A DNA stretch of 64,000 bases from Promethearchaeota archaeon (GTDB lineage Archaea > Asgardarchaeota > Lokiarchaeia > Sigyniarchaeales > SOKP01): positions 1-64,000 of the forward strand of contig JAUVXW010000014.1 of assembly GCA_030603385.1 (NCBI GenBank), written 5' to 3'. Each line of letters begins with the position of its first letter. Within the stretch, counting starts at the first letter, position 1. The position numbers and the translations under genes are program-made. Shown here piece by piece: positions 1 through 64,000 of this stretch. The notes beneath the pieces were generated by a model, which ran no database searches, had not been told where the DNA came from, and saw only the letters and a list, made by a program, of their open reading frames with translations.

Positions 1-462
1 TGTACAAGAAGCATTCGAAATGATTTTATGCTCGTTAGTTAATTTATCGTCATTACAACCTATTACAACGGTAAAATCAGGATTTACCGCAGGTGCACTA
101 ATTAAAACTTTCTTAGCTCCAGCTTCTAAATGCTTTGCGGCACCCTCTCTTTTCGTAAAGAATCCAGTGGACTCGAGAGCAACGTCAATATTATTATTTG
201 CATGCGGTAAGTTTGCTGGATCTCGTTCTGCAGTGATTGGAATTTCCTTCCCATTTATTACCAAAGATTTTTCCTTAGCCTCGATAGTACCTTTAAACTT
301 ACCAAAAACAGTATCATATTTTAAGACATAAGCTAAGTATTTTGGTTCAAATAAGTCATTAATTGAGACGACTTCGATATCATTAGGATACTTTTCAGAC
401 AACGCTCTAAAGAAGTTCCGTCCAATACGCCCGAAACCATTTATCGCGACTCTTTTTGCCAT
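1..462 (-). CDS. gap: Type I (bacterial/eukaryal-type) glyceraldehyde-3-phosphate dehydrogenase, 5' part (runs off window)
   Basis: Manual translation from ATG 462: [15 protein letters not shown]...[10 protein letters not shown]...[10 protein letters not shown]...[11 protein letters not shown]...IISNASCT (catalytic Cys motif at the window edge). Missing from the ORF track. Confidence 0.95.
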
Positions 463-534
463 TTGTTTTCACTTTGTTTATTTTTGATTTTAGTTCTTTT
501 TATTAGAAATAACAATCTAAATATGTGGTAGATA

Positions 535-564
535 GTTTTTTAATTTTTTAGTTTTGTATTTTTC
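535..564. repeat. Direct repeat copy 1 flanking the HEPN-MNT cassette
   Basis: GTTTTTTAATTTTTTAGTTTTGTATTTTTC; 29/30 identical to 1679-1708, with 23 nt exact (542-564 = 1686-1708). Confidence 0.75.
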
Positions 565-668
565 TACTTAATTAGATTAAATAAAATGAAAAACAATATA
601 AGAAGAAATATAATATTAAATGTCAAGGATTTAATTAATCAACGTTATTGTGTTTTAAATTTAAACGC

Positions 669-1190
669 ATGAAAACAAATTTTACACAAGCTAAAAGTTG
701 GATATTATCAGCAATTAATGATATAAATAGAGTCTTAAATAGCCTAAAAAGAAAGGATTTTGCAGATGTCGCTTTTAGAAGCCAGTTTGCAGTGGAAAAA
801 CTTAACAAGGCAGCCTTAAATCTCTTGGGAGTGAAGATTGAAAAGACACATACTCCTATAAAAATACTAAAATCAATTATTCTAGATGAAAAAACACTAG
901 ATAACGAAGAATCAACCAAAGAAAATCTCTTAAATATCATTAGTTATTCGGGTTTATTTGAAGATGAAGGCGTTAAAACTAGATATGGAATTTTTAAAGA
1001 AGAAGTGTTAATGATTCCCGAACAGATTTACACTTCCTTTGAAAATATTAGGCAATTTATTTTAAATCTTCAAAAAATTGTTGATCTTTATCTGATTCTT
1101 TGGAATGAAACTTTCAATATCAACGAGATTGAATTTAAAGAATTAAAAGAATTGAAAAAATTAAATAAGAAGTTAAGGAAATGGATATAG
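669..1190 (+). CDS. HEPN domain protein (toxin-like)
   Basis: AKSWI..A..D, F.SQFAVEKLNKA, KTH and TRY motifs of HEPN; overlaps the MNT gene. ATG 669 preferred over 648. Confidence 0.85.
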   Translation: MKTNFTQAKSWILSAINDINRVLNSLKRKDFADVAFRSQFAVEKLNKAALNLLGVKIEKTHTPIKILKSIILDEKTLDNEESTKENLLNIISYSGLFEDEGVKTRYGIFKEEVLMIPEQIYTSFENIRQFILNLQKIVDLYLILWNETFNINEIEFKELKELKKLNKKLRKWI

Positions 1191-1669
1191 ATTTATCGTT
1201 TATTCAAAATGCAAATTTTTTACGAAGTATAAAGGAATATCTTGAGAAATTATTCCAATTAGATAGAAAAATTCAGGGTATTCTCTTATTTGGATCTTTA
1301 GCTAGAGGTGAAGCAATATATTCCGAAAGAGAGGTTAGCGACATCGATCTAATCGTAATTTTTTCTGATGGTGAACTCCCTAATGATCATATAGAAAGAT
1401 CTAAAACAAAGAGAGAATTAATGGATTTAGCACTTATAGGTTTTGATTCAATATGGATGACAAAAACAGAATTTGAAAAATCTGTACAGATTAAAATGGA
1501 TATCATTTTAAGTTGTTTAGATGAAGGTAAGATCTTATATGATCCAAATGAGTTGATAAAAAATCAAAAAAGTAAATTAATTCGAGAGCTAAAGGAAAAA
1601 GGCGTAAAAAAGCGAAAAAACTATTGGATATGGCCTTTAAAAAAAATAGGAGAAGAAATTGAATGGTAA
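1181..1669 (+). CDS. Minimal nucleotidyltransferase (MNT) antitoxin
   Basis: LFGSLARGE...SDIDLIVIF motif, GKILYD C-terminal motif. Confidence 0.9.
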   Translation: MDIDLSFIQNANFLRSIKEYLEKLFQLDRKIQGILLFGSLARGEAIYSEREVSDIDLIVIFSDGELPNDHIERSKTKRELMDLALIGFDSIWMTKTEFEKSVQIKMDIILSCLDEGKILYDPNELIKNQKSKLIRELKEKGVKKRKNYWIWPLKKIGEEIEW

Positions 1670-1678
1670 TTTTAAATT

Positions 1679-1708
1679 GTTTTTAAATTTTTTAGTTTTG
1701 TATTTTTC
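1679..1708. repeat. Direct repeat copy 2 flanking the HEPN-MNT cassette
   Basis: GTTTTTAAATTTTTTAGTTTTGTATTTTTC, matches 535-564. Confidence 0.75.
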
Positions 1709-1775
1709 CATATCTAAGAGTTAAACATTATTGATTTTTAATCCGTCTTTAAGAAAGAAAAAAAAATAGAAAAAG

Positions 1776-3296
1776 CTAGATTAAATCTAATGATTCAAAA
1801 ACAGCGCTAATTAATCTATTACCTCGAGTATCAGAGTGAAATTTATTTGCCGCAGTTTCTTGTAAGGTTTGATTTCTCATCTGATTCATTACATAACCAA
1901 TCCCAATTTTTGCATCTAGATCCATTGTTATAGCAGAACCACCAGCCCCTCCCCAAAAACATGTTCGTGGATTTGGACGTGGACGTTCTTTAGTTGGTAA
2001 AGCTACTCCCAGACCCCAACGAAGAGGATAGGCCATAACCAAGTCTCTACCATAAATTTGTTCTTCAAGAATCTTTTCTAATGTTTCTTGAGATATAAAT
2101 CTGATACCATCAAGCTCCCCTTCACATGCAATTATAGAAGCTATTTTTGTAACAGATCTCGCATTCCCATGACCATTGGCTGCGGGGATTTCTGCGGCTT
2201 GCCATTCGCGATCTCCAGAACGGTTTCGTATCCCCCCAGGTCCTAAAGCCAATTTAATACCTACAGGACCTAATCTCCGAGCCTCTTTAGCAACTAATTC
2301 AAAAAGTTTTTTAATTTGTTCGATATCTTCAGGTTTCCCCTCCATCTTCAAATTTTCAGAAATATAGTCTGGCTCTTCATTTATACTTGAAAATATCCAA
2401 TTCATTACTCCTGCTCGATCTTTTGAAGTGATAAATTTACAATCTGGTTTATCAATTTTTCCAACCGAAAACTGAATCTTTCCTTCCGAGATTGTCACAG
2501 CAAATTGATCTTCATCCCCATAATCAAGCATTACCTTTTTCTCTAAATTCTCAATTTCTTTCTTAATTATTTCCGAATTATTAGCTATATTAAATGCACC
2601 CCCCATAATAAGAGGTATCATACTCATAATAGGGAGACCTGGGATTAGTTTGGAAACACGTGGAACATATTCCTCTGCTAATCCAATGTGAAAATCTATA
2701 TTAAGAGGGTTAGCTATTTCTTCTTTGAAAAACGTTCCAAGTGTTTTTCCAGTAACTCTCCTTACTAATTCTCCTAGCAAATATCCATGGGTAATAGCAT
2801 GATAACCAGATTTAGTACCTGGTTCCCACCATGGTTTCTGAGCTGCTAAAAGGCTAGTAATTTTATCCCAATCATAATAAGCTCTCGAAGGGATTTCTTC
2901 TTCGATTCCTGCTAAACCTGAGGTATGGCTTAAGAGTTGTCGTACTAAAATATTTTCCTTTCCGTTTTGTGCAAACTCTGGCCAATATTTCGCAACTTTT
3001 TCATCCAAATCTAGGAGCCCTCGATCTACACACATCATCGTACAAAGCACGGTAGGAACTTTAGTTGTACTATAGACATTACAGATGGTATCTTTTTCCC
3101 AAGGTTGAGTTTTTTCTTTATCTTTGTACCCCCCCCATATATCAATTACATATTTGCCATTAATTGTTACAGCAAAAGTCGCACCAACTTCCATCCCTTC
3201 TTCAAAGTTTCTGTTAAAAGCATCTTTAACAGCCTCAAATCGAGGTTCGTAAAATCCTTTTATTTCAACTTTATCTGTCATAATTCTTAATTTCAC
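1776..3296 (-). CDS. Beta-lactamase-family serine hydrolase (family VIII esterase-like) with an inserted SCP2-like domain
   Basis: SxxK (STTK), LLSHTSGL, PWWEPGTKSGYHA, WGGAGGS; extra ~110 aa segment resembling SCP2. Likely start ATG 3281. Confidence 0.85.
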   Translation of the reverse strand: MKLRIMTDKVEIKGFYEPRFEAVKDAFNRNFEEGMEVGATFAVTINGKYVIDIWGGYKDKEKTQPWEKDTICNVYSTTKVPTVLCTMMCVDRGLLDLDEKVAKYWPEFAQNGKENILVRQLLSHTSGLAGIEEEIPSRAYYDWDKITSLLAAQKPWWEPGTKSGYHAITHGYLLGELVRRVTGKTLGTFFKEEIANPLNIDFHIGLAEEYVPRVSKLIPGLPIMSMIPLIMGGAFNIANNSEIIKKEIENLEKKVMLDYGDEDQFAVTISEGKIQFSVGKIDKPDCKFITSKDRAGVMNWIFSSINEEPDYISENLKMEGKPEDIEQIKKLFELVAKEARRLGPVGIKLALGPGGIRNRSGDREWQAAEIPAANGHGNARSVTKIASIIACEGELDGIRFISQETLEKILEEQIYGRDLVMAYPLRWGLGVALPTKERPRPNPRTCFWGGAGGSAITMDLDAKIGIGYVMNQMRNQTLQETAANKFHSDTRGNRLISAVFESLDLI

Positions 3297-3350
3297 TTTA
3301 ATCTATATAATTGTAATGAATTTTAAATTACATTTTGAGTTAAATATCTT

Positions 3351-4142
3351 ATGAGTGACCAAGAATTAATTTTGTATGATGTAAAAGGACGTATTGCTAC
3401 CATTACATTAAACAGACCAGATAAGGCGAATGCGTGTAATGTATCAATGTTAAGATTGATATATGAAAATCTCATTAATGCAGATGAAGACGAAAAGGTA
3501 AAATGTATTTTAATGAAAAGTACAGGGCAACGGTTTTTTTCAGCTGGTTACGACCTTAAGGAAATACAGGGCTCACCCGAAAAGGCAGTACAAATACAAG
3601 AATGGGGGAGAAAAGTCAACGAAACTATGGTTCTTATGAAAAAACCGATAATTGCTCAGGTGCAAGGAATTGCGGTTGGGTTTGGTGTTATGGTAATATT
3701 GGCGTGTGATTTAAAGATCTTTGCGGATCGCCCTAAAGAAGAATTATATTTCAGGCTACCCGAAATTGCAATTTCAGCATTTCCGCAAACAGGAGCAACT
3801 CTCCTACCATTATTAGCTTTTGGATTAAACTATGCAAAAACTTTACTTTATACTACTGATAAAGTTGGAATCGAAGAACTAAAAAACATAAACTTTCCTA
3901 CCAGAATTTTCCCTCTCGATCTATTAGAAACTGAAACCCTTTCTTTTGTAAAGCAATTAAGTAAATATCAGACAGAATTTCTATTTTTCATAAAATCTAT
4001 GTTAACAATCATGAATAAAAGTTACATTAAATCTTGCTTTGATTTAGAAGATGAATGCGGGAAAGTTGCTTATGCTACTGAGAAAAAATCCATGAAGGAA
4101 CTAGATGATTTTATAAAAGGATTATATATAAAATACACTTAA
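3351..4142 (+). CDS. Enoyl-CoA hydratase/isomerase family protein
   Basis: ATITLNRPDKANA, FFSAGYDLKE, KPIIAQVQGIAVGFG, F.LPE motifs. Confidence 0.9.
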   Translation: MSDQELILYDVKGRIATITLNRPDKANACNVSMLRLIYENLINADEDEKVKCILMKSTGQRFFSAGYDLKEIQGSPEKAVQIQEWGRKVNETMVLMKKPIIAQVQGIAVGFGVMVILACDLKIFADRPKEELYFRLPEIAISAFPQTGATLLPLLAFGLNYAKTLLYTTDKVGIEELKNINFPTRIFPLDLLETETLSFVKQLSKYQTEFLFFIKSMLTIMNKSYIKSCFDLEDECGKVAYATEKKSMKELDDFIKGLYIKYT

Positions 4143-4271
4143 CCATTTTTTCATAAATAGAAATTCTTTAACTTCGAGTCTTTTTTAGAATTTAATTAAT
4201 TTCTCTAAAAAAAATTCTTTTTAAATAAATAATCTTTATGACTACTTAAACTCATTAAAAGGTATTTAATT

Positions 4272-5192
4272 GTGGGATATATTTATAAACATGGTAAATT
4301 TAATGAAAACACCTGGCTTATTGATGCTGTTTACAAGAATAGTGAAGGAATTCAAGTAAGAAACGGTCATGCTGCTTATTTACTACAAACAGAAGACGGT
4401 GCTAACTGCTTAATTAATTCAGGTGCTCGAAGTGGTGCTCAAAGTATTTACAAAAAACTTAAGAGAATAGGAGCGTGGCCTTTGCAAAAACTAATTCTTA
4501 CGCATTCTCACTGGGATCACACTCAAGGAGTAATATATTTTCGAGAAAAGGTTGAAGAGGAAGGTATAGTCCCAATCGAGATTTTTGCTTCAGAGAAAGC
4601 CATTCCATATTTAAGGGATCAATCCTATAATATTTGCTTTGAAGCTGACACGTGGTATTCTGAGTTTCTTAACATAGAAGAAGTAAAACCCTTGAAGGGT
4701 AAAGAAAAAATATACCTAAGTGATGAATTTTCACTAGAAATTATTGAAACTCCAGGACACATGCCAGATCACATATCTGTATATGATGAGAAAAATAAAA
4801 GTGTATTCGTTGGTGATACTCCTGGGATGCATTGGTTCACTAACTTTTTTGTTTGCAACTCGAATTCTATATATTGGAAAAAAAAAGATTATCTCGAATC
4901 AATTGAAAAACTGAAATCACTTGATTTAGATTATCTCTGTATTGCTCATTTTGGAGTCCTTACTGAAAGTGATATTATACGTTTTTTAGATAATTCTATT
5001 TCGATGTAATATAATTGGATGGATTTTTTTGACCAAAATAATGAAAAACTTGATGATTCGGAGTTTTTAATAGATTTAATGTGGGAAACGCTATATAAGG
5101 ATTTTTTTGATATGCCCATTTTAAAAATAAGTTTAGAAAAGGCCGTATTAAACGCTATAAAGTATTATAAAGGACTTCAGAATAGAAGTTAA
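4272..5192 (+). pseudogene. MBL-fold metallo-hydrolase with a premature TAA at 5007-5009
   Basis: THSHWDH, ETPGH, GD and H motifs. The same frame stays open for 60 more codons after the TAA (YNWMDFFDQNNEKLDDSEFLIDLMWETLY...) to TAA 5190-5192. Confidence 0.7.
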
Positions 5193-5231
5193 AGATAAAT
5201 TTGTTAGACTAATCACTTAAAATCATATTTA

Positions 5232-5744
5232 TTAGTTAGTAGTATCTGTCGATTCCAAATATGGAAGAATTTTTATCTTCATCGAAGTTCCGGTGGCTTT
5301 AATCAATTTTTGGAATTCAGAACCAGGAATTTGTAAAGTTTCAGTATTAACGTTTGGATGACAACAAATCTCTTTCGCATTCCATATTTCTTCATCAACT
5401 ATGAATATGACCTTATCATTAGTATCATTAACTAATCCAATCGGGGATACTGCACCTGCTGTAATACCTAATATTTCAGAGAGAACTTCGGGTTCAGCAA
5501 AACGGATTTTTGGAGCACTTATCATCCTACGGAATTGATTTAAATCTAAACGTTTATCATGAGGTATAGTTACCAGATATAATTGTCCTGATTTCTTATT
5601 CTTTAGAAATAAGTTCTTACAATGAGTTCCCGGGATATGACCACAATGTATTTTCGCTTCAGGTACCGTAAAAACAGCGGGATGAGTATGTAAGAAATAA
5701 TAAATATTATGATCTGCTAACCATTGTTTTAAGGATTCTTTCAT
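5232..5744 (-). CDS. YbaK/ProX prolyl-tRNA editing domain protein (ProXp-ala type)
   Basis: HPAVFTV, HCKNLFLK, LGITAGAVSPIGL, HPNVNTET motifs. Confidence 0.9.
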   Translation of the reverse strand: MKESLKQWLADHNIYYFLHTHPAVFTVPEAKIHCGHIPGTHCKNLFLKNKKSGQLYLVTIPHDKRLDLNQFRRMISAPKIRFAEPEVLSEILGITAGAVSPIGLVNDTNDKVIFIVDEEIWNAKEICCHPNVNTETLQIPGSEFQKLIKATGTSMKIKILPYLESTDTTN

Positions 5745-5842
5745 ATTTCACTCACATAATTATGCTCATTGCATTGAAAATTATTTATTAAAAACGAAAA
5801 CTAATAATAAAGAATTAAGCAAAAAAATAGAATTAAGTGAAA

Positions 5843-6613
5843 TTAAGATTCTTCTTCCGTTTCCTCTCTACCAAGTAGTCTAATAACAGCATCAGCGAGT
5901 TTATTTTGGCTACGGCTTAAAATTCCTTTTATTTTGCCCTCCTTTCCAAGAACTCTTAGCATGATGCCATCCCAAACAGATGAAGGATCTCCTTTTATAT
6001 TTTTAAATCTATCTCGGTGGATTTCAACACTTATATTATCATAATTCTGAGCAGCTTCGCTACATTTGAAACATAAGATACACTTATCTCTATCAACTTC
6101 AATTTCTTTACCTTTTCGTTCCATCGCACTTACAGCGCATTCATCGCAAAAGGCATCCAACTTTTTAGTATCCTTCTCAGTACTAGTAATAGTTATGGAA
6201 CCTTCTACAACTTTACGAACTTTTTGTCCATTCTCCAGTGTACGAACTTCTTCGTCAAATTCTGGGAGAGATCCATTTTCTACTAATAGGAGTTTTTTTT
6301 CTCCATTAATAAATAGTTCCAAGGTATATCCTGGGCAAATCCAAGTGCAACTTCCACAAAAACTACACTTATCAGTATCAACAACAATTTTTTTATCTGA
6401 TTCAATCCCCATTTCTTTAGGTGTACCAATAGCAGTTCTTTTATAAACTTCATCATAGATAGATACAGTAACAGGGCATACACGGTGGCAGAAGCCACAT
6501 TCTAAGCATTTACTCTCGTCGTACTTAAGAACCATTACGTGGTTGAGCATTTTGAACTGATAATCGGTTATATTCTCGTCTACCTTAATTGCTTTCTTAG
6601 ATGGGAGCGACAT
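5843..6613 (-). CDS. Polyferredoxin, FwdF-like 4Fe-4S protein
   Basis: CLECGFCHRVCP, CSFCGSCTWICP, partial CDEC and CILCFKC motifs. Confidence 0.75.
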   Translation of the reverse strand: MSLPSKKAIKVDENITDYQFKMLNHVMVLKYDESKCLECGFCHRVCPVTVSIYDEVYKRTAIGTPKEMGIESDKKIVVDTDKCSFCGSCTWICPGYTLELFINGEKKLLLVENGSLPEFDEEVRTLENGQKVRKVVEGSITITSTEKDTKKLDAFCDECAVSAMERKGKEIEVDRDKCILCFKCSEAAQNYDNISVEIHRDRFKNIKGDPSSVWDGIMLRVLGKEGKIKGILSRSQNKLADAVIRLLGREETEEES

Positions 6614-6731
6614 GATTTCTCTTATTTGATTTAAATTTTAAATTAATTATTTATAATTCATGCAAGATAATAAAAGTTACAATTTAAAACAAAACAATAT
6701 CTTTGATGCTATACACTATTAAAAAGAAAAT

Positions 6732-7391
6732 TCAGCCATAGAATATTTGGTAGAATTCGTTATATAGTTCAGCAAGTTTAGAAATTTGCTGAGTATTGTT
6801 TTGCTGTAATGCATAAGAAATATATCCCGCTAATCCTTGAGGGTTGTTAATCCATTGTAAGAAGCCCTCAATTTCAGCTTTAAGAGAAGGTTCTATTGGC
6901 GGTTGTTGTACAAGAACACTAGAGGAATTATATCCTGTTGGGGTTTCTACTACATTAGTCTCGCTTACTCCTGATAAATCGACTTTTGTTTCTATAAATT
7001 TCGATTCTGATTTCTTTTTCATCATAGCGACAGCTCTGGCTACAGCAGGATATGCCATATGAAACCATTCCTTTGCTTTTGGTTTGATATGGGCAATGAA
7101 AAGCGTATCTCCTTCAGGAGTGGAAGCACCAATTAAATGACCCTTGTTTTTTCGATTAGTTGCTATAAATCTTTCTGGTTCCATTTGTAAAATTGAGTAT
7201 CTAATACCATCAAGAGTTACAAATTGAGCATTTCCACTAGTCCAATTAGCGAGAACACCTTTTATATCTCTCTTAACATCCCACTTACCTCTTGAATGTA
7301 ATACTTTTCCTGCTCTATCTACAACCGCAACTTGGGATGCATCAGGATAGTGTTTCTGCAATTTATCAACAATTGATTTGATATTTACCAT
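6732..7391 (-). CDS. Asgard profilin-like protein with a C-terminal extension
   Basis: N-terminal ~127 aa follows the Lokiarchaeal profilin pattern (VAVVD..G......W, ..L.GIRY.I....ER...TN...KGH), then a low-complexity linker and a ~55-aa helical domain. Confidence 0.7.
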   Translation of the reverse strand: MVNIKSIVDKLQKHYPDASQVAVVDRAGKVLHSRGKWDVKRDIKGVLANWTSGNAQFVTLDGIRYSILQMEPERFIATNRKNKGHLIGASTPEGDTLFIAHIKPKAKEWFHMAYPAVARAVAMMKKKSESKFIETKVDLSGVSETNVVETPTGYNSSSVLVQQPPIEPSLKAEIEGFLQWINNPQGLAGYISYALQQNNTQQISKLAELYNEFYQIFYG

Positions 7392-7415
7392 AATTAGAGC
7401 TTTATTTTATAACTT

Positions 7416-8801
7416 TCATAATTTATCAGAATGTTCTACTGTAATTTTTACCCATTTATCAATTTCTTCAAGAATTTCAGTCTTTTCTCTCAGACTTAAC
7501 CCAATATTAGGTTTTGTTCGTTCATAAATATTTGAATATTTGCTAAGATCCCATAAATAATTTTCGTGAAGTATTTTCTTTTTGATATTATTTCTTGCTA
7601 TATCAAACGCTTTTCCAATTGTAGTTATGTCATAATTTTCTTCAACAATCTTTTTTAATGTCATAAGAATTTCTAAGGTATTATCATGAGGTATATATGG
7701 AAGAGGTTTAATCTCTACAAAAGGGCGTTTCATGGTTCTAAGTTCAAATCCTTCTTCTTTTTTTTGGAATTTCAAGACTTCTGGTTTTTCAAGCATTTCT
7801 TTTTTATCAGGTTGATAAAGTCTGGTTTTTTCCTGGATAATACTGCTTTCCAATTGTTCTCTTGTTTGTCTTTTAAGTTGTGTTGGCCATTCTTTAAAAG
7901 AATTCATTCTACTTTCAGCAGAGATGAAAATTGATTCTTTTGGCATTTTTTTATCCATTCGATCATCCTCAAGATTAAATGAAAATGATTTAGATGTTCT
8001 AAGTAAAGGGGATGAATTTTCAATTATTGAAAAGAGAAACATAGGATCATAATGAATCGAAGAATAGAGAATTTTCAATTTTATAATGGATTCTTTAATC
8101 TTTTTCAATTCGGATAGAGTGAAGTTCTCATTTAAAATTTTATCTGCTCCAAAATTAATTCCAAATAGCCCAGCAGTAGAATTTAAATACGCAGTTTTAG
8201 GTTCGTATTCCATATCTCCTGAAATCAATATTTTGTTGTAGAAATCCCAATGAGTACTTAACAACATGTGTCCACTTCTATTTAATTGAAAAGATTGTGG
8301 CTCACGGATTGTTTCCATAAACTCTAAAAAGATGTCTTTATAAGGAATGAATAGGTTTCTCATTAGAGTGCCTTGTATAAAGGTTATTTTATTTTCTGAT
8401 TTGAACGACATATCTATTGGTAATTTGAATAATTTTTCACCGATTATGACATCTCGATCATTTTCTAAAGTAATGTTTTTTGAGGTTGCTAAATGATCAT
8501 AGACAAAATCAGGTAAAATCAAACCTGTTAATTGTCGATTATCTGTAATATATATTCCAGATTGTAATTCAAACTTTACATAATAATATCCCAACCCAAA
8601 TAAAAAGTAAAGTGTTCCTCTTTCTGTAGAAAGGGCACATTCAGTTCCACCTAAAAAAATAACAAGATCTTGAGAAATTTTCGAAATATTATGATTAGCA
8701 TAATTTCCGAATGTGGGGTAACCTAGTAAATCACCCCAACTTGGGATCACAAAGAAAATGTTATTTTTTACTATTTTCTTTTCAAGGAGATGCATTGACA
8801 T
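7416..8801 (-). CDS. Hypothetical protein, probably co-transcribed with the profilin-like gene
   Basis: 461-aa ORF ending 24 nt upstream of the profilin-like start; no family recognised. Confidence 0.7.
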   Translation of the reverse strand: MSMHLLEKKIVKNNIFFVIPSWGDLLGYPTFGNYANHNISKISQDLVIFLGGTECALSTERGTLYFLFGLGYYYVKFELQSGIYITDNRQLTGLILPDFVYDHLATSKNITLENDRDVIIGEKLFKLPIDMSFKSENKITFIQGTLMRNLFIPYKDIFLEFMETIREPQSFQLNRSGHMLLSTHWDFYNKILISGDMEYEPKTAYLNSTAGLFGINFGADKILNENFTLSELKKIKESIIKLKILYSSIHYDPMFLFSIIENSSPLLRTSKSFSFNLEDDRMDKKMPKESIFISAESRMNSFKEWPTQLKRQTREQLESSIIQEKTRLYQPDKKEMLEKPEVLKFQKKEEGFELRTMKRPFVEIKPLPYIPHDNTLEILMTLKKIVEENYDITTIGKAFDIARNNIKKKILHENYLWDLSKYSNIYERTKPNIGLSLREKTEILEEIDKWVKITVEHSDKL

Positions 8802-9460
8802 ATTCTAACAAACCTAATGAATTTCAAATTGAATTCCTTGCTAATATAAAATTTTAATTTTATCATATTTAATTTTTACTTGAATTTCCTTCATTTTTGT
8901 AATATATTAAATTAGAAATAGGTTTATTAGATGTGAATATATAAAAAAGTAATACTATTTTTTGCTGTAATCTAAAATCTAAAAAAATTGATATAAAAAA
9001 ATATTATATTTATGTAAAAAACACTCTTTTTTATAACAGAGGTAAGATTTTGTATTTAAATCTTTATTTTAACAAAGATTTTAATCTTATAGTTTTGACA
9101 AAGGGTATAATAGAATATTTACCTATTAATTATGTTATCATTTTTTTTTGAAATTTGAATTTAACATTTGTTGAGTATAGTTCAAGAATATAGCAATCAT
9201 CATTGTAGCTTGGTTATCAATTATCGTGAAATTAGTTTCTACCATTATTCATACCTCTGATACATCATTGAAATATGTGCAAATTTTGCTTTTTTTGGTA
9301 AAATCTGCATCATTTTTATAATTTATAATAATTTTTGTATATAAATCTTTTTTGAAAAACATAGTTCGTTCGTTATAATCAAACAAAAAAAGATGAATTT
9401 TTCAGCTTTAAGAAATAAAAAGTTAAACTATTAAATTCAAATTAATTAGCATTAAGAATA

Positions 9461-10072
9461 ATGTCAGAGAAAAATAAAGATCAGAAAAACAAGAAAATAT
9501 TAGACGCTGAGGAATTTTATCAAAAGGGGTTAGCCTGCGGACAAAATTCTGATGCTGATGGAGCGATTGAGAGTTGGCAAAAAACTGTAGAGCTCAATCC
9601 CGACCATTTTGAAGCATGGTATAATCTGGGTAATGCTTATGATATAGGGAAAGGGGATATTGATAAGGCTTTTGAGTGCTGGAACAAGGCATTAGAGATT
9701 AAACCAAATGATATCGATGTAATGTATAACATGGGTAATGCCTGCAGAGAGAACGGTGACCAGGATCGAGCAGTGAAATATTACAAAAAAGTTGTGGAAT
9801 TATCTCCGGATGATCATGAAGCATGGAATAATATGGCTAATAGCTATTCAATGAAAGGTGAAGCTGCTAAAGCAATTGAATTTTGGAAGAAAGCACTGGA
9901 AATAAAACCTGATAAATATGAAACATGGTATAATTTAGGTCTTAAATATAGAGAATTAAGAGAATTTGATCTGGCGATAGATTGTTGTCAAAAAATCCTT
10001 GAGAAATACCCAGACTCCTATGAAGTGAAACGTTTATTAAACACAATCAATAGTGAGAAAGACTCTGATTGA
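9461..10072 (+). CDS. Tetratricopeptide repeat protein
   Basis: About five 34-aa repeats (AWYNLGNAY...A..C.NKALEIKP). Confidence 0.95.
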   Translation: MSEKNKDQKNKKILDAEEFYQKGLACGQNSDADGAIESWQKTVELNPDHFEAWYNLGNAYDIGKGDIDKAFECWNKALEIKPNDIDVMYNMGNACRENGDQDRAVKYYKKVVELSPDDHEAWNNMANSYSMKGEAAKAIEFWKKALEIKPDKYETWYNLGLKYRELREFDLAIDCCQKILEKYPDSYEVKRLLNTINSEKDSD

Positions 10073-10110
10073 GAACAATAAAAAATAGTTGTAATGTCAA
10101 TAAAATAATA

Positions 10111-10290
10111 AATTTAAAAAAATTAGGTTTAAGTCTTTTCTGATTCAATCTCAGCTATTGCTTTTCCACTACGAAACGGAATATCAACAAGAGACATACC
10201 TGCTTCGTAATCGAATTTCTCTTTGAAGGCTTCATTGAGTGATTGAAAATAGAGTGAAAGTGGTTAATTCTGAGTACTACACAGTAGCAA
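10111..10290 (-). pseudogene. Degenerate second copy of the 3' end and terminator of the fdhB/frhB-like gene
   Basis: Translates CYCV/QN*PLSLYFQSLNEAFKEKFDYEAGMSLVDIPFRSGKAIAEIESEKT* versus QNLPLSLYFQSLNESFKEKFGYEAGMSLDDIPFRSAKAIAEMELEKT* at 11135-11278. The downstream AAAAAAATTAGG is also shared. Confidence 0.9.
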
Positions 10291-10335
10291 TCTCAGAATG
10301 ATATTTAAGTTTAGTATTAAATTTAATAAGATTTC

Positions 10336-10764
10336 TTATTTTAAAATAAATATCGCTTCTCGTTCAGATAAAATAAGCCAAGAAATTTGGCAAATAGATT
10401 TAATACCTATTATTGGTATTCCAAATTCCTGAATAGGTATAATTTCATCTAATTTTATCTCATCTTGTTTGGCTTTATTTAAGATTTTTATGACGACTTT
10501 TTGTTCTTGATCTACAATTTCAATAATTCCATTATAATTATCATATTCAATAAGTCCACTTACGGTAACTCCTTTTCCTCGCCCAATTTTAGGTAAATTC
10601 AATAAGGAAATTGACTCTTTGTCAAGTCCAAAATAACCTGTAAAACCAGTATCAAACATACAATATTTCACAAGTGTAACTTTCGTTTCTGGATTTGATA
10701 TTCTTACGGGAATCCTAAATATTTGTAATTGAGGGTCGAGTTTCCAACCTCCTAAAATATTCAT
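10336..10764 (-). CDS. Clan AA (retropepsin-like) aspartic protease
   Basis: FDTGFTG catalytic motif, C-terminal PIIG motif, single-domain size. Confidence 0.75.
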   Translation of the reverse strand: MNILGGWKLDPQLQIFRIPVRISNPETKVTLVKYCMFDTGFTGYFGLDKESISLLNLPKIGRGKGVTVSGLIEYDNYNGIIEIVDQEQKVVIKILNKAKQDEIKLDEIIPIQEFGIPIIGIKSICQISWLILSEREAIFILK

Positions 10765-10767
10765 GAA

Positions 10768-11043
10768 TTATCCCCTAATATGTTTCAAATTATCTTGCAA
10801 TTCTATTAGTTTTGAATTTGCAAGTTCAAGTACATTCTTTGGATCTTTTTTTAATAATTCAAAATCAGAAGGGTTAAATGGACCAACTATATAAGGTGCT
10901 GATCCATTATAATTGAATTCTGAAACATATTTAGATAAGGCTTCTCTTAAAACATGGCTTCGACTTCGAAAAAAACCCTTCTCAATAAAGTCATCTACCT
11001 TTTTTAATAAATCATCAGGTATTCGTATTTGTAATGTTTTCAT
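10768..11043 (-). CDS. Ribbon-helix-helix (CopG/Arc/MetJ) protein, putative antitoxin or regulator
   Basis: MKTLQIRIPDDLLKKVDDFIEKGFFRSRSHVLREAL; 3 nt upstream of the protease gene. Confidence 0.85.
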   Translation of the reverse strand: MKTLQIRIPDDLLKKVDDFIEKGFFRSRSHVLREALSKYVSEFNYNGSAPYIVGPFNPSDFELLKKDPKNVLELANSKLIELQDNLKHIRG

Positions 11044-11134
11044 ATTTATGTATCACTAATAATTACATATGTAATTAAATATTTAAATTCAGATCCTTGT
11101 TTTACTTAAAAGAACAAAATTAAAAAAATTAGGA

Positions 11135-12274
11135 TTAAGTTTTTTCTAATTCCATCTCTGCTATTGCTTTCGCACTACGGAAAGGTATATCATCAAGAGA
11201 CATACCTGCTTCATAACCGAACTTTTCCTTGAAAGATTCATTTAATGATTGAAAATAGAGTGATAACGGTAAGTTTTGGGGGCAGTTATTATCGCAGTTA
11301 CCACATTCAACGCACCTGTCAGCATCGTGAGCTATTCTTGTTAATTGGTAAGTTACTTTATCTATTGTTTTAGCCTTTCTCTTTTTCTGTAGTATACAAT
11401 CCACACAGTAGCAAACCGGGCAACCTCTAATGCAAGTGTTGCACATAGTGCATTTGAGTAGCTCTGCTATCTTTTCTTCCTGTGATAATTTTTCCCATTC
11501 TTCCAAATCTTTTGCCCGTTTTTCTTTCGCTTTTTCAATTATTTGATTGTAAGTATTTTCATGTTCTTTTTTGATATTATCTGGAAGTTCTTTCTTTGCA
11601 ATTCCTGATTTTTCAAGAATTTCATTTCCTTTATCTGAATAAACTTTTAGAATTATCTCTTCTGAATCAATAGGAATTCCAAGATCGCTTATTGTTAAAT
11701 CAGCGACGACAGGAATCTTTCGGAAACATCTTAGACAATTTTCAGCAACAGTGAGCTTAAGTTCTTTTGTGCTTCCATCATCCATTTTAACAATAAGGCC
11801 TTTATCTCCAACTTTTTCTTTAACGATTTTTGTTGGATCAACATCCTTAATTGATCTCATTTCTCGTCCAGCTTTCGGAAGCATTCCCCTATCTTCTATA
11901 CCAACTATAAAAAGATTATCTAGATTTACTTGTTTGATTTTAGCAAGTTCAATTAATGCTCTTGTATCGCATGGGCGTGCAATGAGTCCTACTTTCTCGT
12001 TCATCGCACCTGCTACAGATTTATGCAAATATTTTGATGCAGAATCTGTTCTTGTGTAACCAAAAGCAATTAGAGGGAATAATGGGAAATCTGAAAGATC
12101 TGCTTCTTTCTCCACTAATTTTGGTTGAACAGTAAATCTATCTATATTTCCAGATTTTTTATCAACTCTCAATTGAGCGCCAATAAATTTATCAACGACT
12201 TTTTCTTTCAGTAAAGTGGCTAAGATTTTAGAAAAATCTTCACTCTTAATTAGGTATTCTTCCATTGCATCCAT
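11135..12274 (-). CDS. FdhB/FrhB-family (F420 hydrogenase/formate dehydrogenase beta-like) subunit with 2x[4Fe-4S]
   Basis: ARPCDTRAL.EL.K..QVN.DNL, NCLRC, ADL, CTMCNTCIRGCPVCYC, CVECGNCDNNCP. Confidence 0.85.
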   Translation of the reverse strand: MDAMEEYLIKSEDFSKILATLLKEKVVDKFIGAQLRVDKKSGNIDRFTVQPKLVEKEADLSDFPLFPLIAFGYTRTDSASKYLHKSVAGAMNEKVGLIARPCDTRALIELAKIKQVNLDNLFIVGIEDRGMLPKAGREMRSIKDVDPTKIVKEKVGDKGLIVKMDDGSTKELKLTVAENCLRCFRKIPVVADLTISDLGIPIDSEEIILKVYSDKGNEILEKSGIAKKELPDNIKKEHENTYNQIIEKAKEKRAKDLEEWEKLSQEEKIAELLKCTMCNTCIRGCPVCYCVDCILQKKRKAKTIDKVTYQLTRIAHDADRCVECGNCDNNCPQNLPLSLYFQSLNESFKEKFGYEAGMSLDDIPFRSAKAIAEMELEKT

Positions 12275-12392
12275 GTATTTCCAACTCTAAAATACAAATT
12301 AATTAATTACAAATTCTTATTTTTTTTCTTAAATTTACAAATCTTTTGAAATAAATTTTTCCAATTTCTATTAAATTTTGAAAAACTATTTT

Positions 12393-12466
12393 ATGTGTTA
12401 TATGGTGCACCCATTTCTTCAGCATGAGTTCTCATTTTTTTAACTCAGCCTCATCAGTAAACACAT
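12393..12466 (-). promoter_or_regulatory. Eukaryote-type SECIS element
   Basis: Minus strand: helix I AUGUGUU/AACACAU; core AUGA(G) 12454-12451 / UGAA 12421-12418; helix II GCUGAGUU/AACUCA(U)GC; apical loop AAAAAAAUGAG. Begins 7 nt after the vhuD stop. Confidence 0.85.
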
Positions 12467-12473
12467 TAATTTT

Positions 12474-12932
12474 TTAAGCTTTAGCTTTCGCTTTAGCTTT
12501 TCCTTTTTTAGGTGTCCCTTTAATCCGTAAAGGACTTGGTCCCAACTTGCGGATGGTTTTATCGATTTCTATAGCTTCTCTTTGAAATTTTTGACCTTCT
12601 GCAGCTGTACAATATATTATTTTAATTCTTTCAGGGCTCACTCCAACGACCTTTAGAATTTCTTTAACATATTCCACTTGACGATATGCATAGTAATTTC
12701 CTGTCTCATAGTCACACTCTCCAGGATATCAAGCATTAATAACAACGCCATCAGCACCTCTACCGAACGTTCTCATTATTAGATCGCATCCTACGCGCCC
12801 TGCACAGGGCACCAATACATTTCGGATTGAATCTGGATAATTTGCACGAATTGTACCCGCCATATCAGCTGCCCCATATCCTCATTTCCAGCAAGCATAT
12901 ACAATAATTTTAATATCATTATTTTCTGCCAT
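12474..12932 (-). CDS. vhuD: Hydrogenase iron-sulfur subunit MvhD/VhuD, selenoprotein with 2 Sec (152 aa)
   Basis: From ATG 12932: MAENNDIKIIVYACWK-U17-GYGAADMAG...VPCAGRV...GADGVVINA-U68-YPGECDY...; TGA at 12882-12884 and 12729-12731 occupy conserved Cys positions. The ORF track has only the tail. Confidence 0.92.
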
Positions 12933-12949
12933 TTTATTTCTCCACCTCT

Positions 12950-14932
12950 CTACTCCTCAATTGGTAATAAAACATCTATAAGCGCCATGTATTGGTCGTC
13001 TCTAAAGTACGTTAAATCAATTGCTTTTGAAGGACATAGACCCGCACATGTTCCGCACCCTCGACAATTAATTAAGTCAACAACGAGATTTCCTGTTTCA
13101 TTTACCGAGATAGCACTATATGGACAAGCTTCTATACATTTATAACATTTAGCACAACGCTCATCTGAGGGTGTAGCTCTGATTAATTCCATTGTATATT
13201 CTCCTTTTCCCATTGGAATGCCTGCTACCGATGCTGCTCCTCTTGCTTGGCTTACTGTTTTGTCAATCTCTTTTTGACCTTGAGCAGATCCACAAATGTA
13301 GATCCCAGGCACTTTAGTACTAATTGGGTCAAGTCGAGGATGATATTCCTTTAAGAAACCATCTGGACTTCTTTCCATCTTTAATACCCGAGCAATTTGA
13401 AGGGTACCTTGCGATGGAAGAGATGCTGATGATAATATAACCATGTGGACTTCCATAGAAACTACACTATCAGTTCCAACCGGTTCAAATTGTACTGTAA
13501 GGTTTTTTGTTAGAGGATCTTCTTCTATTTTTCCAACTAATCCCTTGACAAAAATTGTTCCCGCATCTCGAGATCTTCTATAATATTCTTCGTAATCTTT
13601 TCCAGCACATCGCATATCAATGTAAACACAAACGATTTGTGAATCGGGGTACTCTGATTTAATAAGTTTTGAGTTTTTAAGGGAAAGGTTACAGCAGATA
13701 ACGCTACAATGAGCATTTTTATTTATATCTCTTGACCCAACGCAATTGATAAACAAAATCTTAGTAGGACGTTTGCCATCAGAGGGTCGTATTAAATGCC
13801 CATATGTTGGACCGTTTGGCGCAAGTATCCTCTCTAGTTCTATTTGATTAATAACATTATCAAAAATACCATATCCATAATCATCACCTTTATAGAGGTC
13901 CCAACCAGTAGCAACTATTATAGTACCAATATCAAGTTCTACAATTTTATCCTGTTGACTAAAATCTATGGCTTCTTGTTCACATGCATCAACGCAAGCA
14001 AAGCATTCAATACACACATCTCTTTCAAGTTGTGATACTGCTGGTACTGCTTGAGCAAAAGCGATATCAATTACTTTTCTAGCAGATAAGTGCTCATCAA
14101 AATAATTACTCGTGTACACAGGACACACATCAGTACATGTTCCACAACCAGTACATTTTGTTTCATCAACGAATCGGGCTTTTCTTTTAACTTTAACTTT
14201 AAAGTTGCCAATATAACCATCTATTTCTGCAACTTCACTGTATGACAAGATTTCTATATTTGGATGACGATTAGCTTCAAGCATTTTTGGTCCCAAGATT
14301 CATATAGAACAATCATCTGTCGGAAAAGTTCTATCAAGTTGGGACATACGCCCTCCAATTGTTGTATTCTTCTCAACTAAATATACCTTATATCCAGCAT
14401 CGCCCAAATCGATAGCAGCAGATAATCCAGCAATTCCTCCACCAACTACAAGAGCAGAAGGTTCTACTGGAACTGTTTTAGTGGGTACATCTTCCAATAA
14501 CCATGCTCGAGCAATACCCGCTTTAATTAATTCGATTGCTTTCAGTGTAGCTTTCTCACGTACCTCCGGAGCTTGATGTACAAAAGAGCAGTGTTCTCGT
14601 ATATTCACAAATTCTAAGTATCTTGGGGGTAATCCCATCTCTGTTAATATGGCATGAAATACAGGTTGATGAGTCTTGGGTGTACATGCGGCAACTAATA
14701 TTCTACTAAACTTTACATCCTCATGTTTCTCCTTAATTTCAGCAGAACCGCCTTCAGTTCAAAGAGAAAGATATGGGTAAGCCCAAACGTTATCTATTTT
14801 ATTTATTTCTTCGACTATTTTTGGGATATCTAATATGCCTGCTATGTTAATACCTCAGTGGCAGACGAACACACCTATTCTAGGCTGAACTTCGTCTTCA
14901 TTACTATTACTATTGGTCTGTTTATCAGACAA
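12950..14932 (-). CDS. hdrA: Heterodisulfide reductase subunit A, selenoprotein with 3 Sec (~660 aa)
   Basis: One frame from TTG 14932 (GGTGA 5 nt upstream): RIGVFVCH-U26-GINIAG, YLSL-U58-TEGG, VAACTP, NIREHCSFVH, GGGIAG, FPTDDCSI-U211-ILGPKM. TGA at 14855-14857, 14759-14761 and 14300-14302. Confidence 0.93.
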
Positions 14933-14989
14933 TATGTTCACCTTTGTTTAACTTAACCTCCTATTTTTCTAAGGCTATACTTTTTCCTA

Positions 14990-15011
14990 ATTTCTTAGTT
15001 AGCTAAGAAAT
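14990..15011. promoter_or_regulatory. Perfect 9-bp inverted repeat upstream of hdrA (candidate operator or 5'UTR hairpin)
   Basis: ATTTCTTAG-TTAG-CTAAGAAAT, ~60 nt upstream of the hdrA start. Confidence 0.4.
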
Positions 15012-15140
15012 ATGTTATGATAGAGTAAATAGTGTATATTATTAAAATTAAATTATTATAAAATTTTAATTCAAAACTTTAGAAGTCATTATATCTACAC
15101 TTTTTAAATTAAATAAAAAAAGTTAAAAAAAAAATAAAAT

Positions 15141-15698
15141 TTATGCTTCAGATTCTTTTAAAATATCTCCAAAAAGTCGTTTTACAGCATCTATCCGCTT
15201 CTCTTCACCAATCTGTTCTACATCTTTTAATGATATAGCTTCTTTTGGGCATAAATCAATGCAAGCAGGATACTTTTCTCCTCTTTCTGGGTTTATATAA
15301 TCTTCTTTCATAGTCTCGCAAAGATCACAGATAATCGCTTTTTGAGTTTGAATGTGTAAATTTAATACTCCAAACTCGCACGCTCTAATACAGAAGGCAC
15401 ATCCGTTACACTTGTCATCGTCTACGATAATTGAGCCTGTTTCTTTGTCTTGTTCTAAAGCCTTTTCTGGGCAGCTGCGAACACATGGAGCGTCATCGCA
15501 TTTTTGACACGCTAATGCGATATTTAAGATGGGTTCTATTCTTACTCTATGGATTCTTGTGTTAATTGGATTAAATTCGCCATCATGTACAAAAGAACAT
15601 ATAGATTCACATGTTTCACATCCAGTGCATAAATTTGGGTCCACAATAATAAATTGATGAACAACTCCGCCTCTTTTCTTGGTTCCTATTTTTGACAT
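15141..15698 (-). CDS. 4x[4Fe-4S] electron-transfer subunit associated with AOR (DmsB/HydN-like)
   Basis: CTGCETCESIC, CQKCDDAPCVRSCP, CNGCAFCIRAC, CDLC...PACIDLCP; abuts the AOR gene. Confidence 0.9.
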   Translation of the reverse strand: MSKIGTKKRGGVVHQFIIVDPNLCTGCETCESICSFVHDGEFNPINTRIHRVRIEPILNIALACQKCDDAPCVRSCPEKALEQDKETGSIIVDDDKCNGCAFCIRACEFGVLNLHIQTQKAIICDLCETMKEDYINPERGEKYPACIDLCPKEAISLKDVEQIGEEKRIDAVKRLFGDILKESEA

Positions 15699-17630
15699 TT
15701 ATTTTTTACCTCCCGAAGGGATTAATTTGCCAATTACAAAATCTAATCCAAGAGACTTTAATGTTTCATCAGTTGGAATTCCTGTCTTAGTATCCCAGCC
15801 ACGAGCTTCATAATAACCACTTAATAACGTTTGATATCCATCTTCCTTTAAAACAACTCCTTTAGCTGGTCCTTTTGTGTGTGATTCCTTAAAGAACCTC
15901 TCAGGAGGATGATCATCCGCTCTAGTCCATCCCTCTCTGATGTTAAAGCATTTTGAAAGATTAAGAATAGCCTCTCCTCTCTTTTGTATAAATTTATCAG
16001 TTACCGGAATTCCAGTTACAAGATCAAAAACTTTTGCCATTTCAGCATCATTTTCATAAATTCCTCGAGTAAATTTACAAATTATATACGAGTCTATGAT
16101 AGCGTAAATATCTTCTAATTCTTTAATAGCTTTTCCTCTTTCAAGGGGTTTATCATAGGCAAATCTATCAAATTTTCCTTTTGCATCTAATCCATAGGCC
16201 CCATTTCTTAAATGGCATGCCCCTCTAATTGAAACGCTTTCTCCAACGGCAAATGAGCTCATTCCATGAAGATCAAATGCAGGCATTTCCAAGCCCTTAA
16301 TGTGCATACCATAAAAACTAGCTTTCTTTTTACCCATTTCTTCTAATCGTATACCTGCTTGTTTAGTACCATCACCGAAAATCTTTCCAGCAAATCCTTT
16401 ACCTAAAATCATTTCTTCCACGAATTTTGCAAGATTTACAGTAGAACCAAAAGGTAATTCATAACCTAAGTCTTCTTTGGTAATCAATCCCAAATCAAAA
16501 CATTCACATGCCATTGCTGCAGTTACACCTCCTGAAATTGCGTCAACCCCCAAATCATCACTTAATTGAACACACTTAAATACCGTTGGCCAATCATAAC
16601 ATCCTGTAGCAGTACCGAAACTGTAACAAAGCTCTACATCTATACTGGCATATAAGTTAGGCCAATGAGGATGTGTCTTTGGTATTTTAGTAATATGATC
16701 ACACGCAATTGAACATTGAGAACATGCGACCTTTTTTACCACCCAGTCATTATTAAGTGTGTCTCCTGTAAAAGTTCCATCATCAATTTTTTCCCAAGTT
16801 CCCTCACGGTGATTAAATGTGGGCATCATTCCAAGTTTGTTATAGCTTGTTATGCCTGCAGGAGTTCCTAAATCTCGATATTTAGCTGTAGCAGGGCCAT
16901 TAGCAACTTTAATTAATTTTTTAGCTAAATTAAAAAACTCAACAGGGTGTGCTACTTTCACGCCTTTAGTACCTCTAAAGCATACAGCTTTAAGGTTTTT
17001 AGACCCCATAACTGCGCCCATCCCAGTTCTTCCTGCTTGTCTATTACGATCATTGGTTATGCACGCCATTCTGCTCATTCGTTCTCCAGCAGGACCAATT
17101 GCCATGACTGCCAATCTCTGATCTTGAAATTCTTCTCTCAACAATTCTTCTGTTTCCCAACAACCTTTTCCCGCAAGTTCTGGGCATGGAACGATATAAT
17201 GATCATCATCATCCACAACCATATATGAAAGTTCTGGTGCTTTCCCTTTGAATACAATCATATTGATACCAGCACGACGAGCTTGAGCTCCAACAGATCC
17301 AGAGGATATTGCCATACCAAACATACCGGTTAATGGAGATTTAGCAAATACTCCATATTTAGAACTTGTTGGTAGTATAGTAGCTGGAAATGGACCATGT
17401 GCATATATAAACACATTCTCTGGGCTTAGGGGATCAACTCCCGCAGGGCATTCGTCCCATAATATTTTACTCGCGAATCCGTAGCCTCCAATCCAGTCTC
17501 GGCAAAACTCATTAGATAACGTAGATTTACTAATCTTTCCATCTGTTAGATCTACATCAATTCTAACCTGCGTAAAGCCCGAAATCTTGTCAGGAATAGG
17601 TATTTCTTTAGTTTTACTCATGTTTTTCAC
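15699..17630 (-). CDS. aor: Tungsten aldehyde:ferredoxin oxidoreductase family protein
   Basis: AKSPLTG, IGPAGE, AGRTGMGAVMGSKNLKA, CSQCSIAC, D.LG.D.IS, YYEARGWD. Confidence 0.92.
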   Translation of the reverse strand: MKNMSKTKEIPIPDKISGFTQVRIDVDLTDGKISKSTLSNEFCRDWIGGYGFASKILWDECPAGVDPLSPENVFIYAHGPFPATILPTSSKYGVFAKSPLTGMFGMAISSGSVGAQARRAGINMIVFKGKAPELSYMVVDDDDHYIVPCPELAGKGCWETEELLREEFQDQRLAVMAIGPAGERMSRMACITNDRNRQAGRTGMGAVMGSKNLKAVCFRGTKGVKVAHPVEFFNLAKKLIKVANGPATAKYRDLGTPAGITSYNKLGMMPTFNHREGTWEKIDDGTFTGDTLNNDWVVKKVACSQCSIACDHITKIPKTHPHWPNLYASIDVELCYSFGTATGCYDWPTVFKCVQLSDDLGVDAISGGVTAAMACECFDLGLITKEDLGYELPFGSTVNLAKFVEEMILGKGFAGKIFGDGTKQAGIRLEEMGKKKASFYGMHIKGLEMPAFDLHGMSSFAVGESVSIRGACHLRNGAYGLDAKGKFDRFAYDKPLERGKAIKELEDIYAIIDSYIICKFTRGIYENDAEMAKVFDLVTGIPVTDKFIQKRGEAILNLSKCFNIREGWTRADDHPPERFFKESHTKGPAKGVVLKEDGYQTLLSGYYEARGWDTKTGIPTDETLKSLGLDFVIGKLIPSGGKK

Positions 17631-17838
17631 TATTATTTATGAGTTATTTTTTGTAGATAATTATGAAAAAATAAAGTATCAAAATTTTAAAGGTTAATTG
17701 TTAACTCTAAAAAACACCCTCTTTAAAATGAGAGTAAAATAGAAGAAAAAGTAATAGATTAATATTGAAAAATATGCAAAATAGTATATTTTTTATAATG
17801 ATTCTGGAGATAAACCTTCAGTAAAATAATAAATTTGA

Positions 17839-20601
17839 TTAAATTAAAAAGAGTATTTGTCCTAGAAAGCTTACTATATCAACTACTTTTAATTTTTCTT
17901 TTAATTCTCGATGTTCATTTAAATAACAATTTAAGTGAGCTATGCATTTTGGACAAGCGGTAATTAAGTATTCTGCGCCAGTCTCTATAGCCTGATTAAT
18001 TTTTTTCTCTTGGAGTTTTTTTGAATCTTCACTACAAGAAATATAAGCAGAAACTCCACAACACTCCGCATCTTGCATGGTATCTTCCATTTCGACTAAT
18101 TCTATAGAGGGAATTTGTTTTAGTACTTCACGCGGAGCATCAAAAACATTATTCATTCTCCCAAGTCTGCAGGGATCGTGATAAGTCACTTTTATTTTGT
18201 CTAAACTTGGAAATGATATATCTTCTAATAGTTTTTCTTTTAAAATATACTCAGTAATGTGGTAAATCTCAAAATCAAACTCATCAGTACCCTTAAAAAG
18301 ATCCTTGTATTCATGTTTCCAGGTATAATATCCTTCAGCACAACTAAAGATAAGAGTTTTAACTCCTGCTTCTTTAAACAATTTTATATTATATTCAGCT
18401 AATTTTTTAAAAGTATCTACATCTCCACGCCAAAGACTGTCATGACCACAACACTTTTCTTCGGGTAGTACAACTGGAACAATATCATTTTGATTCAAAA
18501 TACCTATAACTCTTTTAGGAATTTCTAAGTAATCAGGAGCATTCAGAGATCGCCAATTATCTTGACTCCCATAATCACATATCATAACTCCAGAAGCATC
18601 AAGTGCTTTTTCAAAATCTTCTGGGATCTGATCAGAATTAGAGCAACAATTACAATTTAAGCAACGGTTAGCTTCTTTTTTCGCTTGTTCCTCAGAAAAA
18701 CCTAATTCTATTTCATCAAAACAAACCAGCCTTTCGGAACTGGGCATAAAGTTCATTTCTTGGCATGATTGTGATTGTATATACTTTTTAGGAATAGTAG
18801 ATCGTTTAAGATCATTCTTTCTTATTCTTCCTTCTTTTAAATCAAGCCCTCGGAGATAACGATCAATAGTAAATGCCGCTTCTCTCCCATCTCCAATGGC
18901 ATCAACAGCACACATTAATGAATTATAAATTATATCTCCTCCAGCAAAAACACCAGGAATTCCAGTTTCATATGTCAAATCATCAACTACAATTTTTCCT
19001 CTTTCAATTTTTAATTTTTTATCCGTAGCAGCATTAAGTGGTTCTGGATCAAGTCCCTGACCAATCGCTATTACAATATGATCGACAACGATTTTAAATT
19101 CTGAACCTTTAATTTTATTTAAAGGTCTCCTCCCTGTTTCAGGGTCAGGCTCACCCCATTCAATTTTATAGCAATTCAAAGCTAATTTTCCATCTGGTTC
19201 TTGAGTGATTTTCGCTGTTGATGTCTCAAAATGGTATTCCATTACTTCTCTCTCAGCCTCATGCAAATCCTTAAGTACATTCTTTAAAGCTTCTTCTGTC
19301 AAAATATCGACAAGATCAGCCTTGGTTGCTCCGAGCCGAAGAGCTGTTTCACCAGCATCAACGGCTACTGCTCCACCTCCAATAATTCCAAAAGTTTTGC
19401 CCTTAAATTCTTCTGGATTTTCCACACATTTATATTTTCGCTCTAAAAGAAAATCTATGGCTACATGCACGTTAGGTAAATCTTCACCTTCAAGTCTGAG
19501 AGTTTTGGGTACATACAAGCCGACAGCAATAAAGACAGCTTTAAAATCGTGTTTCCAAATATCTTCTATTGTGAAATTTGGACCAAACTCTTTATTTAAA
19601 ACAATCTCTACTCCCATGCTTTTTATAAAATCTACATCATGGTCAAGAGCCTCATCAGAAAGTCTATATTGTGGAACACCGTATCTTACGACTCCACCGG
19701 TTTTATCCCCTTTCTCGAATATGGTTGGTTTATATCCCATTCTTGCGAGAAAATAAGCAGCAGATAATCCACCTGGTCCAGCACCAATAATAGCAACTTT
19801 TTCTTTAGTTTGCGCCACAGGTTTTATTCTACTTTGATTAGGATGTTCAGTTTCCCAGTCGGAAACAAATCGCTTAAGTTCACGGATAGCAACTGGATCA
19901 TCAAAATGTTCACGATTACAATTTAATGCACATTGAGCAGTACAAATTCGTCCACATAAGTAAGGTAACGGGTTTGTTTCTCTTATTAGATCGATAGATT
20001 CCTGAAATTTGCCTTCTGAAATTAATGAAACGTATCCTTGGACATCAACTCCTGCAGGACATCCTACAACACAAGGTGCTGTACCTGTTAAGAAAGGTAC
20101 GCATCCCATAAAGTAGCCAATTTCTCCTTTATCCGTTGTTTTTAATCCTGTTCCTTCTAAAAATCCAGTTTTATTAGTAAATTTGATTTTATCATCAGCC
20201 ATTAATTTAGGTAAACTTGAGTATACTCTTTCATGATTACAGCTCAATAAAGTCTCTTTTAATGGTTCATATTCTGAAGCCAACGAACGAAGATCTTTAA
20301 TAATTTTAGTAAAATTGACGCCTACATCTTCCTTAGTCATTGGACAATATACTGAACACAATCCACATGTTAAGCATTTCCATATGTCATTGTTTTCTAA
20401 AGCCTCTTCGGGTGTTGAAAAAGTAAGATCCATAATTAGGCTACGTGGGTAAAATATATCAAGATAAGCAGTTGGACATACATTGTTACAACGATTACAT
20501 GAGTAACAATAATTAGCAGCAGTATTTACTCTTTTGAGCAACTTTATTGACTCTGCACTCGTGATTTTTTCATCAGCTACTTTATTATCAGATTCAGTCA
20601 T
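17839..20601 (-). CDS. Fusion: HdrC-like 2x[4Fe-4S] + HdrB/D CCG domains with an inserted NfnB/GltD-like flavoprotein
   Basis: CYSCNRCNNVCP, WKCLTCGLCSVYCP; GYFMGC; APCVVGCP..NPLP..CGRIC; GAGPGG; GGGAVAVD; GVFAGGD; EKCCG, CAEG; TYHDPCRLGR, ECCG, ACPKC. Confidence 0.85.
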   Translation of the reverse strand: MTESDNKVADEKITSAESIKLLKRVNTAANYCYSCNRCNNVCPTAYLDIFYPRSLIMDLTFSTPEEALENNDIWKCLTCGLCSVYCPMTKEDVGVNFTKIIKDLRSLASEYEPLKETLLSCNHERVYSSLPKLMADDKIKFTNKTGFLEGTGLKTTDKGEIGYFMGCVPFLTGTAPCVVGCPAGVDVQGYVSLISEGKFQESIDLIRETNPLPYLCGRICTAQCALNCNREHFDDPVAIRELKRFVSDWETEHPNQSRIKPVAQTKEKVAIIGAGPGGLSAAYFLARMGYKPTIFEKGDKTGGVVRYGVPQYRLSDEALDHDVDFIKSMGVEIVLNKEFGPNFTIEDIWKHDFKAVFIAVGLYVPKTLRLEGEDLPNVHVAIDFLLERKYKCVENPEEFKGKTFGIIGGGAVAVDAGETALRLGATKADLVDILTEEALKNVLKDLHEAEREVMEYHFETSTAKITQEPDGKLALNCYKIEWGEPDPETGRRPLNKIKGSEFKIVVDHIVIAIGQGLDPEPLNAATDKKLKIERGKIVVDDLTYETGIPGVFAGGDIIYNSLMCAVDAIGDGREAAFTIDRYLRGLDLKEGRIRKNDLKRSTIPKKYIQSQSCQEMNFMPSSERLVCFDEIELGFSEEQAKKEANRCLNCNCCSNSDQIPEDFEKALDASGVMICDYGSQDNWRSLNAPDYLEIPKRVIGILNQNDIVPVVLPEEKCCGHDSLWRGDVDTFKKLAEYNIKLFKEAGVKTLIFSCAEGYYTWKHEYKDLFKGTDEFDFEIYHITEYILKEKLLEDISFPSLDKIKVTYHDPCRLGRMNNVFDAPREVLKQIPSIELVEMEDTMQDAECCGVSAYISCSEDSKKLQEKKINQAIETGAEYLITACPKCIAHLNCYLNEHRELKEKLKVVDIVSFLGQILFLI

Positions 20602-20695
20602 TTTACATCGTAAAAAATAAGTAATTTACTGTCTATTAAAAATGGTGTTTTTATTTTGAATCTAACTATTATAATTTGATTATGAAAAATTTATA

Positions 20696-21565
20696 TTAGT
20701 TATTCTTAGGATTACCCTGAGGACAAATTTTTAGACAGTATGAACAATAGTTATTATTTATAAGACTTTCGATACATTTAGAGCGGTCAATATGTGTTAT
20801 TACGGGAGAATCATCATGATAAATTGGTGTTTCATAGGCAGCACCTCCCTTACAACCCCTAATGCAAGCACCACATTCTTTACAATAATCTTCCAACCAT
20901 TTCAAATCTTTTTTAATTGGAGTGGGTATTTCAGCATCAGTAGATATAATAGCCCATCTTTGACGAGGTCCAAACTCAGGTGTGATTACAAGGCCATTTC
21001 TTCCCTTAATTCCTAGTCGCGCGGCAACAGCGTGAGGTGGGAATAAAAATTTACCCCCAAAAGGATGATGAGCTTCACTCTTATATCCAAGTTCTTTTAG
21101 ATATTCTGTTAATTGAATAGTTATTTCTCCTAATTCATAATATACCCGAAAAGCTTCAATGCTACAATTAATGCTTGGAGCAGTTTTTATTTCATCCCAC
21201 TCCATTTCCATTCCAAGTATGATCGCATTTCTTCCAAATACTTTAAGGTTATAAAAAACAAAATCTTCAATAATAGGAGTATATCCGATAAGATCAACCC
21301 CTAACTCTTTTGATTTCTTTTCAAAATTCTGCCAAAATTCAGAGGTTGTTTCTGTTTTATTATTATTTTCATTTCCATATTTAGTCTTTCTAGCCTCTTG
21401 AAAACCATTAAAAGTATCCTGAATATATTTACTATATTTCTTAGAAATTTCACGATCTATTTTATCATCAGACTGTAATTTCATTCTAAAGAGTTCTGTT
21501 GGTACTATAAACTTTAAGCTCTCATTCTTACCAATATAAGTTGGTTCTATCCCTAATTCCGACAT
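20696..21565 (-). CDS. Reductive dehalogenase/QueG-superfamily cobalamin Fe-S protein
   Basis: AVAARLG..GRNGLVITPEFGPRQR....TD, CKECGACIRGC, CSYCLKICP; no TAT signal. Confidence 0.75.
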   Translation of the reverse strand: MSELGIEPTYIGKNESLKFIVPTELFRMKLQSDDKIDREISKKYSKYIQDTFNGFQEARKTKYGNENNNKTETTSEFWQNFEKKSKELGVDLIGYTPIIEDFVFYNLKVFGRNAIILGMEMEWDEIKTAPSINCSIEAFRVYYELGEITIQLTEYLKELGYKSEAHHPFGGKFLFPPHAVAARLGIKGRNGLVITPEFGPRQRWAIISTDAEIPTPIKKDLKWLEDYCKECGACIRGCKGGAAYETPIYHDDSPVITHIDRSKCIESLINNNYCSYCLKICPQGNPKNN

Positions 21566-21635
21566 TTCTTAATCAGTTTTAATTTAAAATACTAAAATTT
21601 TTACTTCTTCTCATACTAAATACAATATAAAGATA

Positions 21636-24600
21636 ATGGTTTCAAAGATAAAAGCACTTAAATATAATTGTCCATTCTGTGGAAAGGAATTAGAATCAAG
21701 ATTTTCCAAATGTTTCAATGTATATTGCCAAGGGCAGAAGTTCAATTTAGGAAATTTAGTGATTTATAGGCTAAATCCAGACTTAGGATTAGGCAAGGTT
21801 ATCAAAATAATAGAAATCCCTACTTCAAAGTCTTTAGATGATGAAGACACTCAAATTCTTACCAAATATAAAGTGCTCTTTAAAAATAATATTATTAAAA
21901 TAATCCATCCTATTGATTTGATTCATTTTGTTTTCGATATCAATGAAAAAATTGAAAGTAAACAAGGTATTGGCATAATAAATTCAAAAGATTTTATGGT
22001 TAAAGATGGATCAATATCATATGAATTTCTAAAAGAAGATGGTAAAAAAACTCAAATTTACGAGAATGAAATTTATGCTAAATACGCTACACCGATAGAG
22101 ACTCTAATATTAAAACAGAGAATTGATCCCCCACGAAATTTTTTGCTCAAATATTGGGCTCATTTGTTTTATTCTTATTATACGTCTTATCAAATCAAAT
22201 GTATTATTAATTCTCGTTTATCTTTAATGCCACATCAAATAAATGTTACACATCGTTTAGCCGAGGAGCATTTTCCTAGAATTATTCTAGCGGATGAAGT
22301 AGGATTAGGAAAAACAATAGAAGCTGGAATATACATTAAGGAAATGATGGCTCGGAATCTTTCTGAGAGAATATTAATTATAGTTCCAGCATCGTTAGTT
22401 TGGCAATGGAAATTCGAACTTGAAAACAAATTTAACTTAAATTTTACTATTTATGATGGTAAAAAAATAAAAGAATTAAAACGTAGAGGGTATTTTAAGA
22501 GTGCATATTTACTTCAAAATCCATTTTATTATAATAATTTAATTATCTGTTCACTTCAATTTACACGAAATAGAAAATATATCGAGTTATTATCAAAAAT
22601 TTCATGGGATATTGTAATTTTTGATGAAGCACATCATTTACGACGTTATCTGATAAATGCTGCTACAGGAAGATATAGAGAAACGTTAAATTATGAGTTA
22701 GCTCGAAATTTAAGCACGAGTTCTGAAAGTATGCTTTTATTAACCGCGACACCATTACAACTCAATTCATTTGAACTTTATTCTTTAATTGAGCTTATAC
22801 ATCCTGAAATTTTTACTTCATTTAGTGAATTTGAGCATTTTAGAAAAAACTTACAATTTATTAATCTTCTATTTACAAACATAAATCAAATTGATAAGTT
22901 AAATAATTTTGAAGTCAAAAATACTCTAAAATTGTTGCGAAAACTAAGATATATAAATGAGAATAAAACAAATGAGCAAGTTTTATCAGAACTAGGCGAT
23001 GAGTCATTCAAACAAAAATTATTTAGAAAAATTGAAGAAGATCATACTTTATCGAAACTAATTATCAGAAATAGAAAGAAGAATGTTTTTACAGAAGAAT
23101 TTCAGAACAAAAGGATTGTTAATACTATTATAGTTAACCCAACAAAGGAAGAGTTAGAGGTTTATAATGAAATTCGGTTATACCTTGCCCAAATCTATAA
23201 TTCATCTATTAGTCGGGAAAATGCGGGTTTAGGATTTGTAATAACTACTCTTCAGAAGTTATTAACAAGCTCGAAGTATGCAATTCTTAAGAGCCTTGAG
23301 CGAAGATTAGAACAGATTTCTCGTTATAAAGATATTTTTCTTAACTTAGATGTTATAAAAGAGGAAGATCCTGAATTTTTCGAACTAGAACTGGAAGAAG
23401 AATTCCTTGATTCCGAATCATTCGATAACCTTAAAGAAAAATTAACAGAAAAACAAATTGAAGAAAGTCTTAAGATATCTAATCAAGAAAAGATTTTAAA
23501 GGAGTTTTACATAAAATTAAAGAAAATTCCATATGATTCAAAATCTGATAAATTAATTGAAATCCTTGATCAGATATATTCTCACAATTCTAATGAAAAA
23601 GTTATAGTATTTACGCAATTTGTTGATACGCTTAAATTTTTAAAAGAGTTAATAGTAGAAAAACAAGAAAATAGCTATTTTGTAGAAATTTTTTATGGTG
23701 GATTAGACAAACAACAAAAAAATGAAGCGGTTGAGAGATTCCGTAATCATCAAGGATTTTCAGTATTACTCTCGACGGAAATAGGAGGTGAAGGTCGTAA
23801 TTTTCAATTCTGTAGAACACTTATTAATTATGATTTACCATGGAATCCAATGAAACTTGAACAAAGAATTGGTCGTGTTGATAGAATTGGACAGGAATCA
23901 CGAGAAATTTATATTTATAACTTTTATATGGAAGGTACTGTTGAGACGGATGTAATTTATGCTTTAATTAAAAGAATTAACTTATTTGAAGAATCAATAG
24001 GAATTTTAGAGCCAATCATAGGAAAAGTTGAGAAAGACCTTAAAAACGTTATTTTTGCTGAAGATGATGGTAAGAAGAGGAAAAAACTTAATAAATTTTA
24101 TCGTACTCTAGATGAAGAGATAAAAAAAGCAAAAGAAATTGAGATGCAATTAGACGATTTAATGATCGATAAAAAATCATTCCAAATGGAAGGACATCTC
24201 AGCTCTTTAGCCTCTTGTATCGATGTGAAGTTAACACATAATGAACTATTTCTCCTTATGAACCATTTTTTAAATCTCGATAATAATAAATACGGATTCA
24301 TAGAAAATATTAAAACGGATTTAGTTCAAACGAAAGAATTGGATGACGTTATGTCAAAGATAAAAATCAATGATATTTTATTAAAAAGTCCTAAATACAA
24401 ACTTTCAAATGAATATACTGGTACCTTTAATTTAGAATTTGCAAGAGAAAGAGAAGAAATTGATTTTTTTGCCTTAGGTCATCCATTAATTAATGCTGTT
24501 TTAGATCTCTGTAGAGATGATTCGTTTAAAGGTACCTACACCATACTTGAAATAAGAAAACAGAATTTACCAATACATTTTAAATTAGAATCACCCCTAA

Positions 24601-25247
24601 TAAAGGAATTATTTCTCTTTATCTTCATCGTCAAATTCCAAGGATATATAATTGAAAGTCAGATCTTACCTGTAATTGTAGACAAAAACGAAAATGAAAT
24701 GAAGAATTTAGATAGTTTTGTGTTAGACATAGAAAACTATGATAAAATATTTCAATTCGATAATGAGAGAGACGAGATGAATCTGGATGGCAATTTTATT
24801 ATTACTCTCCAAGAAAAAGCTAAAAAGCTCATAAAATCTAAGACATCAATTTGGAAAAGGGAAGTTAGGAAATTAAATGAAAATTTATTTACAAAAGAAT
24901 GGGATAAGAAAAGGAAAATCTATGAGCAAAATAAGAGTGGTTTAAATTTAAAATTAGGATCGTTGAAATTAAGATTAGAAAGAAAAGAAAAAAATAGACC
25001 AACACAACGGCAATTACAAAATATAAATAACTTGAAGGATGAAACAAGGAAACAGAAAAGGTTACAGGATATGCAGAATTTAGAAGAAGAAATCAAGTTT
25101 ATTGAAAAAGATATAAAGATTATAGAAAAGAAATTAGATGATATCGCTTTTGAACATGAAGATTTAACTAATGATATGAAGAGGCGTAATTTAGCTAAGT
25201 TCTATACAAACTTACTATCACTTGCAATTATTAGAATCATTGATTAA
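21636..25247 (+). CDS. RapA/HepA-like SNF2 helicase with N-terminal Zn ribbon and C-terminal coiled coil
   Basis: LADEVGLGKT, DEAHH, LTATP, STEIGGEGRNFQF, YDLPWNPMKLEQRIGRVDRIGQ. Confidence 0.9.
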   Translation: MVSKIKALKYNCPFCGKELESRFSKCFNVYCQGQKFNLGNLVIYRLNPDLGLGKVIKIIEIPTSKSLDDEDTQILTKYKVLFKNNIIKIIHPIDLIHFVFDINEKIESKQGIGIINSKDFMVKDGSISYEFLKEDGKKTQIYENEIYAKYATPIETLILKQRIDPPRNFLLKYWAHLFYSYYTSYQIKCIINSRLSLMPHQINVTHRLAEEHFPRIILADEVGLGKTIEAGIYIKEMMARNLSERILIIVPASLVWQWKFELENKFNLNFTIYDGKKIKELKRRGYFKSAYLLQNPFYYNNLIICSLQFTRNRKYIELLSKISWDIVIFDEAHHLRRYLINAATGRYRETLNYELARNLSTSSESMLLLTATPLQLNSFELYSLIELIHPEIFTSFSEFEHFRKNLQFINLLFTNINQIDKLNNFEVKNTLKLLRKLRYINENKTNEQVLSELGDESFKQKLFRKIEEDHTLSKLIIRNRKKNVFTEEFQNKRIVNTIIVNPTKEELEVYNEIRLYLAQIYNSSISRENAGLGFVITTLQKLLTSSKYAILKSLERRLEQISRYKDIFLNLDVIKEEDPEFFELELEEEFLDSESFDNLKEKLTEKQIEESLKISNQEKILKEFYIKLKKIPYDSKSDKLIEILDQIYSHNSNEKVIVFTQFVDTLKFLKELIVEKQENSYFVEIFYGGLDKQQKNEAVERFRNHQGFSVLLSTEIGGEGRNFQFCRTLINYDLPWNPMKLEQRIGRVDRIGQESREIYIYNFYMEGTVETDVIYALIKRINLFEESIGILEPIIGKVEKDLKNVIFAEDDGKKRKKLNKFYRTLDEEIKKAKEIEMQLDDLMIDKKSFQMEGHLSSLASCIDVKLTHNELFLLMNHFLNLDNNKYGFIENIKTDLVQTKELDDVMSKIKINDILLKSPKYKLSNEYTGTFNLEFAREREEIDFFALGHPLINAVLDLCRDDSFKGTYTILEIRKQNLPIHFKLESPLIKELFLFIFIVKFQGYIIESQILPVIVDKNENEMKNLDSFVLDIENYDKIFQFDNERDEMNLDGNFIITLQEKAKKLIKSKTSIWKREVRKLNENLFTKEWDKKRKIYEQNKSGLNLKLGSLKLRLERKEKNRPTQRQLQNINNLKDETRKQKRLQDMQNLEEEIKFIEKDIKIIEKKLDDIAFEHEDLTNDMKRRNLAKFYTNLLSLAIIRIID

Positions 25248-25276
25248 TTAATGAGTCGAAAGAGAATTATAAGATC

Positions 25277-25813
25277 TTACTCGAGTTTCTGATTTTTTAT
25301 CATTCTGTGAGTAAGATTTAGAAATGCACCTTCGACATTTTCGCCTGTTTTAGCTGAGGTTTCTACAAAATATGTATTTTCACTTTTCGCATATTCTTCA
25401 ACACCCTCTTTGTCGTATTCTCCGAAAACATCTTTAATGAGATCAACTTTATTTCCTATCAATATAAAAGGAACACCTTCTCCAGCAAATTCTCGTAAAT
25501 CAGAAACCCAATCATTTAATTCTTCATATGTATGCCATCTTGAAATATCGAAAACTACTAATGCCCCATTAGCTCCATTAAAAAAGCTTGATCTTAAAAA
25601 TTTATATCTTTCTTGCCCCCCAATATCCCATATCTGTAATTTGCAAGTTGTATCGGGATTTGGGTATCCTTCAATTACTTTAGATAAAAAATCAGCTCCA
25701 ATTGTAAGCTTGTATCTAAAATTAAACTTATTTTCTACAAATCTATGTAAAAGACTTGTTTTTCCTACAGCACCACCACCAATAATTATTACTTTGAAAA
25801 CAAATAACGGCAT
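25277..25813 (-). CDS. Rab-like small GTPase
   Basis: GGGAVGKT, YKLTIGADF, WDIGGQER, NKVD, ETSAK; no C-terminal prenylation Cys. Confidence 0.93.
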   Translation of the reverse strand: MPLFVFKVIIIGGGAVGKTSLLHRFVENKFNFRYKLTIGADFLSKVIEGYPNPDTTCKLQIWDIGGQERYKFLRSSFFNGANGALVVFDISRWHTYEELNDWVSDLREFAGEGVPFILIGNKVDLIKDVFGEYDKEGVEEYAKSENTYFVETSAKTGENVEGAFLNLTHRMIKNQKLE

Positions 25814-25961
25814 TAAAACAACTTTTACTAATTTTTACGATTCTAATAAATAATCTCCATCAGATATTTAAACATTTTCATAAACGATTCATTTAAATAA
25901 GAACGACAAAAAGCATTTATGATTCTTTAGGGGGTAGATTCCATCTTTTTCTACAAATTTG

Positions 25962-26534
25962 TTAAGAGTTTTGCTTTAACATTCGCCGAGTTAGTTCAAT
26001 AAAAGCATTCTCAACATTATCGCCTGTTTTAGCAGAAGTTTCAATATAAATACTTTCTTCATTTTCAGCAAACTTCTTAGGTTTGTCCCTATTGATTACT
26101 TCACCGACTTCAGGGAGTAAATCAGATTTATTCCCCAATATTATAATGGGAATCTTTTCTTCAAGTATACTACGCATATCTATAAGCCATTCTTTCATTT
26201 TGGGAAATGTATTTGCTCTTGAAAGGTCAAAAACTAATAGTGCTCCATGGGCTCCTTCATAAAAACTACGACGTAGGATTTTGAAACGTTCTTGGCCACC
26301 CACATCCCAAATAGAAAGTTTTGCGATTTTATCTTTTTCAAATTTTACTGTTTTAGCTAAAAAGTCTACACCTATAGTGAATTTATAACTTGTTGAGAAT
26401 TGATCCTCTACGAATCTTCTGATGAGACTAGTTTTGCCAACCGCGGAAGGACCTATTATTAAACACTTAAATGTAAAATCCGCAGTCATTATTAGATGAG
26501 TTTGATTTTTTTTAAAAATTAAATTATAAAACAA
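25962..26534 (-). CDS. Rab-like small GTPase
   Basis: GPSAVGKT, YKFTIGVDF, WDVGGQER, NKSD, ETSAK; true start probably the internal M of MTADF. Confidence 0.93.
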   Translation of the reverse strand: MFYNLIFKKNQTHLIMTADFTFKCLIIGPSAVGKTSLIRRFVEDQFSTSYKFTIGVDFLAKTVKFEKDKIAKLSIWDVGGQERFKILRRSFYEGAHGALLVFDLSRANTFPKMKEWLIDMRSILEEKIPIIILGNKSDLLPEVGEVINRDKPKKFAENEESIYIETSAKTGDNVENAFIELTRRMLKQNS

Positions 26535-26552
26535 TAATTGGTTGTTTCTTTA

Positions 26553-27365
26553 TTAAATCTTTATTAAATTGTACTTTTTACCAAATTTCTTAAATAATTT
26601 GGTTCCACCCCCCTCTTGCAAAATTCTCAATGTTGACTTTGAATCAGTGATTTCCATTCCACCGACAATGTCTACACCATAATCAAACAAAATATCTGGT
26701 AGCATGCCTACAGATGGTCCCATTACTATAGTTTTTCGAGCCTTTTTTCTGAAAAGATTTAAAATTTTTTCAATAGTATTATTTATTAAAGAAGTACCGG
26801 TACAAAATAGAATATCAGTAGAAATTTCCTCTTTCTCTAATTCATCTATATTTGTTCGAAAATTAAATTCGCTGAATTCTTTTGGGGTTGAAATTGTATC
26901 TTCCACTAAAGTAATGTTTAATGTCTTTTTTCTTAATTTTTGAATAAGAGGTTTCATTAATCCAATAATAGTAATACTCGTATCCTGATTAATCTCTAAA
27001 AATTCAAAAGGATCTCCTATTAACTTGGAGTAAGAATTCTTTATTTTTAAAATATGTTGAGACACAGCATTTACAGTAGCAATTCCAATAATCTTTTTTA
27101 AGCTTGGTGTTAGGTAAGACCACTCTAATAATTCTAATAGTTTTTTGTTGGTGAGGTTTCCAGCAAAGTTGATTTTGCTACAATCAACACTATTAATTAG
27201 GCTTGGTAGGGTAGAAGCTAATCCTAAAATTGGTTCTAAACCATAAGCAGAAACTTCTACCCCTGTATAGCCTAAGCCTATTACAACTTTACTAACTTTT
27301 GGAGATACTATTTCATGAACTTTATAGATTTGCTTAATGAACTCAACAGTTTTTTCAAGAATCAT
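26553..27365 (-). CDS. DUF364 / Rossmann-like putative heavy-metal chelation protein
   Basis: IGIATVNAVSQ, IG.M.P, TGTSLINNT, MGPS...P..LFDYGVD.VGG, GGG pattern. Confidence 0.75.
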   Translation of the reverse strand: MILEKTVEFIKQIYKVHEIVSPKVSKVVIGLGYTGVEVSAYGLEPILGLASTLPSLINSVDCSKINFAGNLTNKKLLELLEWSYLTPSLKKIIGIATVNAVSQHILKIKNSYSKLIGDPFEFLEINQDTSITIIGLMKPLIQKLRKKTLNITLVEDTISTPKEFSEFNFRTNIDELEKEEISTDILFCTGTSLINNTIEKILNLFRKKARKTIVMGPSVGMLPDILFDYGVDIVGGMEITDSKSTLRILQEGGGTKLFKKFGKKYNLIKI

Positions 27366-27447
27366 TTATTCAAATATATATCAAGATCGTTTAAATAATA
27401 AAATTGCTTAATTTCAATTAAAAATTTATTTTGATTGTGAGATTGAT

Positions 27448-27825
27448 ATGGAGTATATTATCATTGAAAATGAAAAAATTGGTCAAATGAAAGCAAAATT
27501 GCTCACCGATAAGAATCCTAAGACATGTGAAGCAATTTGGAACGCATTACCCTTTGAAGTTAATCTATCAAGATGGGGAGAAGAATTGTATGGGGAAATC
27601 CCTGTTTCATTAGAAGAAGAAAATTCCCAAGTTGATTGTGAGGTAGGAGATATTGGTTATTGGCCTAGTGGAAAAGGATTTTGTATCTTTTTTGGTCCTA
27701 CGCCTGCTAGTAAAGGAGATAAACCAAAAGCAGCTTCTCCAGTAAATATATTCGCTAGAGTTGACGGAGATGCTAAAATATTTAACCAATTTTCATCTTT
27801 TAAAGGGCAAGTAAAAAGAGGTTAA
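27448..27825 (+). CDS. Cyclophilin-like fold protein (TM1367/DUF369 type)
   Basis: PKTCEAIWNALP, RWGEELY, GDIGYWPSG..FCIFFGPTP, ASPVN. Confidence 0.85.
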   Translation: MEYIIIENEKIGQMKAKLLTDKNPKTCEAIWNALPFEVNLSRWGEELYGEIPVSLEEENSQVDCEVGDIGYWPSGKGFCIFFGPTPASKGDKPKAASPVNIFARVDGDAKIFNQFSSFKGQVKRG

Positions 27826-27875
27826 TTAAAAATCTTACTCGTCTATAAAAACGTAGCTTTATCTACTATTTTTCT

Positions 27876-28193
27876 CTATATTTTATTGTATTTCTTTAAG
27901 ATTTTTTCGATTTCTAATTCTGCTTCAGAAATTTTGTAGTTCAAAGTAACATTCCTTTTTTTTAATTCATCGAACATCTCCCATATGGAAATTCCAGCAA
28001 TTTCGGATGCTTTTCCAAGGGAGATTTTATCTTTAAGATATTCTTTTAAAGCAAATTCTAACTTTTCTTGAGCGATGCTTTTCCATAATAATTTTCTTAT
28101 AAAACTGGATTGATCTTCTTTATATAGTTCCCGTAATTTGTCAATCTCTTCTTTCAAATCATCTGGTAGAACAATAGAAATTTTATCTCCCAT
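27876..28193 (-). CDS. UPF0175-family antitoxin
   Basis: RHH-like N-terminus plus Y...KISLGKASEIAGISIWEM..EL; ATG 28193 preceded by AGGTGA. Confidence 0.85.
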   Translation of the reverse strand: MGDKISIVLPDDLKEEIDKLRELYKEDQSSFIRKLLWKSIAQEKLEFALKEYLKDKISLGKASEIAGISIWEMFDELKKRNVTLNYKISEAELEIEKILKKYNKI

Positions 28194-28248
28194 ATTTTTC
28201 ACCTTTTTCAATATACTCTTGGATTACATCTGCTGAAATCCAACTATT
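28183..28248 (-). pseudogene. Possible C-terminal remnant of a DUF3368/PIN-type toxin gene
   Basis: Reads NSWISADVIQEYIEKGEKYGR*, overlapping the antitoxin start as in coupled TA operons; WIS resembles the DUF3368 C-terminus. Confidence 0.4.
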
Positions 28249-28437
28249 TTAATGAATATTACTTATTAATTCTTCGTGAAAGGTCTGCTAAAGTACGAGA
28301 AAGGTATAAATTTATACTTCTTAATAAAAGTTCATGAAATAATATCTTGATATTTATAACATATCGTGAAATCCACCTTTCACGATCAATTATCAATTAA
28401 TTATCATTGAAAAAAAGATTTACTATCAGACTCTTTT

Positions 28438-28941
28438 ATGTTAAATACGAGTGTCAAAAAATATATTATTATGGAAGACGAAAATATTGAGATTTTCAAA
28501 GACTTTGTAATAGGATTAAATAAAAGGAATAAACTTAAACAATGTACTAAATGTACAAGAACTTTTTCTATAACATCTGAATTTTTCTACAGAAATAGAA
28601 CTACTAAAGATGGTCTTGATTCTTGGTGTAAAGAATGTAAAAAGGAATATGATAAATATCATTATCAGTATAAAAGATATAACATAACAAAGGAGGATTA
28701 TGAGAATATGATGGAAGGGCAGAATGGGAAATGTCTCATATGTGGAAGGAATTTTGATAAAATATATTTTCCACAAAACACACATATTGATCACGATCAT
28801 AGGACAGGAAAAGTTAGAGGTCTTCTATGTAATAACTGCAACGTAATATTAGGGAATGCTTTTGATAATCCTCTCATTTTAATTAAGGCAATTAAATACT
28901 TACAAGAGAATAAGAAAAAAAGAAATAAAAAATCCATATAG
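28438..28941 (+). CDS. Endonuclease VII-family (HNH) protein with an N-terminal Zn finger
   Basis: CTKC...FY....KDGL.SWCKEC; YNIT..DY..M...Q.GKCLIC...HIDHDH.TGKVRGLLC..CN..LG...D. Confidence 0.9.
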   Translation: MLNTSVKKYIIMEDENIEIFKDFVIGLNKRNKLKQCTKCTRTFSITSEFFYRNRTTKDGLDSWCKECKKEYDKYHYQYKRYNITKEDYENMMEGQNGKCLICGRNFDKIYFPQNTHIDHDHRTGKVRGLLCNNCNVILGNAFDNPLILIKAIKYLQENKKKRNKKSI

Positions 28942-28968
28942 TCTGTTTCACGAACATATATATTTTTT

Positions 28969-29349
28969 TTATAAGTTTAAATATGATTTTACTATTTTAA
29001 TAGTAGTTTCAGCTAGATCTAATGCATCATTAGCAGATTTTTTATTGAAAACTTCAGCAGGTATTCCTTCTGGAAGTCCATTAGGGTATCTAGTCGGAAT
29101 ATAATAACTATCTAAGATAGATACATCTTCGCCTAATTTTGTAAACTTTTTATCGAAAGTACCAGCCCAATCTGCTAATTTCTTAACTGAATGTCCTAGA
29201 ACAAGATCCTCTTTATTAAAATAAATTACAGATTTTAAAGCTTTTTCAACAATTTGTTGAGATATAAAACAAACAAGATAATAGCGTTCATTTTCAAATA
29301 GAATTTAGAATCTATTTGCTTCCTTAGAATATTTACTTATTTCGCTCAT
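28969..29349 (-). pseudogene. HEPN domain toxin, disrupted (TAA at codon 15, short deletion)
   Basis: MSEISKYSKEANRF*ILFENERYYLVCFISQQIVEKALKS...GHSV..L...LDSYYIPTRYPNGLP...; stop at 29305-29307. Not in the ORF track. Confidence 0.88.
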
Positions 29350-29680
29350 AAATGACCTTTCCTTCTTTTAATATATGTTGAATAAATAAATTTTCTCCTG
29401 CCATGCGTTTAAACTCAATTGGGGTATAGATGAGTAAATCAATTTCTTTAGGTTTTACTTTTTTATAAATTTCTGCTGATCTTTCTATAAAGTCTAGCTT
29501 AGATTCAATTATTATAATTAAATCAATATCACTTGTTAAACTTAATTCCTCTCTAACAGATGATCCAAATTGAATAATTTTTAAAGCGCCCAATTTAATT
29601 AATTCAGAGATGACACGGTTTAATTCTTGTTTTAGCTCTTTTAAATGCTTTTTCTTAAGCATTTTAACTTTTTGGATCAT
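29333..29680 (-). CDS. Minimal nucleotidyltransferase (MNT) antitoxin
   Basis: FGSSVR....TSDIDLIII, DLLIYTP.EF, EGKVIYE. Confidence 0.9.
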   Translation of the reverse strand: MIQKVKMLKKKHLKELKQELNRVISELIKLGALKIIQFGSSVREELSLTSDIDLIIIIESKLDFIERSAEIYKKVKPKEIDLLIYTPIEFKRMAGENLFIQHILKEGKVIYERNK

Positions 29681-29801
29681 TATTGTATAAATATTTATTA
29701 GTCTTATTAAATTAAATGTAAGAATTCTAAATCATAAAGGTTCTAAATATAAATACTATTGCATGATATAGAAATTCACATCTAATCAAAATAATTTTAT
29801 G

Positions 29802-29844
29802 CGGGAAAAATTAAAATAATCTGAATTATTTTAAACGGGAAAAA
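29802..29844. promoter_or_regulatory. Candidate operator upstream of gabT
   Basis: Perfect inverted repeat TTAAAATAAT-CTGA-ATTATTTTAA (29811-29834) flanked by two CGGGAAAAA direct repeats (29802-29810, 29836-29844). Confidence 0.45.
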
Positions 29845-29865
29845 ATTATAAAAGGAGTAGAAATC

Positions 29866-31128
29866 ATGAAAAAGAATGAAAATCTGCTTGAATTAAGAAA
29901 ACAATATGTCCCAAAGGCTGTTTACAATACTTTTCCATCCTTTATCAGTCAAGCAAATGGTGCTAAAATGACTGATATAGAGGGTTATGAAATGATTGAT
30001 TTTGCAGGGGGCATAGCTACAGTCAATGTAGGTCATTGTCATCCCAAAGTTGTAAGTGCTATTAAAGATCAGGCTGAAAAGTACATCCATACATGCTTTC
30101 ATGTAGCAATGTATGAACCATATATAGAGTTAGCACAAAGACTTTGTGAAATTGCACCTGGGGATTTCCCTAAAATGGCTTTTTTTGCAAATAGTGGTGC
30201 TGAAGCTGTAGAAAATGCAATAAAAATTGCCAGATATTACACAAAACGTTCGGGTATAATTACTTTTGAAAATGCTTTCCACGGAAGGACACTTATGGGG
30301 ATGAGTCTAACAAGTAAAGTAAAACCATACAAATTAGGTTTTGGACCATTTGCTCCGGAGATTTATCGAATACCATTTGGTGATGCTAATTTATTCGAAA
30401 CATTTCTTATAAACCACATTGCACCAGAATCCGTTGCAGCGATCATTGCAGAACCCGTTCAAGGTGAAGGTGGATTTATAACTCCCCCTCCAGAATTTTT
30501 CCCTAAGATTATCGAGATTTGTAAAGAAAATGGAATACTGTTTATTGCTGACGAAATTCAATCCGGGATGGGACGAACGGGAAAGATGTTCGCAATTGAA
30601 CATTGGGATGTTGTACCTGATATTATTCTTCTAGCAAAGAGCTTAGCAGCAGGCTTACCTTTAAGTGCAATAATAGGACGGAAAGAAATTATGGATTCTC
30701 CTCACATTGGTGGGTTAGGAGGAACATTTGGTGGCAATCCCGTTGCTTGTAGAGCAGCTTTAGCCGTGTTAGACATATTTAAAGAGGAAAATTTATTACA
30801 TAAAGCTGAAATTTTAGGACAAAAATTAAATAAGCAAATTAAGACCTGGCAGAAAAATTTTGAAATTGTTGGAAACATTCATGGTATTGGATCAATGCTC
30901 GCCTTTGAGATAGTAGATACAAAGTCAAAAAAACCCGCAAAGGATAAAGCTAAGGAATTAATCGACTTATGCTATAAGAAGGGTTTAATAATTCTTACTT
31001 GTGGAAAATATGGAAACACTATAAGGTTGCTGATGCCCCTTGTAATAAATAATGATGAATTAGATAAAGGTCTTAAAATACTTGAAGAAAACCTTCAAAT
31101 TTTAGAAAATAGGAGTTTGGAAATGTAA
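29866..31128 (+). CDS. gabT: 4-aminobutyrate aminotransferase (class III PLP)
   Basis: IDFAGGIA, NSGAEAVENAIKIAR, AFHGRT, EPVQGEGGF, ADEIQSGMGRTG, AKSLAAG; AGGAG Shine-Dalgarno. Confidence 0.88.
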   Translation: MKKNENLLELRKQYVPKAVYNTFPSFISQANGAKMTDIEGYEMIDFAGGIATVNVGHCHPKVVSAIKDQAEKYIHTCFHVAMYEPYIELAQRLCEIAPGDFPKMAFFANSGAEAVENAIKIARYYTKRSGIITFENAFHGRTLMGMSLTSKVKPYKLGFGPFAPEIYRIPFGDANLFETFLINHIAPESVAAIIAEPVQGEGGFITPPPEFFPKIIEICKENGILFIADEIQSGMGRTGKMFAIEHWDVVPDIILLAKSLAAGLPLSAIIGRKEIMDSPHIGGLGGTFGGNPVACRAALAVLDIFKEENLLHKAEILGQKLNKQIKTWQKNFEIVGNIHGIGSMLAFEIVDTKSKKPAKDKAKELIDLCYKKGLIILTCGKYGNTIRLLMPLVINNDELDKGLKILEENLQILENRSLEM

Positions 31129-31135
31129 TAACTCT

Positions 31136-32422
31136 TTATTCTACACCACACCAATCCATTATTGTACCAATTATTATCTCGGTTGTTTTTACGGTTGATT
31201 TAATGGAAACTCGTTCATCAATTGAATGAATTTTTTCTGCTAACGGTCCGAATGAAACTGCAGGGATACCGTTATATACAAAAAATCGAGCATCCAATCC
31301 AGATGATCCTCCGATATATATTGGTTTGATACCAGAAAATTCTTGAATTTTTTTATCTATCAGTTGTACGAAAGGATCTTCAGGATTTTGTTCATGAGGT
31401 CTTGCTTTCCACCCAAACCACTCAATTTTTGGGGGGTGATCTTTCAACCATCTATCTTTATTCGCGATATTTTGGATAGTTCTCTCAATTTGACTCATAA
31501 CAATTTCTCGGGTCTCACCAGGAGGAAAACCTATTCGACACTCGAGAATACACAAGGCTGGTACTGTTGAAGGCCAATCTCCCGCTTTTATGACTCCAAT
31601 GTTAAGTGTCGTTGCTTTCCCCTTCATGCGTGGATCTACTTCTGCATATTTATAACTGATTGTGCTCTGTCTTTCAATGTTTAGGGATGTAAGGGCTTCA
31701 ATTATCGGCACCATTTTTACAATAGCATTCACACCATAATGTGCTGTTGCTGCATGTGCCGGAACACCAGTAACAATAACACGAAAATACATAACCCCTG
31801 CACTAGCGATACTTATAGCATATCCACCCGGTTCAGGAATTATAGCGGCATCTGTCTTTGGCTGAGTTAGACGCATATATAAATTCCCTCCTATACCGCC
31901 ATCTTCTTCATCAATAGTTGTTTCTATAAGCACATCACCCTTTAACTGAGTTTTTGTTTCTTTAAGTGCTTGAAGAGCAAAAATCATGGATGCAACTCCT
32001 GCTTTCATATCTCCAGCACCCCGTCCATATATGAAATCACCGTCTATTTCACCACTCCATGGATTACGACTCCAATGTTCTACGGGTTCTGGACTCACTA
32101 CATCAACATGTCCACTAAGGCAAATAGATCGACCATTTCCAGTTCCTTTAAGGATTCCTGCTACATTGGGACGATCCTTATAACCATATTTAGTAAAGGA
32201 CGTTGTTTCAAAATAATCATCACTTTTTCGTAAGATTTCAATATTAGGATAGATCAATTTAGGTTTAAGATCTAATTCTGTAAGCTTTTTATATATGAAT
32301 TTTTGGATTTCTCCTTCTTCCCCAGAAATACTAGGGATCCGAACTAGATCTTGAATAAATTTTACAAGCTTATCCTGATTATTTCGAATCCAAGTTATCG
32401 GAGTTGGTTCTTCTGAATTCAT
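31136..32422 (-). CDS. ArgE/DapE-family M20 deacylase
   Basis: SGHVDVV, GRGAGDMKAG, DEE, PEP, H..DE metal ligands. Confidence 0.9.
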   Translation of the reverse strand: MNSEEPTPITWIRNNQDKLVKFIQDLVRIPSISGEEGEIQKFIYKKLTELDLKPKLIYPNIEILRKSDDYFETTSFTKYGYKDRPNVAGILKGTGNGRSICLSGHVDVVSPEPVEHWSRNPWSGEIDGDFIYGRGAGDMKAGVASMIFALQALKETKTQLKGDVLIETTIDEEDGGIGGNLYMRLTQPKTDAAIIPEPGGYAISIASAGVMYFRVIVTGVPAHAATAHYGVNAIVKMVPIIEALTSLNIERQSTISYKYAEVDPRMKGKATTLNIGVIKAGDWPSTVPALCILECRIGFPPGETREIVMSQIERTIQNIANKDRWLKDHPPKIEWFGWKARPHEQNPEDPFVQLIDKKIQEFSGIKPIYIGGSSGLDARFFVYNGIPAVSFGPLAEKIHSIDERVSIKSTVKTTEIIIGTIMDWCGVE

Positions 32423-32471
32423 TTAATTACTTTCCTTTTTTTATCATATTTATTTTTATTAATATTTAAAA

Positions 32472-33095
32472 TTAATTCTTGGGATCTCTTAACATTGACC
32501 AATTTGTTATTCCTGTACTCTCAATTTCAAATTCTTTCATAACATTAAATCCAAAATTTTGATAATACAAAACATTGCTTTTCTTATTTGTATCTAAGTA
32601 ACATTTAAGATTATTCTCATCTAAATATTCTATCATGGGGAGTAGAAGCTTTCTACCAAAACCCTTTCTTTGAAATTTTGGATCCACCGCTATAACCATG
32701 AGATAAATATGAGGTTCTTTTATAAGTTGTTCATGGATATCATTGGCATAAGAAGTGACTGATAATCTTTCGAGATATTTCTGACCTAACACATAGAAAA
32801 AAACTTCATCACCGCATTCTTTAGAGCGTTCTGGCGTGATATATGCAAATTCTGAGGGGACCCATAACGTTATACCTTCCAAATTAGGTGAAGATGCATA
32901 AACTACTCCAAATTGAAGACAGTACCAAATATAGGCTTTGAATAAGTATGGAAGATATTTTTTTCTCTCAGATTCATCGGGAATAATATATACATGTAAT
33001 GGATCATCATGAAATGCTCGTGAAATAATTTCTGCAGCTTTATTTAAAGGTATATACTTTAACTGATATAGGTCTCGGAGATTTTTCATTTTCAA
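32472..33095 (-). CDS. GNAT-family N-acetyltransferase
   Basis: AF.DDPL, YL..IAVDPKFQRKGFGRKLL, YLDT....NV.YY...GF. Confidence 0.9.
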   Translation of the reverse strand: MKMKNLRDLYQLKYIPLNKAAEIISRAFHDDPLHVYIIPDESERKKYLPYLFKAYIWYCLQFGVVYASSPNLEGITLWVPSEFAYITPERSKECGDEVFFYVLGQKYLERLSVTSYANDIHEQLIKEPHIYLMVIAVDPKFQRKGFGRKLLLPMIEYLDENNLKCYLDTNKKSNVLYYQNFGFNVMKEFEIESTGITNWSMLRDPKN

Positions 33096-33298
33096 TACCA
33101 GTTTTTAAAATTTATTGAAAAGAGATAAAACAAATCTAATTCTCTTAGAAATAATTAAATATAAAACGTAATCCATAAATTAAATGTGTTATTGTTGATC
33201 AGATTCTGGTATAAATACATAAAAAGGACTTGAATGAATATTAAAGATTTTTTGATTCCATTCAATAAACTTAATTTTGAAATTATATTATTACACGC

Positions 33299-34687
33299 GT
33301 GGAACAGATAAATTACTTTGAAAAATTATTCTATCCTAAAACTATAGCCTTTATTGGTGCTTCAAAGAAGAGAGAGTGGCAGTTAAAAGGTTTGGTTGAT
33401 CGAGGGTTCACTGGAAAGTTATACTTTGTTTCCAAAGGAAGTGATAAGATATTTGATATAGATTGTTTTAAGGACGTGTCTGAACTTCCTAATGGTATTG
33501 ATCACGCAATAATTGCTGTAAATCGAAACCAATTAGTCGATATTGTGAAAAAATGTATCAATAAAAAGTTTGCAACAATTCATATATTTTCCGCGGGAAC
33601 AGGTGAATTTGATGAAGAGGGAAAACAAATTGAAGATGAAATATTCCATTTACTAAAAAACAGTTCTACTAAGGCTATTGGACCTAATTGTATGGGATTA
33701 TATTCTACTGGTGGTCGATTTTCATTTAACGCTTCTTTTAAAGCAGATCCTATTGGCAATGTAGCATTTATTTCACAATCCGGTGACCTAACAGAAAGGT
33801 TTGTGGGAAGTTTAAATTATCTTGGTGTTAATTTTTCATGGGCAGCAAGCATTGGCAATTCTATATCGTTAAACGTGACAGATCTTATTCGATATTTCAA
33901 TGAAGACGATAAAACTGAGATATTAGCTATCTATCTTGAGGGATTTTCAAGATATCATAATAAAGAAGGAAGAAGGTTGTACAATGAGTTAAAAAAGGCA
34001 AGGAAACCAGTAATATTCTTAAGAAGTGGAAAGACTGTGGCAGGAAAGAGATCTGCAGAATCACATACAGGAAGTTTGACCACTTCAAATCAAATTTGGA
34101 ATGCTGTTTTCACTCAAACGAGTGGTATTAAAGTTCGTACATTTGAGGAATTAACTGATACAACACTAGCATTTTATTATTGCAAGGATATGTTACCCCG
34201 CGAAAAAGGCATACTGCTAATGACATGGTCAGGTGGAAATGCCACAATAGCTACGGATTTAATAACTCAACTTGGAGCTACCATCCCTGAATTTAGTGCA
34301 GCAACAAAGGCAGAATTGAAAAAATTAATTAGATTTGGGGGTGTTGTGAATCCATTAGACTTGCCATGGAAAAATTTTTCAGATGAATATTCGAATATCG
34401 CAAAAATTGCAATTAAAGAACCATATATAGGCGGCGTCTTTGCAGAAACATACCAACCTTGGGATAAAAATACGTTTGAAAATTACTTTGAAAATTTAGA
34501 GTTTCTTAAAAATTTGTGCCACGAACATGGGAAGCCATTTTTTCTTTCTTTACCTCTAGCTGGCTTTCAGGGTAGAGAAAAATATAGAAGGAAAATTGTA
34601 GAAATGGGGGTGCCAATTTTTCCTAGTTTTGAAAGAGCAGCTAAAGCATTCCTTAATTTATATAATTATGGGGAAAAATTAGATTGA
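33299..34687 (+). CDS. ADP-forming acyl-CoA synthetase alpha subunit (CoA-binding)
   Basis: P.TIAFIGAS, IGPNCMG, SQSG, S.GN, SHTGSL phospho-His motif, NPLDL. Confidence 0.88.
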   Translation: MEQINYFEKLFYPKTIAFIGASKKREWQLKGLVDRGFTGKLYFVSKGSDKIFDIDCFKDVSELPNGIDHAIIAVNRNQLVDIVKKCINKKFATIHIFSAGTGEFDEEGKQIEDEIFHLLKNSSTKAIGPNCMGLYSTGGRFSFNASFKADPIGNVAFISQSGDLTERFVGSLNYLGVNFSWAASIGNSISLNVTDLIRYFNEDDKTEILAIYLEGFSRYHNKEGRRLYNELKKARKPVIFLRSGKTVAGKRSAESHTGSLTTSNQIWNAVFTQTSGIKVRTFEELTDTTLAFYYCKDMLPREKGILLMTWSGGNATIATDLITQLGATIPEFSAATKAELKKLIRFGGVVNPLDLPWKNFSDEYSNIAKIAIKEPYIGGVFAETYQPWDKNTFENYFENLEFLKNLCHEHGKPFFLSLPLAGFQGREKYRRKIVEMGVPIFPSFERAAKAFLNLYNYGEKLD

Positions 34688-34706
34688 AAAAAACATACAC
34701 TACGAT

Positions 34707-35138
34707 TTATCTCTCTCTAATTATTTCTAATTCTTCTTCAGATTCAGCAATTCCCTTTAAGATACAATTTTTACTACTAAAATTGTCAAAATTAAGTTTA
34801 CTATCATTTATAATTATACAATTATCTAATTTGAAATTCTTTCCAATTTTTACATTATCAAATATTATAGAATTCGAGATCTCTGCATAATCCTCGATTA
34901 CAGAATCATTTCCGATATAAACCTTCGGTCCGATGAGTACATCATCACCGATTTTAACTTTATCTCCAAGAATAACCGGTTCCATGAAAGTAGGATAATC
35001 TCCTATATAATTTTCAATTTTTAATCCTTTAACATGATTTTTTAGAATTTCAGTCTTTAGTTCTTGGATCTTTAATAAATCGAAATCTTTTTCATTAAGC
35101 AGTTGCTCTAATTGTTTTAATAGTTCTTTCATTCTCAT
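34707..35138 (-). CDS. Left-handed beta-helix (hexapeptide repeat) protein
   Basis: PVILGDKVKIGDDVLIGPKVYIGNDSVIED..ISNSIIFDNVKIG repeats. Confidence 0.8.
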   Translation of the reverse strand: MRMKELLKQLEQLLNEKDFDLLKIQELKTEILKNHVKGLKIENYIGDYPTFMEPVILGDKVKIGDDVLIGPKVYIGNDSVIEDYAEISNSIIFDNVKIGKNFKLDNCIIINDSKLNFDNFSSKNCILKGIAESEEELEIIRER

Positions 35139-35154
35139 TCATCTAAAATATGAA

Positions 35155-35871
35155 TTATAATTCTAATATATCAATCAATTTATCAATATTTTTACCAGTT
35201 TTTGCACTGGTAGTAATAACCTCTATGTCTGGATTAATTTCTTTTGCATCTTTTAGCATTTTTTGAACATTCGTTCCTAATCTCTCAGCTAAATCAATTT
35301 TATTAATAACTGCTACTTGAGACATCTTGAAAAGCATGGGGTGTTTTTCTATAACCCATTCTCCTTCAGTTGTAGAAACTACAGTAATTCGAGTATCAGT
35401 ACCAAGAGTGAATTCTGAAGGACAAATCAAATTTCCTACGTTTTCGATAAAAAGTAAATCGTAATCATCTAAATCTTTATTTTCAATAATCTTGTGTATG
35501 TGATAAGCATTTAACGCACATTCTCGACCAGTATTAATTTGAATACTTTCAGCATTATGCGCTTGAATTCGATCAGCATCTAGTCTAGTAGTTATATCAC
35601 CACAAATTACTAAAATCCTATATTTTTCTGATAAAATTTCTACTATTTTTTCAATTAACGCAGTTTTACCCGCTCCAATAGCACCAACGATATCTACTGA
35701 TTTAATCTTATGTTCCTTCAATTCTTCATTATTCTGTCGAGCTAAAAGCTCATTGTCTTCTTTTACTTTCATTTTAGTTTGAACTACATCATCTCTGATA
35801 TCATCAGTAGCCAAATTGATGCTTTCCAGTTCTTTAATCCGTTGTATATCCTTTTTTCTTTTTTCTGACAT
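35155..35871 (-). CDS. hypB: Hydrogenase nickel incorporation GTPase
   Basis: GAGKTALIE, DA.RI, QINTG.EC, ENVGNLICP, KHP..F, NKIDL, TSAKTG. Confidence 0.92.
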   Translation of the reverse strand: MSEKRKKDIQRIKELESINLATDDIRDDVVQTKMKVKEDNELLARQNNEELKEHKIKSVDIVGAIGAGKTALIEKIVEILSEKYRILVICGDITTRLDADRIQAHNAESIQINTGRECALNAYHIHKIIENKDLDDYDLLFIENVGNLICPSEFTLGTDTRITVVSTTEGEWVIEKHPMLFKMSQVAVINKIDLAERLGTNVQKMLKDAKEINPDIEVITTSAKTGKNIDKLIDILEL

Positions 35872-35936
35872 TGTGATAGTAAATAAAAAATAAGACTATA
35901 AGGATTACTTTTTTAAATTAAAAATAGAAAAAAAAC

Positions 35937-36779
35937 TTATTGGCTCTTATAATTATAAAAACCTTTTCCAGATTTTACTCCTAATTCTCCCCTTTCAACC
36001 ATTTCTTTTAGAGCATCTGGTGGCTTATCATCAGGGTAACCGCTATTTTTAAAATAGGACATTTCAATATCGTAAACTACATCTAATCCTATTCGATCCA
36101 TGAACTGAAAAGGGCCATAATCGCTTTTGGAAAAGAATTGGCAAAATAATTTCCATCCTTTATCAACAGTTTCAATATCTGCATGACCACCTGCCCAAAT
36201 CTTCAGACAATCCTTTTTAATCGCTCTCCATATCCTATTCATGACAAAGCCATAACACTCTTTCTTAACTTCAAGAGGTGTGATATCAATGCTTTCTAAC
36301 CAATTCCTCCCTTTATCGAATGTTTCCTCACTTGTCTGATTTCCACGCATAATATCTGCTACTGGTAGCCTAAAAAGATCGTAAAAATGAATATTTAAAA
36401 CTTTATCTTTTCGATCTACTACATCTTCAATTTTTGAGATTGGTATTGAAGAACTATTTGTTGCAATTATTGTGTTGGGTGAAGCTGCTTTATCTATCTT
36501 TGAAAAAACTTCTCGCTTTAACTCAAGTTTTTCTGTTACAGCTTCAATCACAAGATCTACATCTTTAACAGCTTCAGCAATAGTATAATGTTGAGTGATT
36601 GTCGCATTCAAATTTTCTTCTTTTATTTTTCCTCTCATTTTTTCTGTAAATGCACTTAAATCTTCTTGATTAGTATCAAAAGCTTTGATGTCATAATTAT
36701 ATAAAAGAGATTTCTCAATGATTTGTTTACCCAAATAACCCGTCCCTATTATAGAAATTGTATTTAGTTTCCTACCCAT
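35937..36779 (-). CDS. 3-hydroxyacyl-CoA dehydrogenase family protein
   Basis: GTGYLG, IEAVTEKLELK, TNSSS, HF, GPFQFMD.IGLD, GELGVKSGKGFY. Confidence 0.9.
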   Translation of the reverse strand: MGRKLNTISIIGTGYLGKQIIEKSLLYNYDIKAFDTNQEDLSAFTEKMRGKIKEENLNATITQHYTIAEAVKDVDLVIEAVTEKLELKREVFSKIDKAASPNTIIATNSSSIPISKIEDVVDRKDKVLNIHFYDLFRLPVADIMRGNQTSEETFDKGRNWLESIDITPLEVKKECYGFVMNRIWRAIKKDCLKIWAGGHADIETVDKGWKLFCQFFSKSDYGPFQFMDRIGLDVVYDIEMSYFKNSGYPDDKPPDALKEMVERGELGVKSGKGFYNYKSQ

Positions 36780-36879
36780 ATCTAATCATTTTGCATTATT
36801 GAAGAGAATAATTATTTTTATGAATAATAGTAAATTAATCTAATCCTATATACGAAAATCGATTCTTTATCTAGGTATT

Positions 36880-37851
36880 TTGAAAATGGAAGCAAGAAAC
36901 ATTAAAAAAATTACGGTACTTGGAGCAGGTGTTATTGGAAACAGTTGGGTTGCGAATTTTATATGGAAGGGATATCCAGTGAATTTGTGGCTCTATTCCG
37001 CTGAGGAAGAAATAACTGCAAAACAAGTAGTCCAAGGCCATCTTGAAGGTTTAGTAATAAACGGGATTTTGGGAGAAGAAGAAATTCCAAAGATGATGAA
37101 ATTAATAAATTTTACGACTTCACTTGAAATTGCTGTTAAAGATGCTCAATTAATTATAGAGGCAATAATTGAAGATTTAACTATAAAACAGAAATGTCTT
37201 GCAGAAATTGATAAATATGCGGATACAGAAGCTATATATGCTAGTAGTACATCATATAAGTTAATTAGTGATATCGCAAAATTTTCGCAATTTTCAAAAA
37301 GGTGTATTGGAGCTCATCCGTATAACCCACCACACCTTATCCCATTAGTTGAAATAACTATACCAGAAGGAGAAAGGGGATCAAAAAAAACAGCCAAAAT
37401 TGCTGCTGATTTTTTTGAGTTGATAAATAAAGTGCCAGTTATTCTGAAAAAAGATGTTTCAGGTTTTATAGCAAACCAAATTCAGAGTGTGGTAAGTACT
37501 AAATGTGAAGAATTACTTGCAAATGGGGTATGCACGGCAGAAGATATTGATAAGGCTGTTAGTTTTGGTCCAGGTTTGCGGTGGGCTATTGTTGGACCAT
37601 ATTTAATTGCTCAATTAGGTGGAGGAGAAGGTGGTATTAAAGGAATCACGCTACATATCGGAAAAGCAAACTTAGAAGATGCTAATGAGCAAGCGATTAA
37701 AGAATTGGAACAGTATGCTGATTTTATCCAAGAAGAAGTAAATAAAGAGATGGCAAATCGTCCCCCGGAATTTGGGAATGATAATAAATCTTTAAGAAAA
37801 TTTAGAGATAAAGTTTTGATTAAGTTATTAAAAGCACATAAGAAAATATAA
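36880..37851 (+). CDS. 3-hydroxyacyl-CoA dehydrogenase family protein (carnitine dehydrogenase / lambda-crystallin-like)
   Basis: GAGVIGNSW, ASSTS, AHPYNPPHLIPLVEI, GFIAN, GPGLRWA..GP. Confidence 0.88.
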   Translation: MKMEARNIKKITVLGAGVIGNSWVANFIWKGYPVNLWLYSAEEEITAKQVVQGHLEGLVINGILGEEEIPKMMKLINFTTSLEIAVKDAQLIIEAIIEDLTIKQKCLAEIDKYADTEAIYASSTSYKLISDIAKFSQFSKRCIGAHPYNPPHLIPLVEITIPEGERGSKKTAKIAADFFELINKVPVILKKDVSGFIANQIQSVVSTKCEELLANGVCTAEDIDKAVSFGPGLRWAIVGPYLIAQLGGGEGGIKGITLHIGKANLEDANEQAIKELEQYADFIQEEVNKEMANRPPEFGNDNKSLRKFRDKVLIKLLKAHKKI

Positions 37852-38080
37852 TTGTAAATTAGGAACAGGTCCTAAATTCTCAAGTTTTAGAATTCTTTCC
37901 CCTTTTATCGTATTTTAAAGAAAAAAATTGATATTTGTGTGGAACTTAATTTTAATAAATAATTAGCATTTCTGAAATTTTTTTATTTGGTATTTATTAA
38001 TGACCTTAACTAATATCTATATTAACAACTTTATTAGAGATCTAAAAAAAATTAAAAAAATTAAAGAGAGTAGATTATCT

Positions 38081-39373
38081 ATGAGTCAAAAACAACCTAC
38101 TTGGTATGAACAACAAATGATTAAGGATATGATGGGTTTATTTGGTGGTAAAGCTATTAGAGGTATAACAAGTTCATTCAGATCACCGAAATTGTATATC
38201 GGTAAAACTGGTATTCTTTCAATGGCAGGAGATCTAGAAGCTTTTATTGATAAGGAAAATAGAAGAGCTCTAATCATAACAGACTCTTTTACCAAAAAAT
38301 TTGCATCTAAAGTCACTGAAAGCCTTGAATATTGTGAAGTAGATTATAGAATTTATTCTAATATAGAACCAGAAGTCCCTTTAATAAACATTGAAGATGG
38401 AGTCAAAATTTGCGAAGAATTTAAACCTACAGCCATAATAGCAATCGGTGGAGGGAGTGTTATGGATGCTGCTAAAGTAATTATGCTTAAATATGAAAAA
38501 CCTGAAACTAATCTTTATATGCTTTTGCCTCTCGGTAGTCCTTTAGGATTACGCAAGAAAATTAGATATCTAATAGCAATTCCTACTACTTCAGGAACAG
38601 GATCGGAAGTTACTAATGCCGCTGTTTTAACAGATACAAATAGAACACCTTATAAAAAATTTGAAATTACATGGCCTGAATTAGTTCCAGATATAGCTAT
38701 TTTAGATACTGACTTTGTAGAAGATATGCCTCCCTTCTTAACAAAAGGAACTGGATTAGATGCTCTTGCTCATGCTGTTGGAAGTTATGTTTCAAATTGG
38801 GGAACTCCACTTATTGATGCTCTTAATTTAACCGCTATAAGAGAAACTGTAAAATACCTTCCGCGAGCCTATAAATATGGAAAAGGCGATATAGAAGCTA
38901 GAAGTCATATGCAGATGGCTGCAACATTAGCAGGACTTGGCTTTGGAAATAGTTTACCCGGAATAGACCATTCTTTGGGTCATAGTTTTGGAAAAATATT
39001 CAATGTCCATCATGGCCTTGCTGTAGGTCTGTTTCTACCATATTCATTAGGATTTCAAGCAAAAGTTACTGATAGATGGAAAGACTTATGTCCAATTTTT
39101 GGTGTAGAACCTGGAAATAAGGATAGGGATACATTGTTTAAAGATTTTTTAGGGGCACTTAACGATTTCATCCATTCTATAGATGGTCCCACGTGTGTAA
39201 AAGATCTGAATGAACCTACAATTAATAAAGATGAATATATGAATAAAATTGTGCTTTTAGCAGAATACGCTGAAGATGATGCAGTAAGTCTTCTCTCTTA
39301 CCGACCTATGACCGTAAGTCTTTATAAAAAGATTTTTGAGTATGCTTGGGATGGAAAAAATATAGATTTTTAA
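38081..39373 (+). CDS. Iron-containing alcohol dehydrogenase
   Basis: GGGSVMDAAK, IPTTSGTGSEVT, GLDALAHA, HSLGH, HG; start moved to ATG 38081. Confidence 0.92.
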   Translation: MSQKQPTWYEQQMIKDMMGLFGGKAIRGITSSFRSPKLYIGKTGILSMAGDLEAFIDKENRRALIITDSFTKKFASKVTESLEYCEVDYRIYSNIEPEVPLINIEDGVKICEEFKPTAIIAIGGGSVMDAAKVIMLKYEKPETNLYMLLPLGSPLGLRKKIRYLIAIPTTSGTGSEVTNAAVLTDTNRTPYKKFEITWPELVPDIAILDTDFVEDMPPFLTKGTGLDALAHAVGSYVSNWGTPLIDALNLTAIRETVKYLPRAYKYGKGDIEARSHMQMAATLAGLGFGNSLPGIDHSLGHSFGKIFNVHHGLAVGLFLPYSLGFQAKVTDRWKDLCPIFGVEPGNKDRDTLFKDFLGALNDFIHSIDGPTCVKDLNEPTINKDEYMNKIVLLAEYAEDDAVSLLSYRPMTVSLYKKIFEYAWDGKNIDF

Positions 39374-39395
39374 TTATTTAAAAAGAGGGAAGTAA

Positions 39396-41276
39396 ATGAG
39401 CGAAAAGTTAATTGGTTATAATGGAAAAATTGCTTTTATCGATTTAAATAATAAAAGCTGGGAAACTAAAGATTTAAATCCCCAAATTGCAAGAGAATAC
39501 TTAGGAGGAACTGGATTAAGCGCAAAATTGACATATGATTTACTATCAGAAGCAGATTATAAAACTTTAAAAGAAGATCCATTAAATGAGATTAATCCTT
39601 TAATTTTTGCTACTGGACCGGTAACAGGTACAATAAGACCATCCTCTGGTAGATATACAGTGACAGCGATATCCCCACTTACAAAAATATGGGGGGAAAG
39701 TTCTTCCGGGGGTTATTTCTGTATATCTCTACGAAATAGTGGTTTTGATGCAATAGTTATTACTGGCAAATCTAATACGCCAATATATTTATATATTCAT
39801 GATAAAACTATTGAGTTTAAAGATGCAAGTAAATATTGGGGGAAAGATACTTATGAGACACAAACACTCATAAAGGAAGAGTTAAATAAAGAAAGAGTAA
39901 GAGTAGTAACAATTGGATTAGCGGCTGAGAATTTGGTAAAATACGCTGGAATGATAAATGATGAAGGTAGAGCGATTGGAAGATGTGGATTAGGTTCAGT
40001 TATGGCATCAAAAAATGTAAAAGCTTTAGCGGTTATCGGAAGCGGTAGAGTCCAAATAGCTGATAATAAAATCGGTAAAGAAATGATTAAAGAGGCTAAA
40101 GAAGCAGCAAAAGGAGATGCAATTGGGAGTTTAGGATCCTTTTTGTTTACTTTATATGGGACAAATGGTTATCTTGATATAGGAATGGCTCTTGGTGATA
40201 CTCCTGCATATTATTTTACAGAAACCGAATTTTTAGCTGAAAAGTTAACAGGAAAAACATTAAGAGAGGAATACCCCGTATTAGATTATGGATGTGCTGG
40301 TTGTACAATAAAATGTGGGAAACAAACTATTATAGAAGATAATGGTACAGAAATTAGGGTAGATGGACCAGAATATGAATCAGTTGCTGCATTCGGTCCT
40401 TTATGCGGTGTATTTGAATCTAAAAGTGTAATTTTAGCTCATCATTTATGCAATGTTTATGGAATGGATACAATTTCATGCGGCGTAAGCATTGCTTTCT
40501 TAATATATTTGGTTGAGAACAAACTTGGTACTGAAAAAATAAAACAGTCACTAAATAAGATTAACCTTGAGGAAATTCATTGGGGGAATGGAAAACTACT
40601 TTTAGATTTAATCGAACTGATTTCAAAAAGAGAAAGTGTCGGCAATATTTTGGCTGAAGGTGTGCAATCGATGGCGAAGGAATTTGGAGTAGACCCAGAA
40701 TTAGCTGCTCATGTTAAAGGGTTAGAAATTCCTATGCATGATCCTCGAGCCTTTGCCGGACAAGCTTTAAGTTATGTAACATGTTGCGTAGGTGCCAATC
40801 ATGAAAAATGTGACTGGTTTAACGTAGAAATGGGATCCATCAATTATTCTAGATTAAGAATTAAGTCAGGAGAACGGGCTTCCATTAAAAGAAGAGAGAA
40901 AGGAGTTATGGCATTGCAAGATATAAGGGCTATTGATGATTCTGCTGTAAATTGTAATTTTAAAAATCCTAGTCTCGAGCATTTTATAGGACATATTAAT
41001 GCAGCAACAGGTTTTAATTATGATAGGAAATCGCTCGTATCCGTTGGTGAAAGAATCAATACTCTAAAAAGGGTTATAAACTGTAATTTAGGAATAACTA
41101 GAGCTGACGATAGATTACCTAATCATGTTCTTAAAGTTCTAAAATCAGGAAAAACTAGTGATGTGAAAATCGATATAGATCAAAACTTAAAAGAATATTA
41201 CAAACTTAGAGGTTGGGATTGGGAAACTGGTCGCCCCACAGATGAGAAATTAAGGGATTTAAATATAGTTAACTAA
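39396..41276 (+). CDS. aor: Second tungsten aldehyde:ferredoxin oxidoreductase family protein
   Basis: SPLT, GRCGLGSVMASKNVKA, CAGCTIKC, GPEYE, GMDTISCG, HDPR, YY.LRGWD. Confidence 0.92.
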   Translation: MSEKLIGYNGKIAFIDLNNKSWETKDLNPQIAREYLGGTGLSAKLTYDLLSEADYKTLKEDPLNEINPLIFATGPVTGTIRPSSGRYTVTAISPLTKIWGESSSGGYFCISLRNSGFDAIVITGKSNTPIYLYIHDKTIEFKDASKYWGKDTYETQTLIKEELNKERVRVVTIGLAAENLVKYAGMINDEGRAIGRCGLGSVMASKNVKALAVIGSGRVQIADNKIGKEMIKEAKEAAKGDAIGSLGSFLFTLYGTNGYLDIGMALGDTPAYYFTETEFLAEKLTGKTLREEYPVLDYGCAGCTIKCGKQTIIEDNGTEIRVDGPEYESVAAFGPLCGVFESKSVILAHHLCNVYGMDTISCGVSIAFLIYLVENKLGTEKIKQSLNKINLEEIHWGNGKLLLDLIELISKRESVGNILAEGVQSMAKEFGVDPELAAHVKGLEIPMHDPRAFAGQALSYVTCCVGANHEKCDWFNVEMGSINYSRLRIKSGERASIKRREKGVMALQDIRAIDDSAVNCNFKNPSLEHFIGHINAATGFNYDRKSLVSVGERINTLKRVINCNLGITRADDRLPNHVLKVLKSGKTSDVKIDIDQNLKEYYKLRGWDWETGRPTDEKLRDLNIVN

Positions 41277-41300
41277 CTTTCTTTTATTTTTTTTTATTAT

Positions 41301-42416
41301 TTAAAACTTCTTTAAAGCCATTTCAATTTCTTCTTTAACAAGATCTTTACTCTTGGGTTTAAACCCCTCTAAGGCACTTTTGGCAACCTTTCCACCGATT
41401 CGTCCTAAAGCCCATACGATCATTCCTTTTACACGTTCATCTTGATTTTCTTTAAAACCTCGAATTAATTCTGGAATATATTTAGGATCAAGTGTATTTC
41501 CCATTGCTCTTGCTGCGTTCATTTTCCACCGCCATGTCTCATTATAAGACATATAGAACATATGAGACCAAATCCTTGTTTGATAATATTTTTTATCCAT
41601 ATGAAGCAGTTTTATCAAGGCAAAATCTTTTTCTTTTGCAACTACTCTTTTATTAAGGGGTAAATCTTGAGATAACCATGGTCTATTACGAGGACAAACT
41701 TCTTGACATCGATCACAACCATAAACCCAAGTACTCATCTGCTCGCGGATCTCTAATGGTGTTATTCCTTCTTGATAATAACTAAGATAAGAAATACATT
41801 TTCGAGGATCGATTTTATTTGGTGCACTAAGAGCGCCAGTAGGGCAAGAGGCAATACAAGTATTTTTACACCATTTAGGACACCCGATTTCTATTGTAGG
41901 TTCATCAGGCTCGAATTCATAATCAACTATTAAGGGTATAGGAGATATCCAAGAACTTTTTCTTGCAATTCTATTTGAATAGAGAAAATTATTCTTTCCA
42001 AAAGTCCCCACTCCCGCTCTAGCTGCTGTTAATCGATGTGGAATATTAAATGGTGCTCTAGAATCAATTCCATTATCTCGTAAATAGCTTCTAAATGCTT
42101 TAAGCCGTTGATATAATTGACCTTTTGTCATACGATCATCATCCAAATATGCACGACCAAAATAACCCTCTAAACCAGAAGGAAATCCTTCTTTGAAATA
42201 GACATCAATTAAAACAATAATAGATTTACCATCATGCAATATGTTTTTAGGATCTAGACCTTTTATGAGTGCAATACCTGCTTTTAAAGCCCATGCATAT
42301 TCTTCTTTTCTAGAATCCAAAATCTCTTTTTGAGATTCAAAAGGTTCCATAGTTGTAAACCCAATATCTTCAAAGCCTAATTCTAACGCTTTTTTGACTA
42401 CTTCGCTTTTCTCCAT
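41301..42416 (-). CDS. Epoxyqueuosine reductase QueG-like protein with C-terminal HEAT repeats
   Basis: AARAGVG.FGKN, C..C...CIASCPTGAL, D...CISYL, YGCDRCQEVCP.N, NAARAMGN, WALGRIG. Confidence 0.8.
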   Translation of the reverse strand: MEKSEVVKKALELGFEDIGFTTMEPFESQKEILDSRKEEYAWALKAGIALIKGLDPKNILHDGKSIIVLIDVYFKEGFPSGLEGYFGRAYLDDDRMTKGQLYQRLKAFRSYLRDNGIDSRAPFNIPHRLTAARAGVGTFGKNNFLYSNRIARKSSWISPIPLIVDYEFEPDEPTIEIGCPKWCKNTCIASCPTGALSAPNKIDPRKCISYLSYYQEGITPLEIREQMSTWVYGCDRCQEVCPRNRPWLSQDLPLNKRVVAKEKDFALIKLLHMDKKYYQTRIWSHMFYMSYNETWRWKMNAARAMGNTLDPKYIPELIRGFKENQDERVKGMIVWALGRIGGKVAKSALEGFKPKSKDLVKEEIEMALKKF

Positions 42417-42516
42417 AATTTACCATTTAAAGTCTAATTATGATATAATATGATATCTTAGAATCTAAAATCATTTTATAAGTTAAGCCCTTCTAAATAT
42501 AATCTATAAGTAGATC

Positions 42517-43623
42517 TTAGCTTTCAATTTGAATAACTAATTCTTCTTTATATCCTATTATTACTTTCGCAAACCCTTTAAGCTCATTATCAAATTCACT
42601 ATCTCCAGTATCTACTCTTAAACAATGAAGATTTCTCATTTTATCTTCAGTTGCAATAATTTTTATGTTCTTTTTCCCTATTTTTTTAATAACTTTTGGA
42701 GTAAATTGTTTATTACCGCGTCCAAAAATAAATCCTTGTCCTCCTATCGGAGAAATTATAAGCTCAGCCTTATCGAACTCTCCTAACAATTCAAAGATAC
42801 TTTTTTCATTCAAATCTTTCCCTACGATCTTTCTATTGTCAATTGCATCTATACCAAGAAGAGTTTTAGGCAACCCTAAATTGTCTGTTATTGTTTTTAC
42901 AGTAGTACCCGGTCCTAATAAATAGAGTGTATCTTTCTTCATATCTTCAATTACAAATTGAGCAATTTCATGTTTATTTTCTTCAATAGTCCTTCCGAAT
43001 TTTGAACCAATTTTCCCTGCTTGTACTAAATTTCTGATTTTAAGAACTTTTAAATAGCCATACAGAGTCGATTTTAACATATCTTTTCTTACAAGCTTCT
43101 CGTCAATATCTAAGACTTCTCTATCTTCATTTTCAATAACATCCTCTAAAAATCCGTCAATTATTTGAGCTGCTGCTATAGGATTAATCGAAAATACAGA
43201 ACTGAACATTTTAACTCCTCCAGGTACAGCAACTACTGGTTTTTCTAATCCAATTGCATCATAAATATCTCTTGCGGTTCCATCCCCGCCACAAAAAATC
43301 AAAAGTTCAATCCCTCTTTTAAGCATCTGTTTTGCTATTTTTTTTGTATCCTCAGCTGATGTAATTTCACCAATTTTACCTATTACTTCAAATTCGATGC
43401 CCTTACCTTTAATAACATCCGCACCCATCTTACCAGGTGCAACTAACATAAATATCTTTTCTTTGTGCTTTATATGGGATAGTAACTCACTTACTCTTTT
43501 TGGAGTTATAGCTTTAGCCCCCATTTTTAATGCTTTCTGATATATGTCTCCATCTGTCCCTTTAAGACCGACACTACCTCCCATCCCGGCAATTGGATTT
43601 ATTATAAGCCCGATTTTCTTCAT
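42517..43623 (-). CDS. ATP-NAD kinase family protein
   Basis: NPIAGMGGSVGLKGTDG, GGDGTARD, GVKMFS, GGQGFIFGRGNKQ, VDTGD. Confidence 0.9.
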   Translation of the reverse strand: MKKIGLIINPIAGMGGSVGLKGTDGDIYQKALKMGAKAITPKRVSELLSHIKHKEKIFMLVAPGKMGADVIKGKGIEFEVIGKIGEITSAEDTKKIAKQMLKRGIELLIFCGGDGTARDIYDAIGLEKPVVAVPGGVKMFSSVFSINPIAAAQIIDGFLEDVIENEDREVLDIDEKLVRKDMLKSTLYGYLKVLKIRNLVQAGKIGSKFGRTIEENKHEIAQFVIEDMKKDTLYLLGPGTTVKTITDNLGLPKTLLGIDAIDNRKIVGKDLNEKSIFELLGEFDKAELIISPIGGQGFIFGRGNKQFTPKVIKKIGKKNIKIIATEDKMRNLHCLRVDTGDSEFDNELKGFAKVIIGYKEELVIQIES

Positions 43624-43684
43624 GACTGTAGAATTTTTAAAAGATTTATTGGTTTAAAATTTTATTTTTTGACTGATTAGATTA

Positions 43685-44536
43685 TTATATTTTTCCTAAT
43701 CTTTTTCTTGCCTTCTTATAACTTTTATCTGACCAATATCTAATGATTTTAGGAAAATGACGATTTAATTTCCAGATGAATTTAGCCTCACCGGGTAAAA
43801 TGTTAAACTTATTTCTTAAAATACCATGTATAAAGACTTCAGCAACATTTTCAGGTGTTTCAAGTCCTCCTCTTGCTTCCATTATTCGACATTCTTCAGG
43901 TTTTGTCTTGTTTTCTATTTCAAATCCAGGAGTATCCATAGAAGGAGGATAAAGAATTGATACATTAATTCTGTAAGGTTTTAACTCATTTCGAAGCGTT
44001 TCCGATAAACCTACTACTGCGTATTTAGATGGAACATAAGTTGTAAAGCCCATTAAGCCCATATACCCTAATATGGAAGAAACATTTACAATGTGTCCCT
44101 TTTTTTCCTTCATAAAGTAGGGTAATAGAATTAGAATTGGAACTAACTGCCCATAATAATTCACTTCCATGTTCTTTTTAAAATCACCGAGAGAACATTT
44201 TTCAATATAATTGGCATACGCATACCCAACACAGTTTAATAAATAATCAGGAATTCCATATTTCTCTATAAATTCAGTTAAAAGTGGTTTTAATTTATCC
44301 ATAATTGTGGTATCACATGCAATGATCTCTATAAATTGGGAATCGCCAAGTTTTAATTCATTAATCTCATTAGCAGCTTCTTTTAAAATTTCTGTCCTCC
44401 TTGCAATAATACATACGCTTCCCCCTAATTCTACAAAATATTTTGCTGATGCTTTTCCTAATCCCTGAGATCCACCAGTGATAATAGCAATTTTGTCTTT
44501 AAATGGTTGCTGTCTAACTAATTTCTCTTTTTTCAT
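43685..44536 (-). CDS. SDR oxidoreductase, 3-ketodihydrosphingosine reductase (KDSR/Tsc10)-like
   Basis: ITGGSQGLG, MEVNYYG, YVPSK, and YPPSMDTPGFEIENKTKPEE matching the KDSR-type P.DTDTPGF..EN.TKP motif. Confidence 0.75.
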   Translation of the reverse strand: MKKEKLVRQQPFKDKIAIITGGSQGLGKASAKYFVELGGSVCIIARRTEILKEAANEINELKLGDSQFIEIIACDTTIMDKLKPLLTEFIEKYGIPDYLLNCVGYAYANYIEKCSLGDFKKNMEVNYYGQLVPILILLPYFMKEKKGHIVNVSSILGYMGLMGFTTYVPSKYAVVGLSETLRNELKPYRINVSILYPPSMDTPGFEIENKTKPEECRIMEARGGLETPENVAEVFIHGILRNKFNILPGEAKFIWKLNRHFPKIIRYWSDKSYKKARKRLGKI

Positions 44537-44589
44537 ATTATCTCACTTAAATTATTTCAGAATTTTGATAAAAATAATTTCCTCAAATT

Positions 44590-44985
44590 TTATATATTTG
44601 ACCAACCATAAATCATAAAAATAGGTCCAAAAATTATACAAAATAGGTTAACTACTAGATTTAGAATAATTTCAAATTTTTCACCACTATATCCCCCATA
44701 TTGTAGATTGTGAGAAATATCAAGTAAGCCCAAGAAAACCATAGTACTTCCACCTGCAATTGAAAAAAAAACCCCAAATTTTTCGTTCATAATAAGGCCA
44801 ATGGCTCCTAAGATTAAACAAGGCACTGCCCATCCTAAATCTGGTAACGGAAAGGATCTCTCAAATTCAAGATACCCTTCTCGTTGATCAGGTTTTTTAT
44901 TCTCAGCTATAAAAAAGTAGATCCAAAACCCAATAAAACCAACTGCCATAAAAATTTCTAATCCTGCAATCATTAAATCCATCAT
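44590..44985 (-). CDS. Small membrane protein (4 predicted TM helices)
   Basis: Four hydrophobic stretches; FERSFPLPD loop. Confidence 0.7.
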   Translation of the reverse strand: MMDLMIAGLEIFMAVGFIGFWIYFFIAENKKPDQREGYLEFERSFPLPDLGWAVPCLILGAIGLIMNEKFGVFFSIAGGSTMVFLGLLDISHNLQYGGYSGEKFEIILNLVVNLFCIIFGPIFMIYGWSNI

Positions 44986-45032
44986 GATTTATCTCATTTT
45001 GATTTTAAAAGTAAATAATATTCTTAAAAGAT

Positions 45033-45845
45033 TTAAATATCAGACTTTAATGTATTTGGAGCGACACCTACTTCAGCGATACCTCCATCTATAGGAAATG
45101 TATGACCGGTTATAAAATTACTTCTTGGTGAGGCTAAAAAAACCATTAAATCAACAACATCTTCAATAGTCCCTATTCTATTTAATGGTGTTTTTACATT
45201 TCCATCTTTCATGGTCTGAATCATAATATCTTCTCTATTTCCATAAACACCTGTGACATGAAATCCCGGTGCTATCGCGTTTGAGGTAATATAAGGAGCA
45301 AGACTTTTAGCTACTAGCTGTGTTAAAGCTATTATCCCAATTTTACTTATACTATAAACTGGGATTAAGGGATCAACAACTGTCCCTGCAATTGATGAAG
45401 TATGAATAATCTTCCCTCTTAAAGGCTCAAATTTTTGTCGATTCATTTTACGGGACACAAATTTATCTGTTAACCATTGACCTTTAAGATTAACATTCAT
45501 AGTCAAATCCCATGCTTTTTCACCTACTTTTAAAACATCTACACCATAAGCTGCTTCGGTACCTGCGTTATTAAATAAAACATATATATTATCTAGTTCT
45601 GAAAAAGCTTGTTCAGTCATTTTTTTAACTTGCTTAGCCTCTGATACATCGCATAATATGGGGATTACTTTTTGTTTTGTTTCTTTCTCGACATTCTTAC
45701 TTGTTTCATTAAGGAGTTCTTCATTTATATCAACTAAAACTAAGTCCGCCCCTCTTTCGGCAAAGGCATAGGCTACACCCCTACCAAATCCAGATGCGCC
45801 TCCAGTAATGAGGCACCCTTTCCCTTCTAGAAATTTTTCCGTCAC
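45033..45845 (-). CDS. Classical SDR oxidoreductase
   Basis: TGGASGFG, NNAG, YSISK, NAIAPG, ITG....DGG. Confidence 0.92.
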   Translation of the reverse strand: MTEKFLEGKGCLITGGASGFGRGVAYAFAERGADLVLVDINEELLNETSKNVEKETKQKVIPILCDVSEAKQVKKMTEQAFSELDNIYVLFNNAGTEAAYGVDVLKVGEKAWDLTMNVNLKGQWLTDKFVSRKMNRQKFEPLRGKIIHTSSIAGTVVDPLIPVYSISKIGIIALTQLVAKSLAPYITSNAIAPGFHVTGVYGNREDIMIQTMKDGNVKTPLNRIGTIEDVVDLMVFLASPRSNFITGHTFPIDGGIAEVGVAPNTLKSDI

Positions 45846-46013
45846 ATTTCACCATCATTGATATTTGAATTATCTTTTTGTTAATGATATTAATTTTCTT
45901 TCACTCTATTTAAAATTTTAATATAGAACCTTTATAATGATGGAGCTAAAACCAAAACTTTAATTATTAAAACGTAATTAAAAAATAATATAGAAATATC
46001 AAGTGAATCAAAT

Positions 46014-47594
46014 ATGGTTGATAAAGTAGTACCTTATTTAATTAATGTGGGTGAGGTCACTCCCGCACGGAGTCAAGCTGCAGTATTAAATGAATTGGCA
46101 ATGGCTTTAATTGAATGTATAGGAATTTATAGTAAAAATCTTAAAAAATTGGGAAGATTATCAAAAATCTCAACTGCCTTTTGGCCAGTTCGATTAATCC
46201 CTTTATCTGATACTAGAGCGTGTGTAATGAGTTATCTTTATAATAAACAAGAGAAGTTGAATATAGGGAAATTTGCTAAAATGCCCCCAAGACCAGAAGC
46301 GGTTATTAAAGGAGCAGATCCGGTGAGTTTTCTTAATTCTTTACGGCAATTTAATAATACTTACCTTAAAAGATCTAAAAACTTCAAAAGAGGTTTGGTC
46401 ATTCAAGAGGCTCTCTTTAATACCAATGAAATTGGCTATTTTCAGAACTTCTTCCTTAATCAATACAATTTAAGCGCCCACCCTTCTCCGTATTTTCTAC
46501 TCGAAGGGGGTTCGATTTCAAAAAGTGTAAATCAAACTAAAATTGTAAACGACATTCCTGAATATGTAACTCAAAAGGATGTTCATCTTCTTGATACTTT
46601 TGGAGATGCTATTACAAAACTATGTGAAAGATGGATTGAAAAAGGAGGCAAAGATGCTGATAAAATCAGAGATACTAAAGTTGACACAGGTGAAGAAGAA
46701 AAACAATTAGCTATACTTAATAAAGAATTGCAAGCAGAAAAAGAACGAGAAATTGAAAAATCTCCAGAAGAATTGGTAAAAAGTGGTAAATATAAAATCA
46801 ATGACAAAACTGGTGAATTAAATAATAATATCAGCACTCTTAAAGGCAGTGTTGATAGTATGAGGAATGCATTAAATCAAAGAGATCTTTTTTTAACTGA
46901 AGAGGCTTTAAAAGATATTGATTTAAAATATCGAGATTTAGGAAATTCAATTACACGTTATAAAAATGAAATTGCTCAATTAAGGAAAAATGTGCAACGT
47001 GAAATATCTGATCTTGAGAAAACAAAACAACAAAAGTTAAAAGAACTAGAACGCAAAAAAACAGAAGTTGAGAAGCAAATTGAGGCAAAACACTCTGGAT
47101 TAAGTAAAGATTTAAGTTCTGCTGAAGGAGTAGTTGCCCAAATTGCAACGGAAAAGCAATCTTCTTTAAATAATATCGAAAGTGTCAAGGATAAAGAAAT
47201 GACAAATGTTCAAAACTTTTTTAATAACTATACTCTAGAGCTAAAAACACAAAATGTTATAGTTGGAATACCAATATACATCTTTTACTTCCTTGATCCT
47301 AATACAAATAGAACTACTGAAAGAGCGCCGATATTACCAATATTGATAGATAAAGGAAAACCTGTGAAGACAAAAGTTAAAGCAAGTTTTCGGCAAAAAC
47401 TTAGAGATTTAATGAATAAAGATAACGCAATGATAGATTTAGTAGAAACTCAAGGTGATAAAAATAATTTAATGGAGATGAAGAACTTAGATAGTCGATT
47501 AGAAGATTCAATTAATGATCTAAGAATTCGAAAAATCCTAAACAAGAGACAAGCTGAAATGGCAAAAGATGTAATTGCTAACTTAATTTGGTAA
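46014..47594 (+). CDS. Hypothetical protein with a long central coiled coil
   Basis: 526 aa; E/K/Q-rich heptad region at ~aa 225-400 between two globular-looking regions. Confidence 0.75.
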   Translation: MVDKVVPYLINVGEVTPARSQAAVLNELAMALIECIGIYSKNLKKLGRLSKISTAFWPVRLIPLSDTRACVMSYLYNKQEKLNIGKFAKMPPRPEAVIKGADPVSFLNSLRQFNNTYLKRSKNFKRGLVIQEALFNTNEIGYFQNFFLNQYNLSAHPSPYFLLEGGSISKSVNQTKIVNDIPEYVTQKDVHLLDTFGDAITKLCERWIEKGGKDADKIRDTKVDTGEEEKQLAILNKELQAEKEREIEKSPEELVKSGKYKINDKTGELNNNISTLKGSVDSMRNALNQRDLFLTEEALKDIDLKYRDLGNSITRYKNEIAQLRKNVQREISDLEKTKQQKLKELERKKTEVEKQIEAKHSGLSKDLSSAEGVVAQIATEKQSSLNNIESVKDKEMTNVQNFFNNYTLELKTQNVIVGIPIYIFYFLDPNTNRTTERAPILPILIDKGKPVKTKVKASFRQKLRDLMNKDNAMIDLVETQGDKNNLMEMKNLDSRLEDSINDLRIRKILNKRQAEMAKDVIANLIW

Positions 47595-47640
47595 AAAAAT
47601 ATTATTTTTTAAAATCTTTATTTTTATAATTTTCTTGAAT

Positions 47641-47808
47641 TTATGTATATACCATCGTTTTTCCACAACATTCAGGAATAGGTTGATATACACATTCTTC
47701 TGAGCAGCAACATAATAAATATCCATTTTTAAGTATCATAGATTTATCACAGCATTTTGGTACCTCTTGCTCCTTCCCACAAACCGAACAAATTAATTTT
47801 TCTCCCAT
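47641..47808 (-). CDS. Small Cys-rich protein (55 aa, 10 Cys), tandem desulforedoxin-like motifs
   Basis: MGEKLICSVCGKEQEVPKCCDKSMILKNGYLLCCCSEECVYQPIPECCGKTMVYT*; below the ORF-track cutoff; fills an otherwise empty gap. Confidence 0.8.
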   Translation of the reverse strand: MGEKLICSVCGKEQEVPKCCDKSMILKNGYLLCCCSEECVYQPIPECCGKTMVYT

Positions 47809-48045
47809 TCTTAACATCACTTATTCATTAATTTTATCCAAAGATTCCAAAACAATAAACAAACTAAAATAGTACTATTATTATTTATAATCCTCATGCA
47901 AGAACTATTTGTATAAGGAAGGTAAAATTCATTAAAACTTTGTGAATTATAAGAATTATAATTGTAAGACCTTTCCTTTTAAAAATCTTCAAAAATTATG
48001 TTATATATAAATTATTTTAATTATTCTAAACTTGAGGAGTACAAA

Positions 48046-49299
48046 ATGTCTAAAAAATTAACTTTAAAAAATACATTTAAACTTTATGAAGATGCGCTTA
48101 AATTAATACCGGGGGCAATTTTAGGAATAAGACGCCCAAGTAATTTTATTGAAGGTGAATATCCGATATTTTTTGAGAAGGCAAAAGGTGGAAAGGTTAT
48201 TGATGTTGACGGAAATGAATATATTGATATGTTGTGTGCTTATGGACCAATAATAATTGGACACAGAGAAGAGGAAATTGATAATGAAGTTATAAAACAA
48301 ATCAAAGATAAGGGTTTTTGTATGTCATTGACCCAACCAGTACAAAATAAGTTAGCTCAAAAATTAAAATCATTAATACCCTGTTGTGAAAAGATGGTTT
48401 TTGTTAAAACAGGTTCAGATGCTACAACAACAGGAATTCGAGTTGCTCGAGCATTTACAAAACGTTTTAAAATACTTAGATGCGGATATCATGGATGGCA
48501 TGATTGGGCTATAGGTCATGAACTTTCTGGAGGGATACCTAAGAAACTATTTGAAGATGTGCATGAATTTGAATTTAATAATTTTAATCAAGTAGAAGAG
48601 TTGATGAAAAAATATGGTGATGATGTAGCAGCTATTATTACTACACCTGTTAATCATCCAGGAGGTCATAAAGTAGAGATGCCAAACCCAGGATTTTTAG
48701 AAGGTCTTCGAAAAATTACTAATGAGTATGGTTCTTTATTGATGTTTGATGAAATTCGCACTGGGTTTCGGTTTGATCTAGGAGGAGCACAAAAATTATT
48801 TGGTGTAATACCTGATCTTGCTGCTTTTGGAAAATCAATGGCAAATGGTTATCCTATAAGCTTCCTTGGAGGAAAACAAAAGATTATGGATGTATTGGTC
48901 GAAGAAGTTTTTCTTAGTTCAACTTTTTTCCCTAATAGCTTAGCACAAATTGCGTCACTTAAGACAATAGAGATCTTAGAAAGGGAAAAAGTCTTGGAAA
49001 ATATTAATAAAAAGGGAAATGAATTCGCTAAAAAAGTAATTGACTTGATCGAAGAAAGTGGTGTTCCATGTGTTTTCTCTGGGGGACCTTGGATGCCTTA
49101 TATTACATTTGAGCATGATCCAAATCTTTTATATAAAAAATTACGTGAGGAATTTTACACACAATTAATTCGTCGTAAAGTTTTTCTTCAACCATTTCAC
49201 CACGGCTATATTTGTTATCGACATACAAATGAAGATTTAGATTTTGCCGCTGATATGATTAGTGAATCTTTAAATGAATGTAAAAAAATGATCAAGTGA
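48046..49299 (+). CDS. kat: 3-aminobutyryl-CoA aminotransferase (class III PLP)
   Basis: GIRRP.NF..GEYPIFF, D.LCAYGPIIIG, KTGSDATT, GYHGWHDW, FDEIR, FGKSMANG, VFLSSTFFPNS, QP.HHGYICYRH resemble Cloacimonas Kat (from memory). First gene of the lysine cluster; GAGGAG before ATG 48046. Confidence 0.8.
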   Translation: MSKKLTLKNTFKLYEDALKLIPGAILGIRRPSNFIEGEYPIFFEKAKGGKVIDVDGNEYIDMLCAYGPIIIGHREEEIDNEVIKQIKDKGFCMSLTQPVQNKLAQKLKSLIPCCEKMVFVKTGSDATTTGIRVARAFTKRFKILRCGYHGWHDWAIGHELSGGIPKKLFEDVHEFEFNNFNQVEELMKKYGDDVAAIITTPVNHPGGHKVEMPNPGFLEGLRKITNEYGSLLMFDEIRTGFRFDLGGAQKLFGVIPDLAAFGKSMANGYPISFLGGKQKIMDVLVEEVFLSSTFFPNSLAQIASLKTIEILEREKVLENINKKGNEFAKKVIDLIEESGVPCVFSGGPWMPYITFEHDPNLLYKKLREEFYTQLIRRKVFLQPFHHGYICYRHTNEDLDFAADMISESLNECKKMIK

Positions 49300-50495
49300 A
49301 AAATTCTATGGTTCGGCCATTGGAAGGGATAAAAGTTTTGGATTTATCAAGGGCTTTAGCTGGTCCTTATTGTACAATGATGCTAGCAGATATGGGTGCA
49401 GAAGTAATAAAAATTGAAATACCTGAAAGAGGCGATGATTCTCGAGCATGGGGTCCTCCATTTATCGAAGGAGAAAGCGCCTATTTTATAAGTGTTAATC
49501 GAAACAAAAAGTCCATGACTTTAAACTTAAAGAAGGAGAAATCCGTAGAGATTATTCATAGATTAATTAAACAAGCTGATGTTTTGATTGAAAACTTTCG
49601 TCCTGGTACAATGGAAAAGTTGAGTTTATCCTATGATGAAGTAAAAGAGATAAACCCAAAGATTATATATTGTAGCATATCTGGGTTTGGTCAAGATGGT
49701 CCGTATCGGTTATTGCCTGGTATGGATCAAGTTCTTCAAGGAATGGGTGGATTGATGAGCATTACAGGTGAACCTGATGGTCCTCCCATCAAGGTTGGAG
49801 TAGCTGTTGCCGATATTGCCGGTGGAATGTTCGCGGCATATGGGATAGTAGTAGCACTTTTTAATAGAGAAACGGGCGGTAAAGGACAGATGATTGATCT
49901 AAGTTTGTTAGACTGTCAAGTAGCTTGGTTAACCTATCGAGCTGGTTCTTTCTTTGCATCAGGAGAAATTCCAAAACCATTAGGCTCTGGTCACCCTGTT
50001 ATTGTTCCTTACCAAGCATTTAAAGCTAAAGATGTATATGTTAATGTTGCTGCTGGTAATGATCAATTATGGCAAAAATTTTGTAAAGCTCTTGGATTGG
50101 AAAATATAATGAATGAACAGCGATTTGCTACAAATGCTATGCGGGTTAAAAATAGGGAAGAAATAATTGAAATTATCGGAGATGTAATTTGCACTAAAAA
50201 AGCTGATGAATGGCTTAAAATCTTGACTGAAGCGGGGGTACCATGTGGTCCTATCTATAATATGGATAAGATTTTTAGTGACCCTCAAGTATTACACAGG
50301 GAAATGGTAAAGGAACTTGAACATCCGACAGCAGGAAAAGTCAAAGTAACTGGAATTCCAATCAAATTATCTAATACACCTGGAGAAATCCTCAAAGCAC
50401 CACCAGTTTTAGGACAACATACAAAAGAAATCCTCTCTGAATTAGGATTTAAAGAAATTGAAATTGAGAAATTGTATGAGGAAAAAGTAATTTAA
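49296..50495 (+). CDS. Family III (CaiB/BaiF) CoA transferase
   Basis: PLEGIKVLDLSRALAGPYC, NRNKKS, ENFRPG, SISGFGQDGPY, P.LGQHT. Confidence 0.93.
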   Translation: MKNSMVRPLEGIKVLDLSRALAGPYCTMMLADMGAEVIKIEIPERGDDSRAWGPPFIEGESAYFISVNRNKKSMTLNLKKEKSVEIIHRLIKQADVLIENFRPGTMEKLSLSYDEVKEINPKIIYCSISGFGQDGPYRLLPGMDQVLQGMGGLMSITGEPDGPPIKVGVAVADIAGGMFAAYGIVVALFNRETGGKGQMIDLSLLDCQVAWLTYRAGSFFASGEIPKPLGSGHPVIVPYQAFKAKDVYVNVAAGNDQLWQKFCKALGLENIMNEQRFATNAMRVKNREEIIEIIGDVICTKKADEWLKILTEAGVPCGPIYNMDKIFSDPQVLHREMVKELEHPTAGKVKVTGIPIKLSNTPGEILKAPPVLGQHTKEILSELGFKEIEIEKLYEEKVI

Positions 50496-50520
50496 TTTAT
50501 CTGAATTTTTTAAAAGCTAA

Positions 50521-51360
50521 TTGGGATGTATTATATTGGATAAGCTAATTATTACTGCTGCTATTTGTGGTGCGGAAGTTACCAAAGAAATTAATAGTAA
50601 TGTACCATATACAGTAGAAGAAATCGGGAGAGAAGCAGAGTCTGCATATTATGCAGGTGCTAGCATAATCCATCTACATGTTAGAGAAGATGATGGGACT
50701 CCCACTCAAGATATAAAAAGGTTCAAGGTGTGCACAGAAGAAATTAAAGAAAGATGCCCAGACGTTATTATTCAACCGTCTACTGGTGGCGCAATTGGAA
50801 TGACGAACAAGGAAAGGTTACAGCCAATTTATTTAGATCCACCTCCTGAAATGGCAACTTTAGATTGTGGAACGATGAATTTTGGAGGGGATGAAATTTT
50901 TGTAAATACTGAAAATGCTATTATCTATTTTGCTGAAGAAATGAATCGTTTAGGGATAAAATATGAATTAGAATGTTTTGATAAAGGAATGATTGATATG
51001 GTGATGCGATTACATGATAAGGGATATATTAAGGCCCCTATGCATTTCAACTTTGTACTAGGTGTTGTTGGAGGAATTGGTGCTACAGCACGTGACTTAG
51101 AGTTTCTCATTGGGAGTATTCCAAAAGATTCAACTTATACTGTTTGCGCAATTGGTAAGCATGAATTTCCAATGGTCTCATTATCAATTAAAAAAGGAGG
51201 GCACGCTAGGGTAGGCTTTGAGGATAATGTATATCTCTCGAAGGGCGTATTAGCAAAATCGAATGGAGAATTAGTGGAAAAAGTGGTTAGTATTGCAAAT
51301 GAATTTAGAAGAGATATTGCATCTCCGAATGAAGCACGAAAAATCCTAGGTATATTATAG
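50521..51360 (+). CDS. kce: 3-keto-5-aminohexanoate cleavage enzyme
   Basis: KLIITAAICGAE, AGASIIHLHVR, QPSTGG, PEMATLDCGTMNFG, HARVGFEDN; likely start TTG 50536. Confidence 0.92.
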   Translation: MGCIILDKLIITAAICGAEVTKEINSNVPYTVEEIGREAESAYYAGASIIHLHVREDDGTPTQDIKRFKVCTEEIKERCPDVIIQPSTGGAIGMTNKERLQPIYLDPPPEMATLDCGTMNFGGDEIFVNTENAIIYFAEEMNRLGIKYELECFDKGMIDMVMRLHDKGYIKAPMHFNFVLGVVGGIGATARDLEFLIGSIPKDSTYTVCAIGKHEFPMVSLSIKKGGHARVGFEDNVYLSKGVLAKSNGELVEKVVSIANEFRRDIASPNEARKILGIL

Positions 51361-51390
51361 TCAAATTAAATAGAAAAATAAAAGGTAATT

Positions 51391-52098
51391 ATGTATAAGG
51401 AATTAGCAAAATATTATGATTTAATTTATTCTTGGAAGGATTATAAAAAGGAATCTAAGAAAATCAATAAATTAATTAAAAAATATAAGAAATCCGATGG
51501 GAATAAGTTACTTGATGTAGGATGTGGAACAGGAAAGCATCTAGAATATATTAAAGAAAACTTCTCCTGTACAGGTATTGATTTGAATGAAGAAATGATA
51601 GGTGTTGCAAAAAATAATATTAGTGATGTAGATTTCAAACCAGCAGATATGATAAATTTTGATTTAAATGATAAATTTGATGTAATAACCTGTCTGTTTA
51701 GTTCAATTGGATATTTAAAAACCTATGATAATTTAGAAAAAACCATTTTAAACTTTGCGAAACATTTAAAAACTGGTGGGGTTGTAATCATTGAACCATG
51801 GTTTACTAAATCTACGTATATGGTGGGACATCTTGGAATGACTACTTATGATGGAGAAGACATTAAGATTGCTAGATTAAATACAACAGCATTAGATAAC
51901 GATCTATCAGTTATGGAAATGCATTATTTAATTGTTGAAAGAGATAAAGATGTAAAATATTTTGTTGATAAGCATGAAGTAGGGCTTTTTGAGATAGACA
52001 AGTTCTTAGAAATAATGATTAATGCGAGTTTTAAAGCAGAGTTTTTAAAAGATGGGTTAATGAAAGAAAGAGGTCTGTATATAGGTATAAAATCATAA
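51391..52098 (+). CDS. Class I SAM-dependent methyltransferase (amine N-methyltransferase-like)
   Basis: YD.IY..KDY, LLDVGCGTGKH, FDVITCLFSSIGY, HL..GG...IEPW. Confidence 0.85.
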   Translation: MYKELAKYYDLIYSWKDYKKESKKINKLIKKYKKSDGNKLLDVGCGTGKHLEYIKENFSCTGIDLNEEMIGVAKNNISDVDFKPADMINFDLNDKFDVITCLFSSIGYLKTYDNLEKTILNFAKHLKTGGVVIIEPWFTKSTYMVGHLGMTTYDGEDIKIARLNTTALDNDLSVMEMHYLIVERDKDVKYFVDKHEVGLFEIDKFLEIMINASFKAEFLKDGLMKERGLYIGIKS

Positions 52099-52134
52099 AA
52101 AATATAATATATAACATGATGAAAAGAGATTATT

Positions 52135-53178
52135 ATGAAAAAAGGAAATAAATATGGAACTCATAGAGTTATTCTTCCTAAAGGAGCACTTCCACAACCT
52201 GCATTAAAAATATCAAACGATATGGAGATTTTTGATAATGAAATTTTAATCGATGTAGACTACCTCAATATTGATTCTGCTAGTTTTACGCAACTCAAAG
52301 AAGAAGCGAAAGGAGATATCGAAAAGGTTAAAACGAAAATAATGGAAATTGTAAATGAAAGGGGTAAAATGCAAAATCCGGTGACTGGTTCTGGTGGAAT
52401 GCTTATTGGAAAAGTGGAGAAAATTGGAGATTCATTGAAGGGTAAGGTCAAAATAAAAGAAGGAGATAAGATTGCCACATTAGTTTCACTTTCCTTGACA
52501 CCACTACGAATTGACAAAATTCTGGATGTTAACCCAAATATCGATAGAGTAGAAATTGATGGAAAAGCAATTCTTTTTGAAAGTGGTATCTATGCAAAAC
52601 TTCCTGAAGATATGGAGGATACATTAGCATTGGCAGTTTTGGATGTAGCAGGAGCACCAGCTCAAGTCAAAAATTTAGTGAAATCAGGTAATACAGTTCT
52701 AATCTTAGGAGCAACAGGTAAGTCTGGATTAATGTGTTCTTATGTTGCTAAGAAGCTAGTTGGCAATAATGGGAAGGTTATCGGTCAAGCGAGAAATGAA
52801 AAAAGGGCAGTATTTTTGCGCGATACTGATTTTTGTCATGAAGTAATAATTGCTGATGTTTATGAGCCCACAGATGTACTAAAAAAGACTTTAGAAGTAA
52901 ATAATGGAAATGAGGTCGACATTTCAATAAATTGTCTAAGTATTCCTAATACCGAATTATCTTGCATTCTTCCTGTTAGAGATGGGGGGATTGTATATTT
53001 CTTTTCCATGGCTACTAGCTTCACTAAAGCTGCACTTGGAGCAGAGGGTGTAGGAAAAGATGTATCGATGATTATAGGTAATGGTTACACAAAAAATCAT
53101 GACCAAATAGCATTAGATATACTAAGGGAATCAAATGTCTTAAGGAAAATATTTGAAGATAAATACGTAAAAAAGTGA
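52135..53178 (+). CDS. kdd: L-erythro-3,5-diaminohexanoate dehydrogenase
   Basis: G.KYGTHRV..P.G.LPQPA, LNIDSASF, RGKMQNPVTGSGGM, LDVAGAPAQ, FFSMATSFTKAALGAEG. Confidence 0.93.
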   Translation: MKKGNKYGTHRVILPKGALPQPALKISNDMEIFDNEILIDVDYLNIDSASFTQLKEEAKGDIEKVKTKIMEIVNERGKMQNPVTGSGGMLIGKVEKIGDSLKGKVKIKEGDKIATLVSLSLTPLRIDKILDVNPNIDRVEIDGKAILFESGIYAKLPEDMEDTLALAVLDVAGAPAQVKNLVKSGNTVLILGATGKSGLMCSYVAKKLVGNNGKVIGQARNEKRAVFLRDTDFCHEVIIADVYEPTDVLKKTLEVNNGNEVDISINCLSIPNTELSCILPVRDGGIVYFFSMATSFTKAALGAEGVGKDVSMIIGNGYTKNHDQIALDILRESNVLRKIFEDKYVKK

Positions 53179-53265
53179 TGGTGTAAATCATCAAATTAAA
53201 CAAAATTTTTAGTTTAGGAAATCTTTATTTTAATTAGATTCGAATTAGAGTTTAAATTTATTATT

Positions 53266-54504
53266 ATGAAAGTTAGTAGACGAAAGGAAATATTTTCTCA
53301 TGTAAATGATGAGGATTGGAATGATTGGAAATGGCAAGTTAAAAATAGAATAACGACGTTAGAAGAACTTAAAAAGTGTATCAAATTGACCAAAGAGGAA
53401 GACGATCCTAGAATCTTACAAGAATATAGGATGGCAATTACCCCCTATTATCTATCCTTAATCGATCCCGATGATCCTTATGATCCTGTTAGAAAACAAG
53501 CAATTCCAACAAATCTTGAATTAGTAAGATATACTGGAGACCTTGAAGATCCACTTAGTGAGGATGTTGATTCTCCTGTTGAGGGGTTAACTCATCGTTA
53601 TCCTGATAGAGTACTCTTGTTAGTTAGTGAAACTTGCTCCATGTATTGCAGACATTGTACACGAAGACGATTTGCTGGCCATCACGATATGGCTCCTCCA
53701 CAGTCACAAATAGATGCTTGTATAGAATATATAAAAGACACTCCCACCATAAGAGATGTTCTTTTGTCTGGAGGAGATGCTTTATTAGTATCTGATAAAA
53801 AATTGGAGGATATTTTAAAAAAATTGAAAGAAATACCTCATGTAGAAATAATACGAATTGGTTCTAGAGCACCAGTAACAAATCCATTCCGAATCACTCC
53901 AGAATTATGTGAAATGCTTAAAAAATATCAACCTATATGGTTTAATACACACTTTAATCACTCAAATGAAATCACGGAAGATTCTACGAAAGCATGTGAG
54001 ATGTTAGCCGATGCTGGAATTCCACTTGGCAACCAATCAGTATTATTAAGGGGTGTCAATGACTGTATACATATCATGAAAAAGTTAGTTCAGGATTTAG
54101 TAAAGATTAGAGTAAGACCTTATTACCTTTATCAATGTGATCTTTCTTTAGGACTTGGGCATTTTAGAACCAGTGTAGCTCAAGGTATTGAAATCATTGA
54201 AGGACTGAGAGGTCATACTTCGGGATTATGTGTTCCAACTTTCGTTGTTGATGCTCCTGGTGGAGGTGGAAAAATTCCTGTGATGCCGGATTATACTATC
54301 TCGCAAGGAAATACTCGTGTTGTATTGAGAAACTTTGAAGGTGTCATAACAACCTATGAGGAACCAGCAGATTACATACCTAATTGTCATTGTGAAGACT
54401 GTGAAAAACAAATCGGAGTTAGTGCTTTATTGAGTGGTCAAAAAATGACGATTGAACCAGAAGATCTTGTAAGAAAGATAAGAAGGGAAAAACTTAGTAA
54501 ATAA
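53266..54504 (+). CDS. kamA: Lysine 2,3-aminomutase (radical SAM)
   Basis: [46 protein letters not shown]. Confidence 0.95.
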
Positions 54505-54535
54505 TGGATAAAAATATAAATATTTCCCAGTTTTC

Positions 54536-54955
54536 TTAAATAATTCTTTTTTGGTTTTCGAGCAGGCTAATTTTTTCTTGAATGCTGATAAATTGATTGG
54601 ATTTATATCTTCCAACCATTTCTTTCCAGATTGACCTATATTTATAAAAATATTCTGAGATTTCAAGTGGATCTCCAAATAATACATAATATGATTCAAT
54701 TATTTCAATTTTTAAAAAAAGAGGTAAGAGTTCAAAAATTTTTATATCATAACTGGGGGTGATTTTTTCTAATAAAGACAACCACAATTTTGAATTACTC
54801 TCTTTATCTTTAACTTTTGTGATTATAGCAACATCCACGTCAGATCGATTTAAGATAAAATTACCCTTAACAAAACTTCCATAAAGAACAGTCCAATAAT
54901 TATTACAAAAATCTAAATTTTTCTTAATTTTAAGCATTGAATTTGATTTTTTCAC
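54536..54955 (-). CDS. Minimal nucleotidyltransferase (MntA-like) antitoxin
   Basis: LYGSFVKG....RSDVDVAII, YDIKIFELLP. Confidence 0.88.
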   Translation of the reverse strand: MKKSNSMLKIKKNLDFCNNYWTVLYGSFVKGNFILNRSDVDVAIITKVKDKESNSKLWLSLLEKITPSYDIKIFELLPLFLKIEIIESYYVLFGDPLEISEYFYKYRSIWKEMVGRYKSNQFISIQEKISLLENQKRII

Positions 54956-55343
54956 TAATAATCACTTCCACTTCTTTTGCAAAAGTTATTAGCGTCTCTA
55001 CAACTCTATTCTTATTTTGAAATACAATTTCTTCTTCTATCTTGTTATATTTATATACAAGAACATTTCTTAAACCATTCCATTTACGTAGTTCATTAAT
55101 AAGTCCCGGTGTAAATATGGATAATTTTTCTATTTCGTCTAAATTTGAATAGTCATCTTTAACAGTTATACCTAAGTCTTTACATAGCATCGCAACAACA
55201 TCCATAGACGCATCAATAGAAATTTGAAGACGATAAAACAAGGCATCGAGAAAAAACTTATTATCATCTAACTTTTCTGGTAAAACAGTAATCTTATCAA
55301 TGATAAACTCTAATTTTCTTTTATACTGTTCTATGCGATTCAT
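54930..55343 (-). CDS. HepT/DUF86 HEPN ribonuclease with the catalytic His replaced
   Basis: Y.LQ.SI....D, DDYSN, NGLRNVLVYKYN (canonical RNxxxHxY has Tyr in place of His). Confidence 0.85.
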   Translation of the reverse strand: MNRIEQYKRKLEFIIDKITVLPEKLDDNKFFLDALFYRLQISIDASMDVVAMLCKDLGITVKDDYSNLDEIEKLSIFTPGLINELRKWNGLRNVLVYKYNKIEEEIVFQNKNRVVETLITFAKEVEVIISEKIKFNA

Positions 55344-55669
55344 TATATTAATTTTTGCGTTTTTCTCTATTAATATTTACTGTTTTTATGTGATATATAT
55401 CAAATTAATTTCAATTAGGAAATATTAGTTTTAATTAATTAAATACATATATTGAACTAGAAGAGTCATTTATCTGGATGCTAATATGAAGAATATTACT
55501 TACTAGAAAAATATACTTCTTTTACTTAAGTAGGCAAGTTAGACTACAATTATTAATTGATATATCTAACTAATTTTTTTAAAAATATATCTCTAATTGT
55601 ATCTCAACATCACAATGTTCTTAATTTTTATCAATTTTTAATAGATTGATTGATTATTCATAATATAAA

Positions 55670-56704
55670 ATGACTTTCATAGAAGAATTTATCAAGAAGA
55701 CCAGAGAATATATAGTTATTTCCATTATAGGTTTAGCTAAAAACGTCAGTAAGACTACTACATTAAATTTTCTTATTTCAAATCTTACAGAAAAATATAA
55801 GCTTGGTTTAACCTCTATCGGTAGAGATGGAGAAAAATATGATGTTATTACTGAACTACCAAAACCTCGAATCTATGTTAAGGCAGGGACTTATGTTGTA
55901 ACAGCAAAACATTGTTTTGAAGTTAGTAAAATAAAATTTGAGATAATTAAAAATACAGGATTTAATACACCTTTAGGAGAGATTATGATTTTAAAGGCTG
56001 TAAGTGAAGGGTTCATTGAACTAGCTGGCCCCTCAATAAATAAACATTTGTTTAAAATCTGCTCAGATTTAAAAAGCTTAGGATGTGATCTTATTTTAGT
56101 GGATGGAGCATTTGATAGAAGATCATATGCTACACCTTTAATTTCAGATGCTACTATACTATCAACTGGTGCTTCTGTATCAAGAAATATGAATGAAGTC
56201 ATTGATTTAACAATTCATACAATTAAGTTATTAAATTTAGAGCAGGAGAAAAATTTAAAAATCAAAGAGCTTTCTAAAAATGTTTTAAAAAAGTCAAAAG
56301 TGAGCATTATTGATAAAGCCTATTCAGTAAATTCTTTAAATGTAGTAACTGCGTTAGATGCCGCGGAGGAAATCATTCAAAATTTAAAAGACGATTCTCA
56401 ATATGTTCTAATAAATGGTGCTGTGACAGATAAACTATTAGAAGATCTAATGAAATCCACACAAAAATATAAAGGAATTACTTTTATTGTGGAAGATGGT
56501 ACAAAATTATTTTTAAGTCAAAAAACAACAAAAAAATTTCTCAAAAAGGGTGGGATTCTAAAGGTTTTAAACCCTATAAATATAATTGCAATAACGATAA
56601 ATCCAACTTCTCCGTATGGATATAAATTTGATAAAGATAAATTTTTAAAATCATTACAAGAGGAATTAAAAATTCCTGTTTATAACCTTGGAGTAAATGA
56701 TTAA
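55670..56704 (+). CDS. KamB-like accessory protein of lysine 5,6-aminomutase (P-loop-like)
   Basis: SIIGLAKNVSKTTTLN, LTSIGRDGE..D, KPRI, TPLG, ELAGP, DGAFDR; lies directly upstream of kamD. Confidence 0.7.
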   Translation: MTFIEEFIKKTREYIVISIIGLAKNVSKTTTLNFLISNLTEKYKLGLTSIGRDGEKYDVITELPKPRIYVKAGTYVVTAKHCFEVSKIKFEIIKNTGFNTPLGEIMILKAVSEGFIELAGPSINKHLFKICSDLKSLGCDLILVDGAFDRRSYATPLISDATILSTGASVSRNMNEVIDLTIHTIKLLNLEQEKNLKIKELSKNVLKKSKVSIIDKAYSVNSLNVVTALDAAEEIIQNLKDDSQYVLINGAVTDKLLEDLMKSTQKYKGITFIVEDGTKLFLSQKTTKKFLKKGGILKVLNPINIIAITINPTSPYGYKFDKDKFLKSLQEELKIPVYNLGVND

Positions 56705-56738
56705 TTTTTTAGGATTTTTATTAAAAAAAGTGAGATAA

Positions 56739-58328
56739 GTGAAAGAAAAAGAAATAAACCGAAGAAGTAAGTTAAATTTAGATTTTTCAATTGTAGAAAA
56801 AGCAAGAGAAGCAGCAAAGGTCATTGCGTTAGATACTCAGAAATTCATAGTTCAGCATACAACTACCACAATTGAAAGGACAGTCTGCAGATTATTTGGT
56901 ATTGATGGTGTAGATGAATTTGATATACCATTACCAAATATCGTAGTTGATAATATAGAAAAGGGAAATGGTTTAGGGATCGGTGCTGCAATCCATATAG
57001 GAAATGCAATATTGCATACTAATCTTTCACCTCAAGAAATTGCAGAAAAAGTTGTAAAAGATGAATTAGATTTAACTAAACTTTCTCTAAAAGACATTTC
57101 AGAAATAAAAGCAACAGTAAACATAATTGCTCAAGAAAAATTGGCACTTATTACTCAAAAAAAGAAAACAAGAGATAAATTACTCAAAAAGTATGGTGAT
57201 AAGGAAGGACCTCTTATTTATGTTATTGTAGCAACGGGTAATATTTTTGAAGATATTATTCAGGCTCAAGCAGCAGCTAGACAAGGAGCTGATGTAATCG
57301 CAGTTATAAGGTCTACAGTTCAGAGTTTACTAGATTATGTACCTTATGGCGCTACAACTGAAGGTTTTGGGGGAACATATGCTACCCAGGAGAACTTTCG
57401 ATTAATGAGAAAGGCATTGGATGAGGTTGGTGAAGAATTAGGACGATATGTTAGGTTAACAAATTATTGTTCTGGTTTATGTATGCCTGAGATTGCAGCA
57501 CTGGGTGCGTTTGAAAGACTTGATATGATGCTTAATGATGCTCTATATGGAATCCTTTTTCGAGACATAAATATGAAAAGAACCATTGTCGATCAATATT
57601 TTTCAAGAATGATAAATGCTTATGCGGGAGTAATTATTAATACAGGTGAAGATAATTATCTAACTACTGCAGATGCATTTGAAGCAGCTCATACTGTTCT
57701 TGCTTCTGAATTTATTAACGAACAATTTGCGCTGCTTGCAGGGTTGAAAGAAGAACAGATGGGCTTAGGTCATGCGTTTGAAATGAATCCTGAATTAGAG
57801 AATGGGTTTTTGTATGAACTTGCTCAAGCCCAAATGGCTCGAGAAATATTTCCAAAAGCTCCTTTGAAATATATGCCTCCTACAAAATTCAAGACAGGTA
57901 ACATCTTCAAAGGCCATATTCAAGATGCATTATTCAATATGATTACAATTATGACCAACCAAAGAATACATCTACTAGGTATGTTAACCGAAGCAATACA
58001 TACCCCCTTTATGGCAGATAGAGCTTTATCTATAGAAAATGCACGTTATATCTTTAAAAATATGAAATCAATAAGTGAGGAAATTGAGTTTAAAAATGGG
58101 GGAATAATGGAAAAAAGAGCCAATGAGGTTCTTATTAAAGCATATAATTTACTAAAAGGAATTGAAAACCAAGGACTATTTAAAACCATTGAAAAAGGGA
58201 TTTTTGCTGGAATTAAACGATCTATGGATGGCGGTAAGGGGTTAAGTGGAGTAATTTTAAAAGAGAAAGAATACATTAACCCATTTATGGATTTAATGAG
58301 TTATGAATTAAAAAAAGGAGGGATTTAA
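56739..58328 (+). CDS. kamD: Beta-lysine/D-lysine 5,6-aminomutase alpha subunit
   Basis: HTT.T.ERT.CRL.GIDG, YVIVATGNI, QSLLDYVPYGATTEGFGGTYATQENF, NDALYGILFRDINM, TEAIHTP. Confidence 0.95.
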   Translation: MKEKEINRRSKLNLDFSIVEKAREAAKVIALDTQKFIVQHTTTTIERTVCRLFGIDGVDEFDIPLPNIVVDNIEKGNGLGIGAAIHIGNAILHTNLSPQEIAEKVVKDELDLTKLSLKDISEIKATVNIIAQEKLALITQKKKTRDKLLKKYGDKEGPLIYVIVATGNIFEDIIQAQAAARQGADVIAVIRSTVQSLLDYVPYGATTEGFGGTYATQENFRLMRKALDEVGEELGRYVRLTNYCSGLCMPEIAALGAFERLDMMLNDALYGILFRDINMKRTIVDQYFSRMINAYAGVIINTGEDNYLTTADAFEAAHTVLASEFINEQFALLAGLKEEQMGLGHAFEMNPELENGFLYELAQAQMAREIFPKAPLKYMPPTKFKTGNIFKGHIQDALFNMITIMTNQRIHLLGMLTEAIHTPFMADRALSIENARYIFKNMKSISEEIEFKNGGIMEKRANEVLIKAYNLLKGIENQGLFKTIEKGIFAGIKRSMDGGKGLSGVILKEKEYINPFMDLMSYELKKGGI

Positions 58329-58329
58329 G

Positions 58330-59118
58330 ATGGGAGGAGGATTAAATTCAACTAAAAAAGAGGATTTTGATAAATCTCTTGATTTAACAGAAGTAAAGCC
58401 ATATGGGGATACGATGAATGACGGAAAAACACAAGTGAGCTTTACTCTTCCTATAAACGATAGTGAAAAAGCAATTATAGCAGCTCAAGAATTAGCTAAG
58501 AAAATGGGTATAAAAGACCCAACTATAGTTTATCATATCCAATTAGATATAGGGTTTACATTTTTTATACTTTATGGTTCTTTAATTCATACTATTGATT
58601 TTACTAAAATTAAAGTAGAATCAATAGAAGTAGAAGCATTGTCAATAAAGAAGATTAATGCCTATATAAAAGAAAGCTTTAAGCGTAAAATTGTTGTTCT
58701 TGGTGCAACCACAGGCACAGATGCTCATACTGTAGGAATTGATGCGATAATGAATATGAAAGGATTTGCAGGTCACTATGGTCTTGAAAGCTACGAAATG
58801 ATTGAAGCTTATAATCTTGGCAGTCAGGTAACAAATGAAGAATTCGTGAAAAAGGCAATACAATTAAAGGCTGACATTTTGCTTGTTTCACAAACAGTTA
58901 CCCAAAAAGGGATTCATGTTAAAAATTTAACTAACTTGGTGGAACTCTTAGAGGCAGAAGGGATTAGAGATAAAATTATTTTGATTTGTGGAGGTGCACG
59001 AATTAGTAATGAATTAGCAAAAGAATTAGGATATGATGCGGGATTTGGACCAAATACTTATGCTAATATTGTTGCTACTTATGCAATTAAAGAGCTCTTT
59101 GGAAGGATGAATAGATAA
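58330..59118 (+). CDS. kamE: Lysine 5,6-aminomutase beta subunit (B12-binding)
   Basis: VKPYGDTMNDG, GTDAHTVGIDAIMNMKG (DxHxxG plus PLP Lys), LVSQTVTQ, GYDAGFG. Confidence 0.95.
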   Translation: MGGGLNSTKKEDFDKSLDLTEVKPYGDTMNDGKTQVSFTLPINDSEKAIIAAQELAKKMGIKDPTIVYHIQLDIGFTFFILYGSLIHTIDFTKIKVESIEVEALSIKKINAYIKESFKRKIVVLGATTGTDAHTVGIDAIMNMKGFAGHYGLESYEMIEAYNLGSQVTNEEFVKKAIQLKADILLVSQTVTQKGIHVKNLTNLVELLEAEGIRDKIILICGGARISNELAKELGYDAGFGPNTYANIVATYAIKELFGRMNR

Positions 59119-59136
59119 GAAATTAATAACTACACT

Positions 59137-59206
59137 AAAAAAAAAAAAAAGATTATTTATTGAGTAAATTTTAACTTTTAATCCTTTTATTTTTTTCTTT
59201 TTTTTT
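59137..59206. terminator. Opposed A14 and T-rich tracts between convergent kamE and transposase
   Basis: A14 at 59137-59150 and long T runs at ~59185-59206, consistent with archaeal oligo-T terminators on both strands. Confidence 0.45.
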
Positions 59207-59221
59207 ACTCGGTTTTTCGAG

Positions 59222-60616
59222 TTAGGATAATAATCCATAACGATTTTTAATTCGTCGGCGTAATACATCTTCGGAATTAAAGTAAATATATCCCGAGTTC
59301 TGTGCTTCATAAGGAAGCATTAGTTTAAAATTGGAATTCCTGGAAGACTCAAAAGAAGAAGGCTTCATGATTAAATTGGGGCGTCCTAATTTATACGCGG
59401 TCAGCGCTTTCAGCAGTGCTAAAATATAAAGAATTGATCGAAGCTTTATCGCCGCATCCATTCCCCGCGTATTCATCCGAAAGGCATTGTAAAACGTATT
59501 ATTGTAAGAATTTCCTTGTTCAATCATCGGTCGAAAGCTGTAGATCTTGAGAAAATACTCATCCGACCATCCTTTTGGGATATAGTCTATGTTGAAGAAA
59601 AATCCTTTTTTTAACTCTCTTACAGGATGGGTTTTCAGGTTTTTTCGCGCTCGAATAATTGGTATTAGCCCTTTAAACCGGATATTCTCCATGTTTTGCA
59701 GAGAATAGGGTTCCGAATCTGCGATGAGTACTTGCCATTCATATTCTGTTTGTGAAAAAAAATCTTCCATTGTTTCTTTAAACGCGAGGATATCGTTCCG
59801 ATTTCCGGCAAACATCTTGAAATGTATGGGAAACCAGCGATTAAAACAATGAGCATATAATATTCCTGGATCATATCCTACTCCCTTTTTTATGCCATTA
59901 TGTCGACAATATCCAGCATCAGGATCAGTATATGTTGAGTGTCCTTTCTTTTTATTATTGTTACAATTTGAACGTATGAATTGGCCATCCCAAATTAGGA
60001 TTCTTGGGATAATAATCCCACAATCAATGCATTCCTTTACCAATAGCTGAAAAAACTCAAAAAGCGCTTCAGACGGGATTCTGGTCATTACATAACTGAT
60101 ATCTTGTGCTTTTGGAAAGAATTTAGGGTTATGAGTAATGCTGAATAAGGGCGGATAAGAAAGAAATCTCCCCATTCTTTCAATTCCAGAGTAATTCTTA
60201 AAGCCCAAGTTAATCCGCAGCATTTCATATGCAAGTACATCTTCAATAAACATATCCTTAAATGAAACGCCGTCATCCTCAAGAACACCTTGTAAATCCT
60301 GGAAAAAGCTAAAATCGTTAAATTCAAATAGGTTTTCAAAGAATCCACCAAATCCTTTAAGATACCGATGCATATCCCATTCCATTTTAGAGATCACTCC
60401 CATTCCAAAATCTTCAAAACGAGGGATTTTCACGCGAGGGAACCGATATAAGTATTTATCCTTTAGTTTAGGCTCCCAATCTATGAAATCTTGAATCCTT
60501 TTCTGAGATTTAGATAATGTCCTCGTAGTAGATGGTGCTCGCTTCCCCCAAGTGGGATGTATTGGAATCCATCGAAATCTTTTTCGGGCAATTCTGTAAT
60601 CTTTTGGAACGTTCAT
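59222..60616 (-). mobile_element. DDE transposase (IS4/IS5-superfamily-like), apparently intact; element ends not defined
   Basis: IWDGQF...DPDAGY, F.GNRND, IADS, Y..R..IEQ.N catalytic pattern; visibly higher GC than flanks; likely start ATG 60616. Confidence 0.82.
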
Positions 60617-61033
60617 GTCGTACTGTTCAATAGATATTAACCCTATAAAATCTGTCAATTGTGTTTGGTAAATACTGGGCTTTATTTTGTATAAGATTAT
60701 TATCATGATGAGTCAATTTTATGATCTATAATAAAACATTAGATAATCGCCTATTTATTCTTTTTGGTTAATGTCTAAATCTACAATTGATCACTTATAA
60801 CTTTCATCCCTTAGATACTCTTCAATATGAATAGAATCTTAGAGAACTTAACCTTGGTGCTTTGATTTTACGCTCGCTTCTCTTGTAATGGAGGTTTCAA
60901 ATCGCACGACATAAATCTAATAGGTATAGAACTATTATAAAGGAAGTAATTAATACAAGAATAAGTAAAAAAAATAAAAAAATTAAAAGTTAAAATTTAC
61001 TCTATTATTATTTGATTATTTTTCTTCCACTTT

Positions 61034-63481
61034 CTAATAGTTAAAATATAAGACTGATTCTCGAACTTTCCATATATCCCAGAAATAGTATCGCATTGGT
61101 TTATACGTCCAAGTTTCATACAAAGCTAATTGATCGTAAGCATGAGGACTTGGAACTCCCATGTAGTTGACAAATCCACTTTGCCCGGGTGGAATTACGT
61201 TGACTGCATGTGGTGCGGGTTTCCACCATCGATTCCACCCTCTTCCTTTTATCATTTCTGCTATCTGGTTATAGGTACCACGATTCATACCATGCATAGT
61301 TGGAGCTGGTAAAGCACCTTGTGCGCTAAATGTTACTGTTTGAATCGGAGTAAGCCAAGTTGACATGTCTGGTCCGTATTTTGATTGTAAGTATATAATG
61401 GCTTCTTTAAGTACTCGATTTATAACTTCATATTTCTCTTCGCCATTTAAATAATCATAGTATAATGGCAATTTTGAATCTACACCATCAAATACGTGTA
61501 TTAATGTACTTGTTCCTGCTCCTGCACCAGAAGGAATGTCATCGTCAAAAACTTCATTATCTATATTACGATACCATCTTTCGAAGATTGTAAGTCCTGG
61601 ATCATCATATGTAGCTGTAGGATCAGGCCAACTTGGATTTAATACATCATTGTAATGAAGGTTCCATCCTTCCAAGTATGGTAAAGCTGCTTGAATGTCA
61701 GGATCCATAGATGTGCTCGCTGCTTCAATTAGATCATCAAGAAAACTCATTGCAGGAATGTGATTGTATCCCGCATCCATGTTTATTCTATTCATATCTT
61801 CAAAAGAGATTTTATCATCAGATGCCAGAAGATCTTGTATTCGTTTGACACGATGCCCTTCACCCCAATCTGCTTCTCCATATGGCCAATCTGCTATTGG
61901 TTTATTATTCCAATTAGCAAGAAATCCTTGTTTTGGATCGATGCACTTAGGCATTTCACTAAATCCTGTAAGACCAACCCATTCTTCTTCACCCGTTCCG
62001 TATAAAGGTAATCTGTCATCAATAGGTCGACCATCCCTTCCTGTTTCTGGTTTTATTGGAAATGTTCCAGCATGCCAAAATCCTACTCTTCCATGTCTAT
62101 CCGCCCATAAGAAGTTATGATTCGGTTGTATTGTTTTAACAGCTTTTTGAAAATCCCAGATATTTCTTGCTTGTTGAAAGAGAGACCAACCTTCTTCTGC
62201 GGCCATCTCATTCTTATAGTATGGTGCTTTTATTGTGAAAGCAAGATGGTTAACCTCGTCAATAAAGAGTATCGGACCATGTACCGTACGATAGATCTCT
62301 TCTTCTCTAGTAGGTTCAAAAGGGGAATAAAATGTTTCAGTTCTGACTTCCATATCTATAAATTCACCATTATACAAGTATTGAGTATGATCAGTTGGAT
62401 TTAGAGTTTCAATATAGGTATCCATTACATCTGAACCCCCAGTTGTAGATGTCCAAGCGCCGTCTTTACTAACACCAATTAATATTGAAGGTGATTGGGG
62501 CATCATCATACCCACAGCATCAATACCAGCACCATGCAATCCCATTTCTAGGACAATCTGAGGAATTGTTTGACCCATTTGAGGCCCTCCTAATTCCATT
62601 GCATTGCGTGTTGTCGTCTTTTTTGGATGAACAACCCATGCGTTACTTCCAAATTTGGTTGGAATCCCAAGAGATTCGAATAATTGAGTTTGTCCCATTT
62701 GTATTTGTTCATATTCATTATACAATGTTCCAAAATTTCCAGGTAATTCCATCATGGGATTAGATATTTTATTGTTAGAAAATTTGCCTCCAGTACCAGG
62801 AATTGTAACTTCAGCACCTGGATCTTGTTGAGGATAAAGATCATTAAACATCAACCATCCTTCCGTTTCTCCATGTGCCGCTTGCAATGCTTGCAATGCT
62901 GCAAAATATGAAAGTTCATTTCCACCAGTTCCGCCAAACCTCCAAGCCATCATAACCGTAACAACTACACTATCTTCGATAGAGAATGGTTCAAGCGGGA
63001 GTTCATATGCAAGATATTCTGCGGGAACAAGAGATGGATCTCCCCCCGCGAGGGCAGTTAAAGCTTCTGTAATATAGTAATTAATACCATCAATATATGC
63101 TAAATTCATTTCTTTTAACTTTGCTTTAGGGTTAATAGGTTCCCACTTATCAAAAATTTCTTTTAATTCTTCCCTACTATATCCTAATTTCCTTGTTTCA
63201 TAATCTTGATCAATAGTTGCCAAACCAAATTCCGCTAGATTTCCGAAAGCAGATCGTCTGTAGATATCTGCTTGCCATAATCTATCCTGAGCCATAGCGT
63301 ATCCTGCGCCAAAACCCAAACCCTCTTTAGTCTTTGCAAAAACATGCGGAACACCATAATCATCTCTAATAATTGTAATTCTTTTACGATTCCAGCCTTT
63401 ACATGCATAGACAGGAGATAATGGGATAAACAATAACAAGACCATTAATGACAGAGCAAGAACTGTTATTTTTTTTTTCAT
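61034..63481 (-). CDS. Penicillin acylase family Ntn-hydrolase precursor, secreted
   Basis: MKKKITVLALSLMVLLL signal peptide (ATG 63481), I.RDDYGVPHV, GYAMAQDRLWQ, GSNAWVV, RTVHGP, ANWNNKP. Confidence 0.92.
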   Translation of the reverse strand: MKKKITVLALSLMVLLLFIPLSPVYACKGWNRKRITIIRDDYGVPHVFAKTKEGLGFGAGYAMAQDRLWQADIYRRSAFGNLAEFGLATIDQDYETRKLGYSREELKEIFDKWEPINPKAKLKEMNLAYIDGINYYITEALTALAGGDPSLVPAEYLAYELPLEPFSIEDSVVVTVMMAWRFGGTGGNELSYFAALQALQAAHGETEGWLMFNDLYPQQDPGAEVTIPGTGGKFSNNKISNPMMELPGNFGTLYNEYEQIQMGQTQLFESLGIPTKFGSNAWVVHPKKTTTRNAMELGGPQMGQTIPQIVLEMGLHGAGIDAVGMMMPQSPSILIGVSKDGAWTSTTGGSDVMDTYIETLNPTDHTQYLYNGEFIDMEVRTETFYSPFEPTREEEIYRTVHGPILFIDEVNHLAFTIKAPYYKNEMAAEEGWSLFQQARNIWDFQKAVKTIQPNHNFLWADRHGRVGFWHAGTFPIKPETGRDGRPIDDRLPLYGTGEEEWVGLTGFSEMPKCIDPKQGFLANWNNKPIADWPYGEADWGEGHRVKRIQDLLASDDKISFEDMNRINMDAGYNHIPAMSFLDDLIEAASTSMDPDIQAALPYLEGWNLHYNDVLNPSWPDPTATYDDPGLTIFERWYRNIDNEVFDDDIPSGAGAGTSTLIHVFDGVDSKLPLYYDYLNGEEKYEVINRVLKEAIIYLQSKYGPDMSTWLTPIQTVTFSAQGALPAPTMHGMNRGTYNQIAEMIKGRGWNRWWKPAPHAVNVIPPGQSGFVNYMGVPSPHAYDQLALYETWTYKPMRYYFWDIWKVRESVLYFNY

Positions 63482-63755
63482 TTTTTTGAGATCACTTTTT
63501 TTTGGATATTCATTTTTATAAAATTTATGCAAGTAATATGTTTGACACTTTAATATATAAATCTTCTTTTTTCGAAATTAAAGTTTAAAATATAAGTAGA
63601 TTTAGACAATTTTATAATGATAACTTAGTAAATGACATACTTTTAAGAAAATTAAATAAACTTGCATAATCCCCAAATTAATTTGAAAAAAGTTTAATGA
63701 ATCTTTTCATTTCATTTTATAGTAATCTGTTAATATAAGATAAATTTGAATCATC

Positions 63756-64000
63756 ATGCCAAGTTCTAAAGAGTATATTGATTTAGATAATGAATATTGC
63801 GCTCATAATTACCATCCTATTCCTGTTGTGATATCAAGAGCAGAAGGGGTTTGGGTTTATGATCCAGAAGGAAAGAAGTATTTGGACTGTTTATCAGCAT
63901 ATTCAAGCCAGAATACGGGGCATTGTCATCCCGAAATTATCGCAGCTTTAAAAGAACAGGCAGATATTGTTACCCTAACTTCGCGGGCATTTCATAATGA
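63756..64000 (+). CDS. rocD: Ornithine aminotransferase, 5' part (runs off window)
   Basis: [59 protein letters not shown]...TLTSRAFHN. Confidence 0.9.

Follow-up and report, generated by a model that had tools for sequence, protein, structure and literature searches.

The hdrA and vhuD genes of a Lokiarchaeial MAG (Promethearchaeota archaeon, GenBank assembly GCA_030603385.1) very probably form a selenoprotein gene pair, in which five UGAs are read as Sec and a single SECIS is shared; we put the probability of this reading at roughly 0.8. The window, i.e., the whole stretch of DNA analysed here, comprises the first 64,000 nt of contig JAUVXW010000014.1. This arrangement and the idea that one SECIS serves two genes were already published in 2016 and 2024. 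HdrA-VhuD pairs of Lokiarchaeota, with as many as six UGAs in approximately 2 kb, share a single lokiSECIS after VhuD and are most likely translated from a common polycistronic mRNA; multi-Sec HdrA was described as well (Mariotti 2016, PMC4989117). Huang, Xiao & Zhang 2024 (PMC11227280) repeated the shared-SECIS picture for hundreds of Asgard MAGs, in which hdrA and frhD/vhuD were always neighbours with very short spacers and almost all of them shared one eSECIS-like structure.

The hdrA gene (12950-14932, minus strand), encoding heterodisulfide reductase subunit A, had a fully open frame when TGA was read as U, and ended with TAG. The vhuD (mvhD) gene (12474-12932, minus strand) encoded 152 aa and ended with TAA. 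They were separated by a 17-nt spacer (12933-12949, minus strand) containing GAGGTG, a Shine-Dalgarno sequence for vhuD. The three in-frame TGAs of hdrA, the two of vhuD and the 17-nt gap reported in the preliminary description were all confirmed. In 21 of 21 orthologous loci, the hdrA-vhuD junction was either a spacer of 7 to 19 nt or a 26-nt overlap, and hdrA stopped at TAA or TAG, never at TGA. The TTG start at 14932, with a GGTGA Shine-Dalgarno sequence 5 nt upstream, gave an HdrA of 660 aa; the alternative start in the ORF listing was GTG at 14941 (663 aa). The TTG/GTG start was conserved among orthologs and was assigned from the upstream GGTGA together with an invariant [T/G]TG TCT G. 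Standard gene callers break hdrA at its TGAs. TGA was the terminator in 6 of the 39 long frames of the window, showing that the genetic code is standard.

The HdrA product contained Pfam FAD and Fer4 domains and scored 737 bits with NCBIfam HdrA2, which was below the cut-offs of models that extend 110 to 135 positions beyond the match end. It aligned end-to-end with solved HdrA chains (PDB 9sfi_A, E 3e-203), and the domain architecture was present: an N-terminal Fe-S domain, a FAD-binding thioredoxin-reductase fold, and inserted and C-terminal ferredoxin domains. VhuD matched Pfam FlpD (PF02662; 3e-39, 134 bits) and the PDB MvhD/VhuD chains (approximately 1e-32); it had the FlpD/MvhD fold with Sec at both the CxxU and the G-U-x-x-x-C positions.

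All five TGAs, in codons on the minus strand, aligned to invariant Cys or Sec in homologs; the probability of five randomly chosen codons all hitting Cys/Sec columns was approximately 2e-7. Two of the hdrA codons lie in the N-terminal Fe-S domain, U26 (VCH-U, 14855-14857) aligning with Cys13 and U58 (LSL-U, 14759-14761) with Cys46 of 5odc_A (HdrA residue numbers are counted from the TTG start). The third, U211 (DDCSI-U, 14300-14302), is the canonical CxxU Sec beside FAD; its counterparts in the alignments were X (Sec) in 9sfi_A and Cys205 in 8rvu_a. In vhuD, U17 (CWK-U, 12882-12884) and U68 (NA-U-YPGEC, 12729-12731) aligned with Cys16 and Cys67 of 9sw2_D, the latter adjoining His68 and Asp71, and both fell on X (Sec) residues of 9sfi_K. 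In the solved Methanococcus complex (PDB 9sfi), Sec is thus deposited at three of these sites, the two of VhuD and the CxxU site of HdrA. Conservation was counted over 19-22 orthologous Promethearchaeota MAG loci. TGA was retained in 19/19 orthologs at U26, in 20/20 at U211 and in 22/22 at each vhuD site; the U58 codon was TGA in 4 orthologs and TGT/TGC (Cys) in 15. The retention of TGA in independent MAG loci and the Sec/Cys alternation at U58 ruled out sequencing error and pseudogenes.

The preliminary description had placed all five residues at Cys-ligand positions. All were invariant-Cys sites, but cluster ligation is not documented for every one of them. The HdrA CxxU site corresponds to Cys205 of M. 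marburgensis HdrA and VhuD U17 to Cys16 of MvhD, which are termed 'additional conserved cysteines' (PMC13580544). VhuD U68 (MvhD Cys67) is, by elimination, a probable [2Fe-2S] ligand. The N-terminal 'shuttle' [4Fe-4S] domain has four invariant Cys, and HdrA U26 and U58 occupy two of these positions. A triple-Sec HdrA had also been called unusual, which was not borne out: it is normal for Lokiarchaeia, where up to four Sec have been published, and a four-Sec HdrA paralog was present in this genome.

The element behind vhuD (12393-12466, minus strand), supported by its fold, covariation, a descriptor and covariance model R1, is a complete, eukaryote-like SECIS. Helix I (12460-66 paired with 12393-99) begins 8 nt beyond the vhuD TAA, and the AUGA (12451-54) lies 20 nt beyond it. 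Helix II (12442-50 paired with 12421-30) has 9 bp with one bulged U and carries an apical loop of 11 nt (12431-41, AAAAAAAUGAG), A-rich in its first five bases and ending in AG. The 3' core dinucleotide GA is found at 12419-20 and a side hairpin at 12402-14. The distances from the UGAs to the AUGA were 277, 430, 1848, 2307 and 2403 nt, consistent with the single SECIS after vhuD and the range of approximately 0.27 to 2.4 kb given earlier. The AUGA was invariant in 22/22 orthologs, as was the 3' A; the preceding G was found in 21/22 (AA in the remaining one), and the GAG end of the apical loop was invariant. In the alignment of 22 sequences, 98.9% of cells could pair, compared with at most 51% in slid controls, and compensatory changes were observed in 8 of the 9 helix II pairs. 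The bulged U was shared by the window and six orthologs, the remaining orthologs having a perfect stem. With model R1, the window SECIS scored 66.6 bits and the next best match in the window 14.5 bits.

The sequence and structure of 12393-12466 are those of a lokiSECIS or Asgard type I eSECIS-like element, with a predicted role in Sec insertion. The AUGA, the 9-bp stem, the 11-nt A-rich loop ending in AG, and the GA are all shared with published lokiSECIS (PMC4989117), and AUGA_GA is the core of the Asgard type I eSECIS-like structure (PMC11227280). The lower helix and side hairpin, which make a three-way junction here, are not described in the main text of Mariotti 2016. Whereas Huang 2024 (PMC11227280) reported that the internal loop and the lower stem lack conserved nucleotides, these parts were nearly invariant in the present ortholog group.

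The preliminary description held that this one SECIS serves both cistrons. The single SECIS, the synonymous sites, the junction, the hdrA stops and an RNA-library contig all fit this claim, and from them we infer co-translation from one transcript with SECIS action across the cistron boundary. The best-surviving alternative, an improbable one, is that hdrA has its own unrecognised signal (a 5' UTR hairpin or a structure in the coding region) and that the SECIS serves vhuD only. In Methanococcus, a 5' UTR SECIS is used for one gene. An 8-bp hairpin with a CUAA loop was found near the 5' end of the hdrA leader (14990-15011, minus strand), and in folds of 19 orthologs it was structurally kept in most of them (mean z -2.2) with a different sequence. 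However, its loop size varied, and it had no AUGA/GA core and no conserved unpaired motif in the 19 orthologs. RNAalifold on the alignment upstream of hdrA gave no more than a weak pairing over an AGGAGG motif (-0.9 kcal/mol).

A separate SECIS for hdrA, which would have spoken against sharing, was looked for with the descriptor on the mRNA strand of 12275-15140 (2866 nt), and no second Loki-type SECIS was found; the one match was the known SECIS. The descriptor recovered 6/6 known SECIS of the genome, and shuffles predicted 0.09 matches in 12275-15140. Synonymous diversity dropped after none of the UGAs (0.38 to 0.50, compared with gene means of 0.39 and 0.41), showing no rise in synonymous-site constraint after any UGA of hdrA. 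Rfam had no match in the whole window at gathering thresholds, and its SECIS families, among which there is no Loki SECIS model, gave none over 12000-15300 even at E up to 10. The covariance-model scan that had been proposed ranked the window SECIS at the top but could not exclude divergent elements, a point in favour of a separate hdrA signal. Model R1, built from 22 orthologs, missed the paralog SECIS on contigs C10, C20, C26, C34 and C47, and model R2, built from 5 paralog SECIS, missed the window SECIS. Since each model was too sequence-specific for divergent elements, both were unfit for claims of absence, and it is the descriptor and the synonymous-site test that speak against a second SECIS. 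The best R2 match (7862-7910) was inside an ordinary 464-aa ORF, and the second R1 match in the genome (C55:21448) had two mismatches in its stem and lay towards the 5' end of a coding region; both were treated as chance. A loose genome-wide SECIS descriptor was too noisy at 32% GC, and MAFFT failed to bring the paralogous SECIS into register. An hdrA paralog without vhuD on C20 bears on the same question. Its SECIS, homologous to the SECIS behind vhuD on C47, is a standard Loki SECIS and lies 12 nt after the hdrA stop, showing that this SECIS type does serve hdrA and indicating that the hdrA genes of this genome rely on it rather than on a signal of another kind.

Most components of the Sec machinery were recovered from the genome, two of them as candidates scoring below the cut-offs. 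A tRNA-Sec (63 bits) was found on contig C41 with SepSecS (391 bits) adjoining it. A SelB/EFSec-like factor scored 235 bits with selB as its best family, below the curated selB cut-off of 242 bits, and a PSTK-like kinase scored 148 bits with the right best family, below the archaeal PSTK cut-off of 290 bits. Of the components named for checking, SelD was the one not found, with TIGR00476 or NF010705, in the MAG (94%-complete); the best candidate was a HypE-like AIR-synthase protein with 87 bits against a cut-off of 125, and was rejected. An SBP2-like adaptor is not known from Lokiarchaeia (Mariotti 2016, PMC4989117).

The genome contains several SECIS elements, and no fewer than five of its hdrA loci encode Sec. 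This abundance would suit a SECIS acting in trans or by local concentration, with the loaded EFSec serving nearby UGA-stalled ribosomes and no mRNA linkage being required. We regard this as very unlikely, because each selenoprotein gene or pair of the genome that was examined kept its own SECIS within approximately 20 nt of the stop codon and the strict adjacency of hdrA and vhuD was conserved, both of which are hard to explain without linkage.

An RNA-library contig of 1832 nt (approximately 95% identity) bridged 11349-13191, covering an FrhB-like gene, the SECIS, vhuD, the spacer and 240 nt of the hdrA 3' end; such a contig over two genes need not stem from one RNA molecule, and DNA may be present in RNA libraries. 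The FrhB/FdhB-like gene (11135-12274, minus strand), recognised as an Fe-S protein gene by Pfam FrhB_FdhB_C, was kept behind the SECIS in orthologous loci. Upstream of hdrA, a promoter-like block of approximately 50 nt was nearly invariant in 19 orthologs, with a TATA-like box, TTTTAATA, at 15040-47 (block 15018-15047, minus strand); the candidate transcription start, near 15018, follows this box by approximately 26 nt. In both RNA runs, which come from one study, 15019-15128 was uncovered and contigs ended at 15018, while DNA contigs continued. Since the runs share one study, these ends were not counted as evidence; their coincidence with the conserved promoter spacing is at most a weak hint at a transcription start. 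Least credible of all is that hdrA and vhuD have separate transcripts, with hdrA decaying or truncated or its UGAs read by near-cognate tRNAs without Sec: the splitting of hdrA by gene callers and the missing SelD would agree with it, but in as many as 20 independent genomes the three TGAs occupied identical Cys-aligned codon positions, the full-length frames were intact and under purifying selection, the 17-nt gap had a Shine-Dalgarno but no promoter-like sequence, the junction was bridged by the RNA-library contig, and tRNA-Sec, SepSecS and EFSec were present.

With a shared SECIS, hdrA and vhuD, and probably the FrhB-like gene too, would be transcribed as one mRNA from the conserved promoter near 15018. 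Translation of each cistron would start independently, from TTG in hdrA and from AUG in vhuD, and both starts have a Shine-Dalgarno sequence of their own. The single kink-turn SECIS just past the vhuD stop is predicted to recruit the Sec-specific elongation factor loaded with Sec-tRNA(Sec), and looping of the RNA may deliver this factor to UGA-paused ribosomes on both cistrons, whose UGAs lie 0.28 to 2.4 kb upstream of the SECIS. Such delivery would resemble the action of eukaryotic 3' UTR SECIS.

The locus resembles the Lokiarchaeota pairs (PMC4989117) in gene order, in the short or overlapping junction and in having a single SECIS after vhuD only. It shares with them several Sec in HdrA, including the CxxU and N-terminal ones, two Sec in VhuD, and an hdrA that never ends with UGA. 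It differs from the pairs of Mariotti 2016 in belonging to another MAG and another ortholog group and in the one bulged U of the stem; the present analysis adds the promoter block and the bridging RNA contig to that work (PMC4989117). Two Sec in VhuD, the CxxU Sec in HdrA and hdrA-vhuD synteny are shared with Methanococcus and Methanopyrus. However, HdrA of methanogens has a single Sec and comes with a SECIS of its own, in contrast to three Sec and no own SECIS here, and the methanogen SECIS is of a different, GC-rich type (Mariotti 2016, PMC4989117). As in eukaryotic selenoprotein P, several UGAs stand at long range from a kink-turn SECIS after the coding region, with the decoding here being predicted. 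Selenoprotein P has one ORF and two SECIS, whereas the present locus has two ORFs on a prokaryotic operon and one SECIS, which probably lies between cistrons.

More tentatively, the SECIS may be intercistronic and serve only the two upstream cistrons, with all five Sec on the mobile-arm electron path of Hdr; we consider this joint reading possible, with the odds against it. Rather than a terminal 3' UTR element, the SECIS would then be a three-way-junction RNA within an mRNA that starts near 15018 and spans three genes or more (hdrA, vhuD and FrhB-like), and the enzyme would have selenolate-ligated Fe-S clusters and a Sec relay. Both parts go beyond the published picture.

If one SECIS indeed serves five UGAs in two cistrons over 2.4 kb, no Sec insertion over a longer range, and no other one across cistrons, would be known. 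Such a system could also plausibly represent a step from archaeal to eukaryotic Sec decoding, an argument made in 2016. The Sec sites, placed on 2026 Hdr structures, suggest why selenium concentrates at the junction of flavin and mobile arm. The locus is a well-defined test case: its SECIS is mapped in full, helix I and side arm included, and a probable start of transcription has been located. It also offers a Sec/Cys polymorphic site (U58) and a paralog with the same SECIS type directly after hdrA. In another paralog of the same genome, on C26, Sec was found at three of the four N-terminal Cys.

When TGA was read as Sec (U), a 663-codon frame opened at 12950-14941 (-) and a 152-codon frame at 12474-12932 (-). 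The longer frame was identified as HdrA; it carried the Pfam FAD and ferredoxin domains, scored 737 bits against NCBIfam HdrA2 and aligned end to end with solved HdrA chains (E 3e-203). The shorter one was VhuD/MvhD, matching Pfam FlpD (3e-39) and PDB MvhD/VhuD chains (about 1e-32). The preliminary description had claimed three in-frame TGA codons in hdrA and two in vhuD, with the genes 17 nt apart, and this reading confirmed it. The hdrA codons were U26 (VCH-U, 14855-57 (-)), U58 (LSL-U, 14759-61 (-)) and U211 (DDCSI-U, 14300-02 (-)); those of vhuD were U17 (CWK-U, 12882-84 (-)) and U68 (NA-U-YPGEC, 12729-31 (-)). The 17-nt spacer contained a GAGGTG Shine-Dalgarno motif, and the stop codons were TAG for hdrA and TAA for vhuD. 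TGA terminated 6 of the 39 long frames in the window (GC 32%), indicating that the genetic code is standard.

A scan of species-representative genomes retrieved 21 orthologous loci, every one in a MAG of Promethearchaeota or other Asgard archaea, and the order hdrA, vhuD, FrhB-like gene (11135-12274 (-) here) was retained in all 21. The U26 site was TGA in 19/19 loci, the U211 site in 20/20 and both VhuD sites in 22/22, while U58 alternated directly between Sec (TGA, 4 loci) and Cys (TGT/TGC, 15 loci). Orthologous hdrA always stopped with TAA or TAG, and its junction with vhuD measured 7 to 19 nt unless the two genes overlapped, by 26 nt, via an alternative upstream ATG. The TGA conservation and the alternation at U58 excluded sequencing error and pseudogenisation as the source of the TGAs. 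When aligned with homologs, all five codons fell on Cys/Sec columns (chance for five random codons, approximately 2e-7).

Most of the Sec machinery was recovered from the source MAG (3.9 Mb, 58 contigs, 94% complete, 7% contaminated; the window is its contig C25). A tRNA-Sec with a UCA anticodon (63 bits) directly adjoined SepSecS (391 bits), a 472-aa GTPase matched selB best by far (235 bits vs 142 for EF-1-alpha), and the best family of a PSTK-like protein was archaeal PSTK (148 bits). SelD, the selenophosphate synthetase, was not found on any contig; with the MAG 94% complete, it may just have been left out of the bin. The best match, on contig C34, was a HypE-like AIR-synthase protein (87 bits, cut-off 125).

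The 199-nt gap downstream of vhuD opened with a SECIS structure at 12393-12466 (-). Helix I (12460-66 paired with 12393-99) was followed by AUGA (12451-54), the 5' strand of helix II (12442-50), an 11-nt apical loop, AAAAAAAUGAG (12431-41), the 3' strand of helix II with one bulged U (12421-30), GA (12419-20) and a side hairpin with a UGG-GUGCA-CCA core (12402-14), all on the minus strand. The AUGA, 9-bp stem, 11-nt A-rich loop ending in AG, and GA gave the same shape as the published lokiSECIS (Mariotti 2016, PMC4989117). In an alignment of 22 sequences, 98.9% of cells paired, compared with 26 to 51% in slid controls, and 8 of the 9 helix II pairs showed compensatory changes. Helix I and the side hairpin were invariant within the ortholog group, so their pairs are conserved but neither favour nor oppose the fold. 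Five more SECIS were identified in the source genome (C10:120878-120912, C26:64799-64833, C20:48003-48037, C47:3236-3270 and C34:53446-53480). All six combined a lower helix I with a small additional hairpin, set 2 to 6 nt from the GA/AA core on its 3' side, for a three-way-junction shape; unconstrained folding returned this shape in four of them. The sequence of the extra hairpin varied among the paralogous SECIS, with the hairpin itself retained. The main texts of Mariotti 2016 (PMC4989117) and Huang 2024 (PMC11227280) do not describe it.

No Rfam model gave a hit, and two covariance models of our own were too sequence-specific, so they were not used to argue the absence of a second SECIS. 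A descriptor requiring [AG]UGA, 8 to 11 stem pairs (one mismatch or one bulge tolerated), 9 to 14 loop nucleotides rich in A, and then GA/AA recovered all six SECIS identified in the source genome. Over the mRNA strand of 12275-15140 the descriptor had exactly one match, the element after vhuD (0.09 expected from shuffles). Across the 12 codons that follow each UGA, synonymous-codon diversity was 0.38 to 0.50 (gene means 0.41 and 0.39), revealing no constrained in-ORF element of the bacterial SECIS or eukaryotic SRE type. Five UGA-Sec codons with only one SECIS, after vhuD, were confirmed as initially reported.

At least four further hdrA loci with Sec were present in the source genome. Those on C10, C26 (C26:64821-67388, locus L045) and C47 encoded HdrA with 3, 4 and 2 Sec, respectively, each with a two-Sec VhuD; on C26 the likely vhuD stop, UGA, fell within the SECIS AUGA. 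The locus on C20 (C20:45961-48037, L046) encoded HdrA with 2 Sec and had no vhuD behind it. Its SECIS lay 12 nt after the hdrA stop and was clearly homologous to that behind vhuD on C47. This locus looks like a natural variant of hdrA with a dedicated SECIS, showing that hdrA genes of this genome depend on the same type of element and indirectly supporting the reading that the SECIS behind vhuD serves hdrA in the paired loci. On C34, a 158-aa ORF (L049:990-1466 (-), L049 being the locus handle) carried two adjacent in-frame TGAs, HAD-U-U-ADV; a perfect Loki-type SECIS (L049:947-981 (-); 9-bp stem, 11-nt loop) lay 9 nt after its stop.

The proposal that one SECIS serves both hdrA and vhuD, across the cistron boundary, is supported by these comparisons of sequence. 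This proposal of the preliminary description is a correct rediscovery, since Mariotti 2016 (PMC4989117) had reported Lokiarchaeota HdrA carrying as many as four Sec, spread over five positions, VhuD with two, invariably tandem genes with tiny or overlapping junctions, one lokiSECIS behind vhuD for each pair, and hdrA never with a UGA stop; Huang 2024 (PMC11227280) extended the picture to 227 Sec-using Asgard MAGs. The present analysis adds an assigned start codon and promoter for hdrA, the RNA-library contig across the gene junctions, a paralog that lacks vhuD but has a SECIS of its own, the lack of local synonymous constraint after the UGAs, and Sec sites mapped onto 2026 Hdr structures.

VhuD U17 and U68 and HdrA U211 were canonical methanogen Sec sites, deposited as X in chains K and A of PDB 9sfi. 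U211 corresponded to Cys205 of the M. marburgensis Cys202/Cys205 pair, which binds an unidentified ligand in the structure (PMC13580544), and U17 to MvhD Cys16. M. maripaludis Sec197 is part of a Cys-Sec feature that lies between FAD and cluster A3 (PMC13518236); the same residue, as Cys197, was described after the crystal structure as ligating the N-terminal cluster of the partner (PMC9012536). VhuD U68 equalled MvhD Cys67, adjoining His68 and Asp71. Only four Cys are invariant in the HdrA N-terminal Fe-S domain (Cys11, Cys13, Cys46 and Cys71 of PDB 5odc), and U26 and U58 occupy two of these sites, suggesting that at least one of the two, and probably both, ligate its cluster. The C26 paralog had Sec at three of these four positions and at the CxxU site. 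The five Sec cluster around the flavin and mobile-arm electron junction. All five had been placed at Cys-ligand positions, which is right only in part: all five fall on Cys/Sec columns, but the counterparts of U211 (Cys205) and U17 (Cys16) are termed "additional conserved cysteines" in PMC13580544.

Close relatives of the locus were present in two metatranscriptome runs, both from one study. One 1832-nt contig from a single run (approximately 95% identity) spanned 11349-13191, running from the FrhB-like gene through the entire intergenic region and its SECIS, vhuD and the spacer into hdrA, of which it covered 240 nt, and more contigs tiled hdrA as far as 15018. These contigs fit co-transcription of hdrA, vhuD and the SECIS but do not prove it, because an assembled contig need not represent one molecule and DNA can be present in RNA libraries. 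A block of about 50 nt upstream of hdrA was nearly invariant among the orthologs, and its TATA-like box about 26 nt before 15018 makes this position a reasonable candidate transcription start. In 19 orthologs an invariant AAGGTG(A) preceded an invariant [T/G]TG TCT G by 5 nt, so TTG 14932 is most likely the true hdrA start (660 aa), in agreement with the end coordinate initially given. Two invariant Shine-Dalgarno-like motifs lay at 14955-14963 and 14938-14944 (-): the first, UAGGAGGUU, is about 24 nt upstream of the TTG, and the second, AAGGUGA, precedes it by 5 nt. An in-frame "TGA" just upstream of hdrA in seven orthologs was rejected as a Sec codon, being the GGTGA of the Shine-Dalgarno-like motif. 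A 5' UTR hairpin at 14990-15011 (-), some 8 nt downstream of the candidate start of transcription, contained no SECIS-like motif; most of the 19 orthologs folded a hairpin there with differing sequence and loop (mean z -2.2). The upstream neighbours at 15141-20601 (-) look like an electron-bifurcation neighbourhood: a 185-aa poly-ferredoxin, an aldehyde:ferredoxin oxidoreductase (15699-17630 (-)) and a 920-aa protein (17839-20601 (-)) in which a GltD-like flavoprotein is fused to HdrB-type CCG domains.
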